Source of the DNA: Candidatus Limnocylindrus sp. | GTDB taxonomy: Bacteria > Chloroflexota > Limnocylindria > Limnocylindrales > Limnocylindraceae | Length of the DNA stretch: 64,000 bases | Assembly: GCA_040397175.1 (NCBI GenBank) | Contig: JBBAWM010000001.1 | Location: 25,976-89,975, forward strand | Direction of reading: 5' to 3' | Shown: piece after piece, positions 1-64,000 of the stretch | Layout: each line of letters starts with the position of its first letter | Numbering within the stretch: the first letter of the stretch is position 1 | Position numbers and translations under genes: made by a program | Notes under the pieces: model-generated | Database searches by the model: none | Told to the model about the DNA's origin: nothing | Seen by the model: only the letters and a program-made list of their open reading frames with translations

Positions 1-339
1 GCACTAGGAAGCCAGACTGGCGCGGGGCTCCTGCTCCTGTTCTGCTTTGTTTTCGTCTACATGATGTTGCGACTTGGCCAGACCGGTTGGTTTGCTGCTG
101 ACGGCATGGGCCCAGTAGACGCACTTAAGGCGTCATGGTCAAAGACCGAGGGAAGCCTTTGGCGCATCTTCGGATGGAGCATTGGAGGCGGGATTGTCTT
201 CAGCATCATCGGGCTTGTGCTTGGAATGATTGTTGGGGCACTTCCAGTAGAAATTGCTGATCCGGTTAAGACCGGAATCAGCCTCTGCTTTACCTACGGC
301 TCGGGTGCCGTAATGTACCGACGGGTTACATCGAAGTAA
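1..339 (+). CDS. Membrane protein, 5'-truncated by the window edge
   Basis: Frame is open from base 1 to TAA at 339; hydrophobic helices and an 'ALKASWSKTEG' motif typical of DUF975/GDPD-membrane-domain-like proteins. Confidence 0.6.
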   Translation, partial: ALGSQTGAGLLLLFCFVFVYMMLRLGQTGWFAADGMGPVDALKASWSKTEGSLWRIFGWSIGGGIVFSIIGLVLGMIVGALPVEIADPVKTGISLCFTYGSGAVMYRRVTSK

Positions 340-362
340 TCCCACTGCTAAAGGTTGGAGTG

Positions 363-406
363 GGCCTTCTCGGGGTGCGAAAGCACCCTGAGGGGGCCTT
401 CTCTAT
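363..406 (+). terminator. Intrinsic terminator-like hairpin
   Basis: GGCCTTCTCGGGGTGC-GAAA-GCACCCTGAGGGGGCC (16-bp stem with G-U pairs, GNRA loop), followed by a T-rich tract. Confidence 0.7.
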
Positions 407-466
407 TTCGCTGCATTCATGAAGCGATGGACTCTCTGGTGCACTTCAGGTGATAGGGTCAGCAAC

Positions 467-517
467 ATGCACAACAGAATTTTCAATTACGTAACGAGCA
501 GACAGGTCGCGGTGTAA
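467..517 (+). CDS. Candidate leaderless 16-aa upstream ORF (MHNRIFNYVTSRQVAV)
   Basis: Extended -10 TGA-TAGGGT (451-459) lies 7 nt before the ATG; stop is 4 nt before the udp GTG. Confidence 0.3.
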   Translation: MHNRIFNYVTSRQVAV

Positions 518-521
518 GCCG

Positions 522-1307
522 GTGGCCATCTTTGAGCCAGACGGCACTGTTCACCATCTCGGCCTAAAAAAGGGCGACGTTGGGCGCTACGTGCTGCTGC
601 CGGGTGACCCTGGTCGCGTCGAGGTGATTGCCCGACGATTTGATAACCCGCGATTCGTGGCGCAGAGGCGCGAGTACACCACCTGGGTCGGCGAGCTCGA
701 TGGCGTGCCCGTTGCCTGTACCTCAACGGGAATCGGCTGCCCGTCGACGGCGATCGCCGCTGAAGAGTTGCACGCGATCGGTGCCGATACTTTTATTCGC
801 GTTGGGACCTCGGGTGGCATGCAGCCTGGCATGCAAACGGGCGACCTCGCTGTGATCAGCGGTGCGATTCGCGACGAGGGGACAAGCAGCCACTACCTAC
901 CGATGGAGTTCCCTGCCGTGGCCGATCTTGATGTGGTGCTCGCGATGCGCGATGCGGCGCGTGAGCGCAACGTGCGCCATCGCGTTGGCGTGGCGCAGTC
1001 GAAAGATTCGTTCTACGGCGAGGTTGAGCCGGAGCGCATGCCGATCTCTGGCGACCTTGAGCGTCGCTGGAAGGCGTGGATTGGTGGTGGCGCAATCAGC
1101 TCGGAGATGGAGTCGGCCACTCTCTTCATCGTTGCGGCGACCCTGCGTGCACGCGCGGGTGGAATCATGGTTTGCATCGGCAGTCCGTCTATGACGCACG
1201 AAGAGTCGCAAGCCTCGATGAAGGACTTCTCGATTGATCCAGTCATCGATACGGCGGTGCACGGTCTGCGCCTGCTGATCGCCCGAGATCGCGCTGCAGG
1301 AGCGTAA
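522..1307 (+). CDS. udp: Uridine phosphorylase
   Basis: LLPGDPGRV, STGIGCPSTAIAAEEL, IRVGTSG, RDEGTS, DSFYG and EMES motifs of the NP-I/Udp family. Confidence 0.9.
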   Translation: MAIFEPDGTVHHLGLKKGDVGRYVLLPGDPGRVEVIARRFDNPRFVAQRREYTTWVGELDGVPVACTSTGIGCPSTAIAAEELHAIGADTFIRVGTSGGMQPGMQTGDLAVISGAIRDEGTSSHYLPMEFPAVADLDVVLAMRDAARERNVRHRVGVAQSKDSFYGEVEPERMPISGDLERRWKAWIGGGAISSEMESATLFIVAATLRARAGGIMVCIGSPSMTHEESQASMKDFSIDPVIDTAVHGLRLLIARDRAAGA

Positions 1308-1311
1308 TCGC

Positions 1312-2562
1312 GTGGCAGACTCAGAGCTTCACTTCGATCCAACCGACCCGGCCACCGCGCTCGATCCCTTCCCCGTCTACGCCCGGCTGCGGGAGCACGG
1401 TCCAGTCTGGCACTCGCCGCAGAGCGGGATCCACTTCATTACCCACCACGCCGACGTGCACGCCGCTTGGCGCGACAAGCGCCTCGGCTCCAACTTCTCG
1501 CAGCGCTACACCCCCGAAGAGTTCCTTCGCGACAAGGCCGACCTGCAGCCGTGGCGCGACGATCGTTATGCCGATTTTAAGGCGTTTGAACGCTGGGACA
1601 TGATCGCCCTCGAACCGCCCGACCACACCAAGCTGCGCCGCCTCGTCACGACCGCCTTCACCCCACGCTCCATTGAGGCGCAGCGCGAGCCGGCGAGTCG
1701 TCTCATTCGCGAGCGCATCGCCGCCGCACGCGAACGCGGCAGCCTCGACCTGGTCCAGGATCTCGCCGAGCCCCTTTCGCTTACGATCATCTGCGAGCTG
1801 ATCGGCGTTCCCGAACCTGACCGCATGCGCATCCTGGCCCTCTCCCACGAGGTGGTCTCCATGTACGAACCGCTGCCGTCGGAGGCGGTGAAGGATCGTG
1901 CCAACCTCGCCGTGCGCGAATTTGCCGCCTACACCGCCGACCTCATTCGCGCCCGTCGCCGTCAGCCGGCCGACGACCTGCTCACCGGCCTCATCGACGC
2001 TACCGTCGACGGCGAGCACCTGAGCGACGAGCAGGTCATCTCCACGGTCATGGTGCTGCTGATGGCCGGCCACGAAGCGTCGGTGAATGCCGCATCGAAT
2101 GGGGTGGCGGCATTCGCTGCACATCCAGACCAGTGGCAACTGCTGCGCGCTGGAACGGTGCCGATGAAGAGCGCCATCGAAGAGATCCTGCGCTGGGATC
2201 CGCCGCTGCAGTTCTTTCAGCGTTGGGTGCTCGACGATGGGTTTGAGGTGCGTGGCGTGCCGATCCCCCGTGGCGCAAAGGTCGGATTGATGATCGGCTC
2301 CTCGAACCGTGACCCCGAGAAGTACGAGAGCCCCGACGCCTTCCGCATCGAACGCGGCGAAACGTCGCACCTCTCATTCGGTGGCGGGATTCACTTCTGC
2401 ATCGGTGCGCCGCTGGCACGGCTTGAACTGGAGCTCCTCTTTGGCGCGTTGGCGGAGGCGCTCCCCGAAATTACGCTGCTCCCAGGTGCGGTGCGCCGCC
2501 CCGGCTTCCAGTTCCGTGGGTATGTGAACCTACCGATTGCCGCCCCCAGCGCCTCGCGCTAA
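1312..2562 (+). CDS. Cytochrome P450
   Basis: AGHEAS I-helix, EEILR (ExxR), heme motif FGGGIHFCIG. Confidence 0.95.
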   Translation: MADSELHFDPTDPATALDPFPVYARLREHGPVWHSPQSGIHFITHHADVHAAWRDKRLGSNFSQRYTPEEFLRDKADLQPWRDDRYADFKAFERWDMIALEPPDHTKLRRLVTTAFTPRSIEAQREPASRLIRERIAAARERGSLDLVQDLAEPLSLTIICELIGVPEPDRMRILALSHEVVSMYEPLPSEAVKDRANLAVREFAAYTADLIRARRRQPADDLLTGLIDATVDGEHLSDEQVISTVMVLLMAGHEASVNAASNGVAAFAAHPDQWQLLRAGTVPMKSAIEEILRWDPPLQFFQRWVLDDGFEVRGVPIPRGAKVGLMIGSSNRDPEKYESPDAFRIERGETSHLSFGGGIHFCIGAPLARLELELLFGALAEALPEITLLPGAVRRPGFQFRGYVNLPIAAPSASR

Positions 2563-2568
2563 CCCCGC

Positions 2569-2574
2569 TATCCT
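2569..2574 (+). promoter_or_regulatory. -10 box of a leaderless icd transcript
   Basis: TATCCT, 6 nt, then ATG; no Shine-Dalgarno. Confidence 0.6.
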
Positions 2575-2580
2575 GAGCCC

Positions 2581-4074
2581 ATGACCACCCCACGACGTCA
2601 CGCCATCACCCTGATCCCTGGCGACGGGGTTGGCCCCGAGGTCGCCCTCGCCACCAAGCGCGTCCTTGACGCCGCCGCCGCCACTGCAGGCGTGGCCTTT
2701 GATTGGGAGGAGGCCGAGGCTGGCGCCGAGGTCTTCAAGAAGGGGGACACCTCTGGCGTACCAAAGGAGACTCGCGACAGCATCGAGCGCACCCGCGTCG
2801 CCTTGAAGGGGCCACTCGAGACGCCGGTCGGCTTCGGCGAGAAGAGTGCGAACGTCACGCTGCGCAAACTCTTTGAGACCTACGCCAACGTGCGACCTGC
2901 GCGCGAACTCCCAGGCGTGCCAACGCGCTACAAGGGCGAAGGGATCGACATGGTCATCGTGCGCGAGAACGTCGAAGACTTGTATGCCGGCATTGAGCAT
3001 TTGCAGACACACGATGTCGCACAAGCCGTAAAGCTCATTAGCCGCACCGGTTCAGAGAAGATCATTCGCTTCACCTACGAGCTTGCACTGCGCGAAGGTC
3101 GACATAAGGTCACTACCGCAAGCAAGGCGAACATCCTCAAGTTCACTGAAGGGCTCTTCAAGCAGATTGGCGAAGATCTCAGCAAGGAGTATTCGTCACT
3201 AGAGGCGAATCACCTGATCATCGACAACGTTGCGCACCAGATGGTGAAAGATCCGGCGCAGTTTGATGTAGTCGTCGCCACCAACCTGCACGGCGATATC
3301 ATCAGCGATCTTGCATCGGGCCTTGTTGGAGGGCTCGGTTTCGCATCCAGTGCCAACTACGGTGATGGTGTGGCGATCTTTGAGGCGGTGCACGGCTCGG
3401 CGCCGAAGTACGCCGGTAAGAACGTCATCAATCCGACTGCGCTGATCCTTTCATCGACGATGATGTTGCGCCACCTGGGCGAAACGGATCTCGCCGATGT
3501 TGTCGAAGATGCGGTGCTTGCAACGCTGGAGGCAGGCAAGGCGATTCCACAAGATGTGGTGCGCCAGCAGGGCGGCGACGTTGAGGCAGCGACGAGTACT
3601 AGCGGATTCGCTGACGCGGTGATCGAGAGCCTCGGCTCGCGTCCAACGTCGGTTCCCGCCGCCGCGAGCCGACCACGACCTGTTGATGTGAAGCCGCATG
3701 CACGGTGGACCAGCGGCGAGGCGCGCGAGCGCGAGGTTGGCGCGGCGCGTGTCGTTGGCCTCGACCTCTTCTTGCAGTCACTGATGGCCCCTGCTGAGCT
3801 CGGCGCCAAGCTCTCCGCCCTTGCCGGGCAGGAGCTCACTCTCAAGATGATCGAGAGCAAGGGGACGGTGGTGTGGCCAAATGCGGCACCAGCGTTCGAC
3901 CCAACCGGCCTCTTCCGCGCACGATTCTTGGCGCGGGCCGAGGGCTCCAACCTGCCCGACGAAACCCTACTGGCCCTCGCAGCCCGCGTGGCGGGCGTTG
4001 CGCCGTGGGTGCACCTTGAGAAGCTCCGCATCTGGGGGAACGAAGAGGGGTTCACCCGCGCACAGGGCGAGTAG
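2581..4074 (+). CDS. icd: Isocitrate dehydrogenase with C-terminal extension (Thermus/Rickettsia-like type)
   Basis: IPGDGVGPEV, LKGPLETPVGFGEKSANVTLRK, RENVEDLY, EAVHGSAP; C-terminal domain ending EKL...GFTRAQGE. Confidence 0.9.
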   Translation: MTTPRRHAITLIPGDGVGPEVALATKRVLDAAAATAGVAFDWEEAEAGAEVFKKGDTSGVPKETRDSIERTRVALKGPLETPVGFGEKSANVTLRKLFETYANVRPARELPGVPTRYKGEGIDMVIVRENVEDLYAGIEHLQTHDVAQAVKLISRTGSEKIIRFTYELALREGRHKVTTASKANILKFTEGLFKQIGEDLSKEYSSLEANHLIIDNVAHQMVKDPAQFDVVVATNLHGDIISDLASGLVGGLGFASSANYGDGVAIFEAVHGSAPKYAGKNVINPTALILSSTMMLRHLGETDLADVVEDAVLATLEAGKAIPQDVVRQQGGDVEAATSTSGFADAVIESLGSRPTSVPAAASRPRPVDVKPHARWTSGEAREREVGAARVVGLDLFLQSLMAPAELGAKLSALAGQELTLKMIESKGTVVWPNAAPAFDPTGLFRARFLARAEGSNLPDETLLALAARVAGVAPWVHLEKLRIWGNEEGFTRAQGE

Positions 4075-4119
4075 CCAATGACCACCCGCCGCTCGGGTCA
4101 ATCCAATGAAGGGGGACGC

Positions 4120-4554
4120 ATGCAGCTTCTAGCCTTGGCCTTTTTTATCTTTGCCGCCGGTGTCGGCTCTTCGGTGCAGTCGATCGTGAACTCTGAGCTT
4201 GGCCGCCGCACCGACCCGGTAAGCGCTGCCGTCGTCTCATTCATTGGCGGCCTTGCGGTGCTGCTGGTCGTTGCGTTGCTGAGCGGTAAGTTGCAGCTCG
4301 TTGAGGCGACGAAGGTTCCGCCCCTGTTGCTGACTGGCGGCCTCTTCGGTGCACTCATTGTCACCGGCTTCGCCACCGCCGTGCCAGTGCTGGGCGTCAC
4401 TGAGGCGACCCTCATCTACATTCTCGGCTCGCTCGGCGCCGCACTCGCCATCGATGGATTCGGGCTCCTTGGCACCACGGCAATTCCCGTCACTGGATCG
4501 CGCATCCTGGGCATTGGGCTTGCGGTCCTTGGATTCGTGCTCGCTCGGCGATGA
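4120..4554 (+). CDS. DMT/YdcZ-family (DUF606) inner membrane exporter
   Basis: Q-x-x-x-N-x-x-L motif, GGLFG, IDGFG; SD-like GAAGGGGG before ATG 4120 (alternative start 4078). Confidence 0.8.
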   Translation: MQLLALAFFIFAAGVGSSVQSIVNSELGRRTDPVSAAVVSFIGGLAVLLVVALLSGKLQLVEATKVPPLLLTGGLFGALIVTGFATAVPVLGVTEATLIYILGSLGAALAIDGFGLLGTTAIPVTGSRILGIGLAVLGFVLARR

Positions 4555-5078
4555 GCGACGAACGCCAACGCATCGTTCGCCCCGACCAGATTGACGGCGC
4601 TGAGGCGCTGCCACACGCACTCCCCGGCGCGCACGAGGAGGCGCCCGACGCGGGAGAGTTGCTGCGCGGAGTCCTCGTGGATGAACGGTATGAGCCAGGG
4701 ATGATCAAGCTCGATCGCCAGCCGGTGCCGATCGCCGACGATGGACTCCCCGCATACGTTCCAGAGTCCGATCCAACGCCGTTGCGTGGCGGCTACATCT
4801 ACCTGAGCGTTGTCGCCCTCATCTGCGGCACGATCGTGATCAGCGCGCTCAACCTCGGCGCCAAGTGGAGCGACGGCATCGTCAAGGTGCCACTCCTCAT
4901 TGGTTCGATTCCACTCTTCGTCACCATGGGCGAGGCGGCGCTTCGCATCGCGCGCTCGGTACGCGCATGGTGGCCGGTAAGTCGCGGGCGGGCACTCTTC
5001 CGTGCGAGTTGGGTGTTGATGATTGCGGCGTTGGCAACGATCGTGCTCGCTGCGATCTGGGTGGCGCTGAACGCTTAG
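4551..5078 (+). CDS. Hypothetical membrane protein (3 C-terminal TM helices)
   Basis: ATGA overlap with the upstream gene; acidic N-terminus and hydrophobic C-terminus. Confidence 0.65.
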   Translation: MSDERQRIVRPDQIDGAEALPHALPGAHEEAPDAGELLRGVLVDERYEPGMIKLDRQPVPIADDGLPAYVPESDPTPLRGGYIYLSVVALICGTIVISALNLGAKWSDGIVKVPLLIGSIPLFVTMGEAALRIARSVRAWWPVSRGRALFRASWVLMIAALATIVLAAIWVALNA

Positions 5079-5081
5079 CGC

Positions 5082-5525
5082 TTAGCTCGCGAGCCCCGCA
5101 ATCAAGTGATCGATCGAACTGCGTAGGAACTCTTCCACGCGTTGCCCCGCCATTACGGCGAGCATCGGATCAAGCTCGGTTGAGGTTCGCCACGACGCGT
5201 TGCTGCTCGACGCGCTCGCCGCGGTGAGATCAATGAGGGCAACCACAATCGCATGACCACCAATGTCGGGGCGAACCTTCAGGCGCAGATGAAGTCGGGT
5301 AACGCCGCCGTCGAGCACCTCAACCGTTCGACGAACGGAGATCGCCGCCTCGATGGGAATGCCGGCGACCTGCGTGGCCAGGCGACCCTCAATGTGTTCT
5401 GCATCGATGCGATGCAGTCCGTCGCATCCGGGGATCAGTGTTGCAATGAGCTCTGGGCTATCGCTCGCGGCAACGAGTTGCGCCACCGATTTTTCAAGAA
5501 CTGCCTGGCCCACGATCTCGCTCAT
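5082..5525 (-). CDS. CoxG/SRPBCC-family protein
   Basis: 'PELIATLIPGC' N-terminal motif, beta-rich pattern and C-terminal amphipathic helix. Confidence 0.6.
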   Translation of the reverse strand: MSEIVGQAVLEKSVAQLVAASDSPELIATLIPGCDGLHRIDAEHIEGRLATQVAGIPIEAAISVRRTVEVLDGGVTRLHLRLKVRPDIGGHAIVVALIDLTAASASSSNASWRTSTELDPMLAVMAGQRVEEFLRSSIDHLIAGLAS

Positions 5526-5532
5526 CGGCGGC

Positions 5533-6273
5533 TCAGTAAAGGGTCACAACGTCGGCGGGAAGGTCAAGGGCAAAGGCGCTTGCGGGAATCGGGGCATCAA
5601 CCTCGAACGTGGTGCTGAGCGCACTGCGCACCAGGTGTGCGCCACGGAACTCCTCGACGCCGAGCAGGGCGCCGGTGAGTCGATCGAAGGTGACGCGAAA
5701 GCGGAAGTCGGCACGATCACCTTCGAGACCAACGGCGCGTGGCGCCGCCGCCTCAATGGTAAGAGCGACACGTCCAGCGGCGGTTGTCTCATGCACCGCA
5801 CCGAGCACCGCACCTGCGAGGACGCTGCTGCAGAACGAACCAGGGCGAACGAAGCTGGTCGCCCAACCTTTGCCGGGGAGCGGACCCATGTCGGTGGGGA
5901 GGCGCGAGCCCTGCGGCAGACCACTCTCGTTGAGGCCGGTTGGCGCGGCGCGGTGCGGTCGACGCGTGGCGGTGTTGGTGACGGCGCTATAGCCGCGCAC
6001 GTCGGCCCCGTCGGTGAGCCATACGTCGTAGCCGCCCTGCGGATGCACCGTGGTGACGCGGGCTAGGGGGCGATCAATGAGGAGTTCGACTGATCCGAGG
6101 CTCTCGCCCGCGGCTGTCACCGCGCGCTCCTCAATGCGCAGGCGCAGGGTGCGGAAGCGGCGCTCGGCGCCTGCGGCGAAGTCGAAGAGCTCAGCCGCCG
6201 TGGGGAGCCCAGGGGTGAGGCTGGTCGCAATCGGAGGGAGGGCGGAGGCGATAGGTACGAGGGTCTCGCTCAT
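5533..6273 (-). CDS. Hypothetical protein, possible LolA/RseB-like fold
   Basis: 'VWLTDG', 'VTFDRLTGALL' and 'IPASAFALDLPADV' resemble LolA-like proteins; leaderless TAGGAT-N6-ATG start. Confidence 0.55.
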   Translation of the reverse strand: MSETLVPIASALPPIATSLTPGLPTAAELFDFAAGAERRFRTLRLRIEERAVTAAGESLGSVELLIDRPLARVTTVHPQGGYDVWLTDGADVRGYSAVTNTATRRPHRAAPTGLNESGLPQGSRLPTDMGPLPGKGWATSFVRPGSFCSSVLAGAVLGAVHETTAAGRVALTIEAAAPRAVGLEGDRADFRFRVTFDRLTGALLGVEEFRGAHLVRSALSTTFEVDAPIPASAFALDLPADVVTLY

Positions 6274-6312
6274 GGCTCCATCCTAGCCGAGGGGCGGGCG
6301 TAGACTGAGCGC
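6274..6312. promoter_or_regulatory. Back-to-back leaderless promoters
   Basis: Minus strand TAGGAT (6285-6280)-N6-ATG; plus strand TAGACT (6301-6306)-N6-ATG. Confidence 0.6.
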
Positions 6313-7575
6313 ATGAGCAGTAGCGCACCACTCTCCCAGAGCAGCACCCCGGGCCGCCCCTTGAAGGAGGCCTGGATCGTTGAGGCGCTGCGCACCCCCT
6401 TCGGCCGCTACGGCGGCGCGCTCTCGGGCGTTCGCCCCGACGACCTTGCCGCCACCGTCCTTGAAGCAGTCGTCGCCCGGAGCGGCATCAACGCTGCTGA
6501 CATCGATGACGTGATCTTGGGTTGCGCCAATCAAGCCGGCGAAGACAACCGCAACGTGGCGCGCATGGCGCTCCTGGTTGCCGGCTACCCCGTTGAGGTT
6601 CCTGGTCAAACGGTGAATCGCCTCTGCGGCTCTGGCTTACAGGCGCTCGCTGCCGCCGCGAACGCCATCGCCGTGGGCGATGCCGAGGTAGTCGTTGCGG
6701 GTGGCGTCGAGAGCATGAGCCGTGCGCCACTTGTCACCTTGAAGCCTGAGAGTGGTCTCGAGCGCGGCAATCGTGAACTGGTTGACACCACCATCGGTTG
6801 GCGCTTCGTGAATCCGCGACTGCACGCCAAGTACCCAGCGATCTCGCTCGGCGAAACAGCAGAGCGCGTTGCCGAGCAGTGGCACGTTACCCGTGTAGCA
6901 CAAGACGAGCTCGCACTTGCATCGCAGCAGCGCGCCGCAGCAGCGGCCGCAAGTGGCGTGCACGCAGAAGAGATCGTGCCCGTCTCCATCCCGCAGCGCT
7001 CAGGCGAACCGATCGTGGTGGATCGCGACGAACATCCACGACCCGACACCACCGCCGCAGCACTGGCCAAGTTGAAGCCGGCGTTCGTTGGTGACGGAAC
7101 CGTGACCGCAGGGAACGCCTCGGGCATCAATGATGGCGCTGCAGCACTTCTTGTCGTGGAGTCGGAGCGCGCGCGAGCACTCGGCTTGAAGCCGTATGCG
7201 CGAATCGTTGCCACGGCCGTTGCTGGTGTGGACCCATCGGTAATGGGGGCTGGCCCGATCCCGGCGATTCGCAAGCTGCTCGAGCGCACCGGGCTCACTG
7301 TTGCCGACATCGATCGCGTGGAGCTCAATGAGGCGTTCGCCAGCCAGGCGGTCGCCTGCATCGTGGAACTTGGGCTCGACCCAGCGAAGACCAATGTGCA
7401 CGGCGGCGCCATTGCCCTCGGCCACCCACTCGGCGCCTCAGGTGCCCGTATGGCGACGACCCTTGTCCGCGAGCTGCGCCGGAGCGGCGGCCGCTACGGC
7501 ATTGCCGCCATGTGCGTCGGGGTGGGCCAGGGGATCGCCATGCTCGTGGAGCGTGTCGAGGCGTTGGAGCGCTAG
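6313..7575 (+). CDS. Acetyl-CoA C-acyltransferase (thiolase, PcaF/PaaJ-like)
   Basis: [20 protein letters not shown] and MCVGVGQG motifs; [15 protein letters not shown] is typical of PcaF/PaaJ. Confidence 0.93.
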
Positions 7576-7615
7576 AATCTCATCCAAAGCAGCGGCAGAT
7601 GCCGAAGGAGAAGCG

Positions 7616-8026
7616 ATGTTGAACCAGGAGCCACAGGTCGCCAGCGAGGCGCCAACCGTTGCAGCCGTCCTCGGCCTTACCGATGCCGCCGCCGCCAAGG
7701 TGATTGAGCTCGCCAAGGGCGAAACAAATCCACTCATCGGACTGCGCGTCTATATCGTTTCGGGCGGTTGCAGCGGCTATCGCTACGGCATGATGCTCGA
7801 CGACGTCGAGAACCCGGGCGACAGCGTCTTCATGGCGAACGGCGTGCGCGTCTACGTCGACGAGAAGGCCGTGCCGCTGATCCAGGGCTCCACCGTTGAC
7901 TACGTTGACGCGATGATGGGCGCTGGCTTCACCGTCGAGAATCCGAACTCGGTTGGCGGCTGCGGCTGCGGCTCCAGCTTCCGCACGGCGGATTCGGCGG
8001 GACAGGCCTCGGCCTGCAGCCACTGA
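7616..8026 (+). CDS. Iron-sulfur cluster assembly accessory protein (IscA/HesB/ErpA)
   Basis: GGCSG and CGCGSSF motifs; SD GAAGGAG before ATG 7616. Confidence 0.92.
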   Translation: MLNQEPQVASEAPTVAAVLGLTDAAAAKVIELAKGETNPLIGLRVYIVSGGCSGYRYGMMLDDVENPGDSVFMANGVRVYVDEKAVPLIQGSTVDYVDAMMGAGFTVENPNSVGGCGCGSSFRTADSAGQASACSH

Positions 8027-8027
8027 C

Positions 8028-8948
8028 CTGGAGCTGAACGGCGACGCGCCGAAGCTGATCCCGCTCTTTCCGCTCCAGCTCGTTCTCTTCCCAGGCGTTG
8101 CCCTTCCCCTGCACATCTTTGAGCCACGCTATCGCCTGATGGTGAAGCGCTGCCTTGAGCTCAATCAGTCCTTCGGTGTGATTCGCTCTGGTACCGACGG
8201 CCTCTCTGAGATCGGCACCCTCGCCGAAATTCGCGAAGCCACGCGCTACATCGATGGACGATGGGACATTGTGGCGCTCGGCACGCGGCGCTTTCGCGTG
8301 ACGAATTTTGATCGAAGCTCACCCTACCTACAGGCGGAGATTGAACTGCTCGATGAGGCTGTGGGGGAACCGGCCGAACACGTGCGCGCCGTAGCAGAGC
8401 ACGTCTCTGATGCGTTCATTGATTACCTCGAGCTGCTGCGCGGCGTCGATGAGAGCGACCACGACCATGACCACGACGATGAAGAAGAGGACGACGAGGG
8501 TGACTACATTGAAGATGGCGAGGTAACCCCCGAGGCGATTGACGAGGCGCTGGAGGAGGAGCAGGGGACAGCGCTGAGCCAAGAGGTGGTCGCTGAGATC
8601 GAGCGCCTCCTGGTCGCGTCGAACGCGGCGGCTGGCCCTGCAAAGATCACCGAGTATGGTGTGGGCGACGATGAGACGCCCGACGAGGAGGGCGACCCCG
8701 ATGGTGAACTGCTCGCGACGGCCATTGATCGGCTCTCCGGGAGCGATGATCCGGTTGGCCTCTCCCATGTCGTTGGTGGCGTGGTGCAGCTGAGCATTGA
8801 ACAGCGCCAAGCGCTCCTAGAGGCCCCGGACGCGCTCACCCGCCTGACCCTGCTCGCCGCCCACCTCGATCGCGAGAATCTGCTGCTCGCCGAGGGGATT
8901 CGACCATGGCAGGCGGACCCAGCCACACTTTCAGAACGCCGCAACTAA
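8028..8948 (+). CDS. LON peptidase substrate-binding (N-terminal) domain protein with an acidic insert
   Basis: IPLFPL..VLFPG..LPLHIFEPRY..M motif; start uncertain (CTG 8028 or TTG 7953). Confidence 0.85.
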   Translation: MELNGDAPKLIPLFPLQLVLFPGVALPLHIFEPRYRLMVKRCLELNQSFGVIRSGTDGLSEIGTLAEIREATRYIDGRWDIVALGTRRFRVTNFDRSSPYLQAEIELLDEAVGEPAEHVRAVAEHVSDAFIDYLELLRGVDESDHDHDHDDEEEDDEGDYIEDGEVTPEAIDEALEEEQGTALSQEVVAEIERLLVASNAAAGPAKITEYGVGDDETPDEEGDPDGELLATAIDRLSGSDDPVGLSHVVGGVVQLSIEQRQALLEAPDALTRLTLLAAHLDRENLLLAEGIRPWQADPATLSERRN

Positions 8949-8977
8949 TTCGAGCGAACAGCGGATACGATGCGCAC

Positions 8978-9913
8978 ATGAGCCCAACCCGCCGCATGTG
9001 GATCGACACCGACACCGCCTCCGACGACGCGGTGGCCATTCTCCTGGCCCTCAAGCATCCAAACACTGAGGTTGTCGGCATGTCAATCGTGATCGGCAAC
9101 GTTCCCGTCGAGCTCGGCGTGCAGAACGCGCTCTACACCACTGAGTTGTGCGGCAAGAGCGTTCCTGTACACGCAGGTGCAGAGATGCCGCTCGTTCGCC
9201 CCTTCGCCACCGCGCAGCATGTGCACGGCGCCGACGGCATGGGTGACATTGGCCTACCGCTGAAGGGTCGCAAGGCAACCAGCAACAACGCGGTGCACGA
9301 AATGATCGAAGCGTTCCGCAAGGAGCCAGGAGAGCTCGAGCTCGTTGCCCTTGGGCCGCTCACAAATCTTGCACTTGCGATTCGGATTGAGCCGCAGTTC
9401 GCCAGTTGGGTGAAGCGCTGCGTGGTCATGGGCGGCACCGGCGTGCTCCCTGGCAACATCACCCCACTCGCCGAGTTCAACTGGTGGGTCGATCCTGAAG
9501 CGGTGCACATCGTCTTGGAATCCGGCATGAAGGTTGAGATGGTCGGCTGGGATGTCTCCGTGGCTGATGCAGTGATTGATGACGCACTTGCTGCGGAGTT
9601 GCGCGCGCTCGGCCCACTCGGTCAGTACAGCATCGACATTCAGCGCGTGCTACGAAAGTTCTGCGAAGAGGAGTCAAAGCTCAAGGGCTTCGACTGGCCA
9701 GATCCAATTGCCATGGCCGTCGCACTCGAGCCAGACATTGTGAGCAGCGAGGCGCACCTTCGCGTTGAGGTGTCGCTTGGCCTTGGACATGAGCGCGGAC
9801 AGACGATCGTCGATCACCTGGGCAATACGAAGCGCGAGCCAAACTGCCGCGTGGTCTATCGCGTTGATCGCGAACGGTTCCTTGAGATGATCCGAACGGC
9901 GTTCCGCGCCTAA
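8978..9913 (+). CDS. Nucleoside hydrolase (IU-NH family)
   Basis: DTDTASDD, VHGADGMG, LGPLTN, AEFNWWVDPEA; leaderless TACGAT-N6-ATG start. Confidence 0.92.
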   Translation: MSPTRRMWIDTDTASDDAVAILLALKHPNTEVVGMSIVIGNVPVELGVQNALYTTELCGKSVPVHAGAEMPLVRPFATAQHVHGADGMGDIGLPLKGRKATSNNAVHEMIEAFRKEPGELELVALGPLTNLALAIRIEPQFASWVKRCVVMGGTGVLPGNITPLAEFNWWVDPEAVHIVLESGMKVEMVGWDVSVADAVIDDALAAELRALGPLGQYSIDIQRVLRKFCEEESKLKGFDWPDPIAMAVALEPDIVSSEAHLRVEVSLGLGHERGQTIVDHLGNTKREPNCRVVYRVDRERFLEMIRTAFRA

Positions 9914-9922
9914 CCTCGCTCG

Positions 9923-10498
9923 TTACGACGCGTCAGTCGCGAGGAGCCCCATCTGAATCTCATCCCAGCGCTGCCCATCGCGGGTGATCGCGTTGCGCAT
10001 GCGCCCCTCTTCAGTGAAGCCCGCCTTGGTGTAGCAGCGCAGCGCCGCCTCGTTGAAGGCGAAGAGGGTGAGGCTGATGCGGTGGAGCCCAAGTGCCTCA
10101 AAGGCAAAGCGAGCAACAAGGCGCGTCGCCTCACTCCCAAGGCCGCGTCCGCGGGCGGCGGGTTCGCCGATCATGAGGTGAAAGGTGGCGGTGCCATTCT
10201 CGATATCGAGATTCGCCAGGGTGCAGCTGCCGATTAACTGCTCGTTGGCGCCGACACGTTCATAGAAGGCGAAGGCGAGCATCTGGGCGGTGGCGAAGCG
10301 CTCGCGAACCAGCCGTTCGACCTCTTCACCGGTGAGCGGCTCGTTGCGGTGACGGGCGAGGCGCACCAGCTCGGGGTCGGCATACCAGCGCTTGAGAGCT
10401 GGCAGCGTATCGGTGGTGTGTGGGCGCAGCGCGACGCGCTCGCCCACGAGGATCGCCTCATGTCCGCCGATTGATCCTTGGCGCTGTGATCCGACCAC
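9923..10498 (-). CDS. RimJ/RimL-type GNAT acetyltransferase
   Basis: ARGRGLGSEA, LHRISL, NEAALRCYTKAGF; GTG start preceded by TACCGT-N6. Confidence 0.85.
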   Translation of the reverse strand: MVGSQRQGSIGGHEAILVGERVALRPHTTDTLPALKRWYADPELVRLARHRNEPLTGEEVERLVRERFATAQMLAFAFYERVGANEQLIGSCTLANLDIENGTATFHLMIGEPAARGRGLGSEATRLVARFAFEALGLHRISLTLFAFNEAALRCYTKAGFTEEGRMRNAITRDGQRWDEIQMGLLATDAS

Positions 10499-10523
10499 GC
10501 GGTCACGGTATACGATCGCCCCG

Positions 10524-12263
10524 ATGCTTAGCTGGATGCAACTCGCGCGCAAGATTGAGGGCGCCTCGCGCACCTCGGAGAAGGCACGCCTCTTTGCCGA
10601 TGCGCTGCGCTCCGCCGACGACGTTGACCTTGAGGTGATCTGCCGACTCCTTGGGAGCCGCGGCACCCCCCAGGCGGGCGCGGTCTCGTGGCCAGCACTC
10701 GCCAAGGCCGTCGAGGAGGTCGCAGGCGCACCGGCCGGCTCGCTCGCCAAGATCCTCGACGAGACCGGCGATATCGGTCTCGCCGTCGAGGAGCTCCTCG
10801 AGAGCGAGCGCCCCATTGCCGGCGAGGCTGCCGCCAACGAGGAGCGTCACGCGCAGATGCGCAGCAGCGCCATTGCCAGTGCCACAGGGGTACTCCCCGT
10901 TGCAGGGTCGGGCTCGGCGCCGACCCTCCGCTCACTCCCCGAATCCTTCGCCGCCATTCGTGGGGCGAGCGGCCAGCGCCGCCACGACCTGCTGATGCAG
11001 CTCTTCTACGGCACCTCACCCATCGCGGCCAAGTACATCGTGCGCATGCTCTCTGGCGACGTGCAGATCGGATTGCGAGACGGTCTGCTTGAGAGCGCGA
11101 TCGCCTCAGCCGTTGGCGCCGAGGTGAGTGCGGTGCGCTGGGCAATGACGCTCGAGGGAGATGCCGGCCGCGTCGCCCTCCTCGCAAGAAACGGCGCCCT
11201 CGCCGAAGCGAAGCTCCACTACTTTCATCCGATCCCAGCCATGCTCGCCGCACCAGCCGCGAGTGCCGCTGACGCGATGGAGCGACTCAGCGAGATTGCC
11301 GCCGACGCTATTGCCGTTGAAGACAAGTACGACGGCATCCGCGTGCAACTGCATGTTGCCGAAGGCCAGGTGGCGCTCTACGGGCGAGACGCCAACGACA
11401 TCACCGTCGCCTTCCCAGAGATCGCCGCTGCTGCATCCCAACTTACGGGATCGATGGTGCTCGACGGCGAGATGGTCGCCTTTGAAGAGGGGCATCCCCT
11501 TCCTGCGAGCGCCGTGCAGTCGCGCTTGAGCGGAGCGGAAACCACGCTCCATGAGCGCGAGCGCAACGCGGTGCACTTCATCGTCTTCGACCTGATTGCG
11601 CAGGGCAATCAACTTCTCATTGGTGCGACGCTGCAGGAGCGTCACGCGGCGCTCACCGCAGTTGGGATCGCTGCGCACTGTGATGGGGTCATTCGAATCG
11701 CACCGCAGCGCATCGTGGCCGGTATCGAAGAGATTGAGGCGGAGTTCATTGCGGCGCGTATGCGAGGCTCCGAGGGGATCGTGCTGAAGTCCACCACCGC
11801 CGCCTACGCCCCCGGTCGCCGCGGATCGGCATGGCTGAAGTTGAAGCATCCGATTGACAGTGTTGACTGTGTGGTCGTTGGTGTCGAGTACGGAGTCGGG
11901 CGCCGTCGCACCCTCTTATCGGAGCTAACCTTCGCGGTTCGCGATGACCTCTCGGGGCGACTTACCACCCTCGGCCGCGCCTCGGCACAGTTTGGTGAGC
12001 GCGAGATGAGCGAGATGGGGCGCTGGTTTGAAGCCCATACCGTTGCCCAGCTCGGCAACTATCGCAGCGTTGAGCCACGCATCGTCGTCGAGGTCTCGTT
12101 CGACGAGCTGCGCCGTAGTGATCGCAGCGGCTCGGGCTACAGCCTGCGCGGGGCGCGCATCGTGCGCTTCCGCACCGACCTCGGCCCCGATCAGGTAGCG
12201 TCACTCTCGGCTATCGAGGCGCGCTGTCGCGCCTCAAGCGGATCGGCAGGGGAGACAGAATGA
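10524..12263 (+). CDS. ATP-dependent DNA ligase (LigB/archaeal-like)
   Basis: Motif I EDKYDGIR, LDGE, FDL, EGIVLK, Y.PGRR...WLKLK and OB domain; leaderless TACGAT-N7-ATG. Confidence 0.9.
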   Translation: MLSWMQLARKIEGASRTSEKARLFADALRSADDVDLEVICRLLGSRGTPQAGAVSWPALAKAVEEVAGAPAGSLAKILDETGDIGLAVEELLESERPIAGEAAANEERHAQMRSSAIASATGVLPVAGSGSAPTLRSLPESFAAIRGASGQRRHDLLMQLFYGTSPIAAKYIVRMLSGDVQIGLRDGLLESAIASAVGAEVSAVRWAMTLEGDAGRVALLARNGALAEAKLHYFHPIPAMLAAPAASAADAMERLSEIAADAIAVEDKYDGIRVQLHVAEGQVALYGRDANDITVAFPEIAAAASQLTGSMVLDGEMVAFEEGHPLPASAVQSRLSGAETTLHERERNAVHFIVFDLIAQGNQLLIGATLQERHAALTAVGIAAHCDGVIRIAPQRIVAGIEEIEAEFIAARMRGSEGIVLKSTTAAYAPGRRGSAWLKLKHPIDSVDCVVVGVEYGVGRRRTLLSELTFAVRDDLSGRLTTLGRASAQFGEREMSEMGRWFEAHTVAQLGNYRSVEPRIVVEVSFDELRRSDRSGSGYSLRGARIVRFRTDLGPDQVASLSAIEARCRASSGSAGETE

Positions 12264-13528
12264 GCGACCAGGCGAAGGTCACCGAACTTCGAAAGCTGAT
12301 GCCCTCAACGGAGGCGAGTATCTATCTGAATGCTGGGAGCAACGGACCAGTGCCCGCAGAGGTGGATGCCGCAATGCGCGCGGTGCATGACCAAGAGCTG
12401 CAGACGGGTCGCGCTACGGAGCACGCCATGGATGATGTCGAGGAGCGAGCAAATGAGTTGCGCGGGGTCTTCGCCGGTGTGCTCGCTACCGATCTTGAAC
12501 TGGTCGCCATTGGTCATAGCACCACAGAGTCGGTACTTCGACCAATTCTTGGCATGGAGTGGCGCGCAGGCGATCGCATCGTCACATTTGACGAAGAGTA
12601 CCCTGCGATTCGTGGCAGCCTTGCCGCACTCGCATCGCGCACCGGCGTCGTGATCCAGACGTTGTCACTCTGTAACGCGGCTGGCGAACCCCTCAGCGAT
12701 GACGAGATCGTAGCGAGCGTGCTCTCGCTGCTAGTTGCGCCAACCAAGCTGCTGCTCCTCTCCCGCGTCTCGTGGATCAGCGGCCGAGTGCTGCCCGTTG
12801 CACCGCTGCTCGCAGCAGCCCGCGCCGCGGGGATCACCACGGTGCTCGACGGTGCCCAAGGGGTCGGCGCCCTGCGCGAAGATATCGACGCGCTGAACCC
12901 CGACCTCCTCGCCTTCCCCTCGCAGAAGTGGCTCCTTGGCATCGAAGGGCTCGCCGGTATTCGCGTGTCGCGCGAGGCACTCGCCGCCGAAACATTCCGC
13001 TCGATCATCGGTGGCTACATGGCGTTCGACGGGCAGCCGCTCAATGGTGTCGGCACCTTCCGATCCGATGCGCGCCGCTACCAGGTCTCGGGGTTCAGTC
13101 GACCTTCACTCGCTGGGGCTGCGCGGGCTGCAGGCTGGCTCTCGATGCAGGTCGGCTTGCCGTGGGCGACCGAGCGCGCCCAGCGACTCGCCGCCGAGTT
13201 TCACGCCGCCGTGCGCGATCTGCCAGGGGTGCAGATGCTCGCCCCTGCAGGGGGGCACGCCACGATCGTCTCGCTCCGCGTGGCCGGCTGGAAGCCAGAA
13301 CAGCTCGTTGAGGAGCTCACACGCCGCGCCTTCGCCATCACCCGTCGCGTGCCAAGCCTCCCAGCCACCGAGGGTCTCCCAGGCTCCGCCGCCGCTCTCC
13401 GCACCTCGTGGGGCTTCTGGAACACCGAGGCCGAGGTGGCGCGCATCGCCGAACTGATCGCCCTCTTCGCCGCCCACACTCCCGAGACGCTACCGAAGCG
13501 CCCCACGATCGAAATCCTTCATGGCTAA
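12260..13528 (+). CDS. Class V PLP-dependent enzyme (cystine lyase/EgtE/isopenicillin epimerase-like)
   Basis: YLNAGSNGP, DGAQGVG, SQKWLLG (PLP lysine); no SufS/IscS catalytic-Cys motif. Confidence 0.85.
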   Translation: MSDQAKVTELRKLMPSTEASIYLNAGSNGPVPAEVDAAMRAVHDQELQTGRATEHAMDDVEERANELRGVFAGVLATDLELVAIGHSTTESVLRPILGMEWRAGDRIVTFDEEYPAIRGSLAALASRTGVVIQTLSLCNAAGEPLSDDEIVASVLSLLVAPTKLLLLSRVSWISGRVLPVAPLLAAARAAGITTVLDGAQGVGALREDIDALNPDLLAFPSQKWLLGIEGLAGIRVSREALAAETFRSIIGGYMAFDGQPLNGVGTFRSDARRYQVSGFSRPSLAGAARAAGWLSMQVGLPWATERAQRLAAEFHAAVRDLPGVQMLAPAGGHATIVSLRVAGWKPEQLVEELTRRAFAITRRVPSLPATEGLPGSAAALRTSWGFWNTEAEVARIAELIALFAAHTPETLPKRPTIEILHG

Positions 13529-13934
13529 GACACGCCGCCCACGCGGCTTCATCGGTCGTCGCATCTACCAGTTGCTGCATGCGCCGAAGCCGGTCTTTCG
13601 CGCCGTCTTCTCGAACGTCTCGATCGCTGCGCTACTAACCCTTGCGTATCTCCTCTACGACCTTCAGGTTGAGCGCGCGCTGCGCAGCGGGGCCGACCTG
13701 AGTGGCGTGATTGGTGGGAGAGATTTGCGCACCGAGGCGGCGGCACTCGTGGTGCTCGGAACGGTGCTCTTTGGCAGCCTCATCACCTACCTAATCGTTC
13801 CACAACCGCGCGCACACGGAGGCGGCACTGAGCGGTCAGGGTGGTCAGCGGTGCTCGGGCTTTTTGCCAGTTTTCCGGTGGCGTATATCGCACTGGTGAT
13901 CGAGAGTCAGTTCCTAAAGCCGCTCTTCTCGTAG
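13521..13934 (+). CDS. Hypothetical membrane protein (3 TM)
   Basis: Overlaps the upstream stop; three hydrophobic segments. Confidence 0.65.
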   Translation: MAKTRRPRGFIGRRIYQLLHAPKPVFRAVFSNVSIAALLTLAYLLYDLQVERALRSGADLSGVIGGRDLRTEAAALVVLGTVLFGSLITYLIVPQPRAHGGGTERSGWSAVLGLFASFPVAYIALVIESQFLKPLFS

Positions 13935-13947
13935 CGGTAGCGAATCA

Positions 13948-14271
13948 CTACGCCTGGCGTGTGCCGATCAAACGGTAGCCAATTCCGCGAACACTCACCA
14001 AGATCTGCGGCCGACGCTGATTGCTCTCGAACTTCTTACGCAGGCGGTTGACGGCAACGCGGAGCGCCTCGTCACCGCCGGCCCAGTTCTCCCCCCACAC
14101 GTAGTCGCGAATCTCTTGATGCGAGACCGCATCGCCAAGGCGCTCGATCAAGAGTGAGAGGAGTCGCAGCTCTGTGCCAGTAAGGGTGATCGTTCGCTCA
14201 GCAAGTCGCAGTGCGCCGCTGGAGCGATCGATCGCGATGGGCGTCGGCTCTACAGGCAGTGTGTCAGTCAT
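13948..14271 (-). CDS. Stand-alone OmpR/PhoB-type winged-helix DNA-binding protein
   Basis: LTGTELRLL...VWG...LRVAVNRLRKK...ILVSVRGIGYRL; no receiver domain. Confidence 0.85.
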   Translation of the reverse strand: MTDTLPVEPTPIAIDRSSGALRLAERTITLTGTELRLLSLLIERLGDAVSHQEIRDYVWGENWAGGDEALRVAVNRLRKKFESNQRRPQILVSVRGIGYRLIGTRQA

Positions 14272-14306
14272 GGGAGAGCGATAGTAGCGGGTCTGTAACA
14301 GTTCGT

Positions 14307-15248
14307 CTACGCCACTCTGCCCAGGGCGATAGCGACGGTCGCGACGCCCGCCAGGGCAATCCCCAACCCTTGGCGAACGTTCACGCGTTCTCCCAGTAGT
14401 AGGGCCGCAAAGATCACCGTGGTGATTGGCGCGACCGAGGTGAAGACCGCCGCCACCGCTACGCCACTCTCCCCAGACGCGAGGAAGAAGAAGAGATTTC
14501 CTGCCGTTTCGCATGTGCCTGCCACGGTAAGGAGCAACAGCAGACGCAGCCGCGGCAGTAGCCCTACAGGAATTGCACCGTCGCGAATCGGCTCATCGCC
14601 AGGTGGCCGACGGCCGACCAGGCGAGCCACAACGAAGACCAGCGCCAGCGCGGAGACGCTGGCAATACGAAGGATGGTGATGAGCCACACGGTCGAGTCT
14701 GATTGAACACCGGCGAAGATCAGGCTGAACCCCGCAAAGCAGATTCCGGCGGTGATGCCATAGATCGCACCACCGCGAGCCGCCGCGCCACTCGATGCAT
14801 CGGCGTGCGCGCCATCCTCACCAGCTACGGCATGCTCAACGGAGCTGGTCGAGACGATGATGATCGCAACGATGGCCGCCAAGAATCCAACGAGTCGAAG
14901 GGGTAATGGAATCTCACCCTGCAGGATGCTGACCCCAACGGGAATCAGTGCAGAGAGTGTGCCAGCGATGCTCGCGACTATCGAGATGCGACCGTGTGCA
15001 AATCCGTGATAGAGCAAGAGCACACCAGTGCCGCCGACAATTCCAGCGAGTGCGGTAGTGAACAGAGCAGTACCCGCCGGCGGAACGCCCCCTGTGATCA
15101 GTGCAGTGGGAATAAGGAGCGCAAGCGTCGCCGTCTGACTCGCGGCGACGACCAGGAAGGTTGGTAGCCGTCGGCTAGCGAGCCCGCCCAGGAAGTCGCC
15201 ACCACCCCACGAGAAGGCGGCGATCACGCCGAACAGTGCGCCGATCAT
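14307..15248 (-). CDS. EamA/DMT transporter
   Basis: About 10 TM helices; SWGGGDFLGG and LLGERV motifs. Confidence 0.88.
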   Translation of the reverse strand: MIGALFGVIAAFSWGGGDFLGGLASRRLPTFLVVAASQTATLALLIPTALITGGVPPAGTALFTTALAGIVGGTGVLLLYHGFAHGRISIVASIAGTLSALIPVGVSILQGEIPLPLRLVGFLAAIVAIIIVSTSSVEHAVAGEDGAHADASSGAAARGGAIYGITAGICFAGFSLIFAGVQSDSTVWLITILRIASVSALALVFVVARLVGRRPPGDEPIRDGAIPVGLLPRLRLLLLLTVAGTCETAGNLFFFLASGESGVAVAAVFTSVAPITTVIFAALLLGERVNVRQGLGIALAGVATVAIALGRVA

Positions 15249-15673
15249 GGGGCGACCCAGCGCATGCGCTGATGCGCGCCAATCTCGGGGAACTCAAAGC
15301 GCTCCCCCTCGGAGATGAAGCCAAGCCGCTCATACAAGGTGATCGCCGCCACCCGAGCGTTGCACCAGAGGTCACGCGGGGCACTCTTGTCGGCCCACCA
15401 GGCGGCGATGGCAGCACGCATGAGCGCCTCGCCGATCCCCTGGTTGCGCCACTGCGGAGCAGTCGCCGCCCCACGGAGTTGCGTGCTCGGGCCCACCACC
15501 GCATAGAGCGAGACGCAGGCGGCGAGCTCACCGCCGCTCCAGGCCCCCCAATGGGCGCCAGCGCCAGCCTCATCGCCCGGGTAGTAGGCGCTCTCCAGCG
15601 GGCGCCCAGCGCGCAGCACCGCATGGCGCAAGTTCAGGATCTCGTCGAAGGTCGAAGGCCGAATCTCCAGCAT
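15245..15673 (-). CDS. GNAT acetyltransferase (ElaA/YitI-like)
   Basis: LRHAVLR, QLRGAAT..WRNQGIG, WCNAR..A..LYERLGF; leaderless TAGCCT-N6-ATG. Confidence 0.88.
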   Translation of the reverse strand: MLEIRPSTFDEILNLRHAVLRAGRPLESAYYPGDEAGAGAHWGAWSGGELAACVSLYAVVGPSTQLRGAATAPQWRNQGIGEALMRAAIAAWWADKSAPRDLWCNARVAAITLYERLGFISEGERFEFPEIGAHQRMRWVAP

Positions 15674-15719
15674 GCGTACAGGCTACCTGCTCCCCCCGCG
15701 CATGTACTACCGTTCCCAC

Positions 15720-16817
15720 ATGCTTGACCTACCAGCACGCGAACAGCGCCCAGCCTATCCGCCACTCCCTACCACCGACCCGCTAACGGGGGAGCCGTTC
15801 AGCATGGATCTGAAGGCGGTCAAGGACGCGGTCCAGCGCACGGCAGGGAAGCTGCACGTCACACCCCTCCTCTCCTCGGTCGGTGCCGCCGATGCCGTGC
15901 GCCGCAGTGGTGGCCCACTCCTAGGCGACGGACGCGTGCGATTTAAGTCCGAGCATCTGCAGCGCAGCGGCTCGTACAAGGTCCGCGGCATGCTGAATCG
16001 TGTGGCACGACTCGTGGAGTTCTTCGGCATCGACGAGGTGAAGCGCCGCGGCATCATCACCTTTAGCGCAGGCAACGCCGCCGCCGCATACGCCTGGGCG
16101 GGCCGCGCTTACGGCATCCCGGTGGAGGTGGTCATGCCGGCGAAGGCCGTGCCTGCAAAGATCGCCGCCTGTAAGGCGTACGGAGCCACGGTGCATCTTG
16201 TTGAGGGGCACATGGGCACCGCGGGTGAGTTGAAGAACAAGCTTGTTGCAGAGCGTGGCTTCATCGATGCACACCCATTCGATGATCCGTTTGTGATCGC
16301 TGGCCACGGCAGCATGGGCATCGAGATCCTCGACCAGATTCCCGAAGCCGACGTCGTCATCGGTGGACTTGGCGGCGGCGGCATGCTCTGCGGCGCCTCT
16401 GTCGCGCTACGGGCACTGAAGCCGTCCATTCGACTCTACGGTGTTGAGCCCGATGGCTCATCGGCGGTGAAGCAGGCGGTCGACACCGGTGGTGTCGTAC
16501 CTGTCACTCCAGTAACGGTGGCCGATGGACTCGGTGCACCGTACGCTGGTTCGTGGACGCTGCCACTTGCCTCGTCAATGCTCGATGGTCTCATCACCCT
16601 TCCCGACGAAGAGATCCTTGGTGGTCTGCGGTTTGCCATGGAGCGACTCAAGCAGGTCGTTGAACCGGCCGGTGCCGCCGCACTCGCCGCACTGCTCTTT
16701 GGTCGCATCCCCGTGATTCCGGGAGACCGAGTCGTGGTGATCCTGAGTGGCGGCAATGTCGACCTCACGCGCATCCCAGAGTTCCTGGAACGCGCAACGC
16801 CGGTACCTGGCGCCTAG
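15720..16817 (+). CDS. Threonine/serine dehydratase-family PLP enzyme
   Basis: KSEHLQRSGSYKVRG, SAGN, GGGGM, EPAGAA, SGGN; leaderless TACCGT-N6-ATG at 15720. Confidence 0.9.
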   Translation: MLDLPAREQRPAYPPLPTTDPLTGEPFSMDLKAVKDAVQRTAGKLHVTPLLSSVGAADAVRRSGGPLLGDGRVRFKSEHLQRSGSYKVRGMLNRVARLVEFFGIDEVKRRGIITFSAGNAAAAYAWAGRAYGIPVEVVMPAKAVPAKIAACKAYGATVHLVEGHMGTAGELKNKLVAERGFIDAHPFDDPFVIAGHGSMGIEILDQIPEADVVIGGLGGGGMLCGASVALRALKPSIRLYGVEPDGSSAVKQAVDTGGVVPVTPVTVADGLGAPYAGSWTLPLASSMLDGLITLPDEEILGGLRFAMERLKQVVEPAGAAALAALLFGRIPVIPGDRVVVILSGGNVDLTRIPEFLERATPVPGA

Positions 16818-16881
16818 CCCGACCTCGAAGCGACGCGACTGTGCCAAACAGTCGGCACACTGATCAGGCAAGATGGTCGGC

Positions 16882-17910
16882 ATGAACGATCTACTCCTTG
16901 CACTCGCCGTCCTCTTCACTGGCATCGCCGCCGTCGCAGCAATCGCTGCAGCGCTGCGCGCCGGACGCCCAACACCGCCCGACCAGGGCACAGCAATGCA
17001 GGCGGCGCAACTTGCAGCCATGGTGCAAGGGCTTGTCGAACAATCCAATCGCGATCGCGAAAGCGTGCAACAGGCGCTCGCCGCTGGCGCAAAGGGCACC
17101 ACCGAGCAGTTGCAGCAGGTCGGTGAGCGCCTCGGCATCATCGATCGTGCGCAGCAACAGATTGAAGAGCTGAAGGGTCAGGTGGTCGATCTTGTTGGCA
17201 TCCTCGGCAGCAACCAGGCACGCGGTGCGTTTGGAGAAGTGCGCCTGGAGCAGATTGTGGAAGATGTGCTGCCGGCCGAGCTCTACGAGTTTCAGGCGAC
17301 GCTCTCCAATCGGGCACGGGTCGATTGCCTGATCCGTTTCGGCGAGCGCGGCGGCGACCTTGCCGTTGATTCAAAGTTCCCACTGGAGTCGTATCGCAGC
17401 ATGATCGCGGCGGGCGACGACGCCACGCGCATCGTTGCGGAGCGGCAGTTCAAGGTGGACGTCAAGAAACATATTGACGACATCTCGTCGAAGTACCTCA
17501 TTAAGGGCGAGACGCGCGACCTCGCCCTCATGTTCATCCCAGCGGAGTCCATCTACAGCGAGCTGCTGCAGCACTTCTCCGACCTCGTCGAATACTCGAG
17601 TAAGAAGCGCGTCTACCTCACCAGCCCAAACACCATCCACGGATGGCTCACCAACCTGCGCTCGGTCTACATCGACACCAAGATCGCCGCGCAGGCCTCG
17701 CTCATTCAGCGTGAGGTGCGCCTCATCCTCGACGACGTCGGCCGCCTCGGGGAGCGCGTCGAGAGCCTCGAGGGCCACTTCGGGCAGGCGAACAAGGACA
17801 TCGAGCAGATCAAGACCTCCGCAAAGAAGGTCCTTGACCGCGGCGAGAAGATCGAACGGGTGGAACTTAGCGCCGGCGATGACCCTGCGAGCCCAGCCCT
17901 GAAAGATTGA
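16882..17910 (+). CDS. rmuC: DNA recombination protein RmuC
   Basis: N-terminal TM, RGAFGE, VDSKFP, KKHIDDISSKY, MFIPAES. Confidence 0.93.
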   Translation: MNDLLLALAVLFTGIAAVAAIAAALRAGRPTPPDQGTAMQAAQLAAMVQGLVEQSNRDRESVQQALAAGAKGTTEQLQQVGERLGIIDRAQQQIEELKGQVVDLVGILGSNQARGAFGEVRLEQIVEDVLPAELYEFQATLSNRARVDCLIRFGERGGDLAVDSKFPLESYRSMIAAGDDATRIVAERQFKVDVKKHIDDISSKYLIKGETRDLALMFIPAESIYSELLQHFSDLVEYSSKKRVYLTSPNTIHGWLTNLRSVYIDTKIAAQASLIQREVRLILDDVGRLGERVESLEGHFGQANKDIEQIKTSAKKVLDRGEKIERVELSAGDDPASPALKD

Positions 17911-17978
17911 GTTTTCTCGGCGAATCGGCTAACGTTTTAGCAGGGCTGAAGTTCAGCTCAAACGTTAAGGGAGGGATC

Positions 17979-18149
17979 ATGGAATCAAGGAACTTGTACA
18001 TTGTGGCAGCAGTTGCCAGCCTCGCACTTTCACTCGCGCATTATTTCGGTGTCGGTTTCAAGCAGAGTGACAGCACCGCGATCTACATCGGCCTGTGGGT
18101 CCCAGCGATCCTTGCGCTCGGCAACCTGCTTGCAAAGAAGAGCAAGTGA
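17979..18149 (+). CDS. Small 2-TM membrane protein (56 aa)
   Basis: SD AAGGGAGG before the ATG; 'IYIGLWVPAILALG' segment. Confidence 0.7.
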   Translation: MESRNLYIVAAVASLALSLAHYFGVGFKQSDSTAIYIGLWVPAILALGNLLAKKSK

Positions 18150-18229
18150 ACGATCCGATCGTCTTCGTGCTTGGGTTCCTGGTGAGCCTTCCAGTTCTCT
18201 GGGCGGCGTATAAGGATCTCCGCAGCTAA
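18146..18229 (+). CDS. Small single-TM peptide (27 aa, MNDPIVFVLGFLVSLPVLWAAYKDLRS)
   Basis: GTGA overlap with the upstream stop; hydrophobic core with charged tail; terminator follows; absent from the ORF track. Confidence 0.6.
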   Translation: MNDPIVFVLGFLVSLPVLWAAYKDLRS

Positions 18230-18249
18230 CGCTGGCGATCAGATAAGGG

Positions 18250-18286
18250 CGCCTCGTTGCGGCTGATGCCGCGGCGGGGCGTTTTT
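18250..18286 (+). terminator. Intrinsic terminator
   Basis: CGCCTCGTTGCGGC-TGAT-GCCGCGGCGGGGCG followed by TTTTT. Confidence 0.7.
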
Positions 18287-18731
18287 ATTTGCCGATGTTC
18301 TCCGGGCCAAACGAGTTCGGCAGCAGCAGGTCGAACGGGTAGCGATTGATGCGCAGGATCTCGAGCCGCTCGTCAAGGTTCACGGCGACGATTGGAATCG
18401 AGAGCGACGCGGCAAACTCGCGAATTCTCTGTCGGCAAATACCGCATGGCGCCGGTGCCTCTGCTGGTGATTGCACCGCGAACGCCAGTGCAACAGCCCG
18501 GGCATCGGTCGCCAAGCGCATCGCGTTCATCGTGTGCTGTTCTGCATGCACGGTAAGGGTGTAGTCAACGCCCTCCATGTTCGCGCCAACATGAATCCCG
18601 CCGTTCTCATCGGCCGCCGCCGCGCCAACTGTGTACCCAGAATACGGAGCGTATGCGCGCGGGCGAATGGCACGCGCCGCCGCAACGAGCTTCGCTTCAA
18701 TCGGAGTGAGATCTGCTTCAGTGATCTTCAT
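18285..18731 (-). CDS. cdd: Cytidine deaminase
   Basis: AYAPYS, HAEQ and PCGICRQ zinc motifs, LLPNSF. Confidence 0.92.
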   Translation of the reverse strand: MKITEADLTPIEAKLVAAARAIRPRAYAPYSGYTVGAAAADENGGIHVGANMEGVDYTLTVHAEQHTMNAMRLATDARAVALAFAVQSPAEAPAPCGICRQRIREFAASLSIPIVAVNLDERLEILRINRYPFDLLLPNSFGPENIGK

Positions 18732-19063
18732 CAGGCTCCAATCGTAGCGCGCAGGGTGAGCACCACCAGTACCGACACCACCATGCCCAACAGCAGGTTG
18801 CCGCGCCAGCGCCCCACGGCGGCACCAGTAAAAACGGCCACAGCCTCAGGCCCAACGGTAAACGTACCGCCCTGCACAAACACGGACGCCGCGGCAATCG
18901 CACCCAGCACCGCTGGGCCAATCAGTCGCAAGTACTCAAGCACAGCTGGAGGCAGACGATCAATGCCGGGCACGAGCATTGGCAGCGCACGCGCGGCATA
19001 CGTGCCGATCCCACCAAGGAGGGCGAGTGGCACCAGATCGGTGCTGAAGAGATCGTTCGTCAT
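18731..19063 (-). CDS. azlD: AzlD-family branched-chain amino acid exporter subunit
   Basis: TYAARALP and IGPAVLGA; coupled to azlC. Confidence 0.8.
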   Translation of the reverse strand: MTNDLFSTDLVPLALLGGIGTYAARALPMLVPGIDRLPPAVLEYLRLIGPAVLGAIAAASVFVQGGTFTVGPEAVAVFTGAAVGRWRGNLLLGMVVSVLVVLTLRATIGA

Positions 19064-19761
19064 GCGCGTCTCCGAGGGAGTGCCAGCCCCGCGAGTGGGC
19101 CAAGTAGGCCGCCAATCATGATTGCCGCGCTCGAATCAATCGCCAGCGCCGCCACAACGGCACTCACGCAACCAACCACGAGGGCGACGAGCGCCGCACG
19201 ATCTCTCACCAGCCCAATGGCGAGCCCGGCCATTGCCGCGGCAAAGACCACGTCAAGGCCAATCGTTGCTGGGTCTGGGAGCGCAGCACCAGCAAGCCAT
19301 CCCGCAATCGTCGAAACGTTCCACGGGATAAAGATCGTGAACCCTGCATACCAGGCACCGCGCACGTCAATGTGCCCGAGTCGGGCGATGTGGGCCGTGG
19401 TGAGGGCGAACGCCTCGTCGGTGAGCAGATAGGCGAGCGCTGCTCGCAACTTGAGCGAGAGCTTCGCGGTATACGGCGCAACCGAGGCGGAATAGAGAAG
19501 ATGTCGTGCGTTCAGTAGCCACACCAGCAGCACAATGGATGGCCACGGCGTGTTGACAACGAGGAGGCCGACAGCGGCATATTGCGACGCGCCAGCAAAG
19601 AGAATCGAGCTGAAGGCGATCGCCTCAACGAGCGAGAGCCCACCCTGGCGTGCGGTGAAGCCGAAGATGCCACCGACAATAATTGCGATGACCCAGATCC
19701 CAAGGGAGTCGACGACCAGACGCCGACGAGCAGTACTGAGCGCTGCAGTGGCTCCGCTCAC
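19060..19761 (-). CDS. azlC: AzlC-family exporter subunit
   Basis: FAGASQ, LNARHLLYS, LTDEAFA. Confidence 0.9.
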   Translation of the reverse strand: MSGATAALSTARRRLVVDSLGIWVIAIIVGGIFGFTARQGGLSLVEAIAFSSILFAGASQYAAVGLLVVNTPWPSIVLLVWLLNARHLLYSASVAPYTAKLSLKLRAALAYLLTDEAFALTTAHIARLGHIDVRGAWYAGFTIFIPWNVSTIAGWLAGAALPDPATIGLDVVFAAAMAGLAIGLVRDRAALVALVVGCVSAVVAALAIDSSAAIMIGGLLGPLAGLALPRRRA

Positions 19762-20243
19762 TCTGCGGCTGGTTCCAAAACGACGACTGGGATCTCTCGC
19801 GCCGTCTTTCGCGCGTACGCCGCGTAGACACCGTATGTCGCGTCGTCTGTTGCACGCAGGTACCCCAGCCGCTCTTCACCCGTGGCAATGCGCGCGCGAT
19901 ACGGTCGTCGGAAGCGCTTGTAAATGATCGTGACGCTCGGCTCAGCTTCGATATTGCGATACCAGGCTGGGTGACCTTCGCGACCGTAATTGCTCGCGAT
20001 CACCACAATGCGCTCCCCGTCCGGGAGGAACGTCAGCACCACGCGACGCGGCGCACCGCTCCGCCGCCCGATTGTTTCCAAGATGATCCCCGGTCGTCCG
20101 CCAAGGTTAGGTGAGACCCATCCGTTGGTCGCAAGGGCAAGGCGTGCATGGAACGGCGCGACGAGGCCAATCAATCGACCGAACCAGCGCTGTGCCACCT
20201 TCAGCCACGAAGGGCGCTGCGCCGCCCAATCGTCGCCCGGCAT
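19758..20243 (-). CDS. Deazaflavin (F420)-dependent oxidoreductase, Ddn/DUF385 family
   Basis: TIGRRSG..R, IASNYG..HPAWYRNI.AEP, Y...TAREIPVVVLEP. Confidence 0.88.
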   Translation of the reverse strand: MPGDDWAAQRPSWLKVAQRWFGRLIGLVAPFHARLALATNGWVSPNLGGRPGIILETIGRRSGAPRRVVLTFLPDGERIVVIASNYGREGHPAWYRNIEAEPSVTIIYKRFRRPYRARIATGEERLGYLRATDDATYGVYAAYARKTAREIPVVVLEPAAE

Positions 20244-20936
20244 TTAGCGCTCGGCGAAGAGGTAGCGAACGGTGATCGCCGCTACCACTGCCCCAACAAG
20301 GGGGCCAACGATATAGACCGCAGCTGCGCTCAGGTCGCCAAACGCGAGTGCCGGGCCAAACCAGCGCGCCGGATTCATGGCCGCTCCAGTGAGTAGCCCG
20401 CCGATGAGGATGTTGCCGGTGACCACGCCGCCGACCAAGAGGGCGCCAAGCTTTGGCGCTCGTGCGTCTGCGGTCGCCAGAAGGACGGTGTAGACGAGCA
20501 CAGCCGTTAGGAGTGCCTCGATGGAGATGGCGGTGATCTGTGACAGGCCATCTGTGACCGCCACGGTCCCGCCGTTCCCGATCGTCCATGCAGTGTCGCC
20601 CGCATCAAATCCACTGAATGCCAATTTCAGGACAAATCCAGCACTGACACCGCCAAGGACTTGTGCGACAACGATTCGGATCCCTTCAATCGTTCGCACC
20701 CGTCCAACAAGCCAGAGGCCGATCGTGATAACCGGATTGAACTGACCGCCGCTGACAGGGGCGAAGGCGGTACCTAGCGCGGCCACCACGAGGCCAGAGG
20801 CGAGTGCGACCCCCACAAGGCCGAGCTCCCCGCCCGATGAGGCATTGACGATCACGGCGGCTCCAAGGAGCAGCACCAAGAGGAGCGTTCCGACAAGCTC
20901 AGCGACGAGGCTGGAGATGAGCGTTCTGCTCGGCAT
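20244..20936 (-). CDS. Aquaporin/MIP channel
   Basis: AELVGT, SGGQFNPV, GAAMNPARWFG; SD GAAGGAG before ATG 20936. Confidence 0.92.
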   Translation of the reverse strand: MPSRTLISSLVAELVGTLLLVLLLGAAVIVNASSGGELGLVGVALASGLVVAALGTAFAPVSGGQFNPVITIGLWLVGRVRTIEGIRIVVAQVLGGVSAGFVLKLAFSGFDAGDTAWTIGNGGTVAVTDGLSQITAISIEALLTAVLVYTVLLATADARAPKLGALLVGGVVTGNILIGGLLTGAAMNPARWFGPALAFGDLSAAAVYIVGPLVGAVVAAITVRYLFAER

Positions 20937-21163
20937 TTGTGCTCCTTCACGGGTCGCTGAAGGGGACTTTGAGCCCCTGATGCGCCTGATCATAGGGCAG
21001 CCCCTATGAGAGATGAGCGGGATGCCGTATGCTGTGGGGGTCCCCCGGGCTTCGGTGGACATAAGCACGCACGCACGCGACCGAGATCAGTCAACCGTTC
21101 CCATCCAGGGCTCGCGAGACCAGCATCGGACCACGAGGCGAGCCAGCACTAGGAGTGAACGGA

Positions 21164-21526
21164 ATGTACACAGACAAGAACTTGGTCTGCATGGATTGCA
21201 GCCAGGAATTCGTATTCACAGCGCGGGACCAGGAGTTCTACGCTGAGCGCGGCTTCACCGAGCCAAAGCGCTGCACACCATGCCGCAATGCCCGCAAGGC
21301 GCAGCGCGAGGGTGGTTCAGCGGGTGGCGGCTTCGGCGGCTACACCGGTGGCAGCTCGTATAGCGCCGGCGGCTACGGCGCCCCACGCGCACCTCGCGGA
21401 CCACGCGAGTTGCACCCAGCAACCTGCTCGGATTGCGGCAAGGAGACCATGGTCCCCTTCCTGCCAACCAGCGGCAAGCCGGTTTACTGCGACAACTGCT
21501 TCTCGACCCGACGCCCAGCGCGCTGA
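21164..21526 (+). CDS. Double zinc-ribbon protein (zf-trcl plus CxxC-x17-CxxC domains)
   Basis: CMDC...EQ-like FY..RGF..PKRCTPCR, Gly/Tyr-rich linker, CSDCG...VPF.P..GKPVYCDNCF; SD AGGAG. Confidence 0.9.
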   Translation: MYTDKNLVCMDCSQEFVFTARDQEFYAERGFTEPKRCTPCRNARKAQREGGSAGGGFGGYTGGSSYSAGGYGAPRAPRGPRELHPATCSDCGKETMVPFLPTSGKPVYCDNCFSTRRPAR

Positions 21527-21552
21527 GTCCAGTAGCTCTTAGAGCAACCCGG

Positions 21553-21591
21553 ACGGCCGGGACCCTTCGGGGTCTCGGCCGTTCGATTTTT
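21553..21591 (+). terminator. Intrinsic terminator
   Basis: ACGGCCGGGACCC-TTCG-GGGTCTCGGCCGT followed by a T tract. Confidence 0.75.
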
Positions 21592-21639
21592 ATACTGAGT
21601 TCCAAACTAGCCCTGCTTTAGTGCAAAGATCGGAGAGAA

Positions 21640-23121
21640 ATGTCGCAACCGCCCGTGATCCTCTGGTTCCGCCGAGACCTTCGTCTCGCCGATCACCCCG
21701 CCCTGGTGGCGGCAGTGGTGGCGGCCAAGGAGCGCGGCGCACCCCTCTTGCCGATCTTCATCTGGGAGCTCGGCCTTATTGCTGGCCCCCGCGCCAGTGC
21801 CAACCGCACCTGGTTCTTGCGCGAGAGTCTTTCGCAACTTGGCGCAAGCCTACGCGCCATCGGTTCGGATCTCCTCGAGTTGCAGGGCCCAGCCGCCAGC
21901 GCGCTCCCGAAATTGGTCAGCGAGTTGCGCGCCGCGGGTGACACTGGCGAGATCGACCTCTTCCTCACACGCGACCACACACCGTTTGCGCGCAAGCGCG
22001 ATCGCGCCGTTGCGGATCTACTCGCACCGCTCGGCGTGCACGTGCATGCGAAGCGCGGCCTTGTCGTGGTTGAGCCAGAGGAACTACTCACCGGTGGCGG
22101 AACTCCGTACGGCGTGTACACGCCGTACTTCCGACGATGGCTCGAACAGGTTGATGCCAGCGCGCCGCTCCTCGCGCCGAAGAAGCTTCCGCCACTGCCA
22201 TCGCCAACCCCAGTCTCCAACGTTGATCAGGCGCTTCTCGATGCGCATGCGGTGCCAACCGCGCAGGTTGATCAACTCCCAATACCTGGTGAACGCGCGG
22301 CGCGCGCTCACGCTGATGCCTGGCGACGCTCGGTAGGCGAATACGCAAGTCGCAGGAACACCCTTGCCGACACGTCCGGCACAAGCCATCTATCGGCAGC
22401 GTTGCATATTGGACTCCTCTCCGCGCGCGAACTTGTTGCGCGACAGCTTCCACTGCCGCCAGTACAAGAGGGTGAGCGTTCGGGCGAGCGACTCTGGGTG
22501 AGCCAGATCGCGTGGCGCGACTTCTATACGCAGGTGCTCTGGCATGCGCCACATGCGGCGCGCAGCGCATGGCGTCCGAGTTATGACGCAATCACTTGGA
22601 GCGATGATCAGCGCCTGCTTGAAGCGTGGAAGAACGGAACGACGGGCTACCCAATTGTAGACGCGGGGATGCGCCAACTCGCGGCAACTGGATTCATGCA
22701 CAACCGCGCGCGCATGATCACGGCGTCGTTCTTAACGAAAGATCTGCTGATTGATTGGCGTGAGGGTGAGGCGCACTTCTTGCGCCATCTTGTTGATGGC
22801 GACATTGCCGCCAACAATGGTGGGTGGCAGTGGTGCGCGGGGAGCGGCACCGATGCGCAGCCGTACTTCCGCATCTTCAATCCGGTGACGCAGGCGGGGA
22901 ACTTTGATCCCGATGGCGAGTATGTCCGCCGCTGGGTGCCAGAGCTCGCGGCCCTACAGACACCTGCGATTCATGCACCGTGGGCGCACCCGATGGCGCT
23001 TGCCGAAGCGGGCATCAGGCTTGGTGTGCACTACCCAGAGCCGATCGTTGATCACGCGGAGGCGCGACAACGAACTCTTGCGGCGTATAGCGCGGCGCTC
23101 AAGCCAGAGAGCGGCAAGTAG
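21640..23121 (+). CDS. CPD deoxyribodipyrimidine photolyase
   Basis: [50 protein letters not shown]. Confidence 0.95.
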
Positions 23122-23291
23122 TGGTGGGCGGCGCACGACGCGAGTCACGGCAGCCACATCGACCGCCGAGCGAACGTCCAGAGAAGATCTGCGTGGTGTG
23201 CGGTCGACCGTTCCAGTGGCGCAAGCGCTGGGAGCGTGTCTGGAACGAGGTGAAGTATTGCAGCGACGCCTGTCGTCGACGTCGTGGATAA
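23121..23291 (+). CDS. DUF2256-family small zinc-finger protein (56 aa)
   Basis: [33 protein letters not shown]; typical photolyase neighbour; absent from the ORF track. Confidence 0.88.
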
Positions 23292-24831
23292 GGTGAACCA
23301 CCTCGTCATCCTGGGCGACCAGCTCACCGACCAGGTGGGACCAGTCCATGCACTCCGAGCAGATCCGCATGCGTTTGCGCGCCCGCTCTTCGTTGCCGAG
23401 GTGACAGGTATCCGACGCGAGAAGCGACACCTGCAGGCCGTGGTGATGCAAGTGGCCGCACTGCGCGCCTTCGCAGAAGAGCTGCAACGTCGCGGTATTG
23501 AGACCGAGGTTGTGGCAGCCGAAACCCTAGAGCTGGTGCTCGATCAGATTAGGGCGCGGCATCAGCCCGAGGCGATCACGCTGATGGACCCTGCGCAGCC
23601 CCAAGACCTGGCAGCCGTGCAGGCTTGGGCGTCGTCGACCAGCACCCCCGTCACGATTGCGGAGAACGAACTTTGGCTGACCACCCGTGATGAGTGGACC
23701 GCCTTCCGTTCCGGCCGCAAGGAGCTGCGAATGGAGTTCTGGTACCGCCGTGTGCGTGGCGCGCGCGGCTGGCTCATGGAGGAGGGAGATCCGTCAACGC
23801 CGCTTGGGGGAACGTGGAACCTGGACCAGGAGAATCGACAGCGACTCGGCCCTGGCACGGCCGTTCCAACCCCGCCTCGCCGAGCGGTGCCAGCCGCAGC
23901 CACCACCGTGCTCAACGAACTGCGGGCGGACGGGGCGGAGCTCTTCGGGGCCATGGAGGAGTTCCGATGGCCGATCACCCGCGTGGACGCCCTTGCCGAG
24001 CTCGAATCGTTCTGCCGCGAGCGCCTTGCAGGATTCGGTCCGTATGAAGACGCGATCTCTCGCGAGCATGAACACCTCTTCCACTCACTCCTCTCACCTG
24101 CACTCAATCTTGGGCTTCTGACCCCGCATGAGGTCGCCCTTCGTGCGCTGCGCGAATACAACGAGCGCCCGGGTGAGATCCCACTCTCCAGCATTGAGGG
24201 GTTCATTCGGCAGATCATCGGCTGGAGAGAGTTCATGCATCACGCCTATGTTGATTTTTGGCGCGAATGGGAGAGCGATAATGGGCTTGGTGCGCACGAG
24301 AAACTGCCCGACTTCTATTGGAGTGGTGAGACGAAGATGGCGTGCGTAGAGCGGGTTGTCCACAAGGTGCAACGAAGTGGTCATGCACATCACATTGAGC
24401 GACTCATGGTCCTTGGGAACTTCGCCCTACTCTTTGGCGTGACGCCGCAAGCCGTAGACGCGTGGTTCCTCGAGGCGTTTATTGATGCGCTCCCCTGGGT
24501 CGTTACTCCGAATGTCGTGGCCATGAGTCAATTTGCTGACCTTGGTCGAATCACGAGCAAGCCGTATATCAGTGGCGGAGCGTACATTTCGCGCATGGGC
24601 GACGACTGCTCAGCATGTCCGTATTCACCAAAAGAGTCCACCGGAGAGCGGGCCTGTCCGTTTACCACCCTGTATTGGGATTTTATAGACCGACACTCGG
24701 AACGATTTGCCCGCAATCCTCGGATGGCAACACAGGTGAGCGCATGGGCAGCACGCCCTGAAGAAACTCGTCGGGAGATTCGCACTCGCGCCATGCACGT
24801 TCGCACGCTCGCGCAACGCGGAGAACTGTAG
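23284..24831 (+). CDS. FeS-cluster cryptochrome/(6-4) photolyase (CryB/PhrB-like)
   Basis: [41 protein letters not shown]; four FeS cysteines (MAC, DCSAC, ACPF); start may be 23293. Confidence 0.93.
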
Positions 24832-26108
24832 TGTCGCGTGCCACGACGCTGAACTGGCAACGAATCGTCGCCATCTACGTGCTGGTGCAGTTTACTGAGA
24901 TCTTTGGCGTCAGCATGATCTACGCCTACCTACCACTAGCGCTCGAACATTCGGGAGTGCCGCTGGCATCCATCGCTACGCTCTCTGGCCTGACGACAGC
25001 CGGTATCTTCATCGTCGGTGCACCGCAGGTGCCCATCTGGCTAGCGATTGCCGAACTGCGATCGCGCCGACTTGTCATAGTGCGCAGTGGCCTGATCGCA
25101 CTGATTGCACTCGTCGCCTTTGCCTTCGCACGAGAGGCGTGGCAGCTGATTGGCGCAACGCTCGCCCTCGGCTTCTGGCTGGGGAACACGGGCGTGATGC
25201 TGGCGACCATTCGCGAGGTCTCACCAGAGCACGCACGCACGCGATCGATTGCCCTCTTTAGTGCTGCCGCACCGATGGGTTTTGCGCTCGGCCCACTCTT
25301 GGCTGGCGGCATGATCGACGGACTCGGCCTCTCGCTTGCAGCGCCGATCATGGTTGCCGCGCTCCTCAATGCTGGACTCATCGTCGCAAACATCGTGGCG
25401 ATTCCTGACGTGCGTCCGCACTATCCGCCGACAGGGGGCATCCTTGAAGTCGCCCGTCGCGGCTTGACTGAGGTGTTCGCCGACCGCACGATTCGTGCGG
25501 GGTATCTGGTGCTCGGCCTCGCGATCGCTGGGGAGCGCATGCTCCGCCCAGTCTTCCCGCTACGGATTGCCGAATTGGTAATTGGGCCGACGATCAGCGG
25601 CATGGCCGAGCCGCTTGCGGCGCCAGGTGTGGCTGGTGCCGTCGGGCTGCTGACTGGACTCTCGGCGCTCGGAGGTGCCATAGCTGCTCCGTTCCTCGCC
25701 ACACGCCTGGTGCCACGCCTTGGCGTGCCGGGGGTGATGGGCGTCTGCCTCGCTGCCGCCGCCGTAGCTGCGGGCACGATGATCGTGGTCTCAACGGCGT
25801 TCGGCCTCGCCCTCTCCAATACGCTCCTCGCCGCGGCATCGGCACTCCTGCAGGCGATGGTCTTTACCTGGTTGGCCAACTCGGTCACCGAGCGCCGTCG
25901 CACCGCCGCCCTGAGCCTCGCACTCTTCCCCCTCTATGCCGGTGCCGTCGTTGGGCCACTGATTTCCTCTGCCGCGGCGCGGGTGGGAACGCCGCGTGAC
26001 GGCGACCAGCTCGCCCTCTCACCCATATTCCTCGGGTCGGTGCTACTCCTCGCGCTCGGAATCCTTGCCGTGCGCCGCCTCCCCACAGGAGAGCCCAGCG
26101 CACGCTAG
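24831..26108 (+). CDS. MFS transporter
   Basis: About 12 TM helices; GFALGPLLAG motif. Confidence 0.82.
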   Translation: MSRATTLNWQRIVAIYVLVQFTEIFGVSMIYAYLPLALEHSGVPLASIATLSGLTTAGIFIVGAPQVPIWLAIAELRSRRLVIVRSGLIALIALVAFAFAREAWQLIGATLALGFWLGNTGVMLATIREVSPEHARTRSIALFSAAAPMGFALGPLLAGGMIDGLGLSLAAPIMVAALLNAGLIVANIVAIPDVRPHYPPTGGILEVARRGLTEVFADRTIRAGYLVLGLAIAGERMLRPVFPLRIAELVIGPTISGMAEPLAAPGVAGAVGLLTGLSALGGAIAAPFLATRLVPRLGVPGVMGVCLAAAAVAAGTMIVVSTAFGLALSNTLLAAASALLQAMVFTWLANSVTERRRTAALSLALFPLYAGAVVGPLISSAAARVGTPRDGDQLALSPIFLGSVLLLALGILAVRRLPTGEPSAR

Positions 26109-26117
26109 GCTGCGCAA

Positions 26118-27158
26118 ATGAAGCAGGTCGAAACAGTTCTCGGTGCGATCAGTTCCGCAGACCTTGGTTTGACGTTGACTCATGAACACCTCTTGAACGA
26201 TGTGCTCTCTTGGTGGCATCCACCACTCGACGATTCCGCGCGATCACGCGAACTCGTCGACGAGAAGGTCTCCATCGCCAACATTTGGGAGCTCAAGCAC
26301 GATCCATTCGTCAATAAAGACAACTGCACCATGCAAGATGTTGAGCTCGCTATTAGAGAGGTGCAGCGGTTCGTTGACCAGGGCGGCAAGACCATCATCG
26401 AGACGAGTGCCGATGGCAACGGTCGAAGCCCCGAAGGCCTCGCCACCATCAGTAAGCGCACCGGCCTCAACATCATCATGGGGACCGGCTACTACCTGGA
26501 CTCATCACAGCCAGAAGAGAACGATGCCAAGAGTGAACACGACATTGCCAACGAGCTGATTCGCGACATCACGGAGGGTGCTCGCGGCACCAGCATCAAG
26601 TCGGGGATCATTGGCGAGATTGGCGTTGGGAGTGAATTCACCGCGCGCGAGCGTAAGTCTCTTGCCGGCGCATGCATCGCGCAGCGAGAGACGCATCTTC
26701 CGATGCAGGTGCACATGCCCGCCTGGTTCCGCTACGGCGACGAGGTGCTCGATTTCTGCGCGGCACACGGCGTGCCCATGGAGAGCATCGTGCTCTGCCA
26801 CTCGAATCCGAGCGGTGACGATCACGAGTACCAGACGCGCCTCCTCCGACGGGGTGCCTACCTGCAGTACGACATGATCGGCATGCAGGTCTTCTACGCC
26901 GACCAGCAGGCCTCGTGCACCAGCGACGAAGACGATGCCCGCAACATTGCCCGCCTTGTTCGTGATGGCTTCGGCGCGAAGGTGCTGATGTCGCAAGACA
27001 TCTTCTTGAAGACGCTCTTGCGCTCGTACGGCGGCCCAGGCTACGGCCATATGGTGGAGTTCTTCCTGCCACGGCTGGCCCGACATGGCGTGCCGCTCGA
27101 GCAGGGGATCAGCATGATGACCTCGAATCCGCGACAACTCTTCGAAGCCGCGAGCTAG
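26118..27158 (+). CDS. Phosphotriesterase-family amidohydrolase, copy 1
   Basis: THEH, GEIG (bridging Glu), VH, CH and SQD metal ligands; leaderless TAGGCT-N6-ATG. Confidence 0.92.
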   Translation: MKQVETVLGAISSADLGLTLTHEHLLNDVLSWWHPPLDDSARSRELVDEKVSIANIWELKHDPFVNKDNCTMQDVELAIREVQRFVDQGGKTIIETSADGNGRSPEGLATISKRTGLNIIMGTGYYLDSSQPEENDAKSEHDIANELIRDITEGARGTSIKSGIIGEIGVGSEFTARERKSLAGACIAQRETHLPMQVHMPAWFRYGDEVLDFCAAHGVPMESIVLCHSNPSGDDHEYQTRLLRRGAYLQYDMIGMQVFYADQQASCTSDEDDARNIARLVRDGFGAKVLMSQDIFLKTLLRSYGGPGYGHMVEFFLPRLARHGVPLEQGISMMTSNPRQLFEAAS

Positions 27159-27218
27159 CACCATGGTCAAGATTCGGACCGTCACCGGCGAAATCGAAAG
27201 TTCCGAGATGGGGCTCAC
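27153..27218 (+). repeat. 66-nt exact direct repeat, copy 1 (stop of the preceding gene plus start of PTE copy 2)
   Basis: Identical to 28198-28263. Confidence 0.9.
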
Positions 27219-28203
27219 CCTCACGCACGAGCACCTACTCGGCGACGTGACCTCCTGGTGGCACCCGCCATTCGACGATTCAGCGCGATCGCGCGAGCTT
27301 GTCGACGAGAAGGTCTCCATCAGCAACATCTGGGAGCTCAAGCACGACCCGTTCATCAATAAAGATAACCTTGTTATTCAAGACGTTGAGCTTGCCATCA
27401 AAGAGGTGCAGCGGTTTGCGGACCAGGGCGGCAAGACGGTCATCGAGACGAGCGGCTATAACGATGGTCGTGATCCTGAGGGGCTCGCCAACATCAGCAA
27501 GCGCACCGGCCTCAACATCATCATGGGCACTGGCTACTACCTTGATGGATCACAGTCCGAAGCAAACGACGCCAAGAGCGAACGCGACATTGCCAACGAT
27601 CTGATTCGCGACATTGCGGAGGGCGTGCCTGGCACCAATGTGAGGTCGGGAATCATTGGTGAGATTGGCGTTGGGAGTAAGTTCACGGCACGAGAGCGAA
27701 AGTCGCTTGCCGGTTCGTGCATTGCACAGCGTGAGACACACCTCCCGATGCAGATCCACATGCCCGCCTGGTTCCGCCTCGGCGACGAGGTGCTCGACCT
27801 ATGCGCGGCACACGGCGTGCCGATGGAGAGCATCGTGCTCTGCCACTCCAATCCAAGCGGCGACGATCATGAGTATCAGACGCGACTGCTCAATCGCGGC
27901 GCCTATCTGCAGTACGACATGATTGGCATGCAGGTCTTCTACGCGGATCAGCAGGCCTCGTGCACGAGTGACGAAGATGATGCGCGCAACATTGCCCGGC
28001 TGGTGCGGGATGGATTCGGCGAGAAGGTGCTGATGTCGCAAGACATCGGCTTGAAGACGCTACTGCGCTCGTACGGCGGCCCAGGCTACGGCCATTTGGT
28101 CGAGTTCTTCCTGCCACGGCTCGCCCGGCATGGGGTGCCACTGGAGCAGGGAATCAGCATGATGACGGCGAACCCACGTCGACTATTTGAGGAGGCAAGC
28201 TAG
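27163..28203 (+). CDS. Phosphotriesterase-family amidohydrolase, copy 2 (chimeric)
   Basis: Same motifs; N-terminus identical to copy 3, body closest to copy 1. Confidence 0.92.
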   Translation: MVKIRTVTGEIESSEMGLTLTHEHLLGDVTSWWHPPFDDSARSRELVDEKVSISNIWELKHDPFINKDNLVIQDVELAIKEVQRFADQGGKTVIETSGYNDGRDPEGLANISKRTGLNIIMGTGYYLDGSQSEANDAKSERDIANDLIRDIAEGVPGTNVRSGIIGEIGVGSKFTARERKSLAGSCIAQRETHLPMQIHMPAWFRLGDEVLDLCAAHGVPMESIVLCHSNPSGDDHEYQTRLLNRGAYLQYDMIGMQVFYADQQASCTSDEDDARNIARLVRDGFGEKVLMSQDIGLKTLLRSYGGPGYGHLVEFFLPRLARHGVPLEQGISMMTANPRRLFEEAS

Positions 28204-28263
28204 CACCATGGTCAAGATTCGGACCGTCACCGGCGAAATCGAAAGTTCCGAGATGGGGCTCAC
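28198..28263 (+). repeat. 66-nt exact direct repeat, copy 2
   Basis: Identical to 27153-27218. Confidence 0.9.
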
Positions 28264-29251
28264 GCTCACGCACGAGCACCTTTTCAATATCGTCACGCCG
28301 TGGTGGCACCCACCCTATGACGACTCCGCTCGATCAAAGGAGCTGGTCGACGAGAAGGTTGCAATCACCAACGTCTGGGAGCTGCGGCACGACCCATTCC
28401 TGAATAAGGACAACTGCGCCCTTGATGACATCGAGTCGGCGATCGCCGAGGTGAAGCGCTTCGCCGCCCAGGGTGGACGCACGATCCTCGAGGCATGCGC
28501 CGATAAGGGGAACGGTCGTGATCCGGAGGGGCTGGCACGCATCAGCCGCGAGTCGGGCCTCAACGTGATCATGGGGAGCGGCATCTTCCTTGACCCCGTG
28601 CATGGACCAGAGCACCTCGACGGCAGCGTGCGCGAGATCGCCGACCGGATCGTGCGTGACCTCACGGTTGGCGCCCAGGGAACGAACATCCGCGCCGGCT
28701 TCATCGGCGAGATCTTCGTTGGCCAGCCATTCACCAATCGCGAGCGTAACTCGCTCGCGGGTGCCTGTCTCGCGCAGCGCGAGACGGGGGTCCCGATCCA
28801 GATCCATATGCCTGGCTGGTATCGCCTCGGTGACGAGGTCCTCGACTTCGTAGCGGCGCAGGGGGTGCCGATGCAGAGCGTCGTGCTCTGTCACTCCAAC
28901 CCAAGCGGCGACGACTACGAATACCAGACGCGCCTCTTGAAGCGCGGCATCTACCTGCAGTACGACATGATCGGCATGCAGGTCTTCTACGCCGACCAGC
29001 AGGCGGCTTGCACCAGTGACGAAGACGACGCCCGCAACATCGCGCGTCTCGTAAAAGCCGGCTACGGCGACCGCGTCCTCATGTCGCATGACATCTTCAT
29101 GAAGATCCTGCTGCGCGCCAATGGCGGGCCTGGCTACGGGCACATCGTGGAGTTCTTCTTGCCGCGACTGGCACGCCACGGTGTACCGCTCCAGCAGGGA
29201 GTCGCGATGATGACGGATAATCCGCGTCGGCTATTTGAAGAGGCGCGCTAG
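28208..29251 (+). CDS. Phosphotriesterase-family amidohydrolase, copy 3
   Basis: THEH, GEIF, IH, CH, SHD. Confidence 0.92.
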   Translation: MVKIRTVTGEIESSEMGLTLTHEHLFNIVTPWWHPPYDDSARSKELVDEKVAITNVWELRHDPFLNKDNCALDDIESAIAEVKRFAAQGGRTILEACADKGNGRDPEGLARISRESGLNVIMGSGIFLDPVHGPEHLDGSVREIADRIVRDLTVGAQGTNIRAGFIGEIFVGQPFTNRERNSLAGACLAQRETGVPIQIHMPGWYRLGDEVLDFVAAQGVPMQSVVLCHSNPSGDDYEYQTRLLKRGIYLQYDMIGMQVFYADQQAACTSDEDDARNIARLVKAGYGDRVLMSHDIFMKILLRANGGPGYGHIVEFFLPRLARHGVPLQQGVAMMTDNPRRLFEEAR

Positions 29252-29269
29252 CGCCAGAAGGGGGAGCTC

Positions 29270-30019
29270 ATGGGTAAGCGCGTTCTGCTCGTTGGAGAGT
29301 CGTGGGTATCGGAGGCAACGCACTACAAGGGGTTCGACTCCTTCACCAGCGTGACCTTCCACTCGGGTGCTGATTGGTACAACGGTGCTCTTCGATCCAA
29401 GGGCCACGAGGTTGAGCAGATGTATGCGCACGACGTACCAGCGAAGTTCCCCCACACCGCCGACGAACTAAGCAAGTTCGACGTCATTGTTCTCAGCGAC
29501 ATCGGCACGAACTCGTTCCTGCTTCCCATTGAGACGTGGCTCCAGGGCAAGTCCACACCCAACCGCTTGAAGCTGCTCGCCGAGTGGGTCGAGAACGGTG
29601 GCGCTCTGATCATGGCTGGCGGCTATCTCAGCTTCCAGGGTTTCGAGGCGAAGGCGCGCTTCGCTGGCAGCGCCGTCGAGCGCGTGCTTCCCGTGACCTG
29701 CCTCACCCACGACGATCGTGTTGAGGCACCAGAGGGTGCGCAGCCGGTCATCGTTGACGCGAGCCATCCAGTGCTCGCCGGAGTTCCTGCTGGCATGCCA
29801 GCACTTCTCGGCTACAACAAGGTGGTGCTGAAGCCTGGCGCAACACTCGTTGCCTCAGTTGGCGGTGATCCGCTCATCGCCACGACGCAAGTGGGGAAGG
29901 GCCGATCGCTCGTCTGGACCTCGGACATTGGACCACACTGGTGCCCGGAGCCGTTTGTGCAGTGGAACGGCTTCGCGCCATTGATGTCGAACATGATCGA
30001 TTGGGTTACCGGCAAGTGA
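29270..30019 (+). CDS. DUF1355/STM3548-like glutamine-amidotransferase-fold protein
   Basis: VLLVGESW...HYKGFD.F, LSDIGTNS, MAGGYLSFQG, TSDIGPHW. Confidence 0.88.
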   Translation: MGKRVLLVGESWVSEATHYKGFDSFTSVTFHSGADWYNGALRSKGHEVEQMYAHDVPAKFPHTADELSKFDVIVLSDIGTNSFLLPIETWLQGKSTPNRLKLLAEWVENGGALIMAGGYLSFQGFEAKARFAGSAVERVLPVTCLTHDDRVEAPEGAQPVIVDASHPVLAGVPAGMPALLGYNKVVLKPGATLVASVGGDPLIATTQVGKGRSLVWTSDIGPHWCPEPFVQWNGFAPLMSNMIDWVTGK

Positions 30020-30486
30020 GTTTCGCTGACCGAATCGCAGAGTATCGGGCCGCAACGAACGCATTTGAAGAGCAGGTCGCCGCACTCGATCAGCTCAAGC
30101 TCGACGCCAAGCACCCAGAGGGCTGGTCACCACGGCAGGTGATCCATCACTTGGCCGACAGCGAGGCGCAGTCCTACGCGCGACTGCGACGTCTCGTGGC
30201 AGAGCCAGCCGGGTCGATCATTCAGGGATACGACGAAGGGGCCTGGGCGGCGAGCCCAGCCCTCGGCTATGAGACCGACCCCATCGAAACGCCACTCGCG
30301 GTCTTCTCAGCGGTGCGTGCGGGCACGTTCAACGTGCTCCAACACCTCACCGAGGCGGACCTTGAGCGTTATGCCGAGCACAGCGAGCGCGGGCGGTTCA
30401 CGCTCGATGACTGGTTGCGTATCTACTCCAAGCACCCGCTTGACCATGGTGAGCAGCTGGCCAAGGCGCTGCGCGGCGAGCGGTAG
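30016..30486 (+). CDS. DinB/YfiT-family protein
   Basis: WSPRQVIHHLADSE, YDEGAWA, H...H; GTGA overlap. Confidence 0.85.
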   Translation: MSFADRIAEYRAATNAFEEQVAALDQLKLDAKHPEGWSPRQVIHHLADSEAQSYARLRRLVAEPAGSIIQGYDEGAWAASPALGYETDPIETPLAVFSAVRAGTFNVLQHLTEADLERYAEHSERGRFTLDDWLRIYSKHPLDHGEQLAKALRGER

Positions 30487-30507
30487 GTCGCCCTCGAGCC
30501 GAATCGA

Positions 30508-31293
30508 TCAGGAGCGGTCGAGAAGCTTGACGATTGCCCGGGGGGTGATCCCGGGAGACACCCGAATTCGCGGCGCGGCGAGTGCTGTCGATCGTGAGTG
30601 TGCGCGCCCATTCACCGTTGTGAAGGCGAGTTTCAGCCCCGCGTTTTTCACGGCGAGTTCGAATTTTGGTGGGTGCTCACCGAACGGGTAGGCAAAGGTT
30701 ACCGGCGGCGCGCCGAGCCACGCAGTCAGCTCATCTTGCGCCCCCTGCACTTCGTTGTTGATATATGCGGTACTCCTGCCGCTGATGCCGAGGTGGTGCA
30801 CCGAATGATTGGCGATCTCCATCCCCGCCGCCGCCATCTCTTGTAACTGTGGGACCGAAAGGTAGTGGGCAAGACCAACCCGCCCTGTGATCACGTAATA
30901 GGTGGCGACAAAACCGAGCCCTTGCAGGATTGGAAACGCATAGGTGTAACCGTCGTCACGTCCATCGTCGATGGTGATGACCATCGACTTGCTTGGGAGG
31001 GGATCTCCCGATTCAATGTGGCTCGCAAGTGTTGCAGCGGTCACGGTGGACCAGCCATCACGCTTCAACGCCGACATCTGTGCCTCGAATCGGGCAGGAG
31101 AGATCACAAGATCGGGAATACTCGTTCCTGCCTCTGAGCTCGGTGAGATGCGATGGAGCATCAGTGCGGGCACATTGAACACCCTCCTTCGAGCGGCGCG
31201 AGGCGCCAAGGACGACGCCTTTGCACCAGCCGGAAGCGCAGCAAGAAGCAAGAAGAGTGCCGAATCGATCAAGAACGTGCGCCGCGTGCGCAT
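30508..31293 (-). CDS. Polysaccharide deacetylase (CE4) with a probable Tat signal
   Basis: RRTFL twin-arginine; LMLH, TIDDG, NHSVHH, FAYPFG. Confidence 0.88.
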   Translation of the reverse strand: MRTRRTFLIDSALFLLLAALPAGAKASSLAPRAARRRVFNVPALMLHRISPSSEAGTSIPDLVISPARFEAQMSALKRDGWSTVTAATLASHIESGDPLPSKSMVITIDDGRDDGYTYAFPILQGLGFVATYYVITGRVGLAHYLSVPQLQEMAAAGMEIANHSVHHLGISGRSTAYINNEVQGAQDELTAWLGAPPVTFAYPFGEHPPKFELAVKNAGLKLAFTTVNGRAHSRSTALAAPRIRVSPGITPRAIVKLLDRS

Positions 31294-32396
31294 TACGGCA
31301 GGTGGCGCTCCGCATGGCCGATGTATCGGGCATCTGGGCGAATTAACTTATCGACACCCGCTTGCTCGATGGCATGCGCCGACCAGCCGGCGATCCGTGC
31401 CAGTGCAAACGTTGCTGGGAACAGGTCGGGAACAAGGCCAACACCCTGGAGTACGGCGGCGGCGTAGAACTCTACGTTGGTCTTCATGGCGCGGCCCGGC
31501 TTCATCTCTTCGAAGGCTTTCAGGATCTTCTCCTCGGCGCCGATGGCAAGCTCGAGCCACGCCGGCTTCGTTGGCATCGCCTCCGCAACCTTTCGGAGTG
31601 CTGCGGCGCGCGGATCGTACGCCCGGTAAACGCGATGGCCGAAGCCCATAATCAGCTCCTTGCGTGAGAGCTTGCCGCGCGCCCAATCCTCAGCGCGATC
31701 AATCGAACCAATCTCGCCGAGTTGGCCAATGACCTCGGCGGGCGCACCGCCGTGCAGTGGCCCCTTCATGGCTCCGATAGCGCCACAGATGGCTGAGGCG
31801 AGGTCTGACCGCGTGGCAATGATCACGCGAGCGGTGAACGTGCTGGCGTTGAGGCCATGTTCAGCGCCCGCCATCAGGTACGCGTCGAGCGCCCGTGCTG
31901 TTGCTGGATCAGGCTCTTTGTCGTGCAGTTGCTGCAAGAACGCGGCCGCAATGCTGAGACCTCGCTGCGGGTCAACTGGCTCAAGGCCTTGGCGAAGTCG
32001 CGCGAATGCTGCGAGCGCCGACGGAGCGAAGGCGGCGATGCGTTTCGCCTCTTCGGCGGTCGGCGGCCAGCCGAGTCGCTCTCCGGCGCCCCACACCGAG
32101 ATGGCGGTGCGCAGTGCATCCATCGGGTGTGCATGCGATGGCAAGAGGCGCAGGGCCGCGAGAACGGCGGGCGGCACCTTCTCGGGCACGAGATCTGCCT
32201 CAGGGTGCCATTCGCCGGTCAGCAGGAGATCGAGAACGTTGGCGTAGGTCCCCTTGGTGACGACCTCTTCAATTGGGTAGCCGCGATAGAGGAGTCGCCC
32301 TACTGCACCATCGACGTATCCAACCGCCGTCTCAGCGCCAACGACGCCTGCGAGGCCCGGACTGAATGGCTTCTCGGCGACGATCTCGTCACTCAT
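31293..32396 (-). CDS. Citrate synthase / 2-methylcitrate synthase (short type)
   Basis: LLYRGY, EHGLNASTF, GPLHGGA, MGFGHRVY, NVEFY. Confidence 0.93.
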   Translation of the reverse strand: MSDEIVAEKPFSPGLAGVVGAETAVGYVDGAVGRLLYRGYPIEEVVTKGTYANVLDLLLTGEWHPEADLVPEKVPPAVLAALRLLPSHAHPMDALRTAISVWGAGERLGWPPTAEEAKRIAAFAPSALAAFARLRQGLEPVDPQRGLSIAAAFLQQLHDKEPDPATARALDAYLMAGAEHGLNASTFTARVIIATRSDLASAICGAIGAMKGPLHGGAPAEVIGQLGEIGSIDRAEDWARGKLSRKELIMGFGHRVYRAYDPRAAALRKVAEAMPTKPAWLELAIGAEEKILKAFEEMKPGRAMKTNVEFYAAAVLQGVGLVPDLFPATFALARIAGWSAHAIEQAGVDKLIRPDARYIGHAERHLP

Positions 32397-32665
32397 CGTC
32401 GCGGCCGCCGATCAACGTATTCAAGGGCGAGGCGCAGGATCACCGAGCCGAGAAGCGCAACGAAGACGGATCCAGTGAAGCCACCTGGGTCGCCGTATCC
32501 AGCCCCCTTCGCGAGGGTGCCACCCACGATGCCGCCCAGGATGCCAACCAAGATGTTCGGGAGGCAGCCGCGTGCCGCGCGACCGCCGACGAGGAGCGAG
32601 GAGAGGCCGCCGGCCAGAAAGCCGACGAACATCCAGCCGATCGGATCAAGGTCAAAGAAGCCCAT
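32393..32665 (-). CDS. GlsB/YeaQ/YmgE (transglycosylase-associated) membrane protein
   Basis: GCLPNILVGILGGIVGG; leaderless TACGAT-N7-ATG. Confidence 0.85.
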   Translation of the reverse strand: MGFFDLDPIGWMFVGFLAGGLSSLLVGGRAARGCLPNILVGILGGIVGGTLAKGAGYGDPGGFTGSVFVALLGSVILRLALEYVDRRPRR

Positions 32666-32728
32666 CGGCGCGATCGTACGCCCGCCGGCAGAAACGCGCC
32701 GCCCGCGTCGCGCGGGTAGACTCGCCGC

Positions 32729-33952
32729 ATGTCTGAAGGAGCCCTCTCCGCACGAATTAGCGACGCACCGAGCGACCCGATCTTCGGGATCGTTGAGCTC
32801 TTCCGTGCCGACCCGCGTCCCCACAAGATCAACCTTGCCGCAGGTGTCTATATGGATGAGCAGGGGGTCACGCCCATCCTGCCGAGCGTTCGCGCCGCGG
32901 AGGAGCGCCTGCTCGCCTCATCGACCTCGAAGCTCTACATGCCGATCAGCGGTGATCCCGCGTATTTGGCGGCGGCCAAAGCACTCCTCTTCCGCCCCGA
33001 AGGCGGCGCCTGGGGAGAGCTCGAGCCCGCCGCGGCCCAACGCGTGCAGATAATCCATACACCTGGCGGCACCGGTGCGGTGCGACTTGCCGTTGACCTT
33101 GTCGCGCGCCTTCGCCCCGGCGCGGAGATTTGGGTCGGTGAGCCGACGTGGCCAAACCATACGCAGATCATTGAGTCCGCGCGCATGACGGCCCGTCGCC
33201 ACGACTGGATTACCGACGATGCGCGATCCCTCAACACCAGCGCACTCTTCGATGCGATCGCCGCGGCCAAGGGCGGCGACGCGATGATCTTCCACGGTGC
33301 CTGCCACAACCCCACGGGGATTGATCCAACGCCAGAGCAGTGGATTGAGATTGCACAACAGATTGCCCATCGCGGCATCGTGCCGATCCTCGACTTTGCC
33401 TATCAGGGATTTGGTGAAGGGCTCATCGAAGATGCCGCATCGCTGCGTGCTTTCTTGGCAACCGGATGTGAAGTGCTCGTTGCCAGCAGCTCCTCGAAGA
33501 ACTTCGCTCTCTATAACGAACGCGTTGGCAGCCTGGCAATCATTGGTGCCGATGGTGCGGCGGCCGCCGCAATCGCCTCTCATGCGCGCATGGCGGTGCG
33601 CACCATGTGGTCGAACCCACCGGCCCATGGCGGCGCGATCGTGTCCACCATCCTGGGCGATGCAACGCTTCGCGCACAGTGGGAGGGTGAGGTCGGCGCC
33701 ATGCGCACTCGCATTCAAGGGAGCCGCGCCGCTCTCGTCGCCGCACTCGCCACCGCTGGCGCAGGCGACTTCTCGTACCTGCTCAACCATTACGGCATGT
33801 TCTCGCTCCTCGGACTCACTGACGATCAACTCACGCGCCTCCGCGACGAGCATGCGATCTATCTCGTATCCCGGGGCCGCATCAATATGGCTGGCCTTTC
33901 CACGACGAAGATCCCAATCGTCGCGAAGGCGGTCGCGAGCGTGCTCGCCTAA
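32729..33952 (+). CDS. aspC: Aspartate/aromatic aminotransferase (AspC/TyrB type)
   Basis: KINL..GVY, TPGGTGA, HNPTG, DFAYQGF, SKNFALYNERVG; leaderless TAGACT-N6-ATG. Confidence 0.9.
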   Translation: MSEGALSARISDAPSDPIFGIVELFRADPRPHKINLAAGVYMDEQGVTPILPSVRAAEERLLASSTSKLYMPISGDPAYLAAAKALLFRPEGGAWGELEPAAAQRVQIIHTPGGTGAVRLAVDLVARLRPGAEIWVGEPTWPNHTQIIESARMTARRHDWITDDARSLNTSALFDAIAAAKGGDAMIFHGACHNPTGIDPTPEQWIEIAQQIAHRGIVPILDFAYQGFGEGLIEDAASLRAFLATGCEVLVASSSSKNFALYNERVGSLAIIGADGAAAAAIASHARMAVRTMWSNPPAHGGAIVSTILGDATLRAQWEGEVGAMRTRIQGSRAALVAALATAGAGDFSYLLNHYGMFSLLGLTDDQLTRLRDEHAIYLVSRGRINMAGLSTTKIPIVAKAVASVLA

Positions 33953-34002
33953 CGGGCGCGATTACCCCCTCCGAGGCGGGATCCCTCGCGTAGACTCTCC
34001 CC

Positions 34003-34851
34003 ATGGAGACGGCTGGTTCACACGAGGCTCGCCTACTGACCCCGCGCCTCGTCGGGCGCGTCTGGGGTGGCGATCGTCTTCGAAGTCTTCTCCCTGAAGC
34101 GGCGCCGAGTGGACCGATCGGTGAAGCCTGGTTCGGTGATGCCGACGAAGCGCCTGACGGCGTATTGGTGAAGCTGCTCGACGTACAAGATCGACTCTCG
34201 GTGCAGGTGCATCCCGACGACGCTCTGGCCAAGGTCATCCATGGGCCGACTGCGATTGGCAAGCATGAGGCGTGGGTAGTTTTGGAGGCGGCGCCTGGCG
34301 CCGAACTCCTACTCGGCCGTGCCGCATCGACGTCTGGCGCCGACATCGCAGGTGCCCTGGAGTCAGGGGCCGATGTCGCCCCGCTGCTCGCTCGCCATCG
34401 CGTGCATCGCGGCGACGTCTTCGACGTGCCCACTGGTTGCGTACATGCACTCATGCCGGGCCTCTTCATCTGGGAGGTGCAGCAGCGTTCCGATCGCACC
34501 TACCGCGTTGCCGACTGGGGGCGCAACGATCCGTCCCGGCCACTCCATTCGCAGGAGGCGCTCCGCGCCACCGTTGCGGAGTTTCAGGCAACACGCACCG
34601 CCGCCATTGACTGGGGCCGCCCCGGCGAACAGATCCTGGTGGCGTCACCACACTTTTCGGCACGCGCCGTTGTTGGCCCCTGGACGGGACGCCTCACGGT
34701 GAACGTCCACGGGGCGACGGCGACTGCGACCGGCTCGGTCGTGGTGGGCGGCCTTCGACTGGCCGCCTTGACGACCGCCCATCTCGCCGCAGGCGAGGTC
34801 GAACTTGTGGTCTCTGACGGCGCCACCCTCCTGATCGCCGAAGGGCGGTAG
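34003..34851 (+). CDS. manA: Class I mannose-6-phosphate isomerase
   Basis: VWGG, LVKLLD...LSVQVHPDD, GKHEAW, VHA, EVQQ.SD.TYR. Confidence 0.88.
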   Translation: METAGSHEARLLTPRLVGRVWGGDRLRSLLPEAAPSGPIGEAWFGDADEAPDGVLVKLLDVQDRLSVQVHPDDALAKVIHGPTAIGKHEAWVVLEAAPGAELLLGRAASTSGADIAGALESGADVAPLLARHRVHRGDVFDVPTGCVHALMPGLFIWEVQQRSDRTYRVADWGRNDPSRPLHSQEALRATVAEFQATRTAAIDWGRPGEQILVASPHFSARAVVGPWTGRLTVNVHGATATATGSVVVGGLRLAALTTAHLAAGEVELVVSDGATLLIAEGR

Positions 34852-34897
34852 GCGAAAGATTCAGATTCCTTAACCTTCGCGGGCCTGAGCACAAATT

Positions 34898-34940
34898 CGC
34901 AAGTAAAACAGTTGCGCATGGGCGCGTGCTCGTTCATGAT
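34898..34940 (+). promoter_or_regulatory. Sigma70-like promoter of the liv operon with an overlapping inverted repeat
   Basis: TTGCGC-N17-CATGAT; CGCAA-N9-TTGCG overlaps the -35. Confidence 0.45.
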
Positions 34941-35069
34941 GATCTTCCTCGACTGCATCGGACGCAGCCGAACTGTCACATCTGCTTCGGTAGATGAGGC
35001 GTGATCACGTAGTCCGAAACAGAGGCGAGCCCAGCCGGAACGGTTGGGAATAGCAGATAGGAGGACCTC

Positions 35070-36266
35070 ATGAAGGTCTTTAACAAGAAGGGCCTCAGCG
35101 CCCTTGCAGCAGTTGCGATTCTCGCAGCTGCCTGCGGTGGTTCAACCGGAGGCAAGACGCTGACGATCGGGATCAGCTTCCCGCTCAACGGCGCATCACT
35201 TGCGTCAGCGGGTCCTGCCCGTGACGGCGCGCTCCTTGCGATCAAGGAGGCTTCGATCGAGGGCTACACCCTTGCGTCGAAGGTTCTTGACCATGCCGTC
35301 GACGGCAAGAAGAACCCAGAGTTGGGTGCTGCGGACATGTTGACCTTCGTCGGTGACGAGACGGTCGTCGCAGTTGTTGGTCCGTTCAACTCGGCCGTTG
35401 CGCTGGCACAGATCCCAGTCTCGTCTGAGGCCGGGCTTCTTCAGTGCTCGCCATCGAACACGAACCCAGACCTGACGAAGGGCGATGCTGGCGCAGCCCT
35501 CCGCGGTGGTCGACCAGTCAACTACATCCGCCTTGCGACGACGGACGACCTTCAGGGTCCAGCCGTTGCCGTCTACGCCAAGGAGAATGGCGCAAAGAAG
35601 ATCTACATCCTCGACTCCACCGATGCTTACGGCAAGGGTGTGGCCGATGCGTTCCAGACCAAGTTCGAAGCTGACGGCGGAATGGTCGTTGGCCGACAGG
35701 GTCTTCCAGCCGGCACGACCGACTTCTCAGCTGTTGCGACAGCCGCGAAGGCAGCCAATGCTGACTCGATCTTCTACGGTGGTGTGACGTCAGACGGCGC
35801 TCCACAGTTCCGCAACGCGCTTGCCCAGGCGGGCCTTGGCGCACTGCCGTTCTACGGTGCCGACGGCATCTACGACGGCGATGGAGTGGGTTCATACATT
35901 GCGACCGCCGGAGAGAATGCTGCGAATAGCTTCTCTTCACAGGCCGCGATTGAGAGCATTCCTGACCGCGCAGCGTTCAACACCAAGTTCATGGCCGAGT
36001 ACGGTCATGATGCCGAGGGCTACGCTGCCGCCGGTTACGCCTGCGCGCAGATCATCATCGAGGGAATCAAGGCTGCCGTCGCCGGTGGCACTGTGACCCG
36101 CGATACGGTCCGCGAGGCGATCATTCACCCAGGCACCAAGTACGAGACGGTACTCGGGCCAGTGTCGTTCGACGAGGTTGGCGATACCTCCCAGCACATC
36201 ATCTCCCTGTACAAGGTTGAGGGTGGCAAGTGGGTGTTCGACAAGCAGATCGACTACGGCAAATAA
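35070..36266 (+). CDS. livK: Branched-chain amino acid ABC transporter substrate-binding lipoprotein
   Basis: Lipobox LAAAC; GPFNS, SPSNT.P.LT, D.LQG, YGKG; SD AGGAGG. Confidence 0.92.
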   Translation: MKVFNKKGLSALAAVAILAAACGGSTGGKTLTIGISFPLNGASLASAGPARDGALLAIKEASIEGYTLASKVLDHAVDGKKNPELGAADMLTFVGDETVVAVVGPFNSAVALAQIPVSSEAGLLQCSPSNTNPDLTKGDAGAALRGGRPVNYIRLATTDDLQGPAVAVYAKENGAKKIYILDSTDAYGKGVADAFQTKFEADGGMVVGRQGLPAGTTDFSAVATAAKAANADSIFYGGVTSDGAPQFRNALAQAGLGALPFYGADGIYDGDGVGSYIATAGENAANSFSSQAAIESIPDRAAFNTKFMAEYGHDAEGYAAAGYACAQIIIEGIKAAVAGGTVTRDTVREAIIHPGTKYETVLGPVSFDEVGDTSQHIISLYKVEGGKWVFDKQIDYGK

Positions 36267-36310
36267 ATCTGGGAGCGTGGGGAGACCCACGCGCCTGATC
36301 TAGGCACCGT

Positions 36311-36348
36311 GAAGGCCCCCATCACCCAAAAGGGTGATGGGGGCCTTC
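36311..36348 (+). terminator. 17-bp perfect hairpin between livK and livH (attenuator or mRNA stabiliser)
   Basis: GAAGGCCCCCATCACCC-AAAA-GGGTGATGGGGGCCTTC. Confidence 0.7.
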
Positions 36349-36449
36349 GATTTGCGAGGCGGTGGGCTCCCTCTTGCCGAATCCCGCTCTGGGCGGCACT
36401 ATCTGTTGAATGAATCTGCAGCCAGTTGGGTTGCCAGCGAGGGGGGTAT

Positions 36450-37466
36450 ATGGCCACAGCCAGCGTGACACCGACGAGTGCAAGTCGCCTCGTCGGCAGC
36501 CTGCGCCTCCCCAGCACGATCCTTATCTTTTTGGGCCTCGCGTTCGCCGTGCTCGGCATCGACCAATTTGTGAACGCCTTGACCCTCGGTGCGATCTATG
36601 CCCTTGTCGCCCTCGGGTACACCATGGTCTACGGCATCATCGAGCTGATCAACTTCGCCCACGGCGACGTCTTCATGGCCGGCTCCTTCCTTGCCATGTT
36701 CATCAGCAAGACGCTCCTTGGTAACACGGGGGGCATTACAGATCTCCCGCTCCTGATGGTCAGTGTGGTCGTGGTCCTGCTGCTCACCATTGGGTTCATG
36801 GCCATCGTGGGTGCCGTCATTGAGCGACTCGCTTACCGTCCACTCCGCCGGGCGCCAAAGCTCGCGCCGCTCATCACCGCCATCGGCGTGAGCTTTATCT
36901 TGCAAAACATCATCCAGTTCGTCTTCGGTCCGACCATCATGACGGTGCCCCAACTGGTCCCCGTCGAGTGGGCAATCCAGGTCTCGGGAGCGCGCGTCCC
37001 GCTCTTGAACCTCTTCGTTATCGCCACATCGATCGTGCTCATGATCGCGCTGCAGCTCTTCATCTCGCGCACGCGCACGGGTCGTGCGATGCGAACGACC
37101 TCGATGGATCGTGACGCGTCGTCACTGATGGGGGTCGACATCAACCGCACGATCATGATCACCTTCTTAATCGGCTCCGGGCTTGCGGGGGCGGCGGGGA
37201 CGGTGCATGGCTTGTATTACGGCAACACCAGCTTCAGCCTTGGGTTTGAATCTGGCCTGAAGGCGTTTACCGCCGCCGTGCTTGGCGGCATCGGCAACAC
37301 GGTAGGGGCGGCGTTGGGCGGCTTCTTGATTGCCTTCGTCGAGGTTGGCGCTTCGGCATTCGGCTATGGTCGCTGGGGCGGCGCAATCGTCTTCTCCCTG
37401 TTGGTGGTCTTCTTGGTCTTCCGCCCAACGGGCCTCCTCGGTTCGCACACGGGTGACCGCGCGTGA
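36450..37466 (+). CDS. livH: BCAA ABC permease
   Basis: YALVALGYTMVYG...INFAHG, KAFTAAVLGGIG. Confidence 0.93.
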   Translation: MATASVTPTSASRLVGSLRLPSTILIFLGLAFAVLGIDQFVNALTLGAIYALVALGYTMVYGIIELINFAHGDVFMAGSFLAMFISKTLLGNTGGITDLPLLMVSVVVVLLLTIGFMAIVGAVIERLAYRPLRRAPKLAPLITAIGVSFILQNIIQFVFGPTIMTVPQLVPVEWAIQVSGARVPLLNLFVIATSIVLMIALQLFISRTRTGRAMRTTSMDRDASSLMGVDINRTIMITFLIGSGLAGAAGTVHGLYYGNTSFSLGFESGLKAFTAAVLGGIGNTVGAALGGFLIAFVEVGASAFGYGRWGGAIVFSLLVVFLVFRPTGLLGSHTGDRA

Positions 37467-38581
37467 GTGGGTTGCGCGCCGCGCTGCGCGACCGGTTTGC
37501 GCCGGTGCGCGCCTACTTCCGCCTCCACCGAAGCCTTGGCATCGTTGTTGGCGTGTTGCTCATCAGCATTGCCCTTCCGTTGATCACGCGCGTTCCACCA
37601 TTTGACGGCATTCAATCCACGAATGCGTGGGCGAATGCATTCACCAACGCGGCGATCTATGCAACGCTCGCGATGGGCCTCAACGTGGTGATTGGATTTG
37701 CCGGGCTCCTCGATCTTGGCTATGCGGCATTTTTCGCCCTTGGTGGCTACGCGTACGCATTCGTGGCCGCTCCATTCACGGGGATTCACCTACCGTTCTG
37801 GCCGATGCTGCTCGCTGGTGGGGTGGTGGGGGCAATCTTCGGCATCCTGCTCGGCGCGCCAACACTGCGACTGCGCGGTGATTACCTCGCCATCGTCACC
37901 CTTGGCTTCGGGGAGATCGTGCCGATCACCTTGATGAACTCCGATAAGTTCACCAACGGCGTCAACGGGATCAGCGGAATCGACAAGCCAAACATCCCTG
38001 GAATCTTGCAGTTCACGCTCATCAATCCATGGCCAATGTATGGACTAGTGATCGCGCTCTTCACGGTGATCATGATTATGATCTTCCGCCTTCAAGACTC
38101 GCGCCTCGGGCGAACCTGGGATGCAATTCGTGATGACGAACTCGCCGCAGAGTCTTCTGGCGTGAACATCGTCATCTCAAAGCTCCAAGCCTTTGCCGTA
38201 GGCGCCTCGATCGCCGGCATCGTTGGTGTCGTAAACGCCGCCAAGCTGACGATCGTGACACCAGACCAGTTCCGGTTCTCGGTCTCCATTAGCGTGCTCG
38301 CAGCCGTAGTACTTGGCGGCATGGGTAACACCATTGGCGTTGCAACCGGTGCGTTCATCATCTATCTGTTCCAGAGCATCTTGCTCAAGCAGCTCAATAC
38401 CCTGGTGGGGAACTTCAATATTCCCGTGCTCAGCGACATCGACTTCCTACAGTTCCAGTACGTGCTGTATGGCATCGTCCTTGTGCTGATGATGCTGAAG
38501 CGTCCGCAGGGCATCTTCCCCGCAGGTCGACGCATGCGTGAATTCGCCCCGCTGAAAATCGGGAAGCGAGGACTGAAGTGA
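37463..38581 (+). CDS. livM: BCAA ABC permease
   Basis: GLLDLGYAAF, LRLRGDYLAIVTLGFGEI. Confidence 0.93.
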   Translation: MSGLRAALRDRFAPVRAYFRLHRSLGIVVGVLLISIALPLITRVPPFDGIQSTNAWANAFTNAAIYATLAMGLNVVIGFAGLLDLGYAAFFALGGYAYAFVAAPFTGIHLPFWPMLLAGGVVGAIFGILLGAPTLRLRGDYLAIVTLGFGEIVPITLMNSDKFTNGVNGISGIDKPNIPGILQFTLINPWPMYGLVIALFTVIMIMIFRLQDSRLGRTWDAIRDDELAAESSGVNIVISKLQAFAVGASIAGIVGVVNAAKLTIVTPDQFRFSVSISVLAAVVLGGMGNTIGVATGAFIIYLFQSILLKQLNTLVGNFNIPVLSDIDFLQFQYVLYGIVLVLMMLKRPQGIFPAGRRMREFAPLKIGKRGLK

Positions 38582-39600
38582 GTGCAGCGAAGGGCGGACC
38601 AATGCTGAGGGCCCGTGGGGTCACCCGAAAGTTTGGCGGCCTCGTCGCCGTAAACGGTGTGGATTTTGAGATCCCGCGCGGCTCCATCAGCGCGATCATC
38701 GGGCCAAACGGGGCAGGAAAGACCACCTTCTTCAACGTGATCGCGGGAATCTACGCTCCAACGTCGGGCACCATCGAACTCGATGGAAAGCCGCTCATCT
38801 CCCCGCCGACGGGGTCGGGGCGCGAGCCGATCCTGCTCATCCTGCCAACGCTCCCATTCATTGGCCTCGCGGTTTACTTCCTGATGTCTGTTGGTGGCGA
38901 CACAGGCCTCGTGGAGGGGGTTGCATCTGCTGCCGCCGCCCTCCTTGGCTTTGTGGGGGCCCTGCTCCTGAACATCGTGCGACCAGCTTGGTACAATCGC
39001 CTCATCAAGCGCATCGGCGTAACGCGCCCAGCGCGCCCGAACGACATGGTGGTGGCTGGCCTGGCACGCACCTTCCAGAACATTCGCCTTTACAAGAGCC
39101 TGACCACGCTCGAGAACATCCTCGTTGGCATGCACGTGCACATGCACGGCAGCCTCCTTGGCGCACTCTTCATTACCAAATCGGTGCGCGAAGAGGAGGC
39201 GGCTGCCGAGCAGCGCGCGCGTGAGCTCCTTGCCTTCGTTGACCTTGCCGGTATGGAGAACGAGTTGGCGCGGAACCTGCCGTACGGCAAGCAGCGCCTT
39301 CTGGAGATCGCCCGCGCGATCGCCAGTCGTCCAAAGCTTCTCTTGCTTGACGAGCCCGCGGCTGGCATGAATCCAAAGGAGACCGAAGAGATGACCGCTC
39401 TGATCCGCCGCATTCGCGACAATCTCGACATTACGGTGCTGCTGATTGAGCACGACATGCGCGTGGTGATGGGCATCTCGGATCACATCACCGTGCTCGA
39501 CCACGGCGAGAAGATTGCCGAGGGGCTACCAAAAGAGATTCGCACGAACCCGAAGGTGATCGAGGCCTATCTCGGCCGCGGCGCCGCCGCGGGACACTGA
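38578..39600 (+). CDS. livG: BCAA ABC ATPase with an internal hydrophobic insert
   Basis: GPNGAGKTT, ARTFQ, LPYG, LLLDEPAAG, IEHDM, VIEAYLG. Confidence 0.92.
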   Translation: MSAAKGGPMLRARGVTRKFGGLVAVNGVDFEIPRGSISAIIGPNGAGKTTFFNVIAGIYAPTSGTIELDGKPLISPPTGSGREPILLILPTLPFIGLAVYFLMSVGGDTGLVEGVASAAAALLGFVGALLLNIVRPAWYNRLIKRIGVTRPARPNDMVVAGLARTFQNIRLYKSLTTLENILVGMHVHMHGSLLGALFITKSVREEEAAAEQRARELLAFVDLAGMENELARNLPYGKQRLLEIARAIASRPKLLLLDEPAAGMNPKETEEMTALIRRIRDNLDITVLLIEHDMRVVMGISDHITVLDHGEKIAEGLPKEIRTNPKVIEAYLGRGAAAGH

Positions 39601-39613
39601 GAGGAGTACGGCG

Positions 39614-40327
39614 ATGGCACCACTGCTTGAACTAAAAGATGTGCACACGTACTACGGCGCGGTCCATGCCCTACGCGGCGTCTCCCTGAAGGTCGAGGAG
39701 GGCGAGATCGTCACGCTGATCGGTTCCAACGGGGCTGGTAAGACCACGACACTGCGCACCATCTCTGGGCTCGAGCGCGCCCGTTCGGGGAGCATCACCC
39801 TCAATGGGAAGGCGATCGAGGCGGCGGCGCCGCACGAGATCGTAAAGCTTGGCGTTGGGCACAGCCCCGAGGGTCGCCGGGTGTTTGCCCGCATGTCGGT
39901 GCGCGAGAACCTCGAGATGGGCGCCTTCCTGCGCAAGTCTGGCCCCGACGTGCAGAAAGACTTCAAGAAGGTCTTTGACCTCTTCCCACGACTGAAGGAG
40001 CGAGAGAGCCAGGCCGCAGGCACCATGTCTGGCGGTGAGCAGCAGATGCTCGCAATTGGCCGCGCACTCATGGCGCAGCCAAAGATCCTGTTGCTCGACG
40101 AGCCTTCGATGGGCCTTGCGCCGATTCTGGTGGAGCAGATCTTCGACATCATCACCGAGATCAACTCACGCGGAACAGCGGTACTCCTCGTCGAGCAGAA
40201 CGCCATGATGGCGCTCGGAATCGCGAAGCGCGGCTACATTCTGCAGATTGGCGAGGTCACCCTCGAAGATAGCTGCGATAAGTTGGCCAAGAACCCGAAG
40301 GTGCGCGAAGCCTACCTCGGCGTCTAG
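39614..40327 (+). CDS. livF: BCAA ABC ATPase
   Basis: GSNGAGKTT, PEGRRVF, MSGGEQQM, LDEPSMGL, VEQN. Confidence 0.94.
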   Translation: MAPLLELKDVHTYYGAVHALRGVSLKVEEGEIVTLIGSNGAGKTTTLRTISGLERARSGSITLNGKAIEAAAPHEIVKLGVGHSPEGRRVFARMSVRENLEMGAFLRKSGPDVQKDFKKVFDLFPRLKERESQAAGTMSGGEQQMLAIGRALMAQPKILLLDEPSMGLAPILVEQIFDIITEINSRGTAVLLVEQNAMMALGIAKRGYILQIGEVTLEDSCDKLAKNPKVREAYLGV

Positions 40328-41595
40328 CCGGCGATCTTGCGCAGCGCGCGAAAGAGGCGCCGCCCGTCACTTCGATCGGCAATCTCTTTCGGCATCTGGC
40401 CCGCTGTTGACCCAAGTAGCCGTTGGTGCGCAGTGATCGCGTGAGCGAGCCCGGTCAAATGCCGCGTCGGCCTGGCACCGCGCTCCCACCAGAGGCCGTC
40501 GATTGCCAGCGAACCCGTCTCCTTGACGCGCCGCAGCTGAATGCGTCCGACGAGCGCATCTCCGGCGTGGATCGGCATCACGTACGGCCCATACACGCGG
40601 CGCTTTTCTGGGGTGTAAATCTCCCAGCGGTAGTGAAAGTTGTAGAGCGTCTCGAGGCGCTTGCGATCGTGGATGAGCGGGTCGAGTGGCGAGAGGAGCG
40701 TCACGGCATTCGGATCGGCGGCGACCGGGCGCGTGCCGGCGGTGGCGCGCATCGCCGCCTCAAGGGCGAAGCGCTCGCCGCCAGGAATACGCCATGGCCC
40801 GGCGAGACCCTCAATCTCAATCTCAAGCAGGGCACCGCGTTCGGTGAGGCGCCGCACCAGCTCCTTGCGCTTGAGTGGCCAGTCGGTCTGCACCCAGACG
40901 CCGTTGGCGGAGGCGAGTCCAAGGTCACGGTGCCGCGCCAAGAAGGTGTGTTCGACCTGCTCCTCTTCGCTGACGCGGCGCTCCAACACGTTGCGTGGGA
41001 TCAGTCGCTCGGCAAGGTCAAACCAGCGACGCGAGCCGTCGCGGCGCGCAAGGTGCAGTAGGCCCGCGAGCTGCAGCATTTCGAGGGCGGCGCGATAGGC
41101 GGGGGTCTGCCCCCACGACCACGCGACCAACTTCGAGGGACCGAAATCGGCGGCGCTGAGCGGTCCCTCCGCGCTGATGCGCGCCATCACGGTGTCAACC
41201 CAGGGCTTCAGCCGCTTGTAGGTTCCGTCGCGCCAGTAGCGCTCGCGACGCTTGTCGGCGGGGCGTCGGTAGAAGGGGAGTTCGCTTGTGGGCACAATCA
41301 CCAGCACCCCGTTGTACTGCTCGACCAGGGCACGGTGCGCCGGCACCTTGGCGTAGAGGAGCTCATCAACCCAGCGTGGCTCAAAGCCGTCGATACGGGC
41401 GTGGCAGACGATCTCGTGGCTTCGCCCCGCAAGGTCAACCGGGTCGAACTGCAGCGAGCCGAGCCGCTCAACAAGCGCCAGCACCGAGCCCTTGCTTGCT
41501 GGGAGCTGGCGCGGCGGAAGGAGCATATGGCGCTCGGCGAGGAAGCGGCGAGCCGCCGCCTTCGAGACGCGCAGGGGCGCGTCGCCCGCGCTCAT
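40324..41595 (-). CDS. YcaQ/AlkZ-family (HTH_42) crosslink-repair DNA glycosylase
   Basis: LQFDPV (QxD), LLSPLDPLIHDR, F.YRWEIYTP..RR.YG.Y. Confidence 0.88.
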   Translation of the reverse strand: MSAGDAPLRVSKAAARRFLAERHMLLPPRQLPASKGSVLALVERLGSLQFDPVDLAGRSHEIVCHARIDGFEPRWVDELLYAKVPAHRALVEQYNGVLVIVPTSELPFYRRPADKRRERYWRDGTYKRLKPWVDTVMARISAEGPLSAADFGPSKLVAWSWGQTPAYRAALEMLQLAGLLHLARRDGSRRWFDLAERLIPRNVLERRVSEEEQVEHTFLARHRDLGLASANGVWVQTDWPLKRKELVRRLTERGALLEIEIEGLAGPWRIPGGERFALEAAMRATAGTRPVAADPNAVTLLSPLDPLIHDRKRLETLYNFHYRWEIYTPEKRRVYGPYVMPIHAGDALVGRIQLRRVKETGSLAIDGLWWERGARPTRHLTGLAHAITAHQRLLGSTAGQMPKEIADRSDGRRLFRALRKIAG

Positions 41596-41596
41596 C

Positions 41597-42571
41597 TCAG
41601 TGGGACGCAGCTCCGCGCGCGATCGATCGATTTCGTGCCGTCACCATAATTGCAACACCGACAACAACCACGGCGCCACCGGCGATGAGTTGCGCCGAGA
41701 TTGGCTCACTCAAGATGAAACTCCCTGCTAGCACAGCGACCACCGGATTCACGTAGGCGTAGGTAGAGACGAGCCCGAATGGCGCAACGCGCAGGAGCCA
41801 GGTGTAGATGTTGTAGGCGATAAGGCTTCCGACGACCACGAGATAGCCGAGGGCGAAGATCACATCGCTCCCCAGGGCGCCAAACTGCACGCTCCCCCAC
41901 TCGCCGAGGGCGGTGGCGATGATGGCGCCACCGATAGAACCGGCCAGCATTTGAATTGCGACAGCCACCCGTGAATCAGCTGGTGTTGCGGCGCGGCGCT
42001 GGCTCCAGATGGAGCCGCCACCCCAGCTGAGCGGACTAAAAAGGATGCAGGCGAGGCCGAGTGGATCAAGGCCAGCATCACCCGCCTTGGGCGAGATCAG
42101 GATCGCAACGCCGACGATGCCGACGGCGATGCCAAGGATGCTGAGCGGCGCGATGCGGTCCTTGTAGATGACGCGACCAATGACGGCGACCCAGATCGGC
42201 AGGAGGGCAATGAGCAGGGCGGTGATGCCCGATGGAATCGTCTGCTCGCCGAACGAGGTCACGCCGAGCCCGCCCACGTTGAGGGCGAGTCCAACGATCG
42301 CCTGGTCGCGAATCTGTGCGCGAGTCAACGAGCGCAGTGCGTCACGAGCGAAGATGGCAACGAGGATGAGCATGGCGAGACCGGCACAGGCGAAGCGAAT
42401 GGCCACCATCGCAAATGGCGGGAGCGCTACCCCTTGGTCCGGATCAACCACCACGCGAATGGCCAGATAGGTGGTGCCCCAAATGATGTAGATCGCGAGC
42501 ATCGCTAGGGCGATCGCAATGGGCGCGGCAGCCGTAAGCCGGGGGGCCGCCTTTGAAATTGTTTTTGCCAT
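41597..42571 (-). CDS. EamA/DMT transporter (YedA-like)
   Basis: IWGTTYLAIR, STYAYVNPVVAV. Confidence 0.9.
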   Translation of the reverse strand: MAKTISKAAPRLTAAAPIAIALAMLAIYIIWGTTYLAIRVVVDPDQGVALPPFAMVAIRFACAGLAMLILVAIFARDALRSLTRAQIRDQAIVGLALNVGGLGVTSFGEQTIPSGITALLIALLPIWVAVIGRVIYKDRIAPLSILGIAVGIVGVAILISPKAGDAGLDPLGLACILFSPLSWGGGSIWSQRRAATPADSRVAVAIQMLAGSIGGAIIATALGEWGSVQFGALGSDVIFALGYLVVVGSLIAYNIYTWLLRVAPFGLVSTYAYVNPVVAVLAGSFILSEPISAQLIAGGAVVVVGVAIMVTARNRSIARGAASH

Positions 42572-42581
42572 AGCGCTGATG

Positions 42582-43433
42582 CTAGCCGAGAGCGATCAGA
42601 ACCGCGCCTGCCACGATCGCAGTGGCGCCCGAGGCGCGCAGTGCGATCTGTGCTGCGCTGCTCGTCTCGCGCGCGCGAAGCAGCCCCCACCCCGAAACGA
42701 GCAAGATGGCGGATTCACGCAGCGGTACCACTACCGAGAGGGGCGCTACGGCGAAGGCGGCCATCACAAGAAGATGTCCACCGATGATCAGGGAGCCGGT
42801 GAGGGCGAGGTTTGGCGTGGTTTTCCACACAAGTCCGCGGCGCTGGGCGACGACGAGGTAGAGCAGGCCGGTGACTCCCCAGGTGATGCCAAGGAAGGGG
42901 AGCGGTCCAGCATCCAGCACACCGAGGCGCTCGATTGCAGAGCCACCCGCAGAGAGCACACCGGCCGCAATCGCAAAGAGCAGTGCCGTGCCCGAAATTC
43001 CCTCTCGTAGCCCCTGCCATGGCGGACGAAGTGCGATAAGCCCAACGATGATGAGCACCACCCCCCACGGCTGAGAGCCGATCAGCTGCTCACTAAGGAG
43101 GAGCGTGCCGATCGCAACGGCGACGAGCGGATTGATGCCGCGAACTATGGGATAGACGACGGAGATTGGTGCGCCCGCGTACGCCCGGGCAAGGCTCATG
43201 AAGTAGGCAAGCTCGGCGGCCCCAGCGGCGACGCCAAGCGCAGCTGCGAATGGCGTAACGTGCACGAGACCGACGCCCCACGCAGCAAGCACGAGCGCAC
43301 CCGCGATCAGACCTGGCGTGATGACGGCAAGGTTTGCCGCTGTCTCGGGGTCGCCCGTGCCCTTCAGTCGAATGTTCCACGCTGCGTGGGCGGCGGCCGA
43401 GCCGGCAATGAAGAGCAGCGTAGCAATTGGCAT
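42582..43433 (-). CDS. EamA/DMT transporter
   Basis: HAAWN, AY...SVVYPIVRG, PLRES; leaderless TACGAT-N6-ATG at 43433. Confidence 0.87.
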   Translation of the reverse strand: MPIATLLFIAGSAAAHAAWNIRLKGTGDPETAANLAVITPGLIAGALVLAAWGVGLVHVTPFAAALGVAAGAAELAYFMSLARAYAGAPISVVYPIVRGINPLVAVAIGTLLLSEQLIGSQPWGVVLIIVGLIALRPPWQGLREGISGTALLFAIAAGVLSAGGSAIERLGVLDAGPLPFLGITWGVTGLLYLVVAQRRGLVWKTTPNLALTGSLIIGGHLLVMAAFAVAPLSVVVPLRESAILLVSGWGLLRARETSSAAQIALRASGATAIVAGAVLIALG

Positions 43434-43474
43434 CTGCTCATCGTAGGTGCTCGACTCTCGCGTATCCTTCCACG

Positions 43475-44410
43475 ATGCGTTCGAGTCGGCTTCCGTGGAT
43501 TCTGATGGTCGTCGTTTCGGCGATCGGCTATGGATCGGGCTCGCTCTTTGCAAAGGCGATCTACACAACGAGCTTCGATTGGCTTGACCTGCTCGTGTGG
43601 CGTCACCTACTGGCCGCGCTCATCCTTGGGGTCATCGTGCTGGCGCTCCCAGCCGGCCGCGCAGCGCTCCGTGGCCTCACCCGGGAGCGCGCTCTTCGCT
43701 CCTTTGCGATTGGCCTCTTCTTCACCGCGAACGCCGCCACCTACTTCGGTAGCCTGACCTGGATCGACGCCTCGCTCGCCGGCCTCATGACCTATGCCTT
43801 CCCCGCCATCGTCGCCGTGCTCTCCATCTTCTTTGCGCATGCGCCGTCGGGCCCGCGACCCTGGATCGCCCTAGCCATCGCCACCACCGGCGTCGTCCTG
43901 GGCGTGGGAGGGATCCCCGATGCCAAAGAGCCGGCGCTGATCGGCCTCGTGCTCGGCGTCGCCTCACCGATCATCTACAGCTGCTACATCATCTTTGCCG
44001 CTCGCTTGGGAGGGGAGACGAAGAGTGGCACCGGCGCCTCGGGCGGTGGCGGCACCTCACCACTCGCCGCCGTCCCGCTGAGCCTGTTGGGCACCGCGGT
44101 CGGGATGCTCCTGCTGCGCGCTGCCCTCGGCCGGACGTTGCTGCCCACCCCGATCCCCGACGGCGCGCTCCTGCCGATTATTGGGGTCGCCACCATTGCG
44201 GGAATCATTCCGATCGGTGCCTTCTATATAGGAGCCCAGCGACTCGGCGCAGCGCGCGCGGCGCTGATCAGCACCGTGGAGCCGATCTTCACGATCGTGG
44301 CGGCGGGCTACCTCTTTAGCGAGAGCCTCGCCCCGCTCCAGCTCGTGGGGGGCGCACTCATCCTTGGCGCGGTGCTGGTGGCTGAGTGGGGTGCTATTCG
44401 CTCGAGGTAG
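43475..44410 (+). CDS. EamA/DMT transporter
   Basis: About 10 TM helices, ISTVEP; leaderless TATCCT-N6-ATG at 43475. Confidence 0.88.
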   Translation: MRSSRLPWILMVVVSAIGYGSGSLFAKAIYTTSFDWLDLLVWRHLLAALILGVIVLALPAGRAALRGLTRERALRSFAIGLFFTANAATYFGSLTWIDASLAGLMTYAFPAIVAVLSIFFAHAPSGPRPWIALAIATTGVVLGVGGIPDAKEPALIGLVLGVASPIIYSCYIIFAARLGGETKSGTGASGGGGTSPLAAVPLSLLGTAVGMLLLRAALGRTLLPTPIPDGALLPIIGVATIAGIIPIGAFYIGAQRLGAARAALISTVEPIFTIVAAGYLFSESLAPLQLVGGALILGAVLVAEWGAIRSR

Positions 44411-44436
44411 GGGAGAGGATGGGAGCTAAAACACCT

Positions 44437-44516
44437 TTTCCACATTGTTACCACGGAATTCACAGAATTAACCGTGCGTTAACCCCGCGGTAGCAATCCG
44501 TAAACCTTCATCAACC
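44437..44516 (+). promoter_or_regulatory. Pho-box-like direct repeats upstream of pstS
   Basis: AT-rich tract with 11-nt periodic units: TTTCCAC/TTACCAC/TTCAC (44437, 44448, 44459) and TTAACC/TTAACC (44468, 44479). Confidence 0.55.
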
Positions 44517-44587
44517 AATCTCCCCCTGCGCAATATTGTGAGCGTGTCGCGCGCGCTCAATAAGAAGGCAAAAGCAGGAGGAATCTC

Positions 44588-46189
44588 GTGCGAATCACGA
44601 AGCTCGTGTTTGTGGGCTTGGCGCTCACACTCTTCACAGGACTTGGTGGATCCAATGTCCGCGCATCGGTCACCCCAATTATTGACGTGGTTCCGGCCGC
44701 TGGCAAGATTGAGGGATCAGGCGCAACCTTCCCACTCAGCCAGTATCGAGATTGGTTCTCGACCTTCACCGACATTAACCGCGATGTCGCGTGCGAAAGC
44801 ACCTCCGACACCGACGGCGACAACGAACTTGCTGATTGCTCGAATCCAGATAACAACATCAAGCAGTTTGATCCAGGTAATTATGTCGATGCGTCAGGCA
44901 AGGGTGGCCTAGTACTTGGCTACACCGGCGTCGGGTCGGGCACTGGCAAGAAGAACTTCTATGGTTCCTCATGCCGCAAGGACACCCAGATGTTCTCTGG
45001 TACCGACTCGCTCTTGAGCACGGAAAACTACAACATGATTGTGAGCGGTTCGCATAACAGCGTGAATGCCGGCTGCAGCACCGCTGGCTCATCGCCAATT
45101 GGCCTGAACGGCTACATCATGGTTCCAGCAACCGCTGGCGCCATTTCGTTGGTTTACAACATTCCAGGCCTGCTTCAGTACACTTCAACTGCGAGGACGA
45201 AGACCACTGCAGCTAGCCTGAACCTTGATGGCGCCACGGTGTGCGACATCTACACGGGCAAGATCAAGAAGTGGGACGATGCAAAGATCAAGGCCCTCAA
45301 CCCACTCGTGAAGACGAGCGGCACGGGTTCGCTGCCAAACCAGAACATCATCACCGTTGCTCGAGCTGAGAGCTCGGGAACCACGTTCATCTTTAGTACG
45401 TACCTCGCAAAGGCAAACGACAATGCCACCATGCGCCAGTGCGGCTTCAACACCGCATTCGGTAAGGCTGGCGTGGCTGGTCGAACTTTCACGACGAAGG
45501 AAGACGCAACTGCTATCACTCACGTCGATGGGGATCTCATCCCACAGGAAGAGACCCTTGGTGGCAAGTTCAACGAGCTCCGCAAGTTGAACAACGTCGT
45601 GGGTGGCGTCGCTACCCCTAACCCAATCACTGGTAAGGCAGCGAACGGTGGAATCGCGACCTATGTGTCAGCGACCCCATACACGTTCGGCTACGTCGAG
45701 CTTTCATACCAGGTGAAGTACAACCTGAAGGCAGCAAAGCTTCGCACGCTGACCGACGCGGCCGGCAGCAAGGCTAACTACATTGCTCCGTCGGTGGCCG
45801 GGACCACCGCTGCACTCAACGTTGCGTACGGAACCACCGCCAAGGTCACCGCGTCAAAGGTTATCAAGCCACCGACGACGGCGATCAGCGCTGGTGGGTT
45901 CATTCACCCCGTGTATCAGACCGGCCTCACCTCGTACCCAATCGTGGGTGTGACCTGGATCCTCACCTATACGGAGTGGGGATCGGGCGCAAACAAGAAC
46001 GGTGCGGACACCTCCATGACCAAGGGTCAGGTTCAGGGGCTCGTAGCCTTCCTGGACTGGATCCTCGATGAGGGTCAGGCTTCGTACAATCTGTACCAGG
46101 GGTACGCCCCACTCCCAGCGGCTCTGCGCACGAGGGCGCTTGCCGAGTTGATCACGATTCGCTACGACGGACAGCGCGTCCGACCGTAA
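44588..46189 (+). CDS. pstS: Phosphate ABC transporter substrate-binding protein, enlarged
   Basis: GSGATFP, GSG.G, F.GTD, R..SSGTT..F, GYVE, YPI; first gene of pstSCAB. Confidence 0.88.
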   Translation: MRITKLVFVGLALTLFTGLGGSNVRASVTPIIDVVPAAGKIEGSGATFPLSQYRDWFSTFTDINRDVACESTSDTDGDNELADCSNPDNNIKQFDPGNYVDASGKGGLVLGYTGVGSGTGKKNFYGSSCRKDTQMFSGTDSLLSTENYNMIVSGSHNSVNAGCSTAGSSPIGLNGYIMVPATAGAISLVYNIPGLLQYTSTARTKTTAASLNLDGATVCDIYTGKIKKWDDAKIKALNPLVKTSGTGSLPNQNIITVARAESSGTTFIFSTYLAKANDNATMRQCGFNTAFGKAGVAGRTFTTKEDATAITHVDGDLIPQEETLGGKFNELRKLNNVVGGVATPNPITGKAANGGIATYVSATPYTFGYVELSYQVKYNLKAAKLRTLTDAAGSKANYIAPSVAGTTAALNVAYGTTAKVTASKVIKPPTTAISAGGFIHPVYQTGLTSYPIVGVTWILTYTEWGSGANKNGADTSMTKGQVQGLVAFLDWILDEGQASYNLYQGYAPLPAALRTRALAELITIRYDGQRVRP

Positions 46190-46212
46190 CGAGCACGCAC
46201 AAGCGTACGGAC

Positions 46213-46242
46213 CGGGGAGGTCGCCGCAAGGCGACCTCCCCG
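46213..46242 (+). terminator. 13-bp hairpin between pstS and pstC
   Basis: CGGGGAGGTCGCC-GCAA-GGCGACCTCCCCG. Confidence 0.7.
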
Positions 46243-46274
46243 AATCCGTTCAGTAGCGAGAGAGGAGAGCGCAC

Positions 46275-47198
46275 ATGGCATTTAACCTGACCGGCTCGCG
46301 CAGCGCGCTCTCCCCTGACCGCGCCTTCCGTACGATCACCCTCGCTTGCGCTGCCGCCAGTGCGGCAGTCCTGGCGATCATCTTTGTGGTGCTGGTGCTT
46401 GGCTCCATTCCAGCACTTACCGCCACCTCATTCTTGGACTTCCTCAGTGCAAATGCCGGCCCAATCTTCGGGACGGTGGCCACCGCGCTCATCGCCATCG
46501 CCGTTGCTGGCCCAATCGGCATCCTCGCCGCCGTCTACCTTGTGGAGTTCGCGCCGAAGCGCCTGGCTATCGTGCTCACCTTCATCGTTGAGCTAATCGC
46601 CGCCATCCCTTCGGTTGTATTTGGTCTCTGGGCGCTTAACGACCTATCGATTCGACTCCGCGACTCGGTTGAATGGTGGGTCGCGAGCAGCATCGGCAAG
46701 TACATTCCCTTTTTCGGCGAAGACAGTGCGAACCCCGCCGCCGACTCTGTCTTCCGCGCTGGGTTCCTCGTTGGCATCATGATCATTCCCCTCGTGGTCT
46801 CACTGAGCCGAGAAATCATTCGTGCCGTACCAATCTCCCTTCGCGAGGGCTACATCGGCATGGGAGCAACGCGCTGGGAGACGATCCGCCAGGTGGTTCT
46901 CCCAACCGCCCGTGTCGGCATCATCGGTGCGCTCATGTTGGCGCTTGGCCGCGCCCTGGGCGAAACAATTGCTGTAACCATGGTGATCGGCGGTTCCAAC
47001 GATGTACCGGGAAGCATCTTCCAGCCCGGATCCACCATTGCTACTCGTATCGCCACGACCCTACCAGAGGCGAGCGACGATGTGAGGTCGGTCCTCATCG
47101 CGCTCGGCGTCATCCTCTTCTTCGTTTCGCTTGGCCTTAGCCTGGCAATGCGCCTTGCCGCCCGCCAAACCGCCAAGATCACTGCGAGCGTCAAGTGA
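46275..47198 (+). CDS. pstC: Phosphate ABC permease
   Basis: AAIPSVVFGLW, GATRWE, RALGETIAV. Confidence 0.93.
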   Translation: MAFNLTGSRSALSPDRAFRTITLACAAASAAVLAIIFVVLVLGSIPALTATSFLDFLSANAGPIFGTVATALIAIAVAGPIGILAAVYLVEFAPKRLAIVLTFIVELIAAIPSVVFGLWALNDLSIRLRDSVEWWVASSIGKYIPFFGEDSANPAADSVFRAGFLVGIMIIPLVVSLSREIIRAVPISLREGYIGMGATRWETIRQVVLPTARVGIIGALMLALGRALGETIAVTMVIGGSNDVPGSIFQPGSTIATRIATTLPEASDDVRSVLIALGVILFFVSLGLSLAMRLAARQTAKITASVK

Positions 47199-48064
47199 CC
47201 ACGGCTCGAACGCACGAGATGCTGGAGTCGGGAAGCCGCCGAGATACGCGCCGCCGTGTCTGGGACCGCTTCATGCGATTCACCGCGCTGGCGGCGACAA
47301 TTGCGGCAATCGTTCCCCTGATCGCGCTGATCTACTTTGTGACGACGCGAGCAATCCCGTGGCTCGACGCGGCACTCTTCGTGAACAATCCGCTCGACAA
47401 ACCGTCGGGTATTAGCAACGCAATCTTTGGTTCGCTACAGCTCACCACCGCGGCAATCCTTGCCGTCGCACCAGTTGGCATACTCGCGGCGATCTATCTC
47501 AACGAATATGCGTCGCCACGTCTTGTCTCCTGGTCGGAGCTGGTGATTGACGTGATGCTTGGTGTGCCAAGCATCGTGGTCGGCATGTTTGCCTTCATGG
47601 TGATCGTTCCCCAGCTAGGCGTATCCGCGGGCTCCGGCGTCGTTGCTATCGGCATCCTCATGTTGCCCATCGTGATTCGAACGACCCAAGAGGTGTTGCG
47701 CCTGGTACCGGCGAGCGTGCGTGAGGCGTCGCTCGCCCTCGGCGTTCCAGTGTGGAAGACCGTCACCTTCGTGGTGTGCCGCACGGCGTTTTCAGGGATC
47801 TTGACAGCCGTAATCTTGGCCTATAGCCGTGGCCTCGGTGAAACGGCGCCGTTACTCCTCACCGTGCGCGGTACCTTTGCGCAGAACTGGTTTGACTTCG
47901 GCACCACTATGAATGCCATGCCGCTCACGATCTATTCGTACTCAGGTGCGGCCGACTCACGCACCATTGGTCAAGCGTGGGCCGCAGCGCTTATCTTGAT
48001 GGCGATGGCGCTGGTCCTTAACATCATTGTTCGAGCACGAACTGTGAACAGTCGAGTAGCGTAA
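47195..48064 (+). CDS. pstA: Phosphate ABC permease
   Basis: [23 protein letters not shown]. Confidence 0.93.
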
Positions 48065-48078
48065 GGAGGAGGAAGAGC

Positions 48079-48954
48079 ATGGGAAGCGACGAGACCACGA
48101 GAAGCGCGACAAAGAGGACGACCGGTCGTCTCACAGGCGCTGATGGCGCCGATAGGGCCGTGGCTGATGCCCGTCCAGCGTCACAATATGCGCTCGAACT
48201 CAACAATGTCGAAGCGTTTTATGGCACCTTCCGGGCGGTAGCCGGCGTCAGCCTGAAGATTGCACCGAAGTCGGTGACCGCCTTCATCGGGCCATCTGGC
48301 TGTGGCAAGTCCACACTGCTCCGCGTGCTGAATCGCATGCACGAAACACTCCCGGGTACCTCAGTCAAGGGTGAGACGCTCCTCGACGGCGTCGATCTGT
48401 ACGGGCCGAAGGTCGACCCGGTCCGTGCGCGGCGCCTGGTCGGCATGGTCTTCCAGAAGCCAAACCCGTTCCCAACGATGTCCATCTTCGAGAACGTGAT
48501 CTCGGGCCTACGACTGGCTGGGGTTCGCTTCAAGAGTGAACTGGAAGGCGTTGCGGAGACCTCGCTGCGTAAGGCCGCTCTCTGGGATGAGGTCAAGGAC
48601 AAGCTCCACCAGCCAGGAACCTCCCTCTCGGGCGGACAACAGCAGCGTCTCTGCATTGCCCGCACAATCGCGGTGAAGCCAGAGATCGTACTCATGGACG
48701 AGCCGTGCTCTGCGCTCGATCCAGTCGCAACCTTGAAGGTCGAAGAGTTGGTCCGAGAGCTCGCGGTGGATTACACGATCGTCATCGTGACCCACAACAT
48801 GCAGCAGGCATCGCGCGTTTCCAACACCACCGCATTCTTCTCGATGAACGAGCAGCGTGCAGGGTATTTGGTGGAGATGGACGCGACAAACAAGATCTTC
48901 ACGAATCCTAAGGAGCAGCTCACGAGCGATTACGTGGCAGGACGCTTCGGTTGA
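48079..48954 (+). CDS. pstB: Phosphate ABC ATPase
   Basis: [42 protein letters not shown]. Confidence 0.95.
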
Positions 48955-50129
48955 TGCGCGCCCCTGGGTCACTCGCTGCACTCCTCACGAGCGCCGTGCT
49001 CGTTGTGGCAGCGTGTCGTCCTGGGACCGGAGAGCCCACGCCTTCGGCGTCGTCGATTGCTGGAGACCTTGTACCATCGCGCGAAGTTACGGTTGCCATC
49101 TCTCTCCCAGAGGGGAACTCGACGCTCGCCGCTGCGATTGCAGTGGCGGCGGGTTCCGAATCACTCGGTGGCTCCCAGATCACGGTCTCAACCTTCACTC
49201 CATTTGCAGGCGAAGAACAGTTCCAGTCGGGCCATCGTGACGGGCAGATTGATCTCTACCTGGCCACCGCTGGGGCAGTGCTGAGCGCACAAGCTTCGGG
49301 CGATACGGCCGATGATCTCGTACAGATCGCTGGGCTCCAAACGCATGACCTCCGCTCACTCATTTCGTACACCAGTGACAAGCTGACGTCGATTTCGAGC
49401 GGTTCGATCCTCATTCAAGGGCGCCCAGGTGATGAGTTGAGCCTTTTTGATCTCCTTGCCAGCCAAGAGGCGGCAAACCCTGGAAGCACCCCTGACCCAA
49501 AGAAGTTGACTTTCCTCTACTCGGCTGACCCCTCGGCACCCTTCGACATCACACCGCTTGTTGATGGCACCGCCGTAGCCGCCTGGGTCACCGACTTTGA
49601 CGGGCTCGCCCGTGCCTACGAGGCGTACCGAATGGATGACGGCACGCAGTACGGCATAGCTGGAGTCAAGCGCATCCTTACGACCAGCGCTGAAAGCCCG
49701 CTTGCTGGTGCTGGTATTTGGGCACACAAGATCGATCTTGGTAACCAGGACCTCCTCATCTCTACCGCTGCTTTCTTGGTATCGCTCGCGAGTGGAGCGG
49801 CCTCCTGTCGCGATGGCGCGCTTGACTGCGCTGGAGTTGTTGAGGCTGGAGCACTCTCTGATCGCAGCGGGGATTCTCTCATCTGGTCGATCAACGAGTT
49901 GAACCGTTCAATGTGGCCAGCACCGGAGGGTGTGCTTACCGTCAGCACGGCGGCAATCGATGCTGCGATCGCCACTGCGAATCAGGCTGGCTGGGCGATC
50001 GGGTCAATCAGCGCCGCGGACCTTGTTGACACACAAGCGCTCGAGCTCGCGGTCGATCACCTTCCCGCCGAACTCGATGTAAAGGGCTCCGCCTGGGTTT
50101 CGATTGAGGTGATGCTTCCACTCGATTAG
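48954..50129 (+). CDS. Lipoprotein, divergent NMT1/THI5-like ABC substrate-binding protein
   Basis: Lipobox VAAC; 'DLVQIA' and 'WSINELNRSMWP' resemble NMT1/THI5-type binding proteins (recalled similarity, not searched). Confidence 0.55.
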   Translation: MRAPGSLAALLTSAVLVVAACRPGTGEPTPSASSIAGDLVPSREVTVAISLPEGNSTLAAAIAVAAGSESLGGSQITVSTFTPFAGEEQFQSGHRDGQIDLYLATAGAVLSAQASGDTADDLVQIAGLQTHDLRSLISYTSDKLTSISSGSILIQGRPGDELSLFDLLASQEAANPGSTPDPKKLTFLYSADPSAPFDITPLVDGTAVAAWVTDFDGLARAYEAYRMDDGTQYGIAGVKRILTTSAESPLAGAGIWAHKIDLGNQDLLISTAAFLVSLASGAASCRDGALDCAGVVEAGALSDRSGDSLIWSINELNRSMWPAPEGVLTVSTAAIDAAIATANQAGWAIGSISAADLVDTQALELAVDHLPAELDVKGSAWVSIEVMLPLD

Positions 50130-50147
50130 CGGGCGGCCTGACACCCC

Positions 50148-50732
50148 CTAGGCGAACACCTGGTGGCAGGCGCGGCAGCGCGCCTCATACGTGTCATCCC
50201 CGGCCATGCCGCCGATAACGATCAGCTCGTCGTTGGCGCCTGCAGGCTTACCGCCACGTAGTCGCTGGGACCTCGTCGCCTCGCTGCCACAGATCACGCA
50301 GATAGCTGAGAGCTTCGTTACCTCGTCAGCGAGAGCAAGCAGTTCTGGAATCGTGGCAAATGGTCGGCCTGCAAAGTCCTGATCGAGACCGCTCACAATT
50401 ACCGTGCGTGGTGCCGCAACGATCTCCTCGATGATGGCGGGGAGATCTGAGCCAAAGAACTGCGCCTCTTCGATCGCGACTGCATCTGGGTCGAGGCGGG
50501 CAATCTCGCTGCGGATGGCGGTGGCGTCGGGCGCAACGACGCTCGGGAATCGGGTTCCGGTGCGGCTGACGACCTCGCCAGGGGTGACTCGCGTGTCGCG
50601 GGCGGGAGTGATGAGCAGAACACTCTGACCGGCAATCTGACGGCGGGTGAGGAGCCGCACGACCTCCGCGGTCTTGCCGCTGCTCATGCAGCCAGCGATC
50701 ACGTGGAGCCAGGGGCGACGCGGAATAGCCAT
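50148..50732 (-). CDS. tdk: Thymidine kinase
   Basis: GCMSSGKT, IEEAQFF, SGLDQDF, CVIC...YEARCRACH; leaderless TAGGAT-N7-ATG. Confidence 0.93.
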   Translation of the reverse strand: MAIPRRPWLHVIAGCMSSGKTAEVVRLLTRRQIAGQSVLLITPARDTRVTPGEVVSRTGTRFPSVVAPDATAIRSEIARLDPDAVAIEEAQFFGSDLPAIIEEIVAAPRTVIVSGLDQDFAGRPFATIPELLALADEVTKLSAICVICGSEATRSQRLRGGKPAGANDELIVIGGMAGDDTYEARCRACHQVFA

Positions 50733-50826
50733 GGCGGGAATCCTAGCGGAACCGCACCGCACCTGTCTGGTACGCAATCACCCGTACGATGCTTGTCTGC
50801 CTAGTAACCCGCCTGTAGGAGTCGAT

Positions 50827-51444
50827 ATGCAGACAGAGCGAGTTCTTTTGACGTCGCGCCACGCCGTGCGCGCGGTGGTGGTTGCGGGTGCGCTGGTGGT
50901 CGGGGCGACGGTCGGTCGCACCAGCGCCGCGTTCACCGCCACGGCACCAGTGACTGGTGGGGCCACCTCAGGAGTCGTCTCGTTGAGTACGGGTGGCGTG
51001 CAGCAGCTCACCTTCGGTGGCGCAACACTTACCAACATTGGGCCGGGCGCCACCTTCACGCAAACGGTTACGGTGCTGAACCAGTCGACGGTGACCACCC
51101 CATCAAGTCTCACCGACATCGCCCTGTGGAGTGACATCACCGGTACCTCGACCGCGGCGTCGGGGCTTGGCGCTGCGCTGCAAGTTACGATTACGCGAAG
51201 CATTGGCGGCGAGAGTGCAGAGACGCTGTATAACGGTGCACTGAACGGGCTCTCTGCATACGCGTCGTTCGCGAAACCGATTGGCGTGGCATGGAGCTCA
51301 CGGAATGGCGGTTCTGCGACGGGTGTTTCGGCAAAGAGCGCGACCTACACCTTTACATTCACCCTGCCTGCGAGTGCGACAACAGGGGCCGACTCCTCGG
51401 TAGCGGCAACCTTCACTTTTGAGGCACGCAACAAGACGCAATGA
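50827..51444 (+). CDS. TasA/CalY-like protein with a SipW-type signal peptide
   Basis: GRTSA|AFT cleavage motif, NIGPG...VTVLN, terminal FTFEA.N; SD AGGAG. Confidence 0.75.
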   Translation: MQTERVLLTSRHAVRAVVVAGALVVGATVGRTSAAFTATAPVTGGATSGVVSLSTGGVQQLTFGGATLTNIGPGATFTQTVTVLNQSTVTTPSSLTDIALWSDITGTSTAASGLGAALQVTITRSIGGESAETLYNGALNGLSAYASFAKPIGVAWSSRNGGSATGVSAKSATYTFTFTLPASATTGADSSVAATFTFEARNKTQ

Positions 51445-52289
51445 GCCCTATTCGACGGGTGGCCATTTGCTCGCTGGTGCTGATCGCTGTCATGTGGGTC
51501 GTTGGCGTGCGGTTGCTTGTCGTGACGGGCAACTCTATGGCTCCGAGCATTCGCGATGGAGACCTGGTAATGACAACAAGATTCGGGGGTGACAGTGGCG
51601 TTGGAACTATCGTATTAGTACAGCGACCGAGCGACGGCCAGTTGCTCCTGCATCGAGTCGTCGAACGCGGAACGGGGTGGTGGCGCACACAGGGTGACGC
51701 CAGCCTGAGCCCAGACGCAGAGCGAATCCCCGACACTGCGGTGCTCGGCACCCTTGTTGCGGTCATCCCGACGGGACTACTTCCGGGCTTGCGGCTTGAT
51801 GCCGCAGCTGCACAGTTCAGCTCCAATAGGAATGTCGGACTCAGCGTCACCTCGGCGTCAGGGGCGCGGGTGGTGCTGAGTGGCCCCGTTCTAGTCGGCG
51901 CAGACGCACTCGGGCGTCTTCTTCCGGGGGGACGTGCAACCTGGACGCTAACGCTGACGCCATGCCCAGTTGGGCTTAGCGGCGAATGCACGGGCGCCAC
52001 AAATACGCTGCGATTGGATCCAGATCGCTTTGCCTCTCTCGTGACGGGTGGCCTAGCGCGCTCGATACGGCTCACCACAACCTGCCGACCGGTTGGGACC
52101 ACGACCTGGACCGACTCCGCCGACCTCTTCACTGCCGCGTGGAGCTCGACCAACCTCGCGACGGGCCGCCTTGCGACGCTTTCTACTGGGGCGGGAGCGA
52201 GTGAGTGCCAGCTGCAGGTCGCCCTCCTCGGAAGCATCACGGCGGCGAATAGTGCCCTGACGCTGCCGCTCCGGTGGGGACCAGAGTGA
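51441..52289 (+). CDS. SipW/SEC11-type signal peptidase fused to a C-terminal TasA-like domain
   Basis: TGNSMAP (Ser), GDLV, LHRV (His), TQGDA, PD motifs plus a ~160-aa extension. Confidence 0.8.
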   Translation: MSPIRRVAICSLVLIAVMWVVGVRLLVVTGNSMAPSIRDGDLVMTTRFGGDSGVGTIVLVQRPSDGQLLLHRVVERGTGWWRTQGDASLSPDAERIPDTAVLGTLVAVIPTGLLPGLRLDAAAAQFSSNRNVGLSVTSASGARVVLSGPVLVGADALGRLLPGGRATWTLTLTPCPVGLSGECTGATNTLRLDPDRFASLVTGGLARSIRLTTTCRPVGTTTWTDSADLFTAAWSSTNLATGRLATLSTGAGASECQLQVALLGSITAANSALTLPLRWGPE

Positions 52290-53053
52290 GCGTGACCTAT
52301 TGGTGGGTTCGCCTTGCGCTGCCACTCGCGCTGATCGCCATTGCCACCGCAGGGGCCGCATGGTCGCCGCGTCTCGATCTTCCGCTCACCACGGGTGCCT
52401 GGAGCGCGCCAGGAGGCATCAGTAGTGGGCTGCTGCTCTGGTACGACACAGCAGAGACTGGAACGATGTCACTCGCGCCAAAGCTGCGCTACTGGTTTGA
52501 TAAGTCGGGCGAGGCACAACACGCACAGGTCAGCACGGGGCAATTTCAGCCATATCCAACACTTGCCTCGGGAATCGCTGGCCTGCAATTCAGCGGTGCC
52601 GCTGTGCAGTTACCAACTAGCATCCCACTTGAACCGATGACACTGATCTTGGTCTTTCGGCAATCGAACGATGGGCTAAGTCAGCCGCTCGTTGGAAGCA
52701 GCACGCGCTTCTCGGGAATTTCAATGGAGTTCGGTCGCTTACGCGTGTATAGCAACGGGCAATCGACGGGCGCTTCGACCGCTCGCACCGCAACCGGTCT
52801 GACTATCACCACTGTGCGCACCGCAGCGGGTGCCGCGGACGGATTTCAGTACAACGGCGGCGCCGAAACAGCCTTTAGCCTCACCACCTCAGAGAGCATG
52901 AACTGGATCGGTGGGATGTTTGTTGCTGGTACCCCGAAGTACTTCGTTGGCACGATCATGGAGGTGCTGATCTGGGGGCGATCACTCTCATCAAGCGAGC
53001 TGCAGGCGGCGCACCGCGCCCTCGGCGCAAAGTGGGGGATCAGCGTCCCGTGA
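52286..53053 (+). CDS. Secreted LamG/concanavalin-like protein with a SipW-type signal peptide
   Basis: ATAGA|AWS; LLLWYD, WFDKSG, GTIMEVLIWGRSLSSSE, KWG motifs; GTGA overlap. Confidence 0.7.
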   Translation: MSVTYWWVRLALPLALIAIATAGAAWSPRLDLPLTTGAWSAPGGISSGLLLWYDTAETGTMSLAPKLRYWFDKSGEAQHAQVSTGQFQPYPTLASGIAGLQFSGAAVQLPTSIPLEPMTLILVFRQSNDGLSQPLVGSSTRFSGISMEFGRLRVYSNGQSTGASTARTATGLTITTVRTAAGAADGFQYNGGAETAFSLTTSESMNWIGGMFVAGTPKYFVGTIMEVLIWGRSLSSSELQAAHRALGAKWGISVP

Positions 53054-53067
53054 GGATTCGCCGAAGT

Positions 53068-53838
53068 TTACGAGGGCAGCTTTGCAGCCGCGGCGATGTC
53101 GAGGAGCCATGTTGCGGTTCGAATCAGCGCCGCCTTCGCGGGTGCGTCGGCCACCGCTGTTGAGCTGGTAAAGATTCGTGCGAGCGCTTCGGCCTTGCCA
53201 GCACCAGGGGCAATGGCGAGCACCTCACGGGCGCTCGTGAGCACGCCGAGCGAGAAGGAGAGGCGCGGCACATGTGGCTCAATGTGGGTCGGGGCCGGAA
53301 CTCCTGCAGCCACCGGTGCCCCGTCGAGGGCGAGCGGCGAGCCTGGGAATACGCTCAGGCAGTGGCCGTCGCCGCCAATGCCGATGAGCAGAAGGTCGAA
53401 GATCGGAAAACCTGCAGACGTGTGTGGCACCCCAGCGCCACGCAGCTCCGCGAGATAGGCGCGAACGGCCGATGGTGCATCTGCAGCGGCCGTTGGCCAC
53501 GGGTGGACGGCACTTGGCGAGAGCGGCGAGTTGGCACCCGCAGCGTCTGTGTTGAGCAGTTCAGTGTCGAGCGGATAGACGTTGGAGAGCGGGTTGACCC
53601 GCGGCACGACCCGGTCGTCGCCGAACCAGATCTGCGTTGCCCCCCACGGCATGCGGGCGGCTCGTGATGGCTCGCGGAGTGCGCGATACAACGCAGCAGG
53701 AGTTGAGCCGCCAGTGCTACAGAGATGAAAGACGCCGCGTGCGGCAACGGCGGCGATCGCCGCGTCAACGATGCGATCCGCCGCCGCCTCGGCAACGCCC
53801 GTGGCACTGCCCAAGATGCGAACCGCGGGGCTCATCAT
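53068..53838 (-). CDS. pgl: 6-phosphogluconolactonase
   Basis: TGGSTP, WFGDDR.V, GIGGDGH..S.FP. Confidence 0.92.
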   Translation of the reverse strand: MMSPAVRILGSATGVAEAAADRIVDAAIAAVAARGVFHLCSTGGSTPAALYRALREPSRAARMPWGATQIWFGDDRVVPRVNPLSNVYPLDTELLNTDAAGANSPLSPSAVHPWPTAAADAPSAVRAYLAELRGAGVPHTSAGFPIFDLLLIGIGGDGHCLSVFPGSPLALDGAPVAAGVPAPTHIEPHVPRLSFSLGVLTSAREVLAIAPGAGKAEALARIFTSSTAVADAPAKAALIRTATWLLDIAAAAKLPS

Positions 53839-55016
53839 CCGATCAGCGCACTCATGGTGCGGAGGATGGCCGGTGAGAGCGGGTCAACTTCGCCAAATTC
53901 CAGGGACTCGCTCAAGAGGCTTGCCTCCGTCCACCGTGGCGCCTGGAATGTGCGCTCATGCACAAGGGCACCGTTGATCTTGGCGACGGCTCGGGTCGAG
54001 GTGGAATCAGCGCGAACCTCGAGCTCGAAATGGTCTCCACGGCGATCTGCAGCGATGCGCACGGCGATCGTCGTTCCCGCTCCAAGAACGGAGGCGACAG
54101 GGGTGAGCTCAACCGCAATTGGATGACGGAGTTGATCGTAGAGTTCGGCGCGCCACCCGTCGCGACCGACCAGGTGCAGTGGCTTACTAATTGACGCATT
54201 GAGGCGCGATGCAAGCCATGCCACGTGATAGGCGGGGCGCACGACGTTGATTGAGGCGTTCGAGCCCCTCCCTTCCGAGTAGTCGACCGAGATCGCATTG
54301 ATGGCGTTCAGGAATGGTGCCGCTGCATCTTCGTCAAACATCGTCGCGATGGAGTCACGCCACCGACCCTGGCGCAAGAGTGCGAAGTCTGTCAGTGCGG
54401 CACCGGCGCTCTCGGCAGCGGCGGAGAGGGTACGAAGCGTCGACAACCCGTCGCCGGGCTGCGTTGCGCCATCGATGATGACGCGGTCAACGCCGCGAAG
54501 GAGTTGGCGCACATCACTCTCTCCAGCGTTTACTGGCGCATCCCACCAGAGCAGCGTTGGCAAGTCATGGAGCGAGAGCGGCGGCACGATGCTGGCAAGG
54601 TGATGCGCGGCTGGGCCACCAACATCGATCCAGAGCAGCTCAGTACAAGCCGATGTGCCATCACCACGTGGCGTTACCGCGCAGAAGACCTCGAGACGAG
54701 CGGCGAAGGTAGCTGGGCCCTCTGGATCGCGTGGCACGATGAAGAGCGTGCGCGACGGGTTACGTGGCAGGGTTGCCAGGATTGACGCCGCATGCGTCGC
54801 GCGTTCCGCGCCGCTTGCCACGACGGCAAGGTTCATGACACCAGTGCGTACCGCAATCGGTTCGCTGGTGGTCGAACTAGTCGACACGTGTGAAACCAGG
54901 AGGCGACGCGCCTCGCTACTCGCCCAGAGTTTGGCGAGGAGTGCGTCTGCCTCAGCAACCGTTGTGGCGCTTGTGCTCCAACGCAGTGCTGAGGTACGGA
55001 TGGAGTTGAGGCTCAT
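53835..55016 (-). CDS. opcA: Glucose-6-phosphate dehydrogenase assembly protein
   Basis: DLPTLLWW, DRVIID, DFALLR..RWR; adjacent to zwf. Confidence 0.85.
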   Translation of the reverse strand: MSLNSIRTSALRWSTSATTVAEADALLAKLWASSEARRLLVSHVSTSSTTSEPIAVRTGVMNLAVVASGAERATHAASILATLPRNPSRTLFIVPRDPEGPATFAARLEVFCAVTPRGDGTSACTELLWIDVGGPAAHHLASIVPPLSLHDLPTLLWWDAPVNAGESDVRQLLRGVDRVIIDGATQPGDGLSTLRTLSAAAESAGAALTDFALLRQGRWRDSIATMFDEDAAAPFLNAINAISVDYSEGRGSNASINVVRPAYHVAWLASRLNASISKPLHLVGRDGWRAELYDQLRHPIAVELTPVASVLGAGTTIAVRIAADRRGDHFELEVRADSTSTRAVAKINGALVHERTFQAPRWTEASLLSESLEFGEVDPLSPAILRTMSALIG

Positions 55017-55037
55017 CAGTGGCGTGCCCCAGCCAGG

Positions 55038-56654
55038 TTAGAGACGGCGCCAGCGGCGCCCCTCTCGGGTGAGGAGCTCGTCTGCTGCCTCGGGGCCCCA
55101 CGTCCCTGACGTGTAATTCGGCATCTGCGGCTCCGCGCCAGCTACCCAGGCATCGATGATCGGGTCGACGATGCGCCAGGCCGCCTCGACCTCGTCAGCG
55201 CGCGTGAAGAGCGAGGCGTCGCCAAGGAGTGCGTCCAGGATGAGTGTCTCGTAGGCGTCGGGGCTCTCCACGGTGAAGGCGGAGCCGTAGGCGAAGTCCA
55301 TGTTCACGGGGCGAACGTCGACGCCGAGGCCAGGAACCTTCGCTGCGAAGCGCATCAGGATTCCCTCATCGGGCTGGATGCGAATGACGAGGAGGTTCGG
55401 CTCAGGCTCCTCGCCCACGGTCGGGAAGAGGTGCTGTGGAACATCCTTGAACTGGATCGCGATCTCGGTGGCGCGCTTTGGTAGCCGCTTTCCAGCGCGC
55501 AGGTAGAAGGGAACTCCAGCCCAACGCCAGTCGTCAATCTCGAGGCGGGCCGCAACGAACGTTTCCGTTTCGCTTGACGGGTCGACCGCCGGCTCACTGC
55601 GGTAGCCCGGGGCCTCTGTTGCGCCCACCCAGCCTGGACCGTACTGCCCACGAACCACCGACTGTTCAACCTTCTCAACGGGGATCGGTCGAATGGCGCG
55701 GAGCACCTTCACCTTCTCGTCGCGGAGCGCCTCGGCCTCAAGGTTTGCCGGTGGCTCCATCGCCACTAACGTGAGCAGCTGCAACAGGTGGTTCTGCAAG
55801 ATGTCGCGCAGGGCGCCGGTCTCTTCGTAGAAGGCGCCGCGGCCCTCAACACCGATTGATTCCGCCACCGTGATCTGCACGTGGTCGATGTAGCGGCGGT
55901 GCCAGATCGGCTCAAAGATCAGGTTGCCGAAACGGAAGATCAAGATGTTCCGCACCGTCTCCTTGCCCAGGTAATGGTCAATGCGATAGACCTGCGACTC
56001 GCGGAAGACCTTCCCAACCTCGCGGTTGAGCTTGACCGCGGTCTCTAGGTCGCGGCCGAAGGGCTTCTCGATGACGACGCGGCGCCAACCGCTATCGGCT
56101 GTCTCATGGTCGAGACCCGCCGCGCCGAGGCTGCGAACGATCTCGGGGAATGATGAGGCAGGAGTCGCGAGGTAGTAGAGGCGATTCCCGTCGGTACCGG
56201 ATTCTGTATCAATGGCGTTGAGCTTCTTCGCCAGTGCCGTATACGCCTCTGACTCATCGAAGCCGCCCTGGTGGTAGGTGATGCGCGACGCAAATGAAGC
56301 CCATCGCTCCTCGTCTACCGGGGTGATACGCGCGTGCTTGTCGAGCGAGGTGCGCAACGCGGCACGAATCTCTTGGTCGCTAAAAGCGCGCCGGCCAAAG
56401 CAGACGAGGGCAAATCGTTCTGGGAGGAGGTTGCCCACCCACAGGTGGAAGAGAGCCGGTACCACCTTGCGGTGGGCGAGGTCACCCGTTGCGCCGAAGA
56501 GGACCACCACATGGGGATCAGGAACGCGCTCAATGCGCAGTCCGGCGCGAAGTGGATTCTTCGCCCCCTTCTTTGTTGCAGGCTTTCGAGTCTTGCGGCC
56601 AAGCCGCAGATCACGAATCGTTGCGTGTCCCTCAGCGGGTGATTGCGGGCTCAC
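55038..56654 (-). CDS. zwf: Glucose-6-phosphate 1-dehydrogenase
   Basis: GATGDLA, EKPFG, RIDHYLGKE. Confidence 0.96.
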   Translation of the reverse strand: MSPQSPAEGHATIRDLRLGRKTRKPATKKGAKNPLRAGLRIERVPDPHVVVLFGATGDLAHRKVVPALFHLWVGNLLPERFALVCFGRRAFSDQEIRAALRTSLDKHARITPVDEERWASFASRITYHQGGFDESEAYTALAKKLNAIDTESGTDGNRLYYLATPASSFPEIVRSLGAAGLDHETADSGWRRVVIEKPFGRDLETAVKLNREVGKVFRESQVYRIDHYLGKETVRNILIFRFGNLIFEPIWHRRYIDHVQITVAESIGVEGRGAFYEETGALRDILQNHLLQLLTLVAMEPPANLEAEALRDEKVKVLRAIRPIPVEKVEQSVVRGQYGPGWVGATEAPGYRSEPAVDPSSETETFVAARLEIDDWRWAGVPFYLRAGKRLPKRATEIAIQFKDVPQHLFPTVGEEPEPNLLVIRIQPDEGILMRFAAKVPGLGVDVRPVNMDFAYGSAFTVESPDAYETLILDALLGDASLFTRADEVEAAWRIVDPIIDAWVAGAEPQMPNYTSGTWGPEAADELLTREGRRWRRL

Positions 56655-57550
56655 TCCGACTTTACCGAGTGACCACCGAACTGATTGCGCAGCGCGGCAA
56701 GCACCTTTGCAGAATATGAGTCGTCCTGTCGTGAACGGAATCGCGTCAGGAGCGAGAGGGTGATGAGCGGCGCTGGCACGTCGAGGTCGATCGCCTCCTG
56801 TACCGTCCAGCGGCCCTCGCCGGAATCAGCGACCCAGCCCTTGATCCCCTTCAGATCGCTCCCCTCAGCACGGAAGGCGCGCGCGGCAAGCTCTAGGAGC
56901 CAACTGCGCACGACCGAACCCTGCATCCAGAGATCGCTCACCTTGGCCAGGTCAAGCTCATATCGTGACTTCGCCAGGATCTCGAACCCTTCGGCGTACG
57001 ACTGCATCATTCCGTACTCAATGCCGTTGTGCACCATCTTTACGTAGTGGCCGGCGCCAGAGCCGCCGCAGTGCATGTAGCCATCCTTTGGCGCGAGGGT
57101 GGTGAAGATCGGCTCAAGCGCCTTCACCGGGGCAGCGTCGCCGCCGACCATCATGCAGTAGCCGTTCTCGAGGCCCCAGACGCCGCCAGAGGTGCCGGCG
57201 TCAATGAAGTGAATGCCGTGACCGGCGAGCTTCTCGTGTCGGCGGATGGTGTCGTGGAAGTTGGAGTTACCGCCATCGATGATCGTGTCGCCTTTGGTAA
57301 GGAGCGGAATAAGCTCGTCGATCATTGCCTCGGTGGCATCACCGCTCGGCACCATCACCCAGACGCGCTTTGGGGAGGTCAGGCTGTCGACCAGCTCCTT
57401 CACGGTGTAGGTGGCCTTGGCGCCCTCCTTGGCGACCTCATCGGTCTTCTCGCGGGAGCGGTTCCAGATCGTAACATCGTGACCGTTTCGGACCAGTCGC
57501 TTGACCATATTGGCGCCCATCTTGCCGAGGCCGATAAATCCGATCTGCAT
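56651..57550 (-). CDS. gnd: 6-phosphogluconate dehydrogenase (short, decarboxylating)
   Basis: GLGKMG, DGGN, KMVHNGIEY, DSGEGRW, RNQFGGH; SD before ATG 57550. Confidence 0.94.
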   Translation of the reverse strand: MQIGFIGLGKMGANMVKRLVRNGHDVTIWNRSREKTDEVAKEGAKATYTVKELVDSLTSPKRVWVMVPSGDATEAMIDELIPLLTKGDTIIDGGNSNFHDTIRRHEKLAGHGIHFIDAGTSGGVWGLENGYCMMVGGDAAPVKALEPIFTTLAPKDGYMHCGGSGAGHYVKMVHNGIEYGMMQSYAEGFEILAKSRYELDLAKVSDLWMQGSVVRSWLLELAARAFRAEGSDLKGIKGWVADSGEGRWTVQEAIDLDVPAPLITLSLLTRFRSRQDDSYSAKVLAALRNQFGGHSVKSE

Positions 57551-57589
57551 GATCTCCCCCTTCACTATTGGTGGTTGTACTCCCCGATG

Positions 57590-59368
57590 CTAGCGAACCG
57601 CGAGCACCCGTTCGATGAGCGCCGTGAGGCGCATGAGCCCAGCGTCTGGATCGTCGCCCAGGTGCACCCGCAGCACGGGGAGCCCGTGGTCTGCCAGTGA
57701 GCGCACATCCCCGAGCGCCTGGGCGTCGATGAGTTGGCCAAAGCTGTACGGCCGACCCGGAATCGCGAGATCTCGTGGGTGGCCCGCCACGATCTGCAGG
57801 AACCAGCCGATCGGCGCGCCACCCTTATGGAGCTGCCCGGTGGAGTGCAGGAAGCGCGGCCCAATGCCGACGGTGGTAGCGCGCCCGGTTGCGTCGCGCA
57901 GGGCGAGGCGCAGCTTCGTCAGCGCTGCGGTGCGCTCTGGCGTGCTGGCGATGTAGGCCTGGATGCCGATGTAGCCGCGTGCGCCAAGTCGATCGAGCTG
58001 ACCAGCAATGAGCCGCTCCGCATCGTCGGCAAACGCTGCAGGCAGCGTGTCATCGGCCCAGATCTGCAGGCCATCGACGGTGCACTTAGCTGGCAACTCT
58101 GGGAGCGCACCCTTCGCCGCAAGTTCAGCGAGAACGTTGGCGGTGTTGGTCTTTGATTCGGTGACGTTCGGCTCATCGAATGGATTGATATTCAGGACGG
58201 CGCCAGCGAATGCGGTCGCGGCCTCCCAGCGCACGAACTCACCACCAAGGTCGATACGATCGTTGAGCGTCCACTCCAGCACCGGATGTCCGGTGACAGC
58301 GAGGGCATCAAGGCGTGCGTCAACTGCGGAGCCATCGGCGCAACGCGGCGCGACGCCACCATCAAGCTTGATGCGCACAAAGAGCCGGTCGTCGCCGTAG
58401 GCGGTGACGGCACCGAGTGGCTCGCCGTCGACGGGCACGACACCCACGCCGTGCTTGCCGGTGCTCTCCGCAACGAGCTGCTCCGCCCATGCGCCAAAGC
58501 CATCGATCGGTTCGTCAACGATGAGCGTCATCTTGTCGCGACCCTCGCGGGCGAGTGCACCCATGATGCAGCCGAGTGCAAGGGCGTGATTCCCGGCTGG
58601 CTCTGGATCACGGCTTTGCGCAATCGCAGCGCTTCCCGACGCAAGGAGAGGATCGAGATCGATGCCGAGGAGTGCCGCTGGCACAAGCCCAACGAAGCTC
58701 AGTGCAGAGTATCGACCACCAATGTCGGCGGGATTCAAGAAGAGGCGACTCGTGTCGACCACCTTCGTGACGCCGTCAACGCACGGCGATGGATCACTGA
58801 TCGCAGCGAAGTTTGCGGTTGGCTCCTGCGTGGAGCCGGTTGCAGCGAGCTGCTGCTTGTTGAGCTCATACGCATACGCTGCAAACGAGAGCGTCTCGGT
58901 CGTGGTGCCTGACTTGCTTGCCAGCAGGTAGTAGCTGCTCTCAGGCTTCAGACCGGCAACGGCAGTGTGGACCGCCTCTGGGTCGGTCGAGTCGCAGATG
59001 CGCGCCTTCCCCCAATCGCTGATGTCAGAGAATGCGCGCGCGAGCACCTCGGGGGCGAGTGATGAGCCGCCCATACCTGCAACGACAAAGTCGGTAACGC
59101 GTGACGATGCGCCAGTGACCGGTGCATCACCGAATGCTTCCAGCGATGGAATCTCGGTGGTGAAGAATTCTGGCGCATCGAGCCAGCCGAGACGGTTGGC
59201 GATCTTCTCCTGCACCTCGGCATCGCTGCTCCAGAGCGTTGCATCACGGGCCGCAAGTCGTACCGCCCACTCGCCCGTGCGAGCGCGATCAAACGTGCTC
59301 TCAATGGCTGCAAGATCAGAGGGGCGGCCGATGCGTGCGCGGAATGGGAGTCGCGGTTCGCTGCTCAT
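57590..59368 (-). CDS. pgi: Glucose-6-phosphate isomerase (PGI domain of the TAL-PGI type)
   Basis: GMGGSSL, SKSGTT.ET, GGRYS, EQLVAESTGK, NPFDEPNV, GPRFLHSTGQLHKGG. Confidence 0.9.
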   Translation of the reverse strand: MSSEPRLPFRARIGRPSDLAAIESTFDRARTGEWAVRLAARDATLWSSDAEVQEKIANRLGWLDAPEFFTTEIPSLEAFGDAPVTGASSRVTDFVVAGMGGSSLAPEVLARAFSDISDWGKARICDSTDPEAVHTAVAGLKPESSYYLLASKSGTTTETLSFAAYAYELNKQQLAATGSTQEPTANFAAISDPSPCVDGVTKVVDTSRLFLNPADIGGRYSALSFVGLVPAALLGIDLDPLLASGSAAIAQSRDPEPAGNHALALGCIMGALAREGRDKMTLIVDEPIDGFGAWAEQLVAESTGKHGVGVVPVDGEPLGAVTAYGDDRLFVRIKLDGGVAPRCADGSAVDARLDALAVTGHPVLEWTLNDRIDLGGEFVRWEAATAFAGAVLNINPFDEPNVTESKTNTANVLAELAAKGALPELPAKCTVDGLQIWADDTLPAAFADDAERLIAGQLDRLGARGYIGIQAYIASTPERTAALTKLRLALRDATGRATTVGIGPRFLHSTGQLHKGGAPIGWFLQIVAGHPRDLAIPGRPYSFGQLIDAQALGDVRSLADHGLPVLRVHLGDDPDAGLMRLTALIERVLAVR

Positions 59369-59829
59369 GACTGCTCCTCTTCAATGTCTGCGACCTTGGC
59401 CGTGCGGCGGAGGTATCGCTCTTCGGTGCTCGGTTCAGCGTTGAGGAAGGCGGCGAGCGTTTCGAGCGCCGCCTCAATGGAGACGATGTTGGCGCCAAAG
59501 GCGAGCACATTCATGTCGTCGTGCACCACACCTTGGCGGGCAGATGCGGGATCGTGCGCGATCGAGGCGCGAATGCCGTGGAACTTGTTTGCGGCGATCG
59601 TCACGCCGATCCCCGAGCCACAGATCAGCAGGCCTCGATCGGCCTGCCCAGCGATCATGCGCTCCGCAACGGCACGCGACGAGTCGGGGTAATCGTCGGT
59701 CGGGTCGCTTCCATCGCCACCAAGGTCGGCGACGCTCCAATCAGGGGCGATCTCAGCAATCCGCGCAATGATCGCTGTCTTAAGTACGGCTCCAGCGTGG
59801 TCAGCGGCGATAGCAAGGCGGCGAGCCAC
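59365..59829 (-). CDS. rpiB: Ribose-5-phosphate isomerase B
   Basis: ADHAG, DYPD, CGSGIG, ANK, H.D.NVL; GTG start 59829. Confidence 0.92.
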   Translation of the reverse strand: MARRLAIAADHAGAVLKTAIIARIAEIAPDWSVADLGGDGSDPTDDYPDSSRAVAERMIAGQADRGLLICGSGIGVTIAANKFHGIRASIAHDPASARQGVVHDDMNVLAFGANIVSIEAALETLAAFLNAEPSTEERYLRRTAKVADIEEEQS

Positions 59830-59830
59830 C

Positions 59831-61879
59831 TCAGCGAACCTGGTGCCCGTCGTGCAGGTGCAGCGTTGGAACAACGCCGTGCAAAGTGCCCGCGAGCACG
59901 CCCTTGGCGATCTCAACGATGCGCTCTGGGGTAAAGCCGAACTCCTTGAAGAGTATTGGCGCGGGAGCCGACGCGCCGAAGCGATCCATCGCAATGATGG
60001 CGCCGTCGGTGCCCGACCAGCGATCCCAGCCGAAGCTCACACCCGCCTCAATGGCGACACGAGCGCGCAGTGCGGCTGGAAGGACCGACTCGCGATACGC
60101 CGCGTCCTGCTCACCAAATAGTTCGGGGCAGGGCATTGAAACAACGCGCGTTGGTGTGCCCGCGGCCTCGAGCTGCTCTGCCGCCGCAACGGCGAGGTGC
60201 AACTCTGAGCCTGTCGAAATCAAGAGCATCTTCGCGGTGCCTGTTGCCTCGCGCAACACGTATGCGCCACGTCGCACGCCTGCTGTCGCTCCAGTGATGG
60301 AACCGGCGAGTACTGGCAACTTCTGTCGTGTGAAGGCGAGCACGGTTGGCGCGTGTCGTCGCTCAACGGCGACGCCCCACGCCGCGGCGGCCTCGTTTGG
60401 ATCTCCGGGTCGGAAGAAGCGCACGTTCGGAGTGGCGCGAAGTGCGGCGTAATGCTCGACCGGCTGATGCGTTGGGCCATCTTCGCCGAGACCGATGGAG
60501 TCATGCGTGAAGACGAAGATGCTACCGAGGTTGGCGAGTGCCGCGAGACGGAGCGCGCCGCGCAGATAATCGCTAAAGGTCAAGAAGGTCGCCACGAAGG
60601 GAATCAGACCACCGTGATACGAGATCCCGTTCGCAATCGCAGCCATTGCATGCTCGCGAACGCCGTAGCTAATGTTGCGGCCCGCTTCGGTGGCGGTGAA
60701 CTTGCCGCCGCCATGAATGTCGGTGAGGTTCGACTCAGAAAGGTCGGCGCTGCCGCCAATCAACTCTGGAAGCACCGCGCCAAGCGCGGTGATGCTCGAC
60801 TGGCTGACGTTGCGCGTTGGCGCATCGCCGCCAAGTTCGTACTTCGGCAAGGCGCTCTCCCAGCCGGCAGGCAGCGTTCCCGCCATTCGGCGCTGTAGCT
60901 CGGCGGCCTCTGATGGGAAGGCGGTGGCGTAGGCGAGCAGCTGCTTGGCGTGCGCGGCGACGAGCGTGGCGCCATGGTCGCTGCGCTCCTTATAGAGGGC
61001 GGCAACATCGGCAGGCACTGCAAAGGTTGCCTCTGGGTCAACCCCGTAGGCGGCCTTCGTGAGCTTCACTTCGTCGGGGCCCAGTGGGGCGCCGTGGGAT
61101 TTCTGGCTCCCCGCCTTGTTCGGTGAACCGAAGCCAATGACGGTGCGCACCGCGATCAGGCTCGGTCGCTCATCGGCGATCGCCCAATCAATAGCGCGAT
61201 CAATCGCCTCAATGTCATTGCCATCTTCGACACGCGCGGTGTGCCAGCCATAGGCATCAAAGCGCTTCAGCACATCCTCGGACCAGGCGGTGGAGGTTGG
61301 CCCATCAAGCTGAATCAGGTTGTCATCCCAGAGGTAGATCAACTTGCTGAGCTTGAGGTGCCCCGCGAGCGATGCGGCTTCGGAGGCGATCCCCTCCTGC
61401 AGGTCGCCGTCGGAGACGATGGCGAAGACACGGTGATCGATGACGGTGTGCCCTGGGCGGTTGAACTCTTCGGCGAGGCGGCGCTCTGCGATCGCCATAC
61501 CAACACCGTTGGCGAAGCCTTGCCCGAGTGGGCCGGTGGTGGCCTCAACGCCTGCGGTCAGTCCGAACTCTGGGTGCCCAGGTGTGAGCGAGCCCCATTG
61601 GCGGAACGCCTTGAGGTCGTCAAGGGTGAGGCCGTAGCCGGCGAGGTGAATGAGCGAGTAGAGGAGTGCGCTCGCGTGTCCATTAGAGAGGAGGAAGCGG
61701 TCGCGATTGAACCAGTTCGGCGTGGCGGGCGCGTGCCGGAGGTGTCGCGACCAGATCGTATGGGCCATTGGGGCACAGCCCATTGGAGCGCCGGGGTGTC
61801 CACTGTTGGCCGCCTGCACCGTGTCAATGGCGAGGGTGCGAATCGTGGTGACGGCCGACTGGTCGAGTCGCTGATCCAT
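59831..61879 (-). CDS. tkt: Transketolase
   Basis: SGHPG, NRDRF.LSNGH, GDLQEG-like TPP motif, [16 protein letters not shown]. Confidence 0.96.
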
Positions 61880-62001
61880 GGCTCACTCCATCCATTGTTC
61901 GGCAGGTTGGCCGCGGGCGCGGTGTCATTCGAGTGCGCCCCGGTGCTGCAAGGAGATTGTAGACTCCCTCCAGGTGCGCCGTTGCAAAACCGTGTGGCAA
62001 C

Positions 62002-63063
62002 GTGGCGCCACCCCGCCAAGGAGGAGCTATCTCAGCATCTACCTCGCCTGCCGCCGTTAACGCCACGGGAATCGGCCGCGTCTTTCAGGCGAAGGGCGGC
62101 CCGGTCACCGCGCTCGACGGCATCGACCTGCGCATTGAGCCTGGTGAGCTCTTTGGAGTGCTCGGCCCAAACGGCGCCGGGAAGAGCACGCTGATCAAGA
62201 TCCTGAGCACCCTTCTCCTTCCGAGTACCGGCTCCGCCTCGATTTTTGGCCTCGACGTGGTCACTGAAACGGCACGCGTGCGCCGGATCATGAACCTCGT
62301 TGCCGGCGGTGACTTCTCTGGGTACGGGCTACTGACGGTTCGTGAACAGCTCGCGATGTTCGCCCAGTTCTACGGCCTGCCGTATCGCGAGGGGATGGCG
62401 AAGGTTGATGCACAGCTCGCTTCGTTCGGAATTGACGACATTCGTGATCGCAAGATCTCCGCCCTCTCGACGGGGCAGCGCCAGAAGCTGAACTTTGCGC
62501 GATCGTTCTTGAACGATCCGTGGATCCTCTTCCTCGATGAGCCAACGATCGGTCTCGACGTTTCGGCCGCGCGCGACGTGCGCGATCGCGTGCGAGCATT
62601 CCAAGCGGAGCAGCCTGGTCGAACCGTGCTGCTCACAACGCACTACATGGCAGAGGCGGATGAGATGTGCGATCGCATCGCGATCGTTGATCACGGCCGT
62701 ATCTTAGCGCAGGGAACACCAACGGAGCTCAAGCGCATGGTGCAAAAGGATGCGCTCTTCATTGTTGGCGTGGACGCACTACCGGCGGCGATGTCGTTAG
62801 ATTCGCTGCGCGCACTCCCCGGCGTGCTTTCAGTCGCCGCGCGAGATGCCGATGGCAGCGACACCTCTGGCGTTGGGTCGCCAATGCTTCGACTTGCGAT
62901 CGGTCTTAAGGAAGATGCCGCACTTGGTGGCGTGATTAGTGCGCTCGCCGAGAACGGCGCGCACCTGCAAGAGATTTCAAAGAGCGAGCCAACCCTCGAA
63001 GAGGTCTTTGTCCAACTGGTCGGTCGCGGCATCAGCGAATCCGATGAGTCGTCCAATGGGTAA
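62002..63063 (+). CDS. ABC-2/DrrA-type exporter ATPase
   Basis: GPNGAGKST, LSTGQ, LDEPT, TTHYM.EA, PTLEEVF; start uncertain. Confidence 0.9.
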   Translation: MAPPRQGGAISASTSPAAVNATGIGRVFQAKGGPVTALDGIDLRIEPGELFGVLGPNGAGKSTLIKILSTLLLPSTGSASIFGLDVVTETARVRRIMNLVAGGDFSGYGLLTVREQLAMFAQFYGLPYREGMAKVDAQLASFGIDDIRDRKISALSTGQRQKLNFARSFLNDPWILFLDEPTIGLDVSAARDVRDRVRAFQAEQPGRTVLLTTHYMAEADEMCDRIAIVDHGRILAQGTPTELKRMVQKDALFIVGVDALPAAMSLDSLRALPGVLSVAARDADGSDTSGVGSPMLRLAIGLKEDAALGGVISALAENGAHLQEISKSEPTLEEVFVQLVGRGISESDESSNG

Positions 63064-63946
63064 AGGCGTCGTTGGCGCCGAAGCCACCGCGCTCATCTCA
63101 CGGATTCAAGGGGAGACCACCTGGAGTTTGGGTCGACGCATGCGTCACGCATTCGCTTCGGTTGTAGCGCGCGCGTATCCGCGGGTGATCGGTGCCGCGC
63201 GCGAGCCCTCATGGCTCTTCTTTGACCTTGTCTTTCCAATCCTCGGCATGTGCTCGATTGTCTTTTTGCTTCGCTCGCGTGGCGTCGATGAGGCGTGGAT
63301 CGGCTCCACGATTTTGGCCACCGCGCTCCTCTCGTTCTGGATCTCGGTGGTTTGGATGATGGGGGCGCAGTTCCACTGGGAGCGCGACTCCGGGAACCTC
63401 CTCCTCTACATCACCGCCCCAGTCGGCCTCGGTGCAATTGCACTCGGCATGGCGATCGGCGGTGCCCTCGGTGTGGTCATTCGGGCCGTGATCATCACGC
63501 TCGCGGGCGTGCTGCTCTTCGGGGCGAAGTACCAGGTCGCCGACCCGCTCCTGCTGGCGCTCGTCATCCTGGCGGGGGTGGCGGCGATGTATTCGCTCGG
63601 CGTCTGCCTCTCGTCGGTATTTCTCATTTCGGGTCGCGAGGCGGACCATCTTGGCAGCCTCTTGAACGAGCCAATGCAGCTGCTCGGCGGCGTCTATGCG
63701 CCGGTGCGCTCCATGGGCACGGCAGGGGTGATTGCGCTCGGCATCCTGCCACTCGCACCGGCGATAGATGCGCTACGCCAGGTCGCGGTGCCACAACTTT
63801 CTGCGACAGGTTTCTTACCTGTTGGCGTTGAACTGCTGATTCTGTTGGTAATGACCATTGTGTTCGGCGTGATCGGACGCGTACTGCTCGCCCACATTGA
63901 ACGGGTCGGACGTGCCAGTGGGAAGTTGTTGGCGCGTGCCGATTAG
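63044..63946 (+). CDS. ABC-2 type exporter permease
   Basis: 6 TM helices, WERDSG.L, GG.YAPV; overlaps the ATPase stop (alternative start 63056). Confidence 0.85.
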   Translation: MSRPMGKGVVGAEATALISRIQGETTWSLGRRMRHAFASVVARAYPRVIGAAREPSWLFFDLVFPILGMCSIVFLLRSRGVDEAWIGSTILATALLSFWISVVWMMGAQFHWERDSGNLLLYITAPVGLGAIALGMAIGGALGVVIRAVIITLAGVLLFGAKYQVADPLLLALVILAGVAAMYSLGVCLSSVFLISGREADHLGSLLNEPMQLLGGVYAPVRSMGTAGVIALGILPLAPAIDALRQVAVPQLSATGFLPVGVELLILLVMTIVFGVIGRVLLAHIERVGRASGKLLARAD

Positions 63947-64000
63947 TGCAGGCTCTGCACCAGAGGTGCGACCGTTCGGCCCGCTGCGTGGCGGCGCTGC

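Follow-up and report, generated by a model that had tools for sequence, protein, structure and literature searches.

Results

A predicted membrane hairpin is nested in the LivG ATPase of a Limnocylindrus liv operon

The livG gene of the window (the whole stretch of DNA analyzed here, 64,000 nucleotides from a Candidatus Limnocylindrus contig) encodes an ABC ATPase whose nucleotide-binding domain (NBD) is interrupted by an in-frame insert of 76 residues, predicted to form a transmembrane hairpin. This nested insert is real, conserved and apparently undescribed. Canonical LivG is a soluble subunit of about 255 residues, and the familiar membrane-attached ABC ATPases are end-to-end fusions (e.g. 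LivM-LivG). With 340 residues and two predicted membrane helices, the LivG of the window departs from the soluble form. Its gene lies in a complete liv operon with the order livK-livH-livM-livG-livF, and the same order was found in the relatives compared.

35070..36266, forward strand: substrate-binding protein of the livK type; lipoprotein-like signal (LAACG); PF13458
36453..37466, forward strand: livH permease, full length; PF02653, NF008011
37463..38581, forward strand: livM permease with a complete core and a single hydrophobic helix at its N terminus; fold predicted to be that of a type II importer
38578..39600, forward strand: livG, ABC ATPase interrupted by a hydrophobic hairpin, 340 aa; NF008449, PF00005, PF12399
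39614..40327, forward strand: livF, normal soluble partner ATPase without the insert

The nearest solved relatives of the binding protein are Leu/Ile/Val- and amino-acid-binding proteins, and an amino acid is the likely substrate of the importer. This is the sole liv operon found in the source genome (1.38 Mb, 91.5% complete); no second copy of the insert was found in that genome and no regulatory partner gene in the operon. Passages of a study of Limnocylindria give the Limnocylindraceae a median of 1.307 Mb and 63.15% GC, and the words 'branched-chain' and 'transmembrane' are absent from these passages (PMC13212565). The first-pass annotation had described LivF as normal, and alignment agrees: the insert is absent from LivF of the window and from LivF of the relatives compared. 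Each operon carries a single copy of the insert, in LivG only. Downstream (40324-44410), an AlkZ-like DNA glycosylase gene on the opposite strand overlaps the livF stop and is followed by three EamA-like transporter genes. Further on (44588-46189) lies a gene for a 533-aa PstS-like phosphate-binding protein (PBP_like_2, residues 40-493), upstream of pstC/pstA-like genes; the protein is long for its family, with apparent insertions.

The livG reading frame is open, its GTG start giving 340 aa and an alternative ATG start at 38602 giving 332 aa. Alignment to the MJ1267 LivG falls into two pieces (query 9-74 on chain 7-72, query 153-333 on chain 75-256), and a profile search gives the same two-piece alignment. 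The spacing from Walker A to RTFQ is 122 in the window LivG versus 46 in most canonical LivG, so the net insert amounts to 76 aa, in good agreement with the roughly 75 aa claimed by the first-pass annotation. It is sited between the strand that follows Walker A and the helix that precedes the Q-loop. Its boundary is uncertain by about 2 residues, and a placement at 38800-39027 fits equally well as the one given below.

38701..38724, forward strand: Walker A of LivG (GPNGAGKT, residues 42-49), 5' of the insert
38803..39030, forward strand: net insert of 76 aa, residues ~76-151, missing in canonical LivG
38824..38826, forward strand: E83, invariant acidic residue (33/33), predicted cytoplasmic start of helix 1
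38830..38889, forward strand: predicted transmembrane helix 1 (TM1), residues 85-104; charge-free columns, AlphaFold2 helix
38920..38979, forward strand: predicted transmembrane helix 2 (TM2), residues 115-134, preceded by a short outer loop rich in Gly; charge-free columns, AlphaFold2 helix
38980..39018, forward strand: residues 135-147, with the RPxWY motif; basic amphipathic helix, likely at the membrane interface; conservation, AlphaFold2 helix
39076..39078, forward strand: Q-loop glutamine Q167, 16 residues past the insert end

The catalytic machinery around the insert is intact, as had been noted for Walker A/B, the Q-loop and the H-loop. Across an alignment of 27 homologues no variation was seen in Walker A (42-49), Q167, Walker B (D258-E259) or H292, and the alignment columns of the D-loop and signature are likewise preserved. 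The LPYG signature is the usual LivG form; all eight of the commonest signatures in 86 canonical rows are LPYG, LSYG or LAYG. NF008449 (LivG) is the top NCBIfam match (4.7e-87), with 291.5 bits in two stretches against an equivalog cut-off of 362 bits. This shortfall reflects distance from the model and not the insert alone, because the normal LivF, LivH and LivM of the operon also score below their cut-offs. PF00005 was matched as well, and the PF12399 match (46.2 bits) exceeds its cut-off.

Anatomy and predicted topology of the insert

Two hydrophobic stretches followed by the segment WYNRLIKRIG had been described in the insert, and all of these are present in the open frame 38578-39600. No Asp, Glu, Lys or Arg occurs over alignment positions 76-95 (TM1) or 108-126 (TM2) in any of 33 homologues. 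Lys plus Arg averages 2.9 before TM1, 0.06 between the two segments and 5.0 after TM2, and the outer loop lacks both residues in 31 of the 33. Such a positive-inside pattern would be expected if both ends of the insert remain with the cytoplasmic ATPase. The peak 19-residue Kyte-Doolittle mean across 29 insert-bearing proteins has a median of 2.33 and a minimum of 1.67 for TM1 and a median of 2.87 and a minimum of 2.04 for TM2. The highest such mean in 178 LivG cores from which the insert had been removed is 1.73, so that only the weakest TM1 (1/29) scores under the best core stretch.

AlphaFold2, run with a 27-row alignment, returned a model with a mean pLDDT of 85 and a pTM of 0.78 (pLDDT 71-86 across the insert). 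Two long helices of 25-27 residues each (model positions 72-96 and 100-126), separated by a three-residue break, are followed by a short one (129-137). The remainder superposes on ABC ATPases (1g9x: Z 28.2, rmsd 2.7, 233 aligned), at most 243 of the 332 residues of the model being covered; the structure search is uninformative on the fold of the hairpin because it is dominated by the NBD. Searched alone, the insert matched no Pfam family at E<=1 and matched PDB entries only at E>=0.2; residues 62-147 of the homologue P0009 returned no usable match in the ESM Atlas, an uninformative result. Hydropathy, charge pattern and the AlphaFold2 model agree in predicting two bilayer-spanning helices with an N-in/C-in topology. 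The membrane-anchored NBD proposed by the first-pass annotation is thereby supported as a prediction.

Conservation is concentrated at the base of the hairpin. E83, R135, P136 and Y139 are identical in 33/33 sequences and W138 in 30/33, and mean pairwise column identity is 0.53 in the base helix versus 0.28 in TM1, 0.34 in TM2 and 0.24 in the outer loop. The 17 hydrophobic segments compared in LivH and LivM of the same genomes show an identity of 0.62-0.90 (11 segments) or 0.37-0.51 (the other 6); the helix bodies and loop of the insert thus lie below all 17. The helices do have a conserved-looking face (e.g. A121, L122, L129, L130). The segment after TM2 had been called a basic amphipathic one. 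It is basic, and helical in the AlphaFold2 model, but its amphipathicity is only suggestive, because 9% of shuffles reach its hydrophobic moment of 0.68.

Independent assemblies, selection and distribution

Assembled contigs rather than raw reads were compared over 38500-39700 from four sequencing runs, one of which (X2) was left out as possibly being the source run. The remaining three runs all come from other studies; their contigs extend across the insert and its two junctions and show substitutions but no indels, and one contig record spans 38500-39639 unbroken with 25 substitutions and no gap. The insert is therefore not the assembly artefact against which the first-pass annotation had cautioned. 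A single-contig protein (P0004) in which a TRAP DctQ domain is joined to an insert-type LivG lacking the Walker A start is probably a chimeric assembly.

The insert is under purifying selection. Nei-Gojobori dN/dS among 11 close congeners is 0.058 for the insert and 0.049 for the core. When all 21 gap-free congeners are included the values are 0.25 and 0.12, about a twofold difference, with synonymous sites near saturation. These values come from pooled pairs, which are not independent.

The insert is present in 23 of 24 congeneric genomes. A full-length livG copy with the identical spacing of 122 occurs in 21 of the 24, one further genome (G012) has a divergent copy with a spacing of 117, and another (G001) matches over residues 2-169, spanning the insert. 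No LivG match was found in the remaining congener (G008, 82% complete). The insert form also occurs in 11/16 genomes of the sister family, and a named Limnocylindrales record (L054) has the same insert type. A search with the window insert matched 22 of 401 Chloroflexota genomes, a sample taken across the phylum, all in three families of one class, likely Limnocylindria; it was not found in any other class among these 401. A second insert used as query matched 52 of 201 genomes of the class, including one flagged as unpublished (G463), on which no conclusion rests. By family these matches are f1 6/6, f2 36/61, f3 9/66, f4 0/66 and f83 0/1, together with the source genome itself. Insert-free LivG paralogues (L162-L168) occur in the same order, and some genomes carry these additionally or exclusively.

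A second, divergent insert-bearing liv operon exists in the genus, in G011 (L138, L160) and G012 (L161), with a LivG about 56% identical. G011 holds both types of insert-bearing operon, and the binding-protein match of L160 and L161 ends at residue 222. At one further locus (G551:C1:247068-247377) an insert-bearing livG was matched in two frames, apparently through a frameshift or a sequencing error.

The permeases and the source of the insert

Permeases were compared at loci with parsable livH and livM, other loci being dropped. In each of the 32 insert operons the LivH and LivM cores are of normal full length and the N terminus of LivM carries exactly one hydrophobic segment. In 32 canonical operons the number of such segments ranges from 0 to 8 and is 0-1 in 14. 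Given these lengths and segment counts, the insert is not obviously replacing lost helices. Strict compensation for missing permease helices is unsupported, the cores being full length and 14/32 canonical operons having 0-1 segments and no insert. A derivation of the insert from LivH or LivM of the same operon, or from LivM N-terminal extensions, was also considered and is rejected for now, with an hhalign probability below 2%. No relative of LivH or LivM was found in the PDB by sequence; a model of LivM (pLDDT 70) matches type II importer permeases (HmuU, 4g1u_B: Z 15.7, rmsd 4.6, 241 aligned). Seven insert-free operons (L162, L163, L068, L077, L094, L102, L103) have a LivM N-terminal extension of ~275-300 residues with 5-7 hydrophobic segments; this extension is apparently repeated internally.

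Position of the insert relative to the coupling groove

The mapping was made through a canonical LivG (L059), whose alignment to LptB is free of gaps over the insertion segment. Counted from the Q-loop, P154/N155 of the window LivG correspond to L72/H73 of LptB and Y172 to F90, and the insert ends 2-3 residues ahead of P154/N155. According to passages of one study, LptB L72, H73 and F90 cross-link in vivo in a groove at the membrane interface, and D64 and R77 give no cross-link and face the cytoplasm (PMC5082905). Passages of another describe the coupling helices of LptF/G as contacting L72, H73, R77, Y82 and F90 among others (PMC5548808). Because the nearby D64 and R77 are described as facing the cytoplasm (PMC5082905), the insertion site would be at the rim of the groove rather than inside it. 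The mapping to L72/H73 supports the earlier claim of a location next to the coupling interface: the insert would exit the fold at the groove rim, where a membrane hairpin is geometrically plausible by analogy with LptB, the permease fold of LptB2FG being a different one.

Other inserts at the same site

A set of 193 LivG-type proteins comprised 109 canonical forms, 74 with an insert at this site (71 of them with at least one hydrophobic segment) and 10 without the motifs. The set was enriched by the queries used, and a scan of contigs with core motifs drew on the matches listed; neither amounts to a census. A Planctomycetota type (e.g. L096:5960-7255, L173-L182) with named members in that phylum has two hydrophobic helices around ~30 to >300 residues. 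Its sequences group in a single clade (32 rows, support 92, FastTree; 8 rows, support 97, IQ-TREE), and it occurs in 10 of the best 30 loci from 201 Planctomycetota genomes. A Deltaproteobacteria type, so named after a cluster member (P0165, P0113), has 3-4 hydrophobic segments, and both types have basic C-terminal flanks. A conserved soluble insert of ~24 residues, mostly in Clostridia (L056-L058, L062-L064 and others), forms one clade of 25 rows. Singleton inserts were seen in P0091, P0140, P0147 and P0174, all again at this site; P0091 is a 726-aa LivM-LivG fusion, and its ATPase portion is likewise interrupted there by a hydrophobic insert.

The three hydrophobic types showed no profile similarity when compared with each other, and they stand apart in a FastTree tree of LivG cores. 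A quick IQ-TREE run splits the window lineage in two, with a single clade not rejected (AU p 0.76). AU tests, made on 48 of 178 rows with the insert removed, gave p values for one clade of 0.64 with the Planctomycetota type added, 0.31 with the Deltaproteobacteria type added and 0.07 for all 20 hydrophobic-insert rows; the constrained tree outscored the free quick search for the lineage alone and for the lineage plus the Planctomycetota type. The dissimilarity of the inserts suggests that the hydrophobic forms had separate origins, and a common origin is not rejected by the AU tests. A short Planctomycetota form matched a long LivM N-terminal extension in one of 16 comparisons (hhalign probability 13%, E 0.002), a weak match that may be treated as a lead for the origin of the Planctomycetota-type insert.

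Discussion

We lean, by a modest degree, towards the hairpin being a peripheral membrane tether and brace that holds LivG against LivH/LivM. The hairpin would span the membrane at the lipid-facing periphery of the transporter with its helix bodies facing mostly lipid, both of its ends in the cytoplasm and a loop of 8-10 residues outside. At the inner membrane surface, next to the groove in which the coupling helix of the permease docks, the invariant base (E83, R135-P136-W138-Y139, together with the basic helix) would fix the angle of the hairpin to the RecA-like lobe. The transport cycle would be the ordinary one, in which the binding protein delivers the amino acid, LivG and LivF dimerize on ATP, and LivH/LivM switch access. 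LivG would thus be an integral membrane subunit, which would favor assembly and retention of the LivG-permease pair and add no new transport step. A peripheral tether or brace is preferred to a part of the pore because the helix bodies vary like the least conserved permease helices while the base is nearly invariant; low helix conservation in itself favors a lipid-exposed, peripheral position. The tether reading is weakened because many canonical LivG work unanchored, including the insert-free paralogues L162-L168, because the conserved-looking helix face could contact the permease and not only the partner helix, and because dN/dS over the 21 congeners is higher in the insert than in the core (at near-saturated synonymous sites). 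Any functional gain from tethering is likely to be modest.

The hairpin might instead be a structural part of the permease, docked on LivM/LivH, replacing accessory LivM N-terminal helices and needed for assembly. The single LivM segment in all 32 insert operons is consistent with this, since the nearest canonical rows in the FastTree tree (L059, L084, L076, L085) have 3, 3, 3 and 2, and one LivM segment plus two insert helices would total three. However, this sister relation is weak and was altered in the IQ-TREE run, and 14/32 canonical operons manage with 0-1 segments and no insert. The helix bodies are also poorly conserved, and hhalign relates the insert neither to LivM N-extensions nor to its own LivH/LivM (probability <2%). 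We consider this alternative doubtful.

A regulatory lever, which would tune ATPase coupling by conveying to the coupling groove what state the bilayer or an outside partner is in, draws on the exit of the insert beside that groove and on the Planctomycetota type, whose ~30 to >300 residues between the helices would lie outside the membrane. It would be more plausible for that type, with its outer domains. Here the outer loop has only ~8-10 residues and is the least conserved part of the insert (identity 0.24), the two insert types share no profile similarity, and the operon holds no regulatory partner gene, all of which makes such a lever decidedly unlikely in the window lineage. Less probable still are helices that do not span the membrane, either as a re-entrant or surface-bound hairpin in the inner leaflet or as a hydrophobic subdomain packed on the ATPase. 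TM1 is Pro-rich, TM2 of the window is Ala/Gly-rich and one of the 29 TM1 segments scores under the best core stretch, but the AlphaFold2 helices are 25-27 residues each, both segments are charge-free in 33 sequences and the loop is without Lys/Arg in 31/33. It is scarcely credible that the insert arose through faulty assembly or is carried along neutrally: P0004 illustrates that chimeric assemblies of livG can arise and nothing else was found in support of this reading, independent contigs without indels refute the artefact, and recurrence in 23/24 congeners and 52/201 class genomes with a dN/dS of 0.058 argues against the rest.

ABC NBDs are treated as soluble modules whose membrane contact comes only via the permease or an end-to-end fusion. 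Because membrane helices are predicted to interrupt the conserved NBD here, that domain would have to fold around a bilayer-inserted segment, and the finding marks a place in the ABC fold that faces the membrane and tolerates insertions. A bolder idea, which we hold to be unlikely, is that the loop before the LivG coupling-groove helix is a port that several bacterial lineages independently threaded with membrane helices (and, in Planctomycetota, whole outer domains) and that regulates amino-acid uptake. If this were true, transmembrane ATPases would give the outside face or the bilayer a direct connection to the coupling site, a control route not known for ABC importers. Since a single liv operon was found in the source genome, this freshwater lineage likely uses the insert-type design for such uptake. 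A full-text literature search (listings and the starts of abstracts) brought up no account of membrane helices inside LivG or another importer NBD, no solved-structure counterpart was found, and the database names of the insert-bearing proteins are generic. A PDB structure of the permease was not found, and the natively tethered LivG may be of use in structural work on an importer of the HAAT family.

The ATPases of the type II importers HmuUV, 2nq2, PsaBC and FhuCDB, whose permease fold is matched by the LivM model, align to the LivG model over 222-240 residues and have no counterpart of the hairpin. LptB of LptB2FG has the homologous NBD segment, the insert of the window LivG ending just before the L72/H73 equivalents, but LptB is a soluble protein, lacks the insert and serves a permease of another fold. 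The canonical HAAT-family LivG (MJ1267; PDB 1G6H, 1GAJ, 1G9X) shares the operon order, ABC motifs, signature, PF12399 tail and fold; the window LivG differs in its 76 extra residues at MJ1267 position ~73-74, with their predicted membrane hairpin and interfacial helix. Covalent attachment of the ATPase to the membrane is likewise seen in end-to-end LivM-LivG (L126, L127 and P0132 in our set), LivG-LivF and exporter-type TMD-NBD fusions. The window insert is not a permease fusion of the LivM-LivG kind, being internal and having neither a Pfam match nor profile similarity to LivH, LivM or the LivM N-extensions. In the fusions the membrane part flanks an uninterrupted NBD, whereas in the window LivG it sits inside that domain, between Walker A and the Q-loop.

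Follow-up and report, generated by a model that had tools for sequence, protein, structure and literature searches.

Fibres of the TasA type are known to scaffold biofilms. In the tapA-sipW-tasA locus of Bacillus subtilis (8AUR; PMC9674648, PMC10151520), three genes encode a TasA-fold major subunit with an A-F N-terminus, a dedicated Ser-His peptidase and a second substrate, TapA, which has the same kind of N-terminal strand and would initiate the chain. The haloarchaeal tafi system (PMC11821415, PMC12337348) consists of the pilins TafA and TafE, the tip TafC, the peptidase TafD, the anchor TafF and the DUF5305 protein TafG. The AbpX, AbpA, thread and cannula filaments (bioRxiv 10.64898/2026.01.04.697558; PMC9245690) have an aromatic residue at mature position 2 and come from loci with a tip, minor subunits and a dedicated peptidase.

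Here we compare these systems with a three-gene cassette of Candidatus Limnocylindrus sp., found in a window of 64,000 nucleotides (the whole stretch of DNA that was analysed). A sequence-only reading had proposed that the cassette encodes a surface fibre with a pilin-like subunit, a SipW-like peptidase and a lectin-like tip; the observation was confirmed and the interpretation largely holds. Our main reading, to which we give a probability of about 0.6, is that the three co-conserved genes build a TasA-type surface fibre that is matured by the peptidase, capped by the gene 3 protein and seated on a domain of gene 2. That the product is a donor-strand fibre is, taken alone, highly probable.

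Layout, conservation and host of the cassette

The three open reading frames lie on the forward strand of the window: gene 1 at 50827-51444 (205 aa), gene 2 at 51441-52289 (282 aa) and gene 3 at 52286-53053 (255 aa). Genes 1 and 2 overlap in the stop/start sequence ATGA (51441-51444), genes 2 and 3 in GTGA (52286-52289). A Shine-Dalgarno-like AGGAG, which probably serves gene 1, is located 5 nt upstream of its ATG (50817-50821, +). Outside the cassette are, on the minus strand, the divergent thymidine kinase gene tdk (50148-50732; PF00265, E 1e-41) and the convergent 6-phosphogluconolactonase gene pgl (53068-53838; PF01182, E 2e-45). The arrangement reported earlier, three overlapping genes between tdk and pgl, was verified in its coordinates, overlaps and both flanks. 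Neither a promoter-like nor a terminator-like site turned up for the cassette, profile searches revealed no further copies of the three genes elsewhere in the host genome, and the cassette encodes no separate anchor protein besides the trio.

Among the 20 loci with gene 1 homologues that were fetched across the genus, 19 kept the order of the trio, and in the 20th a contig edge falls inside gene 1. The dN/dS ratio of the three genes was 0.04-0.22 in every computable pair (19/20); the trio is under purifying selection. Because the order is kept and dN/dS is low, the arrangement is more than a matter of chance. Seven genomes cleanly lack the cassette, and there tdk directly adjoins pgl. Thus, the three genes were either present together or gone together across the genomes compared, and the co-conservation expected from synteny in relatives was observed. 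A recent genomic island was rejected as an explanation, as the GC content of the cassette matches its flanks and the insertion site is fixed across the genus.

The host genome measures 1.38 Mb at 91.5% completeness and homologues at 84-86% identity belong to Ca. Limnocylindrus, a lineage described as epilimnetic in PMC6169038, which agrees with the streamlined, planktonic host that had been assumed. The further suggestion that such a fibre would be unexpected in this host survives in part. The cassette does contain an unusual element, which is the gene 2 fusion described below; the fibre as such is less surprising, because TasA homologues have been published from Chloroflexota (PMC9245690), a LamG tip has been published for tafi, and a sister family contains pilin-sipW loci. 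The main text of a genome paper on the host class (PMC13212565) has no mention of pili, SipW, TasA, attachment or words in adhes-, and a search of the open-access full-text literature found no paper that treats the cassette or a SipW-pilin fusion that cleaves itself.

Predicted shaft subunit and tip protein

Gene 1 (50827-51444, +) is predicted to encode the major subunit, a member of the TasA superfamily, from its AF2 model, its structure matches and a profile link to PF12389 pilins. The protein consists of a signal peptide (residues 1-34) and a mature part of 171 aa that is 31% Ser+Thr and has no Cys. Its AF2 model (pLDDT 86.6) had the TasA fibre 8AUR as its top Foldseek match (E 2e-5, TM 0.57), the sole match below E 1e-3. 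The same structure also came first in the VIA search (Z 8.9, rmsd 3.2, 151 residues aligned; about 15% identity between TasA and gene 1 in the structural alignment), and the top five VIA matches were all donor-strand filaments: TasA at Z 8.9, thread, AbpA and TLP-1b at 7.0 and Hyper2 at 6.9. The TasA-like fold foreseen by the sequence-only reading was therefore recovered in the model, with 8AUR first in two structure searches.

Direct family searches gave a different picture from the one that had been expected, as most of the family HMMs stayed silent or below threshold. Gene 1 had no direct match to PF12389, TIGR04088 or any other family HMM, and just one of its 14 homologues matched PF12389 (E 0.23). 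TIGR04088 (cut-off 19 bits) had no match in gene 1, in gene 3 or in the whole genome, nor among eight close homologues of gene 1 and three of gene 3; PF12389 was not matched by gene 3 either. When gene 1, its alignment and the gene 3 alignment were searched against the sequences of solved structures, nothing came up at E < 0.01. The gene 1 profile gave a full-length match to one protein, P0137 (E 4e-5), which passes both PF12389 and TIGR04088; the profile-profile comparison of gene 1 with the sister-family pilins gave 98.1% and E 9e-14, and seven of the eight sister-family pilins tested pass the PF12389 cut-off. These full-length profile links to PF12389-positive proteins indicate indirectly that gene 1 is homologous to the PF12389 pilins, and the model indicates that it is a divergent TasA-superfamily subunit.

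PF12389, which relatives of gene 1 match, is named for a metallo-endopeptidase, and gene 1 itself has no family match; both points would suit a secreted camelysin-type protease or an ordinary secreted protein with incidental neighbours. However, the mature protein has no His and only 3.5% Asp+Glu, the trio is present or missing as a unit and the top structure is a fibre, and we consider this explanation very improbable indeed. Gene 1 has a pI of 6.3 and no conserved acid at +4; since it is not acidic, calcium-driven assembly of the AbpX type was judged unlikely and rejected.

The predicted cleavage site GRTSA|AFT (residues 30-37) and the predicted N-terminal donor strand behind it occupy positions 50914-50979 (+), an assignment that draws on invariance and the model. 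Residues A34, A35, F36 and G49 were invariant in 14/14 gene 1 homologues, so the SipW-type motif noticed earlier is present and conserved at A34-A35-F36. In the monomer model, mature residues 1-17 have no secondary structure and the mean pLDDT of residues 1-10 is 47.

Gene 3 (52286-53053, +) is predicted, from its sequence, HMM matches and Atlas matches, to encode the tip or initiator protein. It comprises a signal peptide (residues 1-24), a predicted donor strand from A25-W26 to about G37, and a LamG/ConA-like domain at about 48-255. The second SipW-type motif that had been pointed out, ATAGA|AWS (residues 20-27), is there as well, with A24 and W26 invariant in 15/15 homologues. PF13385 was matched by 14/15 homologues at E <= 0.1 (best 2e-6); gene 3 itself matched it at E 1.8e-4, below the cut-off (LamG_3 score 22.1 vs 27.6 bits). 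In the Atlas, gene 3 matched phage clusters of LamG type at 0.98, including one in which 24% of the members carry PF13385, and phrog_10356 was matched at E 3e-5. No match to gene 3 was obtained by tblastn in 50,697 phage records. Gene 3 thus appears to combine a donor strand with a LamG-like domain and, judging by its length and HMM coverage, apparently has no acceptor domain.

This resemblance to LamG-like domains of phage virions is one of three observations that would fit a short stalk in place of a long adhesive or matrix fibre. Such a stalk, with a tip, a membrane base and between them no more than a few gene 1 subunits, would display a lectin at the cell surface for glycan capture or as a decoy. 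The others are that the host, a free-living rod of small size, has a genome of 1.4 Mb, and that translational coupling suggests modest ratios of the products. Gene 1 argues against a stalk: it is first in order, its ribosome-binding site is the clearest and it belongs to the best-conserved parts (dN/dS 0.04-0.08), as expected of a repeating subunit, and its closest structures are all long filaments. We therefore regard a stalk as improbable and keep the fibre as the preferred reading.

Gene 2, a peptidase fused to a probable pilin-like domain

Gene 2 (51441-52289, +; 282 aa) encodes a SipW/SEC11-like signal peptidase with a fused, probably pilin-like domain. A single N-terminal membrane helix (residues 3-21; 51447-51503, +), seen in the model and as a hydropathy peak of 2.58, is followed by the S26 peptidase domain (residues 24-110; 51510-51770, +), which has S32, H71-R72 and G85-D86 and no catalytic Lys. 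These residues were invariant in 15/15 diverse and 120/120 closer homologues, which upholds the earlier assignment of SEC11/SipW Ser-His motifs, and on this pattern we assign the catalytic Ser and His and the downstream GD motif. The fold of the domain matched SipA 4n31 (Z 9.6) and SEC11C 7p2q (Z 8.4), and the matches to SipA, SEC11C and LepB span Z 8.3-9.6. TIGR02228 was matched at E 2e-8 with 34.3 bits, below its cut-off of 51.85 (best of three gene 2 homologues, 43.2 bits), and the SipW model NF046067 at 14 bits, below its cut-off of 190.

Gene 2 is no plain SipW, and it has an extra domain that the sequence-only reading left unmentioned. Its model has no membrane helix after the catalytic domain, where the sister-family peptidases have one, and no membrane segment follows residue 117; the C-terminal membrane helix of SipW is gone and residues 125-282 form an additional domain. 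Gene 2 as the housekeeping signal peptidase was also rejected, since a separate canonical Lep is encoded elsewhere in the genome (contig C4, E 2.5e-40). By its sequence, gene 2 is a Ser-His S26 peptidase distinct from this housekeeping Lep. According to PMC10269814, Lep-type enzymes cut poorly when the P2' residue is aromatic. From the signal peptides of the two small proteins, which have a small last residue with x-Phe/Trp behind it, from the Ser-His S26 residues of gene 2 and from the separate Lep, we infer that gene 2 is the dedicated peptidase of genes 1 and 3.

Between the two domains is a short linker of low pLDDT (residues 111-124; 51771-51827, +) that ends in AAA|QFS, an internal counterpart of the cleavage motif in the substrates. 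In the gene 2 homologues 12-20 residues separate the invariant Pro110 from this internal site; F126 is invariant in 15/15 and A124 is found in 13/15, with Gly or Thr at -1 in the other two. With a matrix trained without gene 2, the site ranked first of about 273 positions in 11/15 homologues and within the top four in 15/15, and with a matrix trained on sister-family pilins alone it ranked first in just 3/15; the 15 homologues are kin and not independent. Unlike normal signal-peptidase substrates, the site has no hydrophobic h-region before it. We put self-cleavage of gene 2 here at slightly under even odds.

The C-terminal beta domain (residues 125-282, 158 residues; 51813-52286, +) is probably a minor or base pilin. 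It has invariant L161-P-G-G, C215 and C256 and a dN/dS of 0.14-0.22. The best structure matches of this domain in the two-domain model were the cannula pilins 9h8b and 9bac (Z 7.2, rmsd 3.8-4.1, 118-119 residues aligned), where Z 7.2 is a middling score within the "common arrangement" range of the tool and unrelated beta-sandwiches follow at 6.5. Residues 140-282 align with residues 20-147 of the cannula pilin, which would place residues 125-139 opposite its donor strand. The Atlas lead for the domain was PF12389 at 0.87. Profile-profile comparisons with gene 1 (probability 0.15%) and with the sister-family pilins (0.07%) were not significant, hmmsearch of pilin profiles on 15 C-domains reached at most 6.5 bits, and Foldseek on the two-domain model gave no match at E <= 1e-3; TasA 8AUR was absent among the matches listed for this model. 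A search for longer proteins with the domain yielded a single orthologue of 296 aa and, as a partial match, one protein of 445 aa, which is weak evidence. On balance, we think it slightly more likely than not that the gene 2 domain belongs to the fibre.

The fibre could also be real with the C-domain as a permanent accessory part, never cut and never in the fibre, whose task would be to hold precursors or to act as their chaperone, comparable to the Ig-like second domain of TafD in haloarchaea or to a DUF5305 helper. According to PMC11821415, the second extracellular domain of TafD has an unclear function and resembles TafA (Z 5.7), and SPase-DUF5305 fusions, Chloroflexota included, are described in bioRxiv 10.64898/2026.01.04.697558; the C-domain of gene 2 has, moreover, diverged from pilins beyond profile recognition and its internal site has no preceding h-region. 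However, DUF5305 was absent from 15/15 C-domains at E <= 1, and gene 2 lacks the flanking membrane helices of DUF5305 or of TafD, which has four. Although the preceding linker varies in length and sequence, position -1 stays small and position +2 stays Phe, and a purely structural domain needs neither. We hold an accessory domain of this kind to be quite unlikely.

Proposed assembly and comparison with known systems

In the preferred reading, that of a fibre with gene 2 at its base, gene 2 would cut the signal peptides of genes 1 and 3. Mature gene 1, with its predicted TasA fold and free N-terminal strand, would polymerise by donor-strand exchange, by analogy with TasA. Gene 3 would start the chain at one end and display its LamG-like, glycan-binding domain, as described for TapA/TafC; it could sit only at one end, because it has a donor strand and apparently no acceptor domain. 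The C-domain of gene 2 would act as a minor pilin: held at the membrane through the peptidase, it would take up the strand of the last gene 1 subunit, and cutting at A124|Q125 would free it, so that the fibre is released or extended. More speculatively, the fibre may attach to particles, aggregates or cell-surface glycans. The full chain of events, in which gene 2 is both signal peptidase and membrane base of its own pilus, catches the last donor strand, cuts itself at a site without an h-region and sheds the fibre, we regard as doubtful.

If true, a pilus with tip, shaft, anchor and release would be complete in three genes, and most lineages of this streamlined and abundant genus of freshwater plankton would have retained it. 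A conserved TasA-type fibre in a planktonic genus with genomes of 1.1-1.4 Mb implies a surface appendage. The peptidase-pilin fusion bears on how TasA-type fibres are anchored and released, and also on signal-peptidase cutting at a site without a hydrophobic signal region. The cassette is small enough to be expressed whole, and lineages with and without it at the same site allow an ecological comparison of free-living and particle-associated fractions.

Among the close counterparts are pilin-sipW-accessory loci of the sister family, which belongs to the same taxonomic order and has larger genomes. Apart from their homologous pilin, 14 of the 15 loci fetched have a SipW-like gene directly behind it, and there is usually another substrate with an x-F/Y-T start. 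Unlike gene 2, their peptidases retain a membrane helix at the C-terminus (in 13 complete proteins, the 19-residue hydropathy peak is 1.84-2.93), and the 15 loci contained neither the C-domain of gene 2 nor gene 3. In one of these peptidases (L043), a membrane helix and LSSA|AFGD connect the enzyme to a secreted domain; fusions of a peptidase with a substrate do therefore arise in the lineage.

Compared with tapA-sipW-tasA, the cassette has the same three kinds of protein, and its second substrate is LamG-like where TapA has an Ig fold, its peptidase combines a single membrane helix with a fused, probably pilin-like domain behind an internal cleavage motif, and its host is a planktonic member of the Chloroflexota. 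To the AbpX, AbpA, thread and cannula filaments it has fold matches (Z 6.5-7.2), and it shares with them the aromatic second residue and, as predicted, a locus that combines tip and minor subunits with a peptidase of its own; gene 1 is not acidic like AbpX and gene 2 is not of the ten-helix AbpX type. Tafi resembles what is predicted for the cassette in the LamG-bearing tip, the donor-strand shaft and an S26 peptidase (Ser, His-Arg) of its own, whose second extracellular domain resembles a pilin. It differs in having seven genes, Tat export, a separate anchor and a DUF5305 helper, four membrane helices in TafD and a pilin domain of TafC's own, while in gene 2 the second domain comes directly after the catalytic domain, behind the cleavage-like motif. 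Gene 2 is likewise distinct from the SPase-DUF5305 fusions, in both its domain and its membrane topology. The TasA-type fibre, the LamG tip and the two-domain peptidase all have precedent, and the unusual element of the cassette is the gene 2 fusion.

The cassette and its predicted fibre subunits

The motifs quoted in the sequence-only reading and the three overlapping genes that it placed between tdk and pgl are present in the window sequence. Gene 1 (50827-51444), gene 2 (51441-52289) and gene 3 (52286-53053) are plus-strand ORFs coupled by ATGA and GTGA overlaps, gene 2 overlapping both of its neighbours. tdk lies divergently on one side and pgl convergently on the other, and the GC content of the cassette is that of its flanks. 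The host genome is 1.38 Mb (completeness 91.5%), and gene 1 homologues that share 84-86% identity carry the name Ca. Limnocylindrus, so the host probably belongs to this genus, which is described as small rods of a freshwater, chiefly epilimnetic lineage (PMC6169038). A pstSCAB-like phosphate uptake operon, recognised from translations only, occupies positions 44588-48954 (GC falls to 0.55 in its pstS-like gene); downstream of it, 48951-50129 encodes a predicted 392-aa lipoprotein without a family match, which in several relatives lies directly 5' of gene 1, tdk being missing from the site there.

Gene 1 had no direct match in Pfam or NCBIfam, and the check for a SipW-dependent signal came back negative, as TIGR04088 had no match anywhere in the host genome. 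A profile of mature gene 1 matched 18 representatives among 1.84 billion; among these, P0137 aligned over the full length (E 4e-5) and itself scored above cut-off for both PF12389 and TIGR04088. Sister-family homologues (15 fetched) aligned with gene 1 at a probability of 98.1%, and seven of the eight tested passed PF12389. AlphaFold2 predicted the mature protein at pLDDT 86.6 but left its N-terminal strand unplaced. When this model was searched, the TasA fibre was the only Foldseek match below E 1e-3; it also led the VIA matches (Z 8.9, rmsd 3.2, 151 aligned), among which the next were the Sulfolobus thread, AbpA, TLP-1b and Hyper2 (Z 6.9-7.0). Both structure searches and the profile link to PF12389-passing proteins bear out the proposed TasA likeness, and on the predicted model gene 1 is a divergent TasA-superfamily subunit. 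It is rich in Ser/Thr, lacks Cys and is not acidic; we infer that the predicted subunit polymerises. In a gene 1-like pilin from a metagenome (P0131), the pilin domain is interrupted midway by an RCC1 propeller of seven repeats.

Past its signal peptide, gene 3 reads A-W-S-x8-10-G, the same layout as the gene 1 strand. Over the rest of the protein, 14 of 15 homologues gave a weak LamG_3 match; Atlas clusters of phage LamG-like proteins (0.98) and a section of a family of phage virion proteins were matched as well. A protein that has a donor strand but lacks an acceptor domain could sit only at one end of a chain, and such a predicted role for gene 3 matches those described for TapA, whose N-terminus is AFHDI compared to AFNDI in TasA (PMC10151520), and for TafC, the tafi tip protein with a laminin G-like domain (PMC11821415).

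A peptidase joined to a beta domain

The S26 domain of gene 2 (residues 24-110) matched TIGR02228 below cut-off (E 2e-8), while its fold matched SipA (Z 9.6) and SEC11C (Z 8.4). Ser32, His71-Arg72 and Gly85-Asp86 are invariant, and the Ser and His-Arg residues agree with those reported for TafD. These residues and the fold agree with the proposed SipW/SEC11-type assignment. A canonical Lep is encoded elsewhere in the host genome; an aromatic P2' residue makes for poor cleavage by Lep-type enzymes, a rationale stated for SipW (PMC10269814).

In the sister family, a SipW-like gene lies directly behind the pilin in 14 of 15 loci fetched, and a hydrophobic C-terminal segment is kept in the 13 complete proteins (peak hydropathy 1.84-2.93). 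Gene 2 instead continues with a linker of 12-20 residues and a cleavage-like motif (small-small-small|x-F-[ST]) and ends in a beta domain of 158 residues. The hydropathy peak of this region is 1.09-1.96 in 15 homologues, overlapping the low end of the sister-family range, but in host gene 2 the peak window covers the last catalytic-domain strand in the model. In one sister-family SipW-like peptidase of 423 aa (L043:5587-6855, genome G187), membrane segments and a complete signal peptide (LSSA|AFGD) connect the enzyme to a secreted domain; at locus L046 a domain resembling it has a gene of its own. L043 is a plausible intermediate for fusions like gene 2.

We scored the internal site with a nine-position cleavage matrix whose training sites came from gene 1, gene 3 and the sister family but not from gene 2. 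Among 15 gene 2 homologues, which are kin, the site came top among about 273 positions in 11 and was within the top four in all; it ranked first in nine when gene 3 was left out of the training and in three with sister-family sites alone. A small residue is conserved at -1, which suggests that the enzyme can release the C-domain at the predicted site. LexA/UmuD-type proteins were among the fold matches of gene 2, and this related fold self-cleaves. The main rival is that the C-domain is a permanent accessory domain.

The structures closest to residues 140-282 were the cannula pilins 9h8b and 9bac, at a middling Z of 7.2; an unrelated mannosidase domain also matched (Z 6.5). The Atlas gave a sub-threshold lead, a cluster in which 14% of the members carry PF12389, and no profile-profile match to pilin profiles was significant. 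For these reasons the C-domain is only a probable pilin.

We propose as the most likely mechanism that gene 2 would mature genes 1 and 3, that gene 3 would donate the first strand and that gene 1 would extend the chain. The strand left free at the end of the chain needs an acceptor; with no other anchor encoded in the cassette, the membrane-tethered C-domain would be the natural candidate, and it might also be cut free by the enzyme, in cis or via a neighbour. That the putative fibre attaches to particles or glycans is a speculation of the sequence-only reading.

Distribution, loss and selection

A single-protein search found gene 1 in 18/24 genus and 0/16 sister-family genomes, and a profile search gave matches in 26/41 and 23/159, respectively. 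Gene 2 matches occurred in 28/41 genus genomes, 27 of them orthologues; the sole match in genome G048 is a different peptidase. The order of genes 1-2-3 is kept in 19 of the 20 fetched loci with gene 1, a contig edge falling inside gene 1 in the twentieth. Of 35 pgl loci within the genus, 23 have gene 3 as the nearest recognised neighbour (a 1.1-kb gene intervening in eight of these) and seven have tdk and no cassette; the neighbour was left unassigned in five.

Of the 40 pgl loci that we searched, 12 encode a PMT-family membrane glycosyltransferase (PF02366, E 4e-5; 387 aa) just downstream of pgl, in eight of them between pgl and gene 3 (its loci include L024:4342-5505 in G001, L076, L077, L079, L080, L083, L084, L085 and L062); the enzyme was not found in the host genome. 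It could glycosylate the Ser/Thr-rich gene 1 subunit, but its patchy distribution speaks against a required role.

On a single-gene pgl tree rooted with five sister-family sequences, the cassette-empty state requires two changes. Empty genomes G056 and G043 sit among cassette holders (97/87), which indicates loss in their lineage; loss is only likely for the remaining five, which form a long-branch clade without firm support for its position (94/91). In the cassette-lacking sister genomes G056 (L064) and G043 (L088) alike, the pgl match has a single TAG. Genome G016 has two pgl-gene 3 junctions (L073 on contig C49, L029 on C96) on different branches, with pgl 88% and 64% identical to that of the host, probably reflecting bin contamination. 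Pairwise dN/dS against five relatives was 0.04-0.08 for both gene 1 and gene 3, 0.14-0.22 for the gene 2 C-domain and 0.10-0.20 for its peptidase domain (four of five pairs computable).

A search of 41 genus genomes turned up a second, different SipW-type locus in three (L033:4050-6773 on C66 of G001; L032 and L035 in G048; L034 in G005); it was not found in the host genome. Its peptidase passes TIGR02228, and it is flanked by four small secreted paralogues (N-terminus FAA-x-I...G-x-G-x-A-x-V-x-AC-D) with no Pfam family above cut-off. G001 and G005 carry both this locus and the cassette, while G048 lacks the cassette.

Comparison with known systems

TasA homologues are reported from Chloroflexota (PMC9245690), TasA assembles by donor-strand exchange (PMC9674648), and TasA-superfamily loci include tip proteins, minor subunits and peptidase-DUF5305 fusions (bioRxiv 10.64898/2026.01.04.697558); TafF-type anchors are treated in PMC12337348. 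TLP-1, which forms donor-strand fibrils of unknown origin from pond water (PMC11494351), is not this protein (identity 12-13%). TafD is a two-domain peptidase with four helices whose Ig-like second domain resembles TafA (Z 5.7; PMC11821415). Our searches of the open-access literature found neither a description of the cassette nor one of a single-helix peptidase directly joined to a pilin-like domain via its own copy of the cleavage motif, though supplements may list either. Precedent thus exists for the system type and for peptidases whose second domain resembles a pilin. This is a real, conserved three-gene TasA-type cassette for a predicted fibre, set apart chiefly by its peptidase fusion and by its occurrence in a planktonic host.
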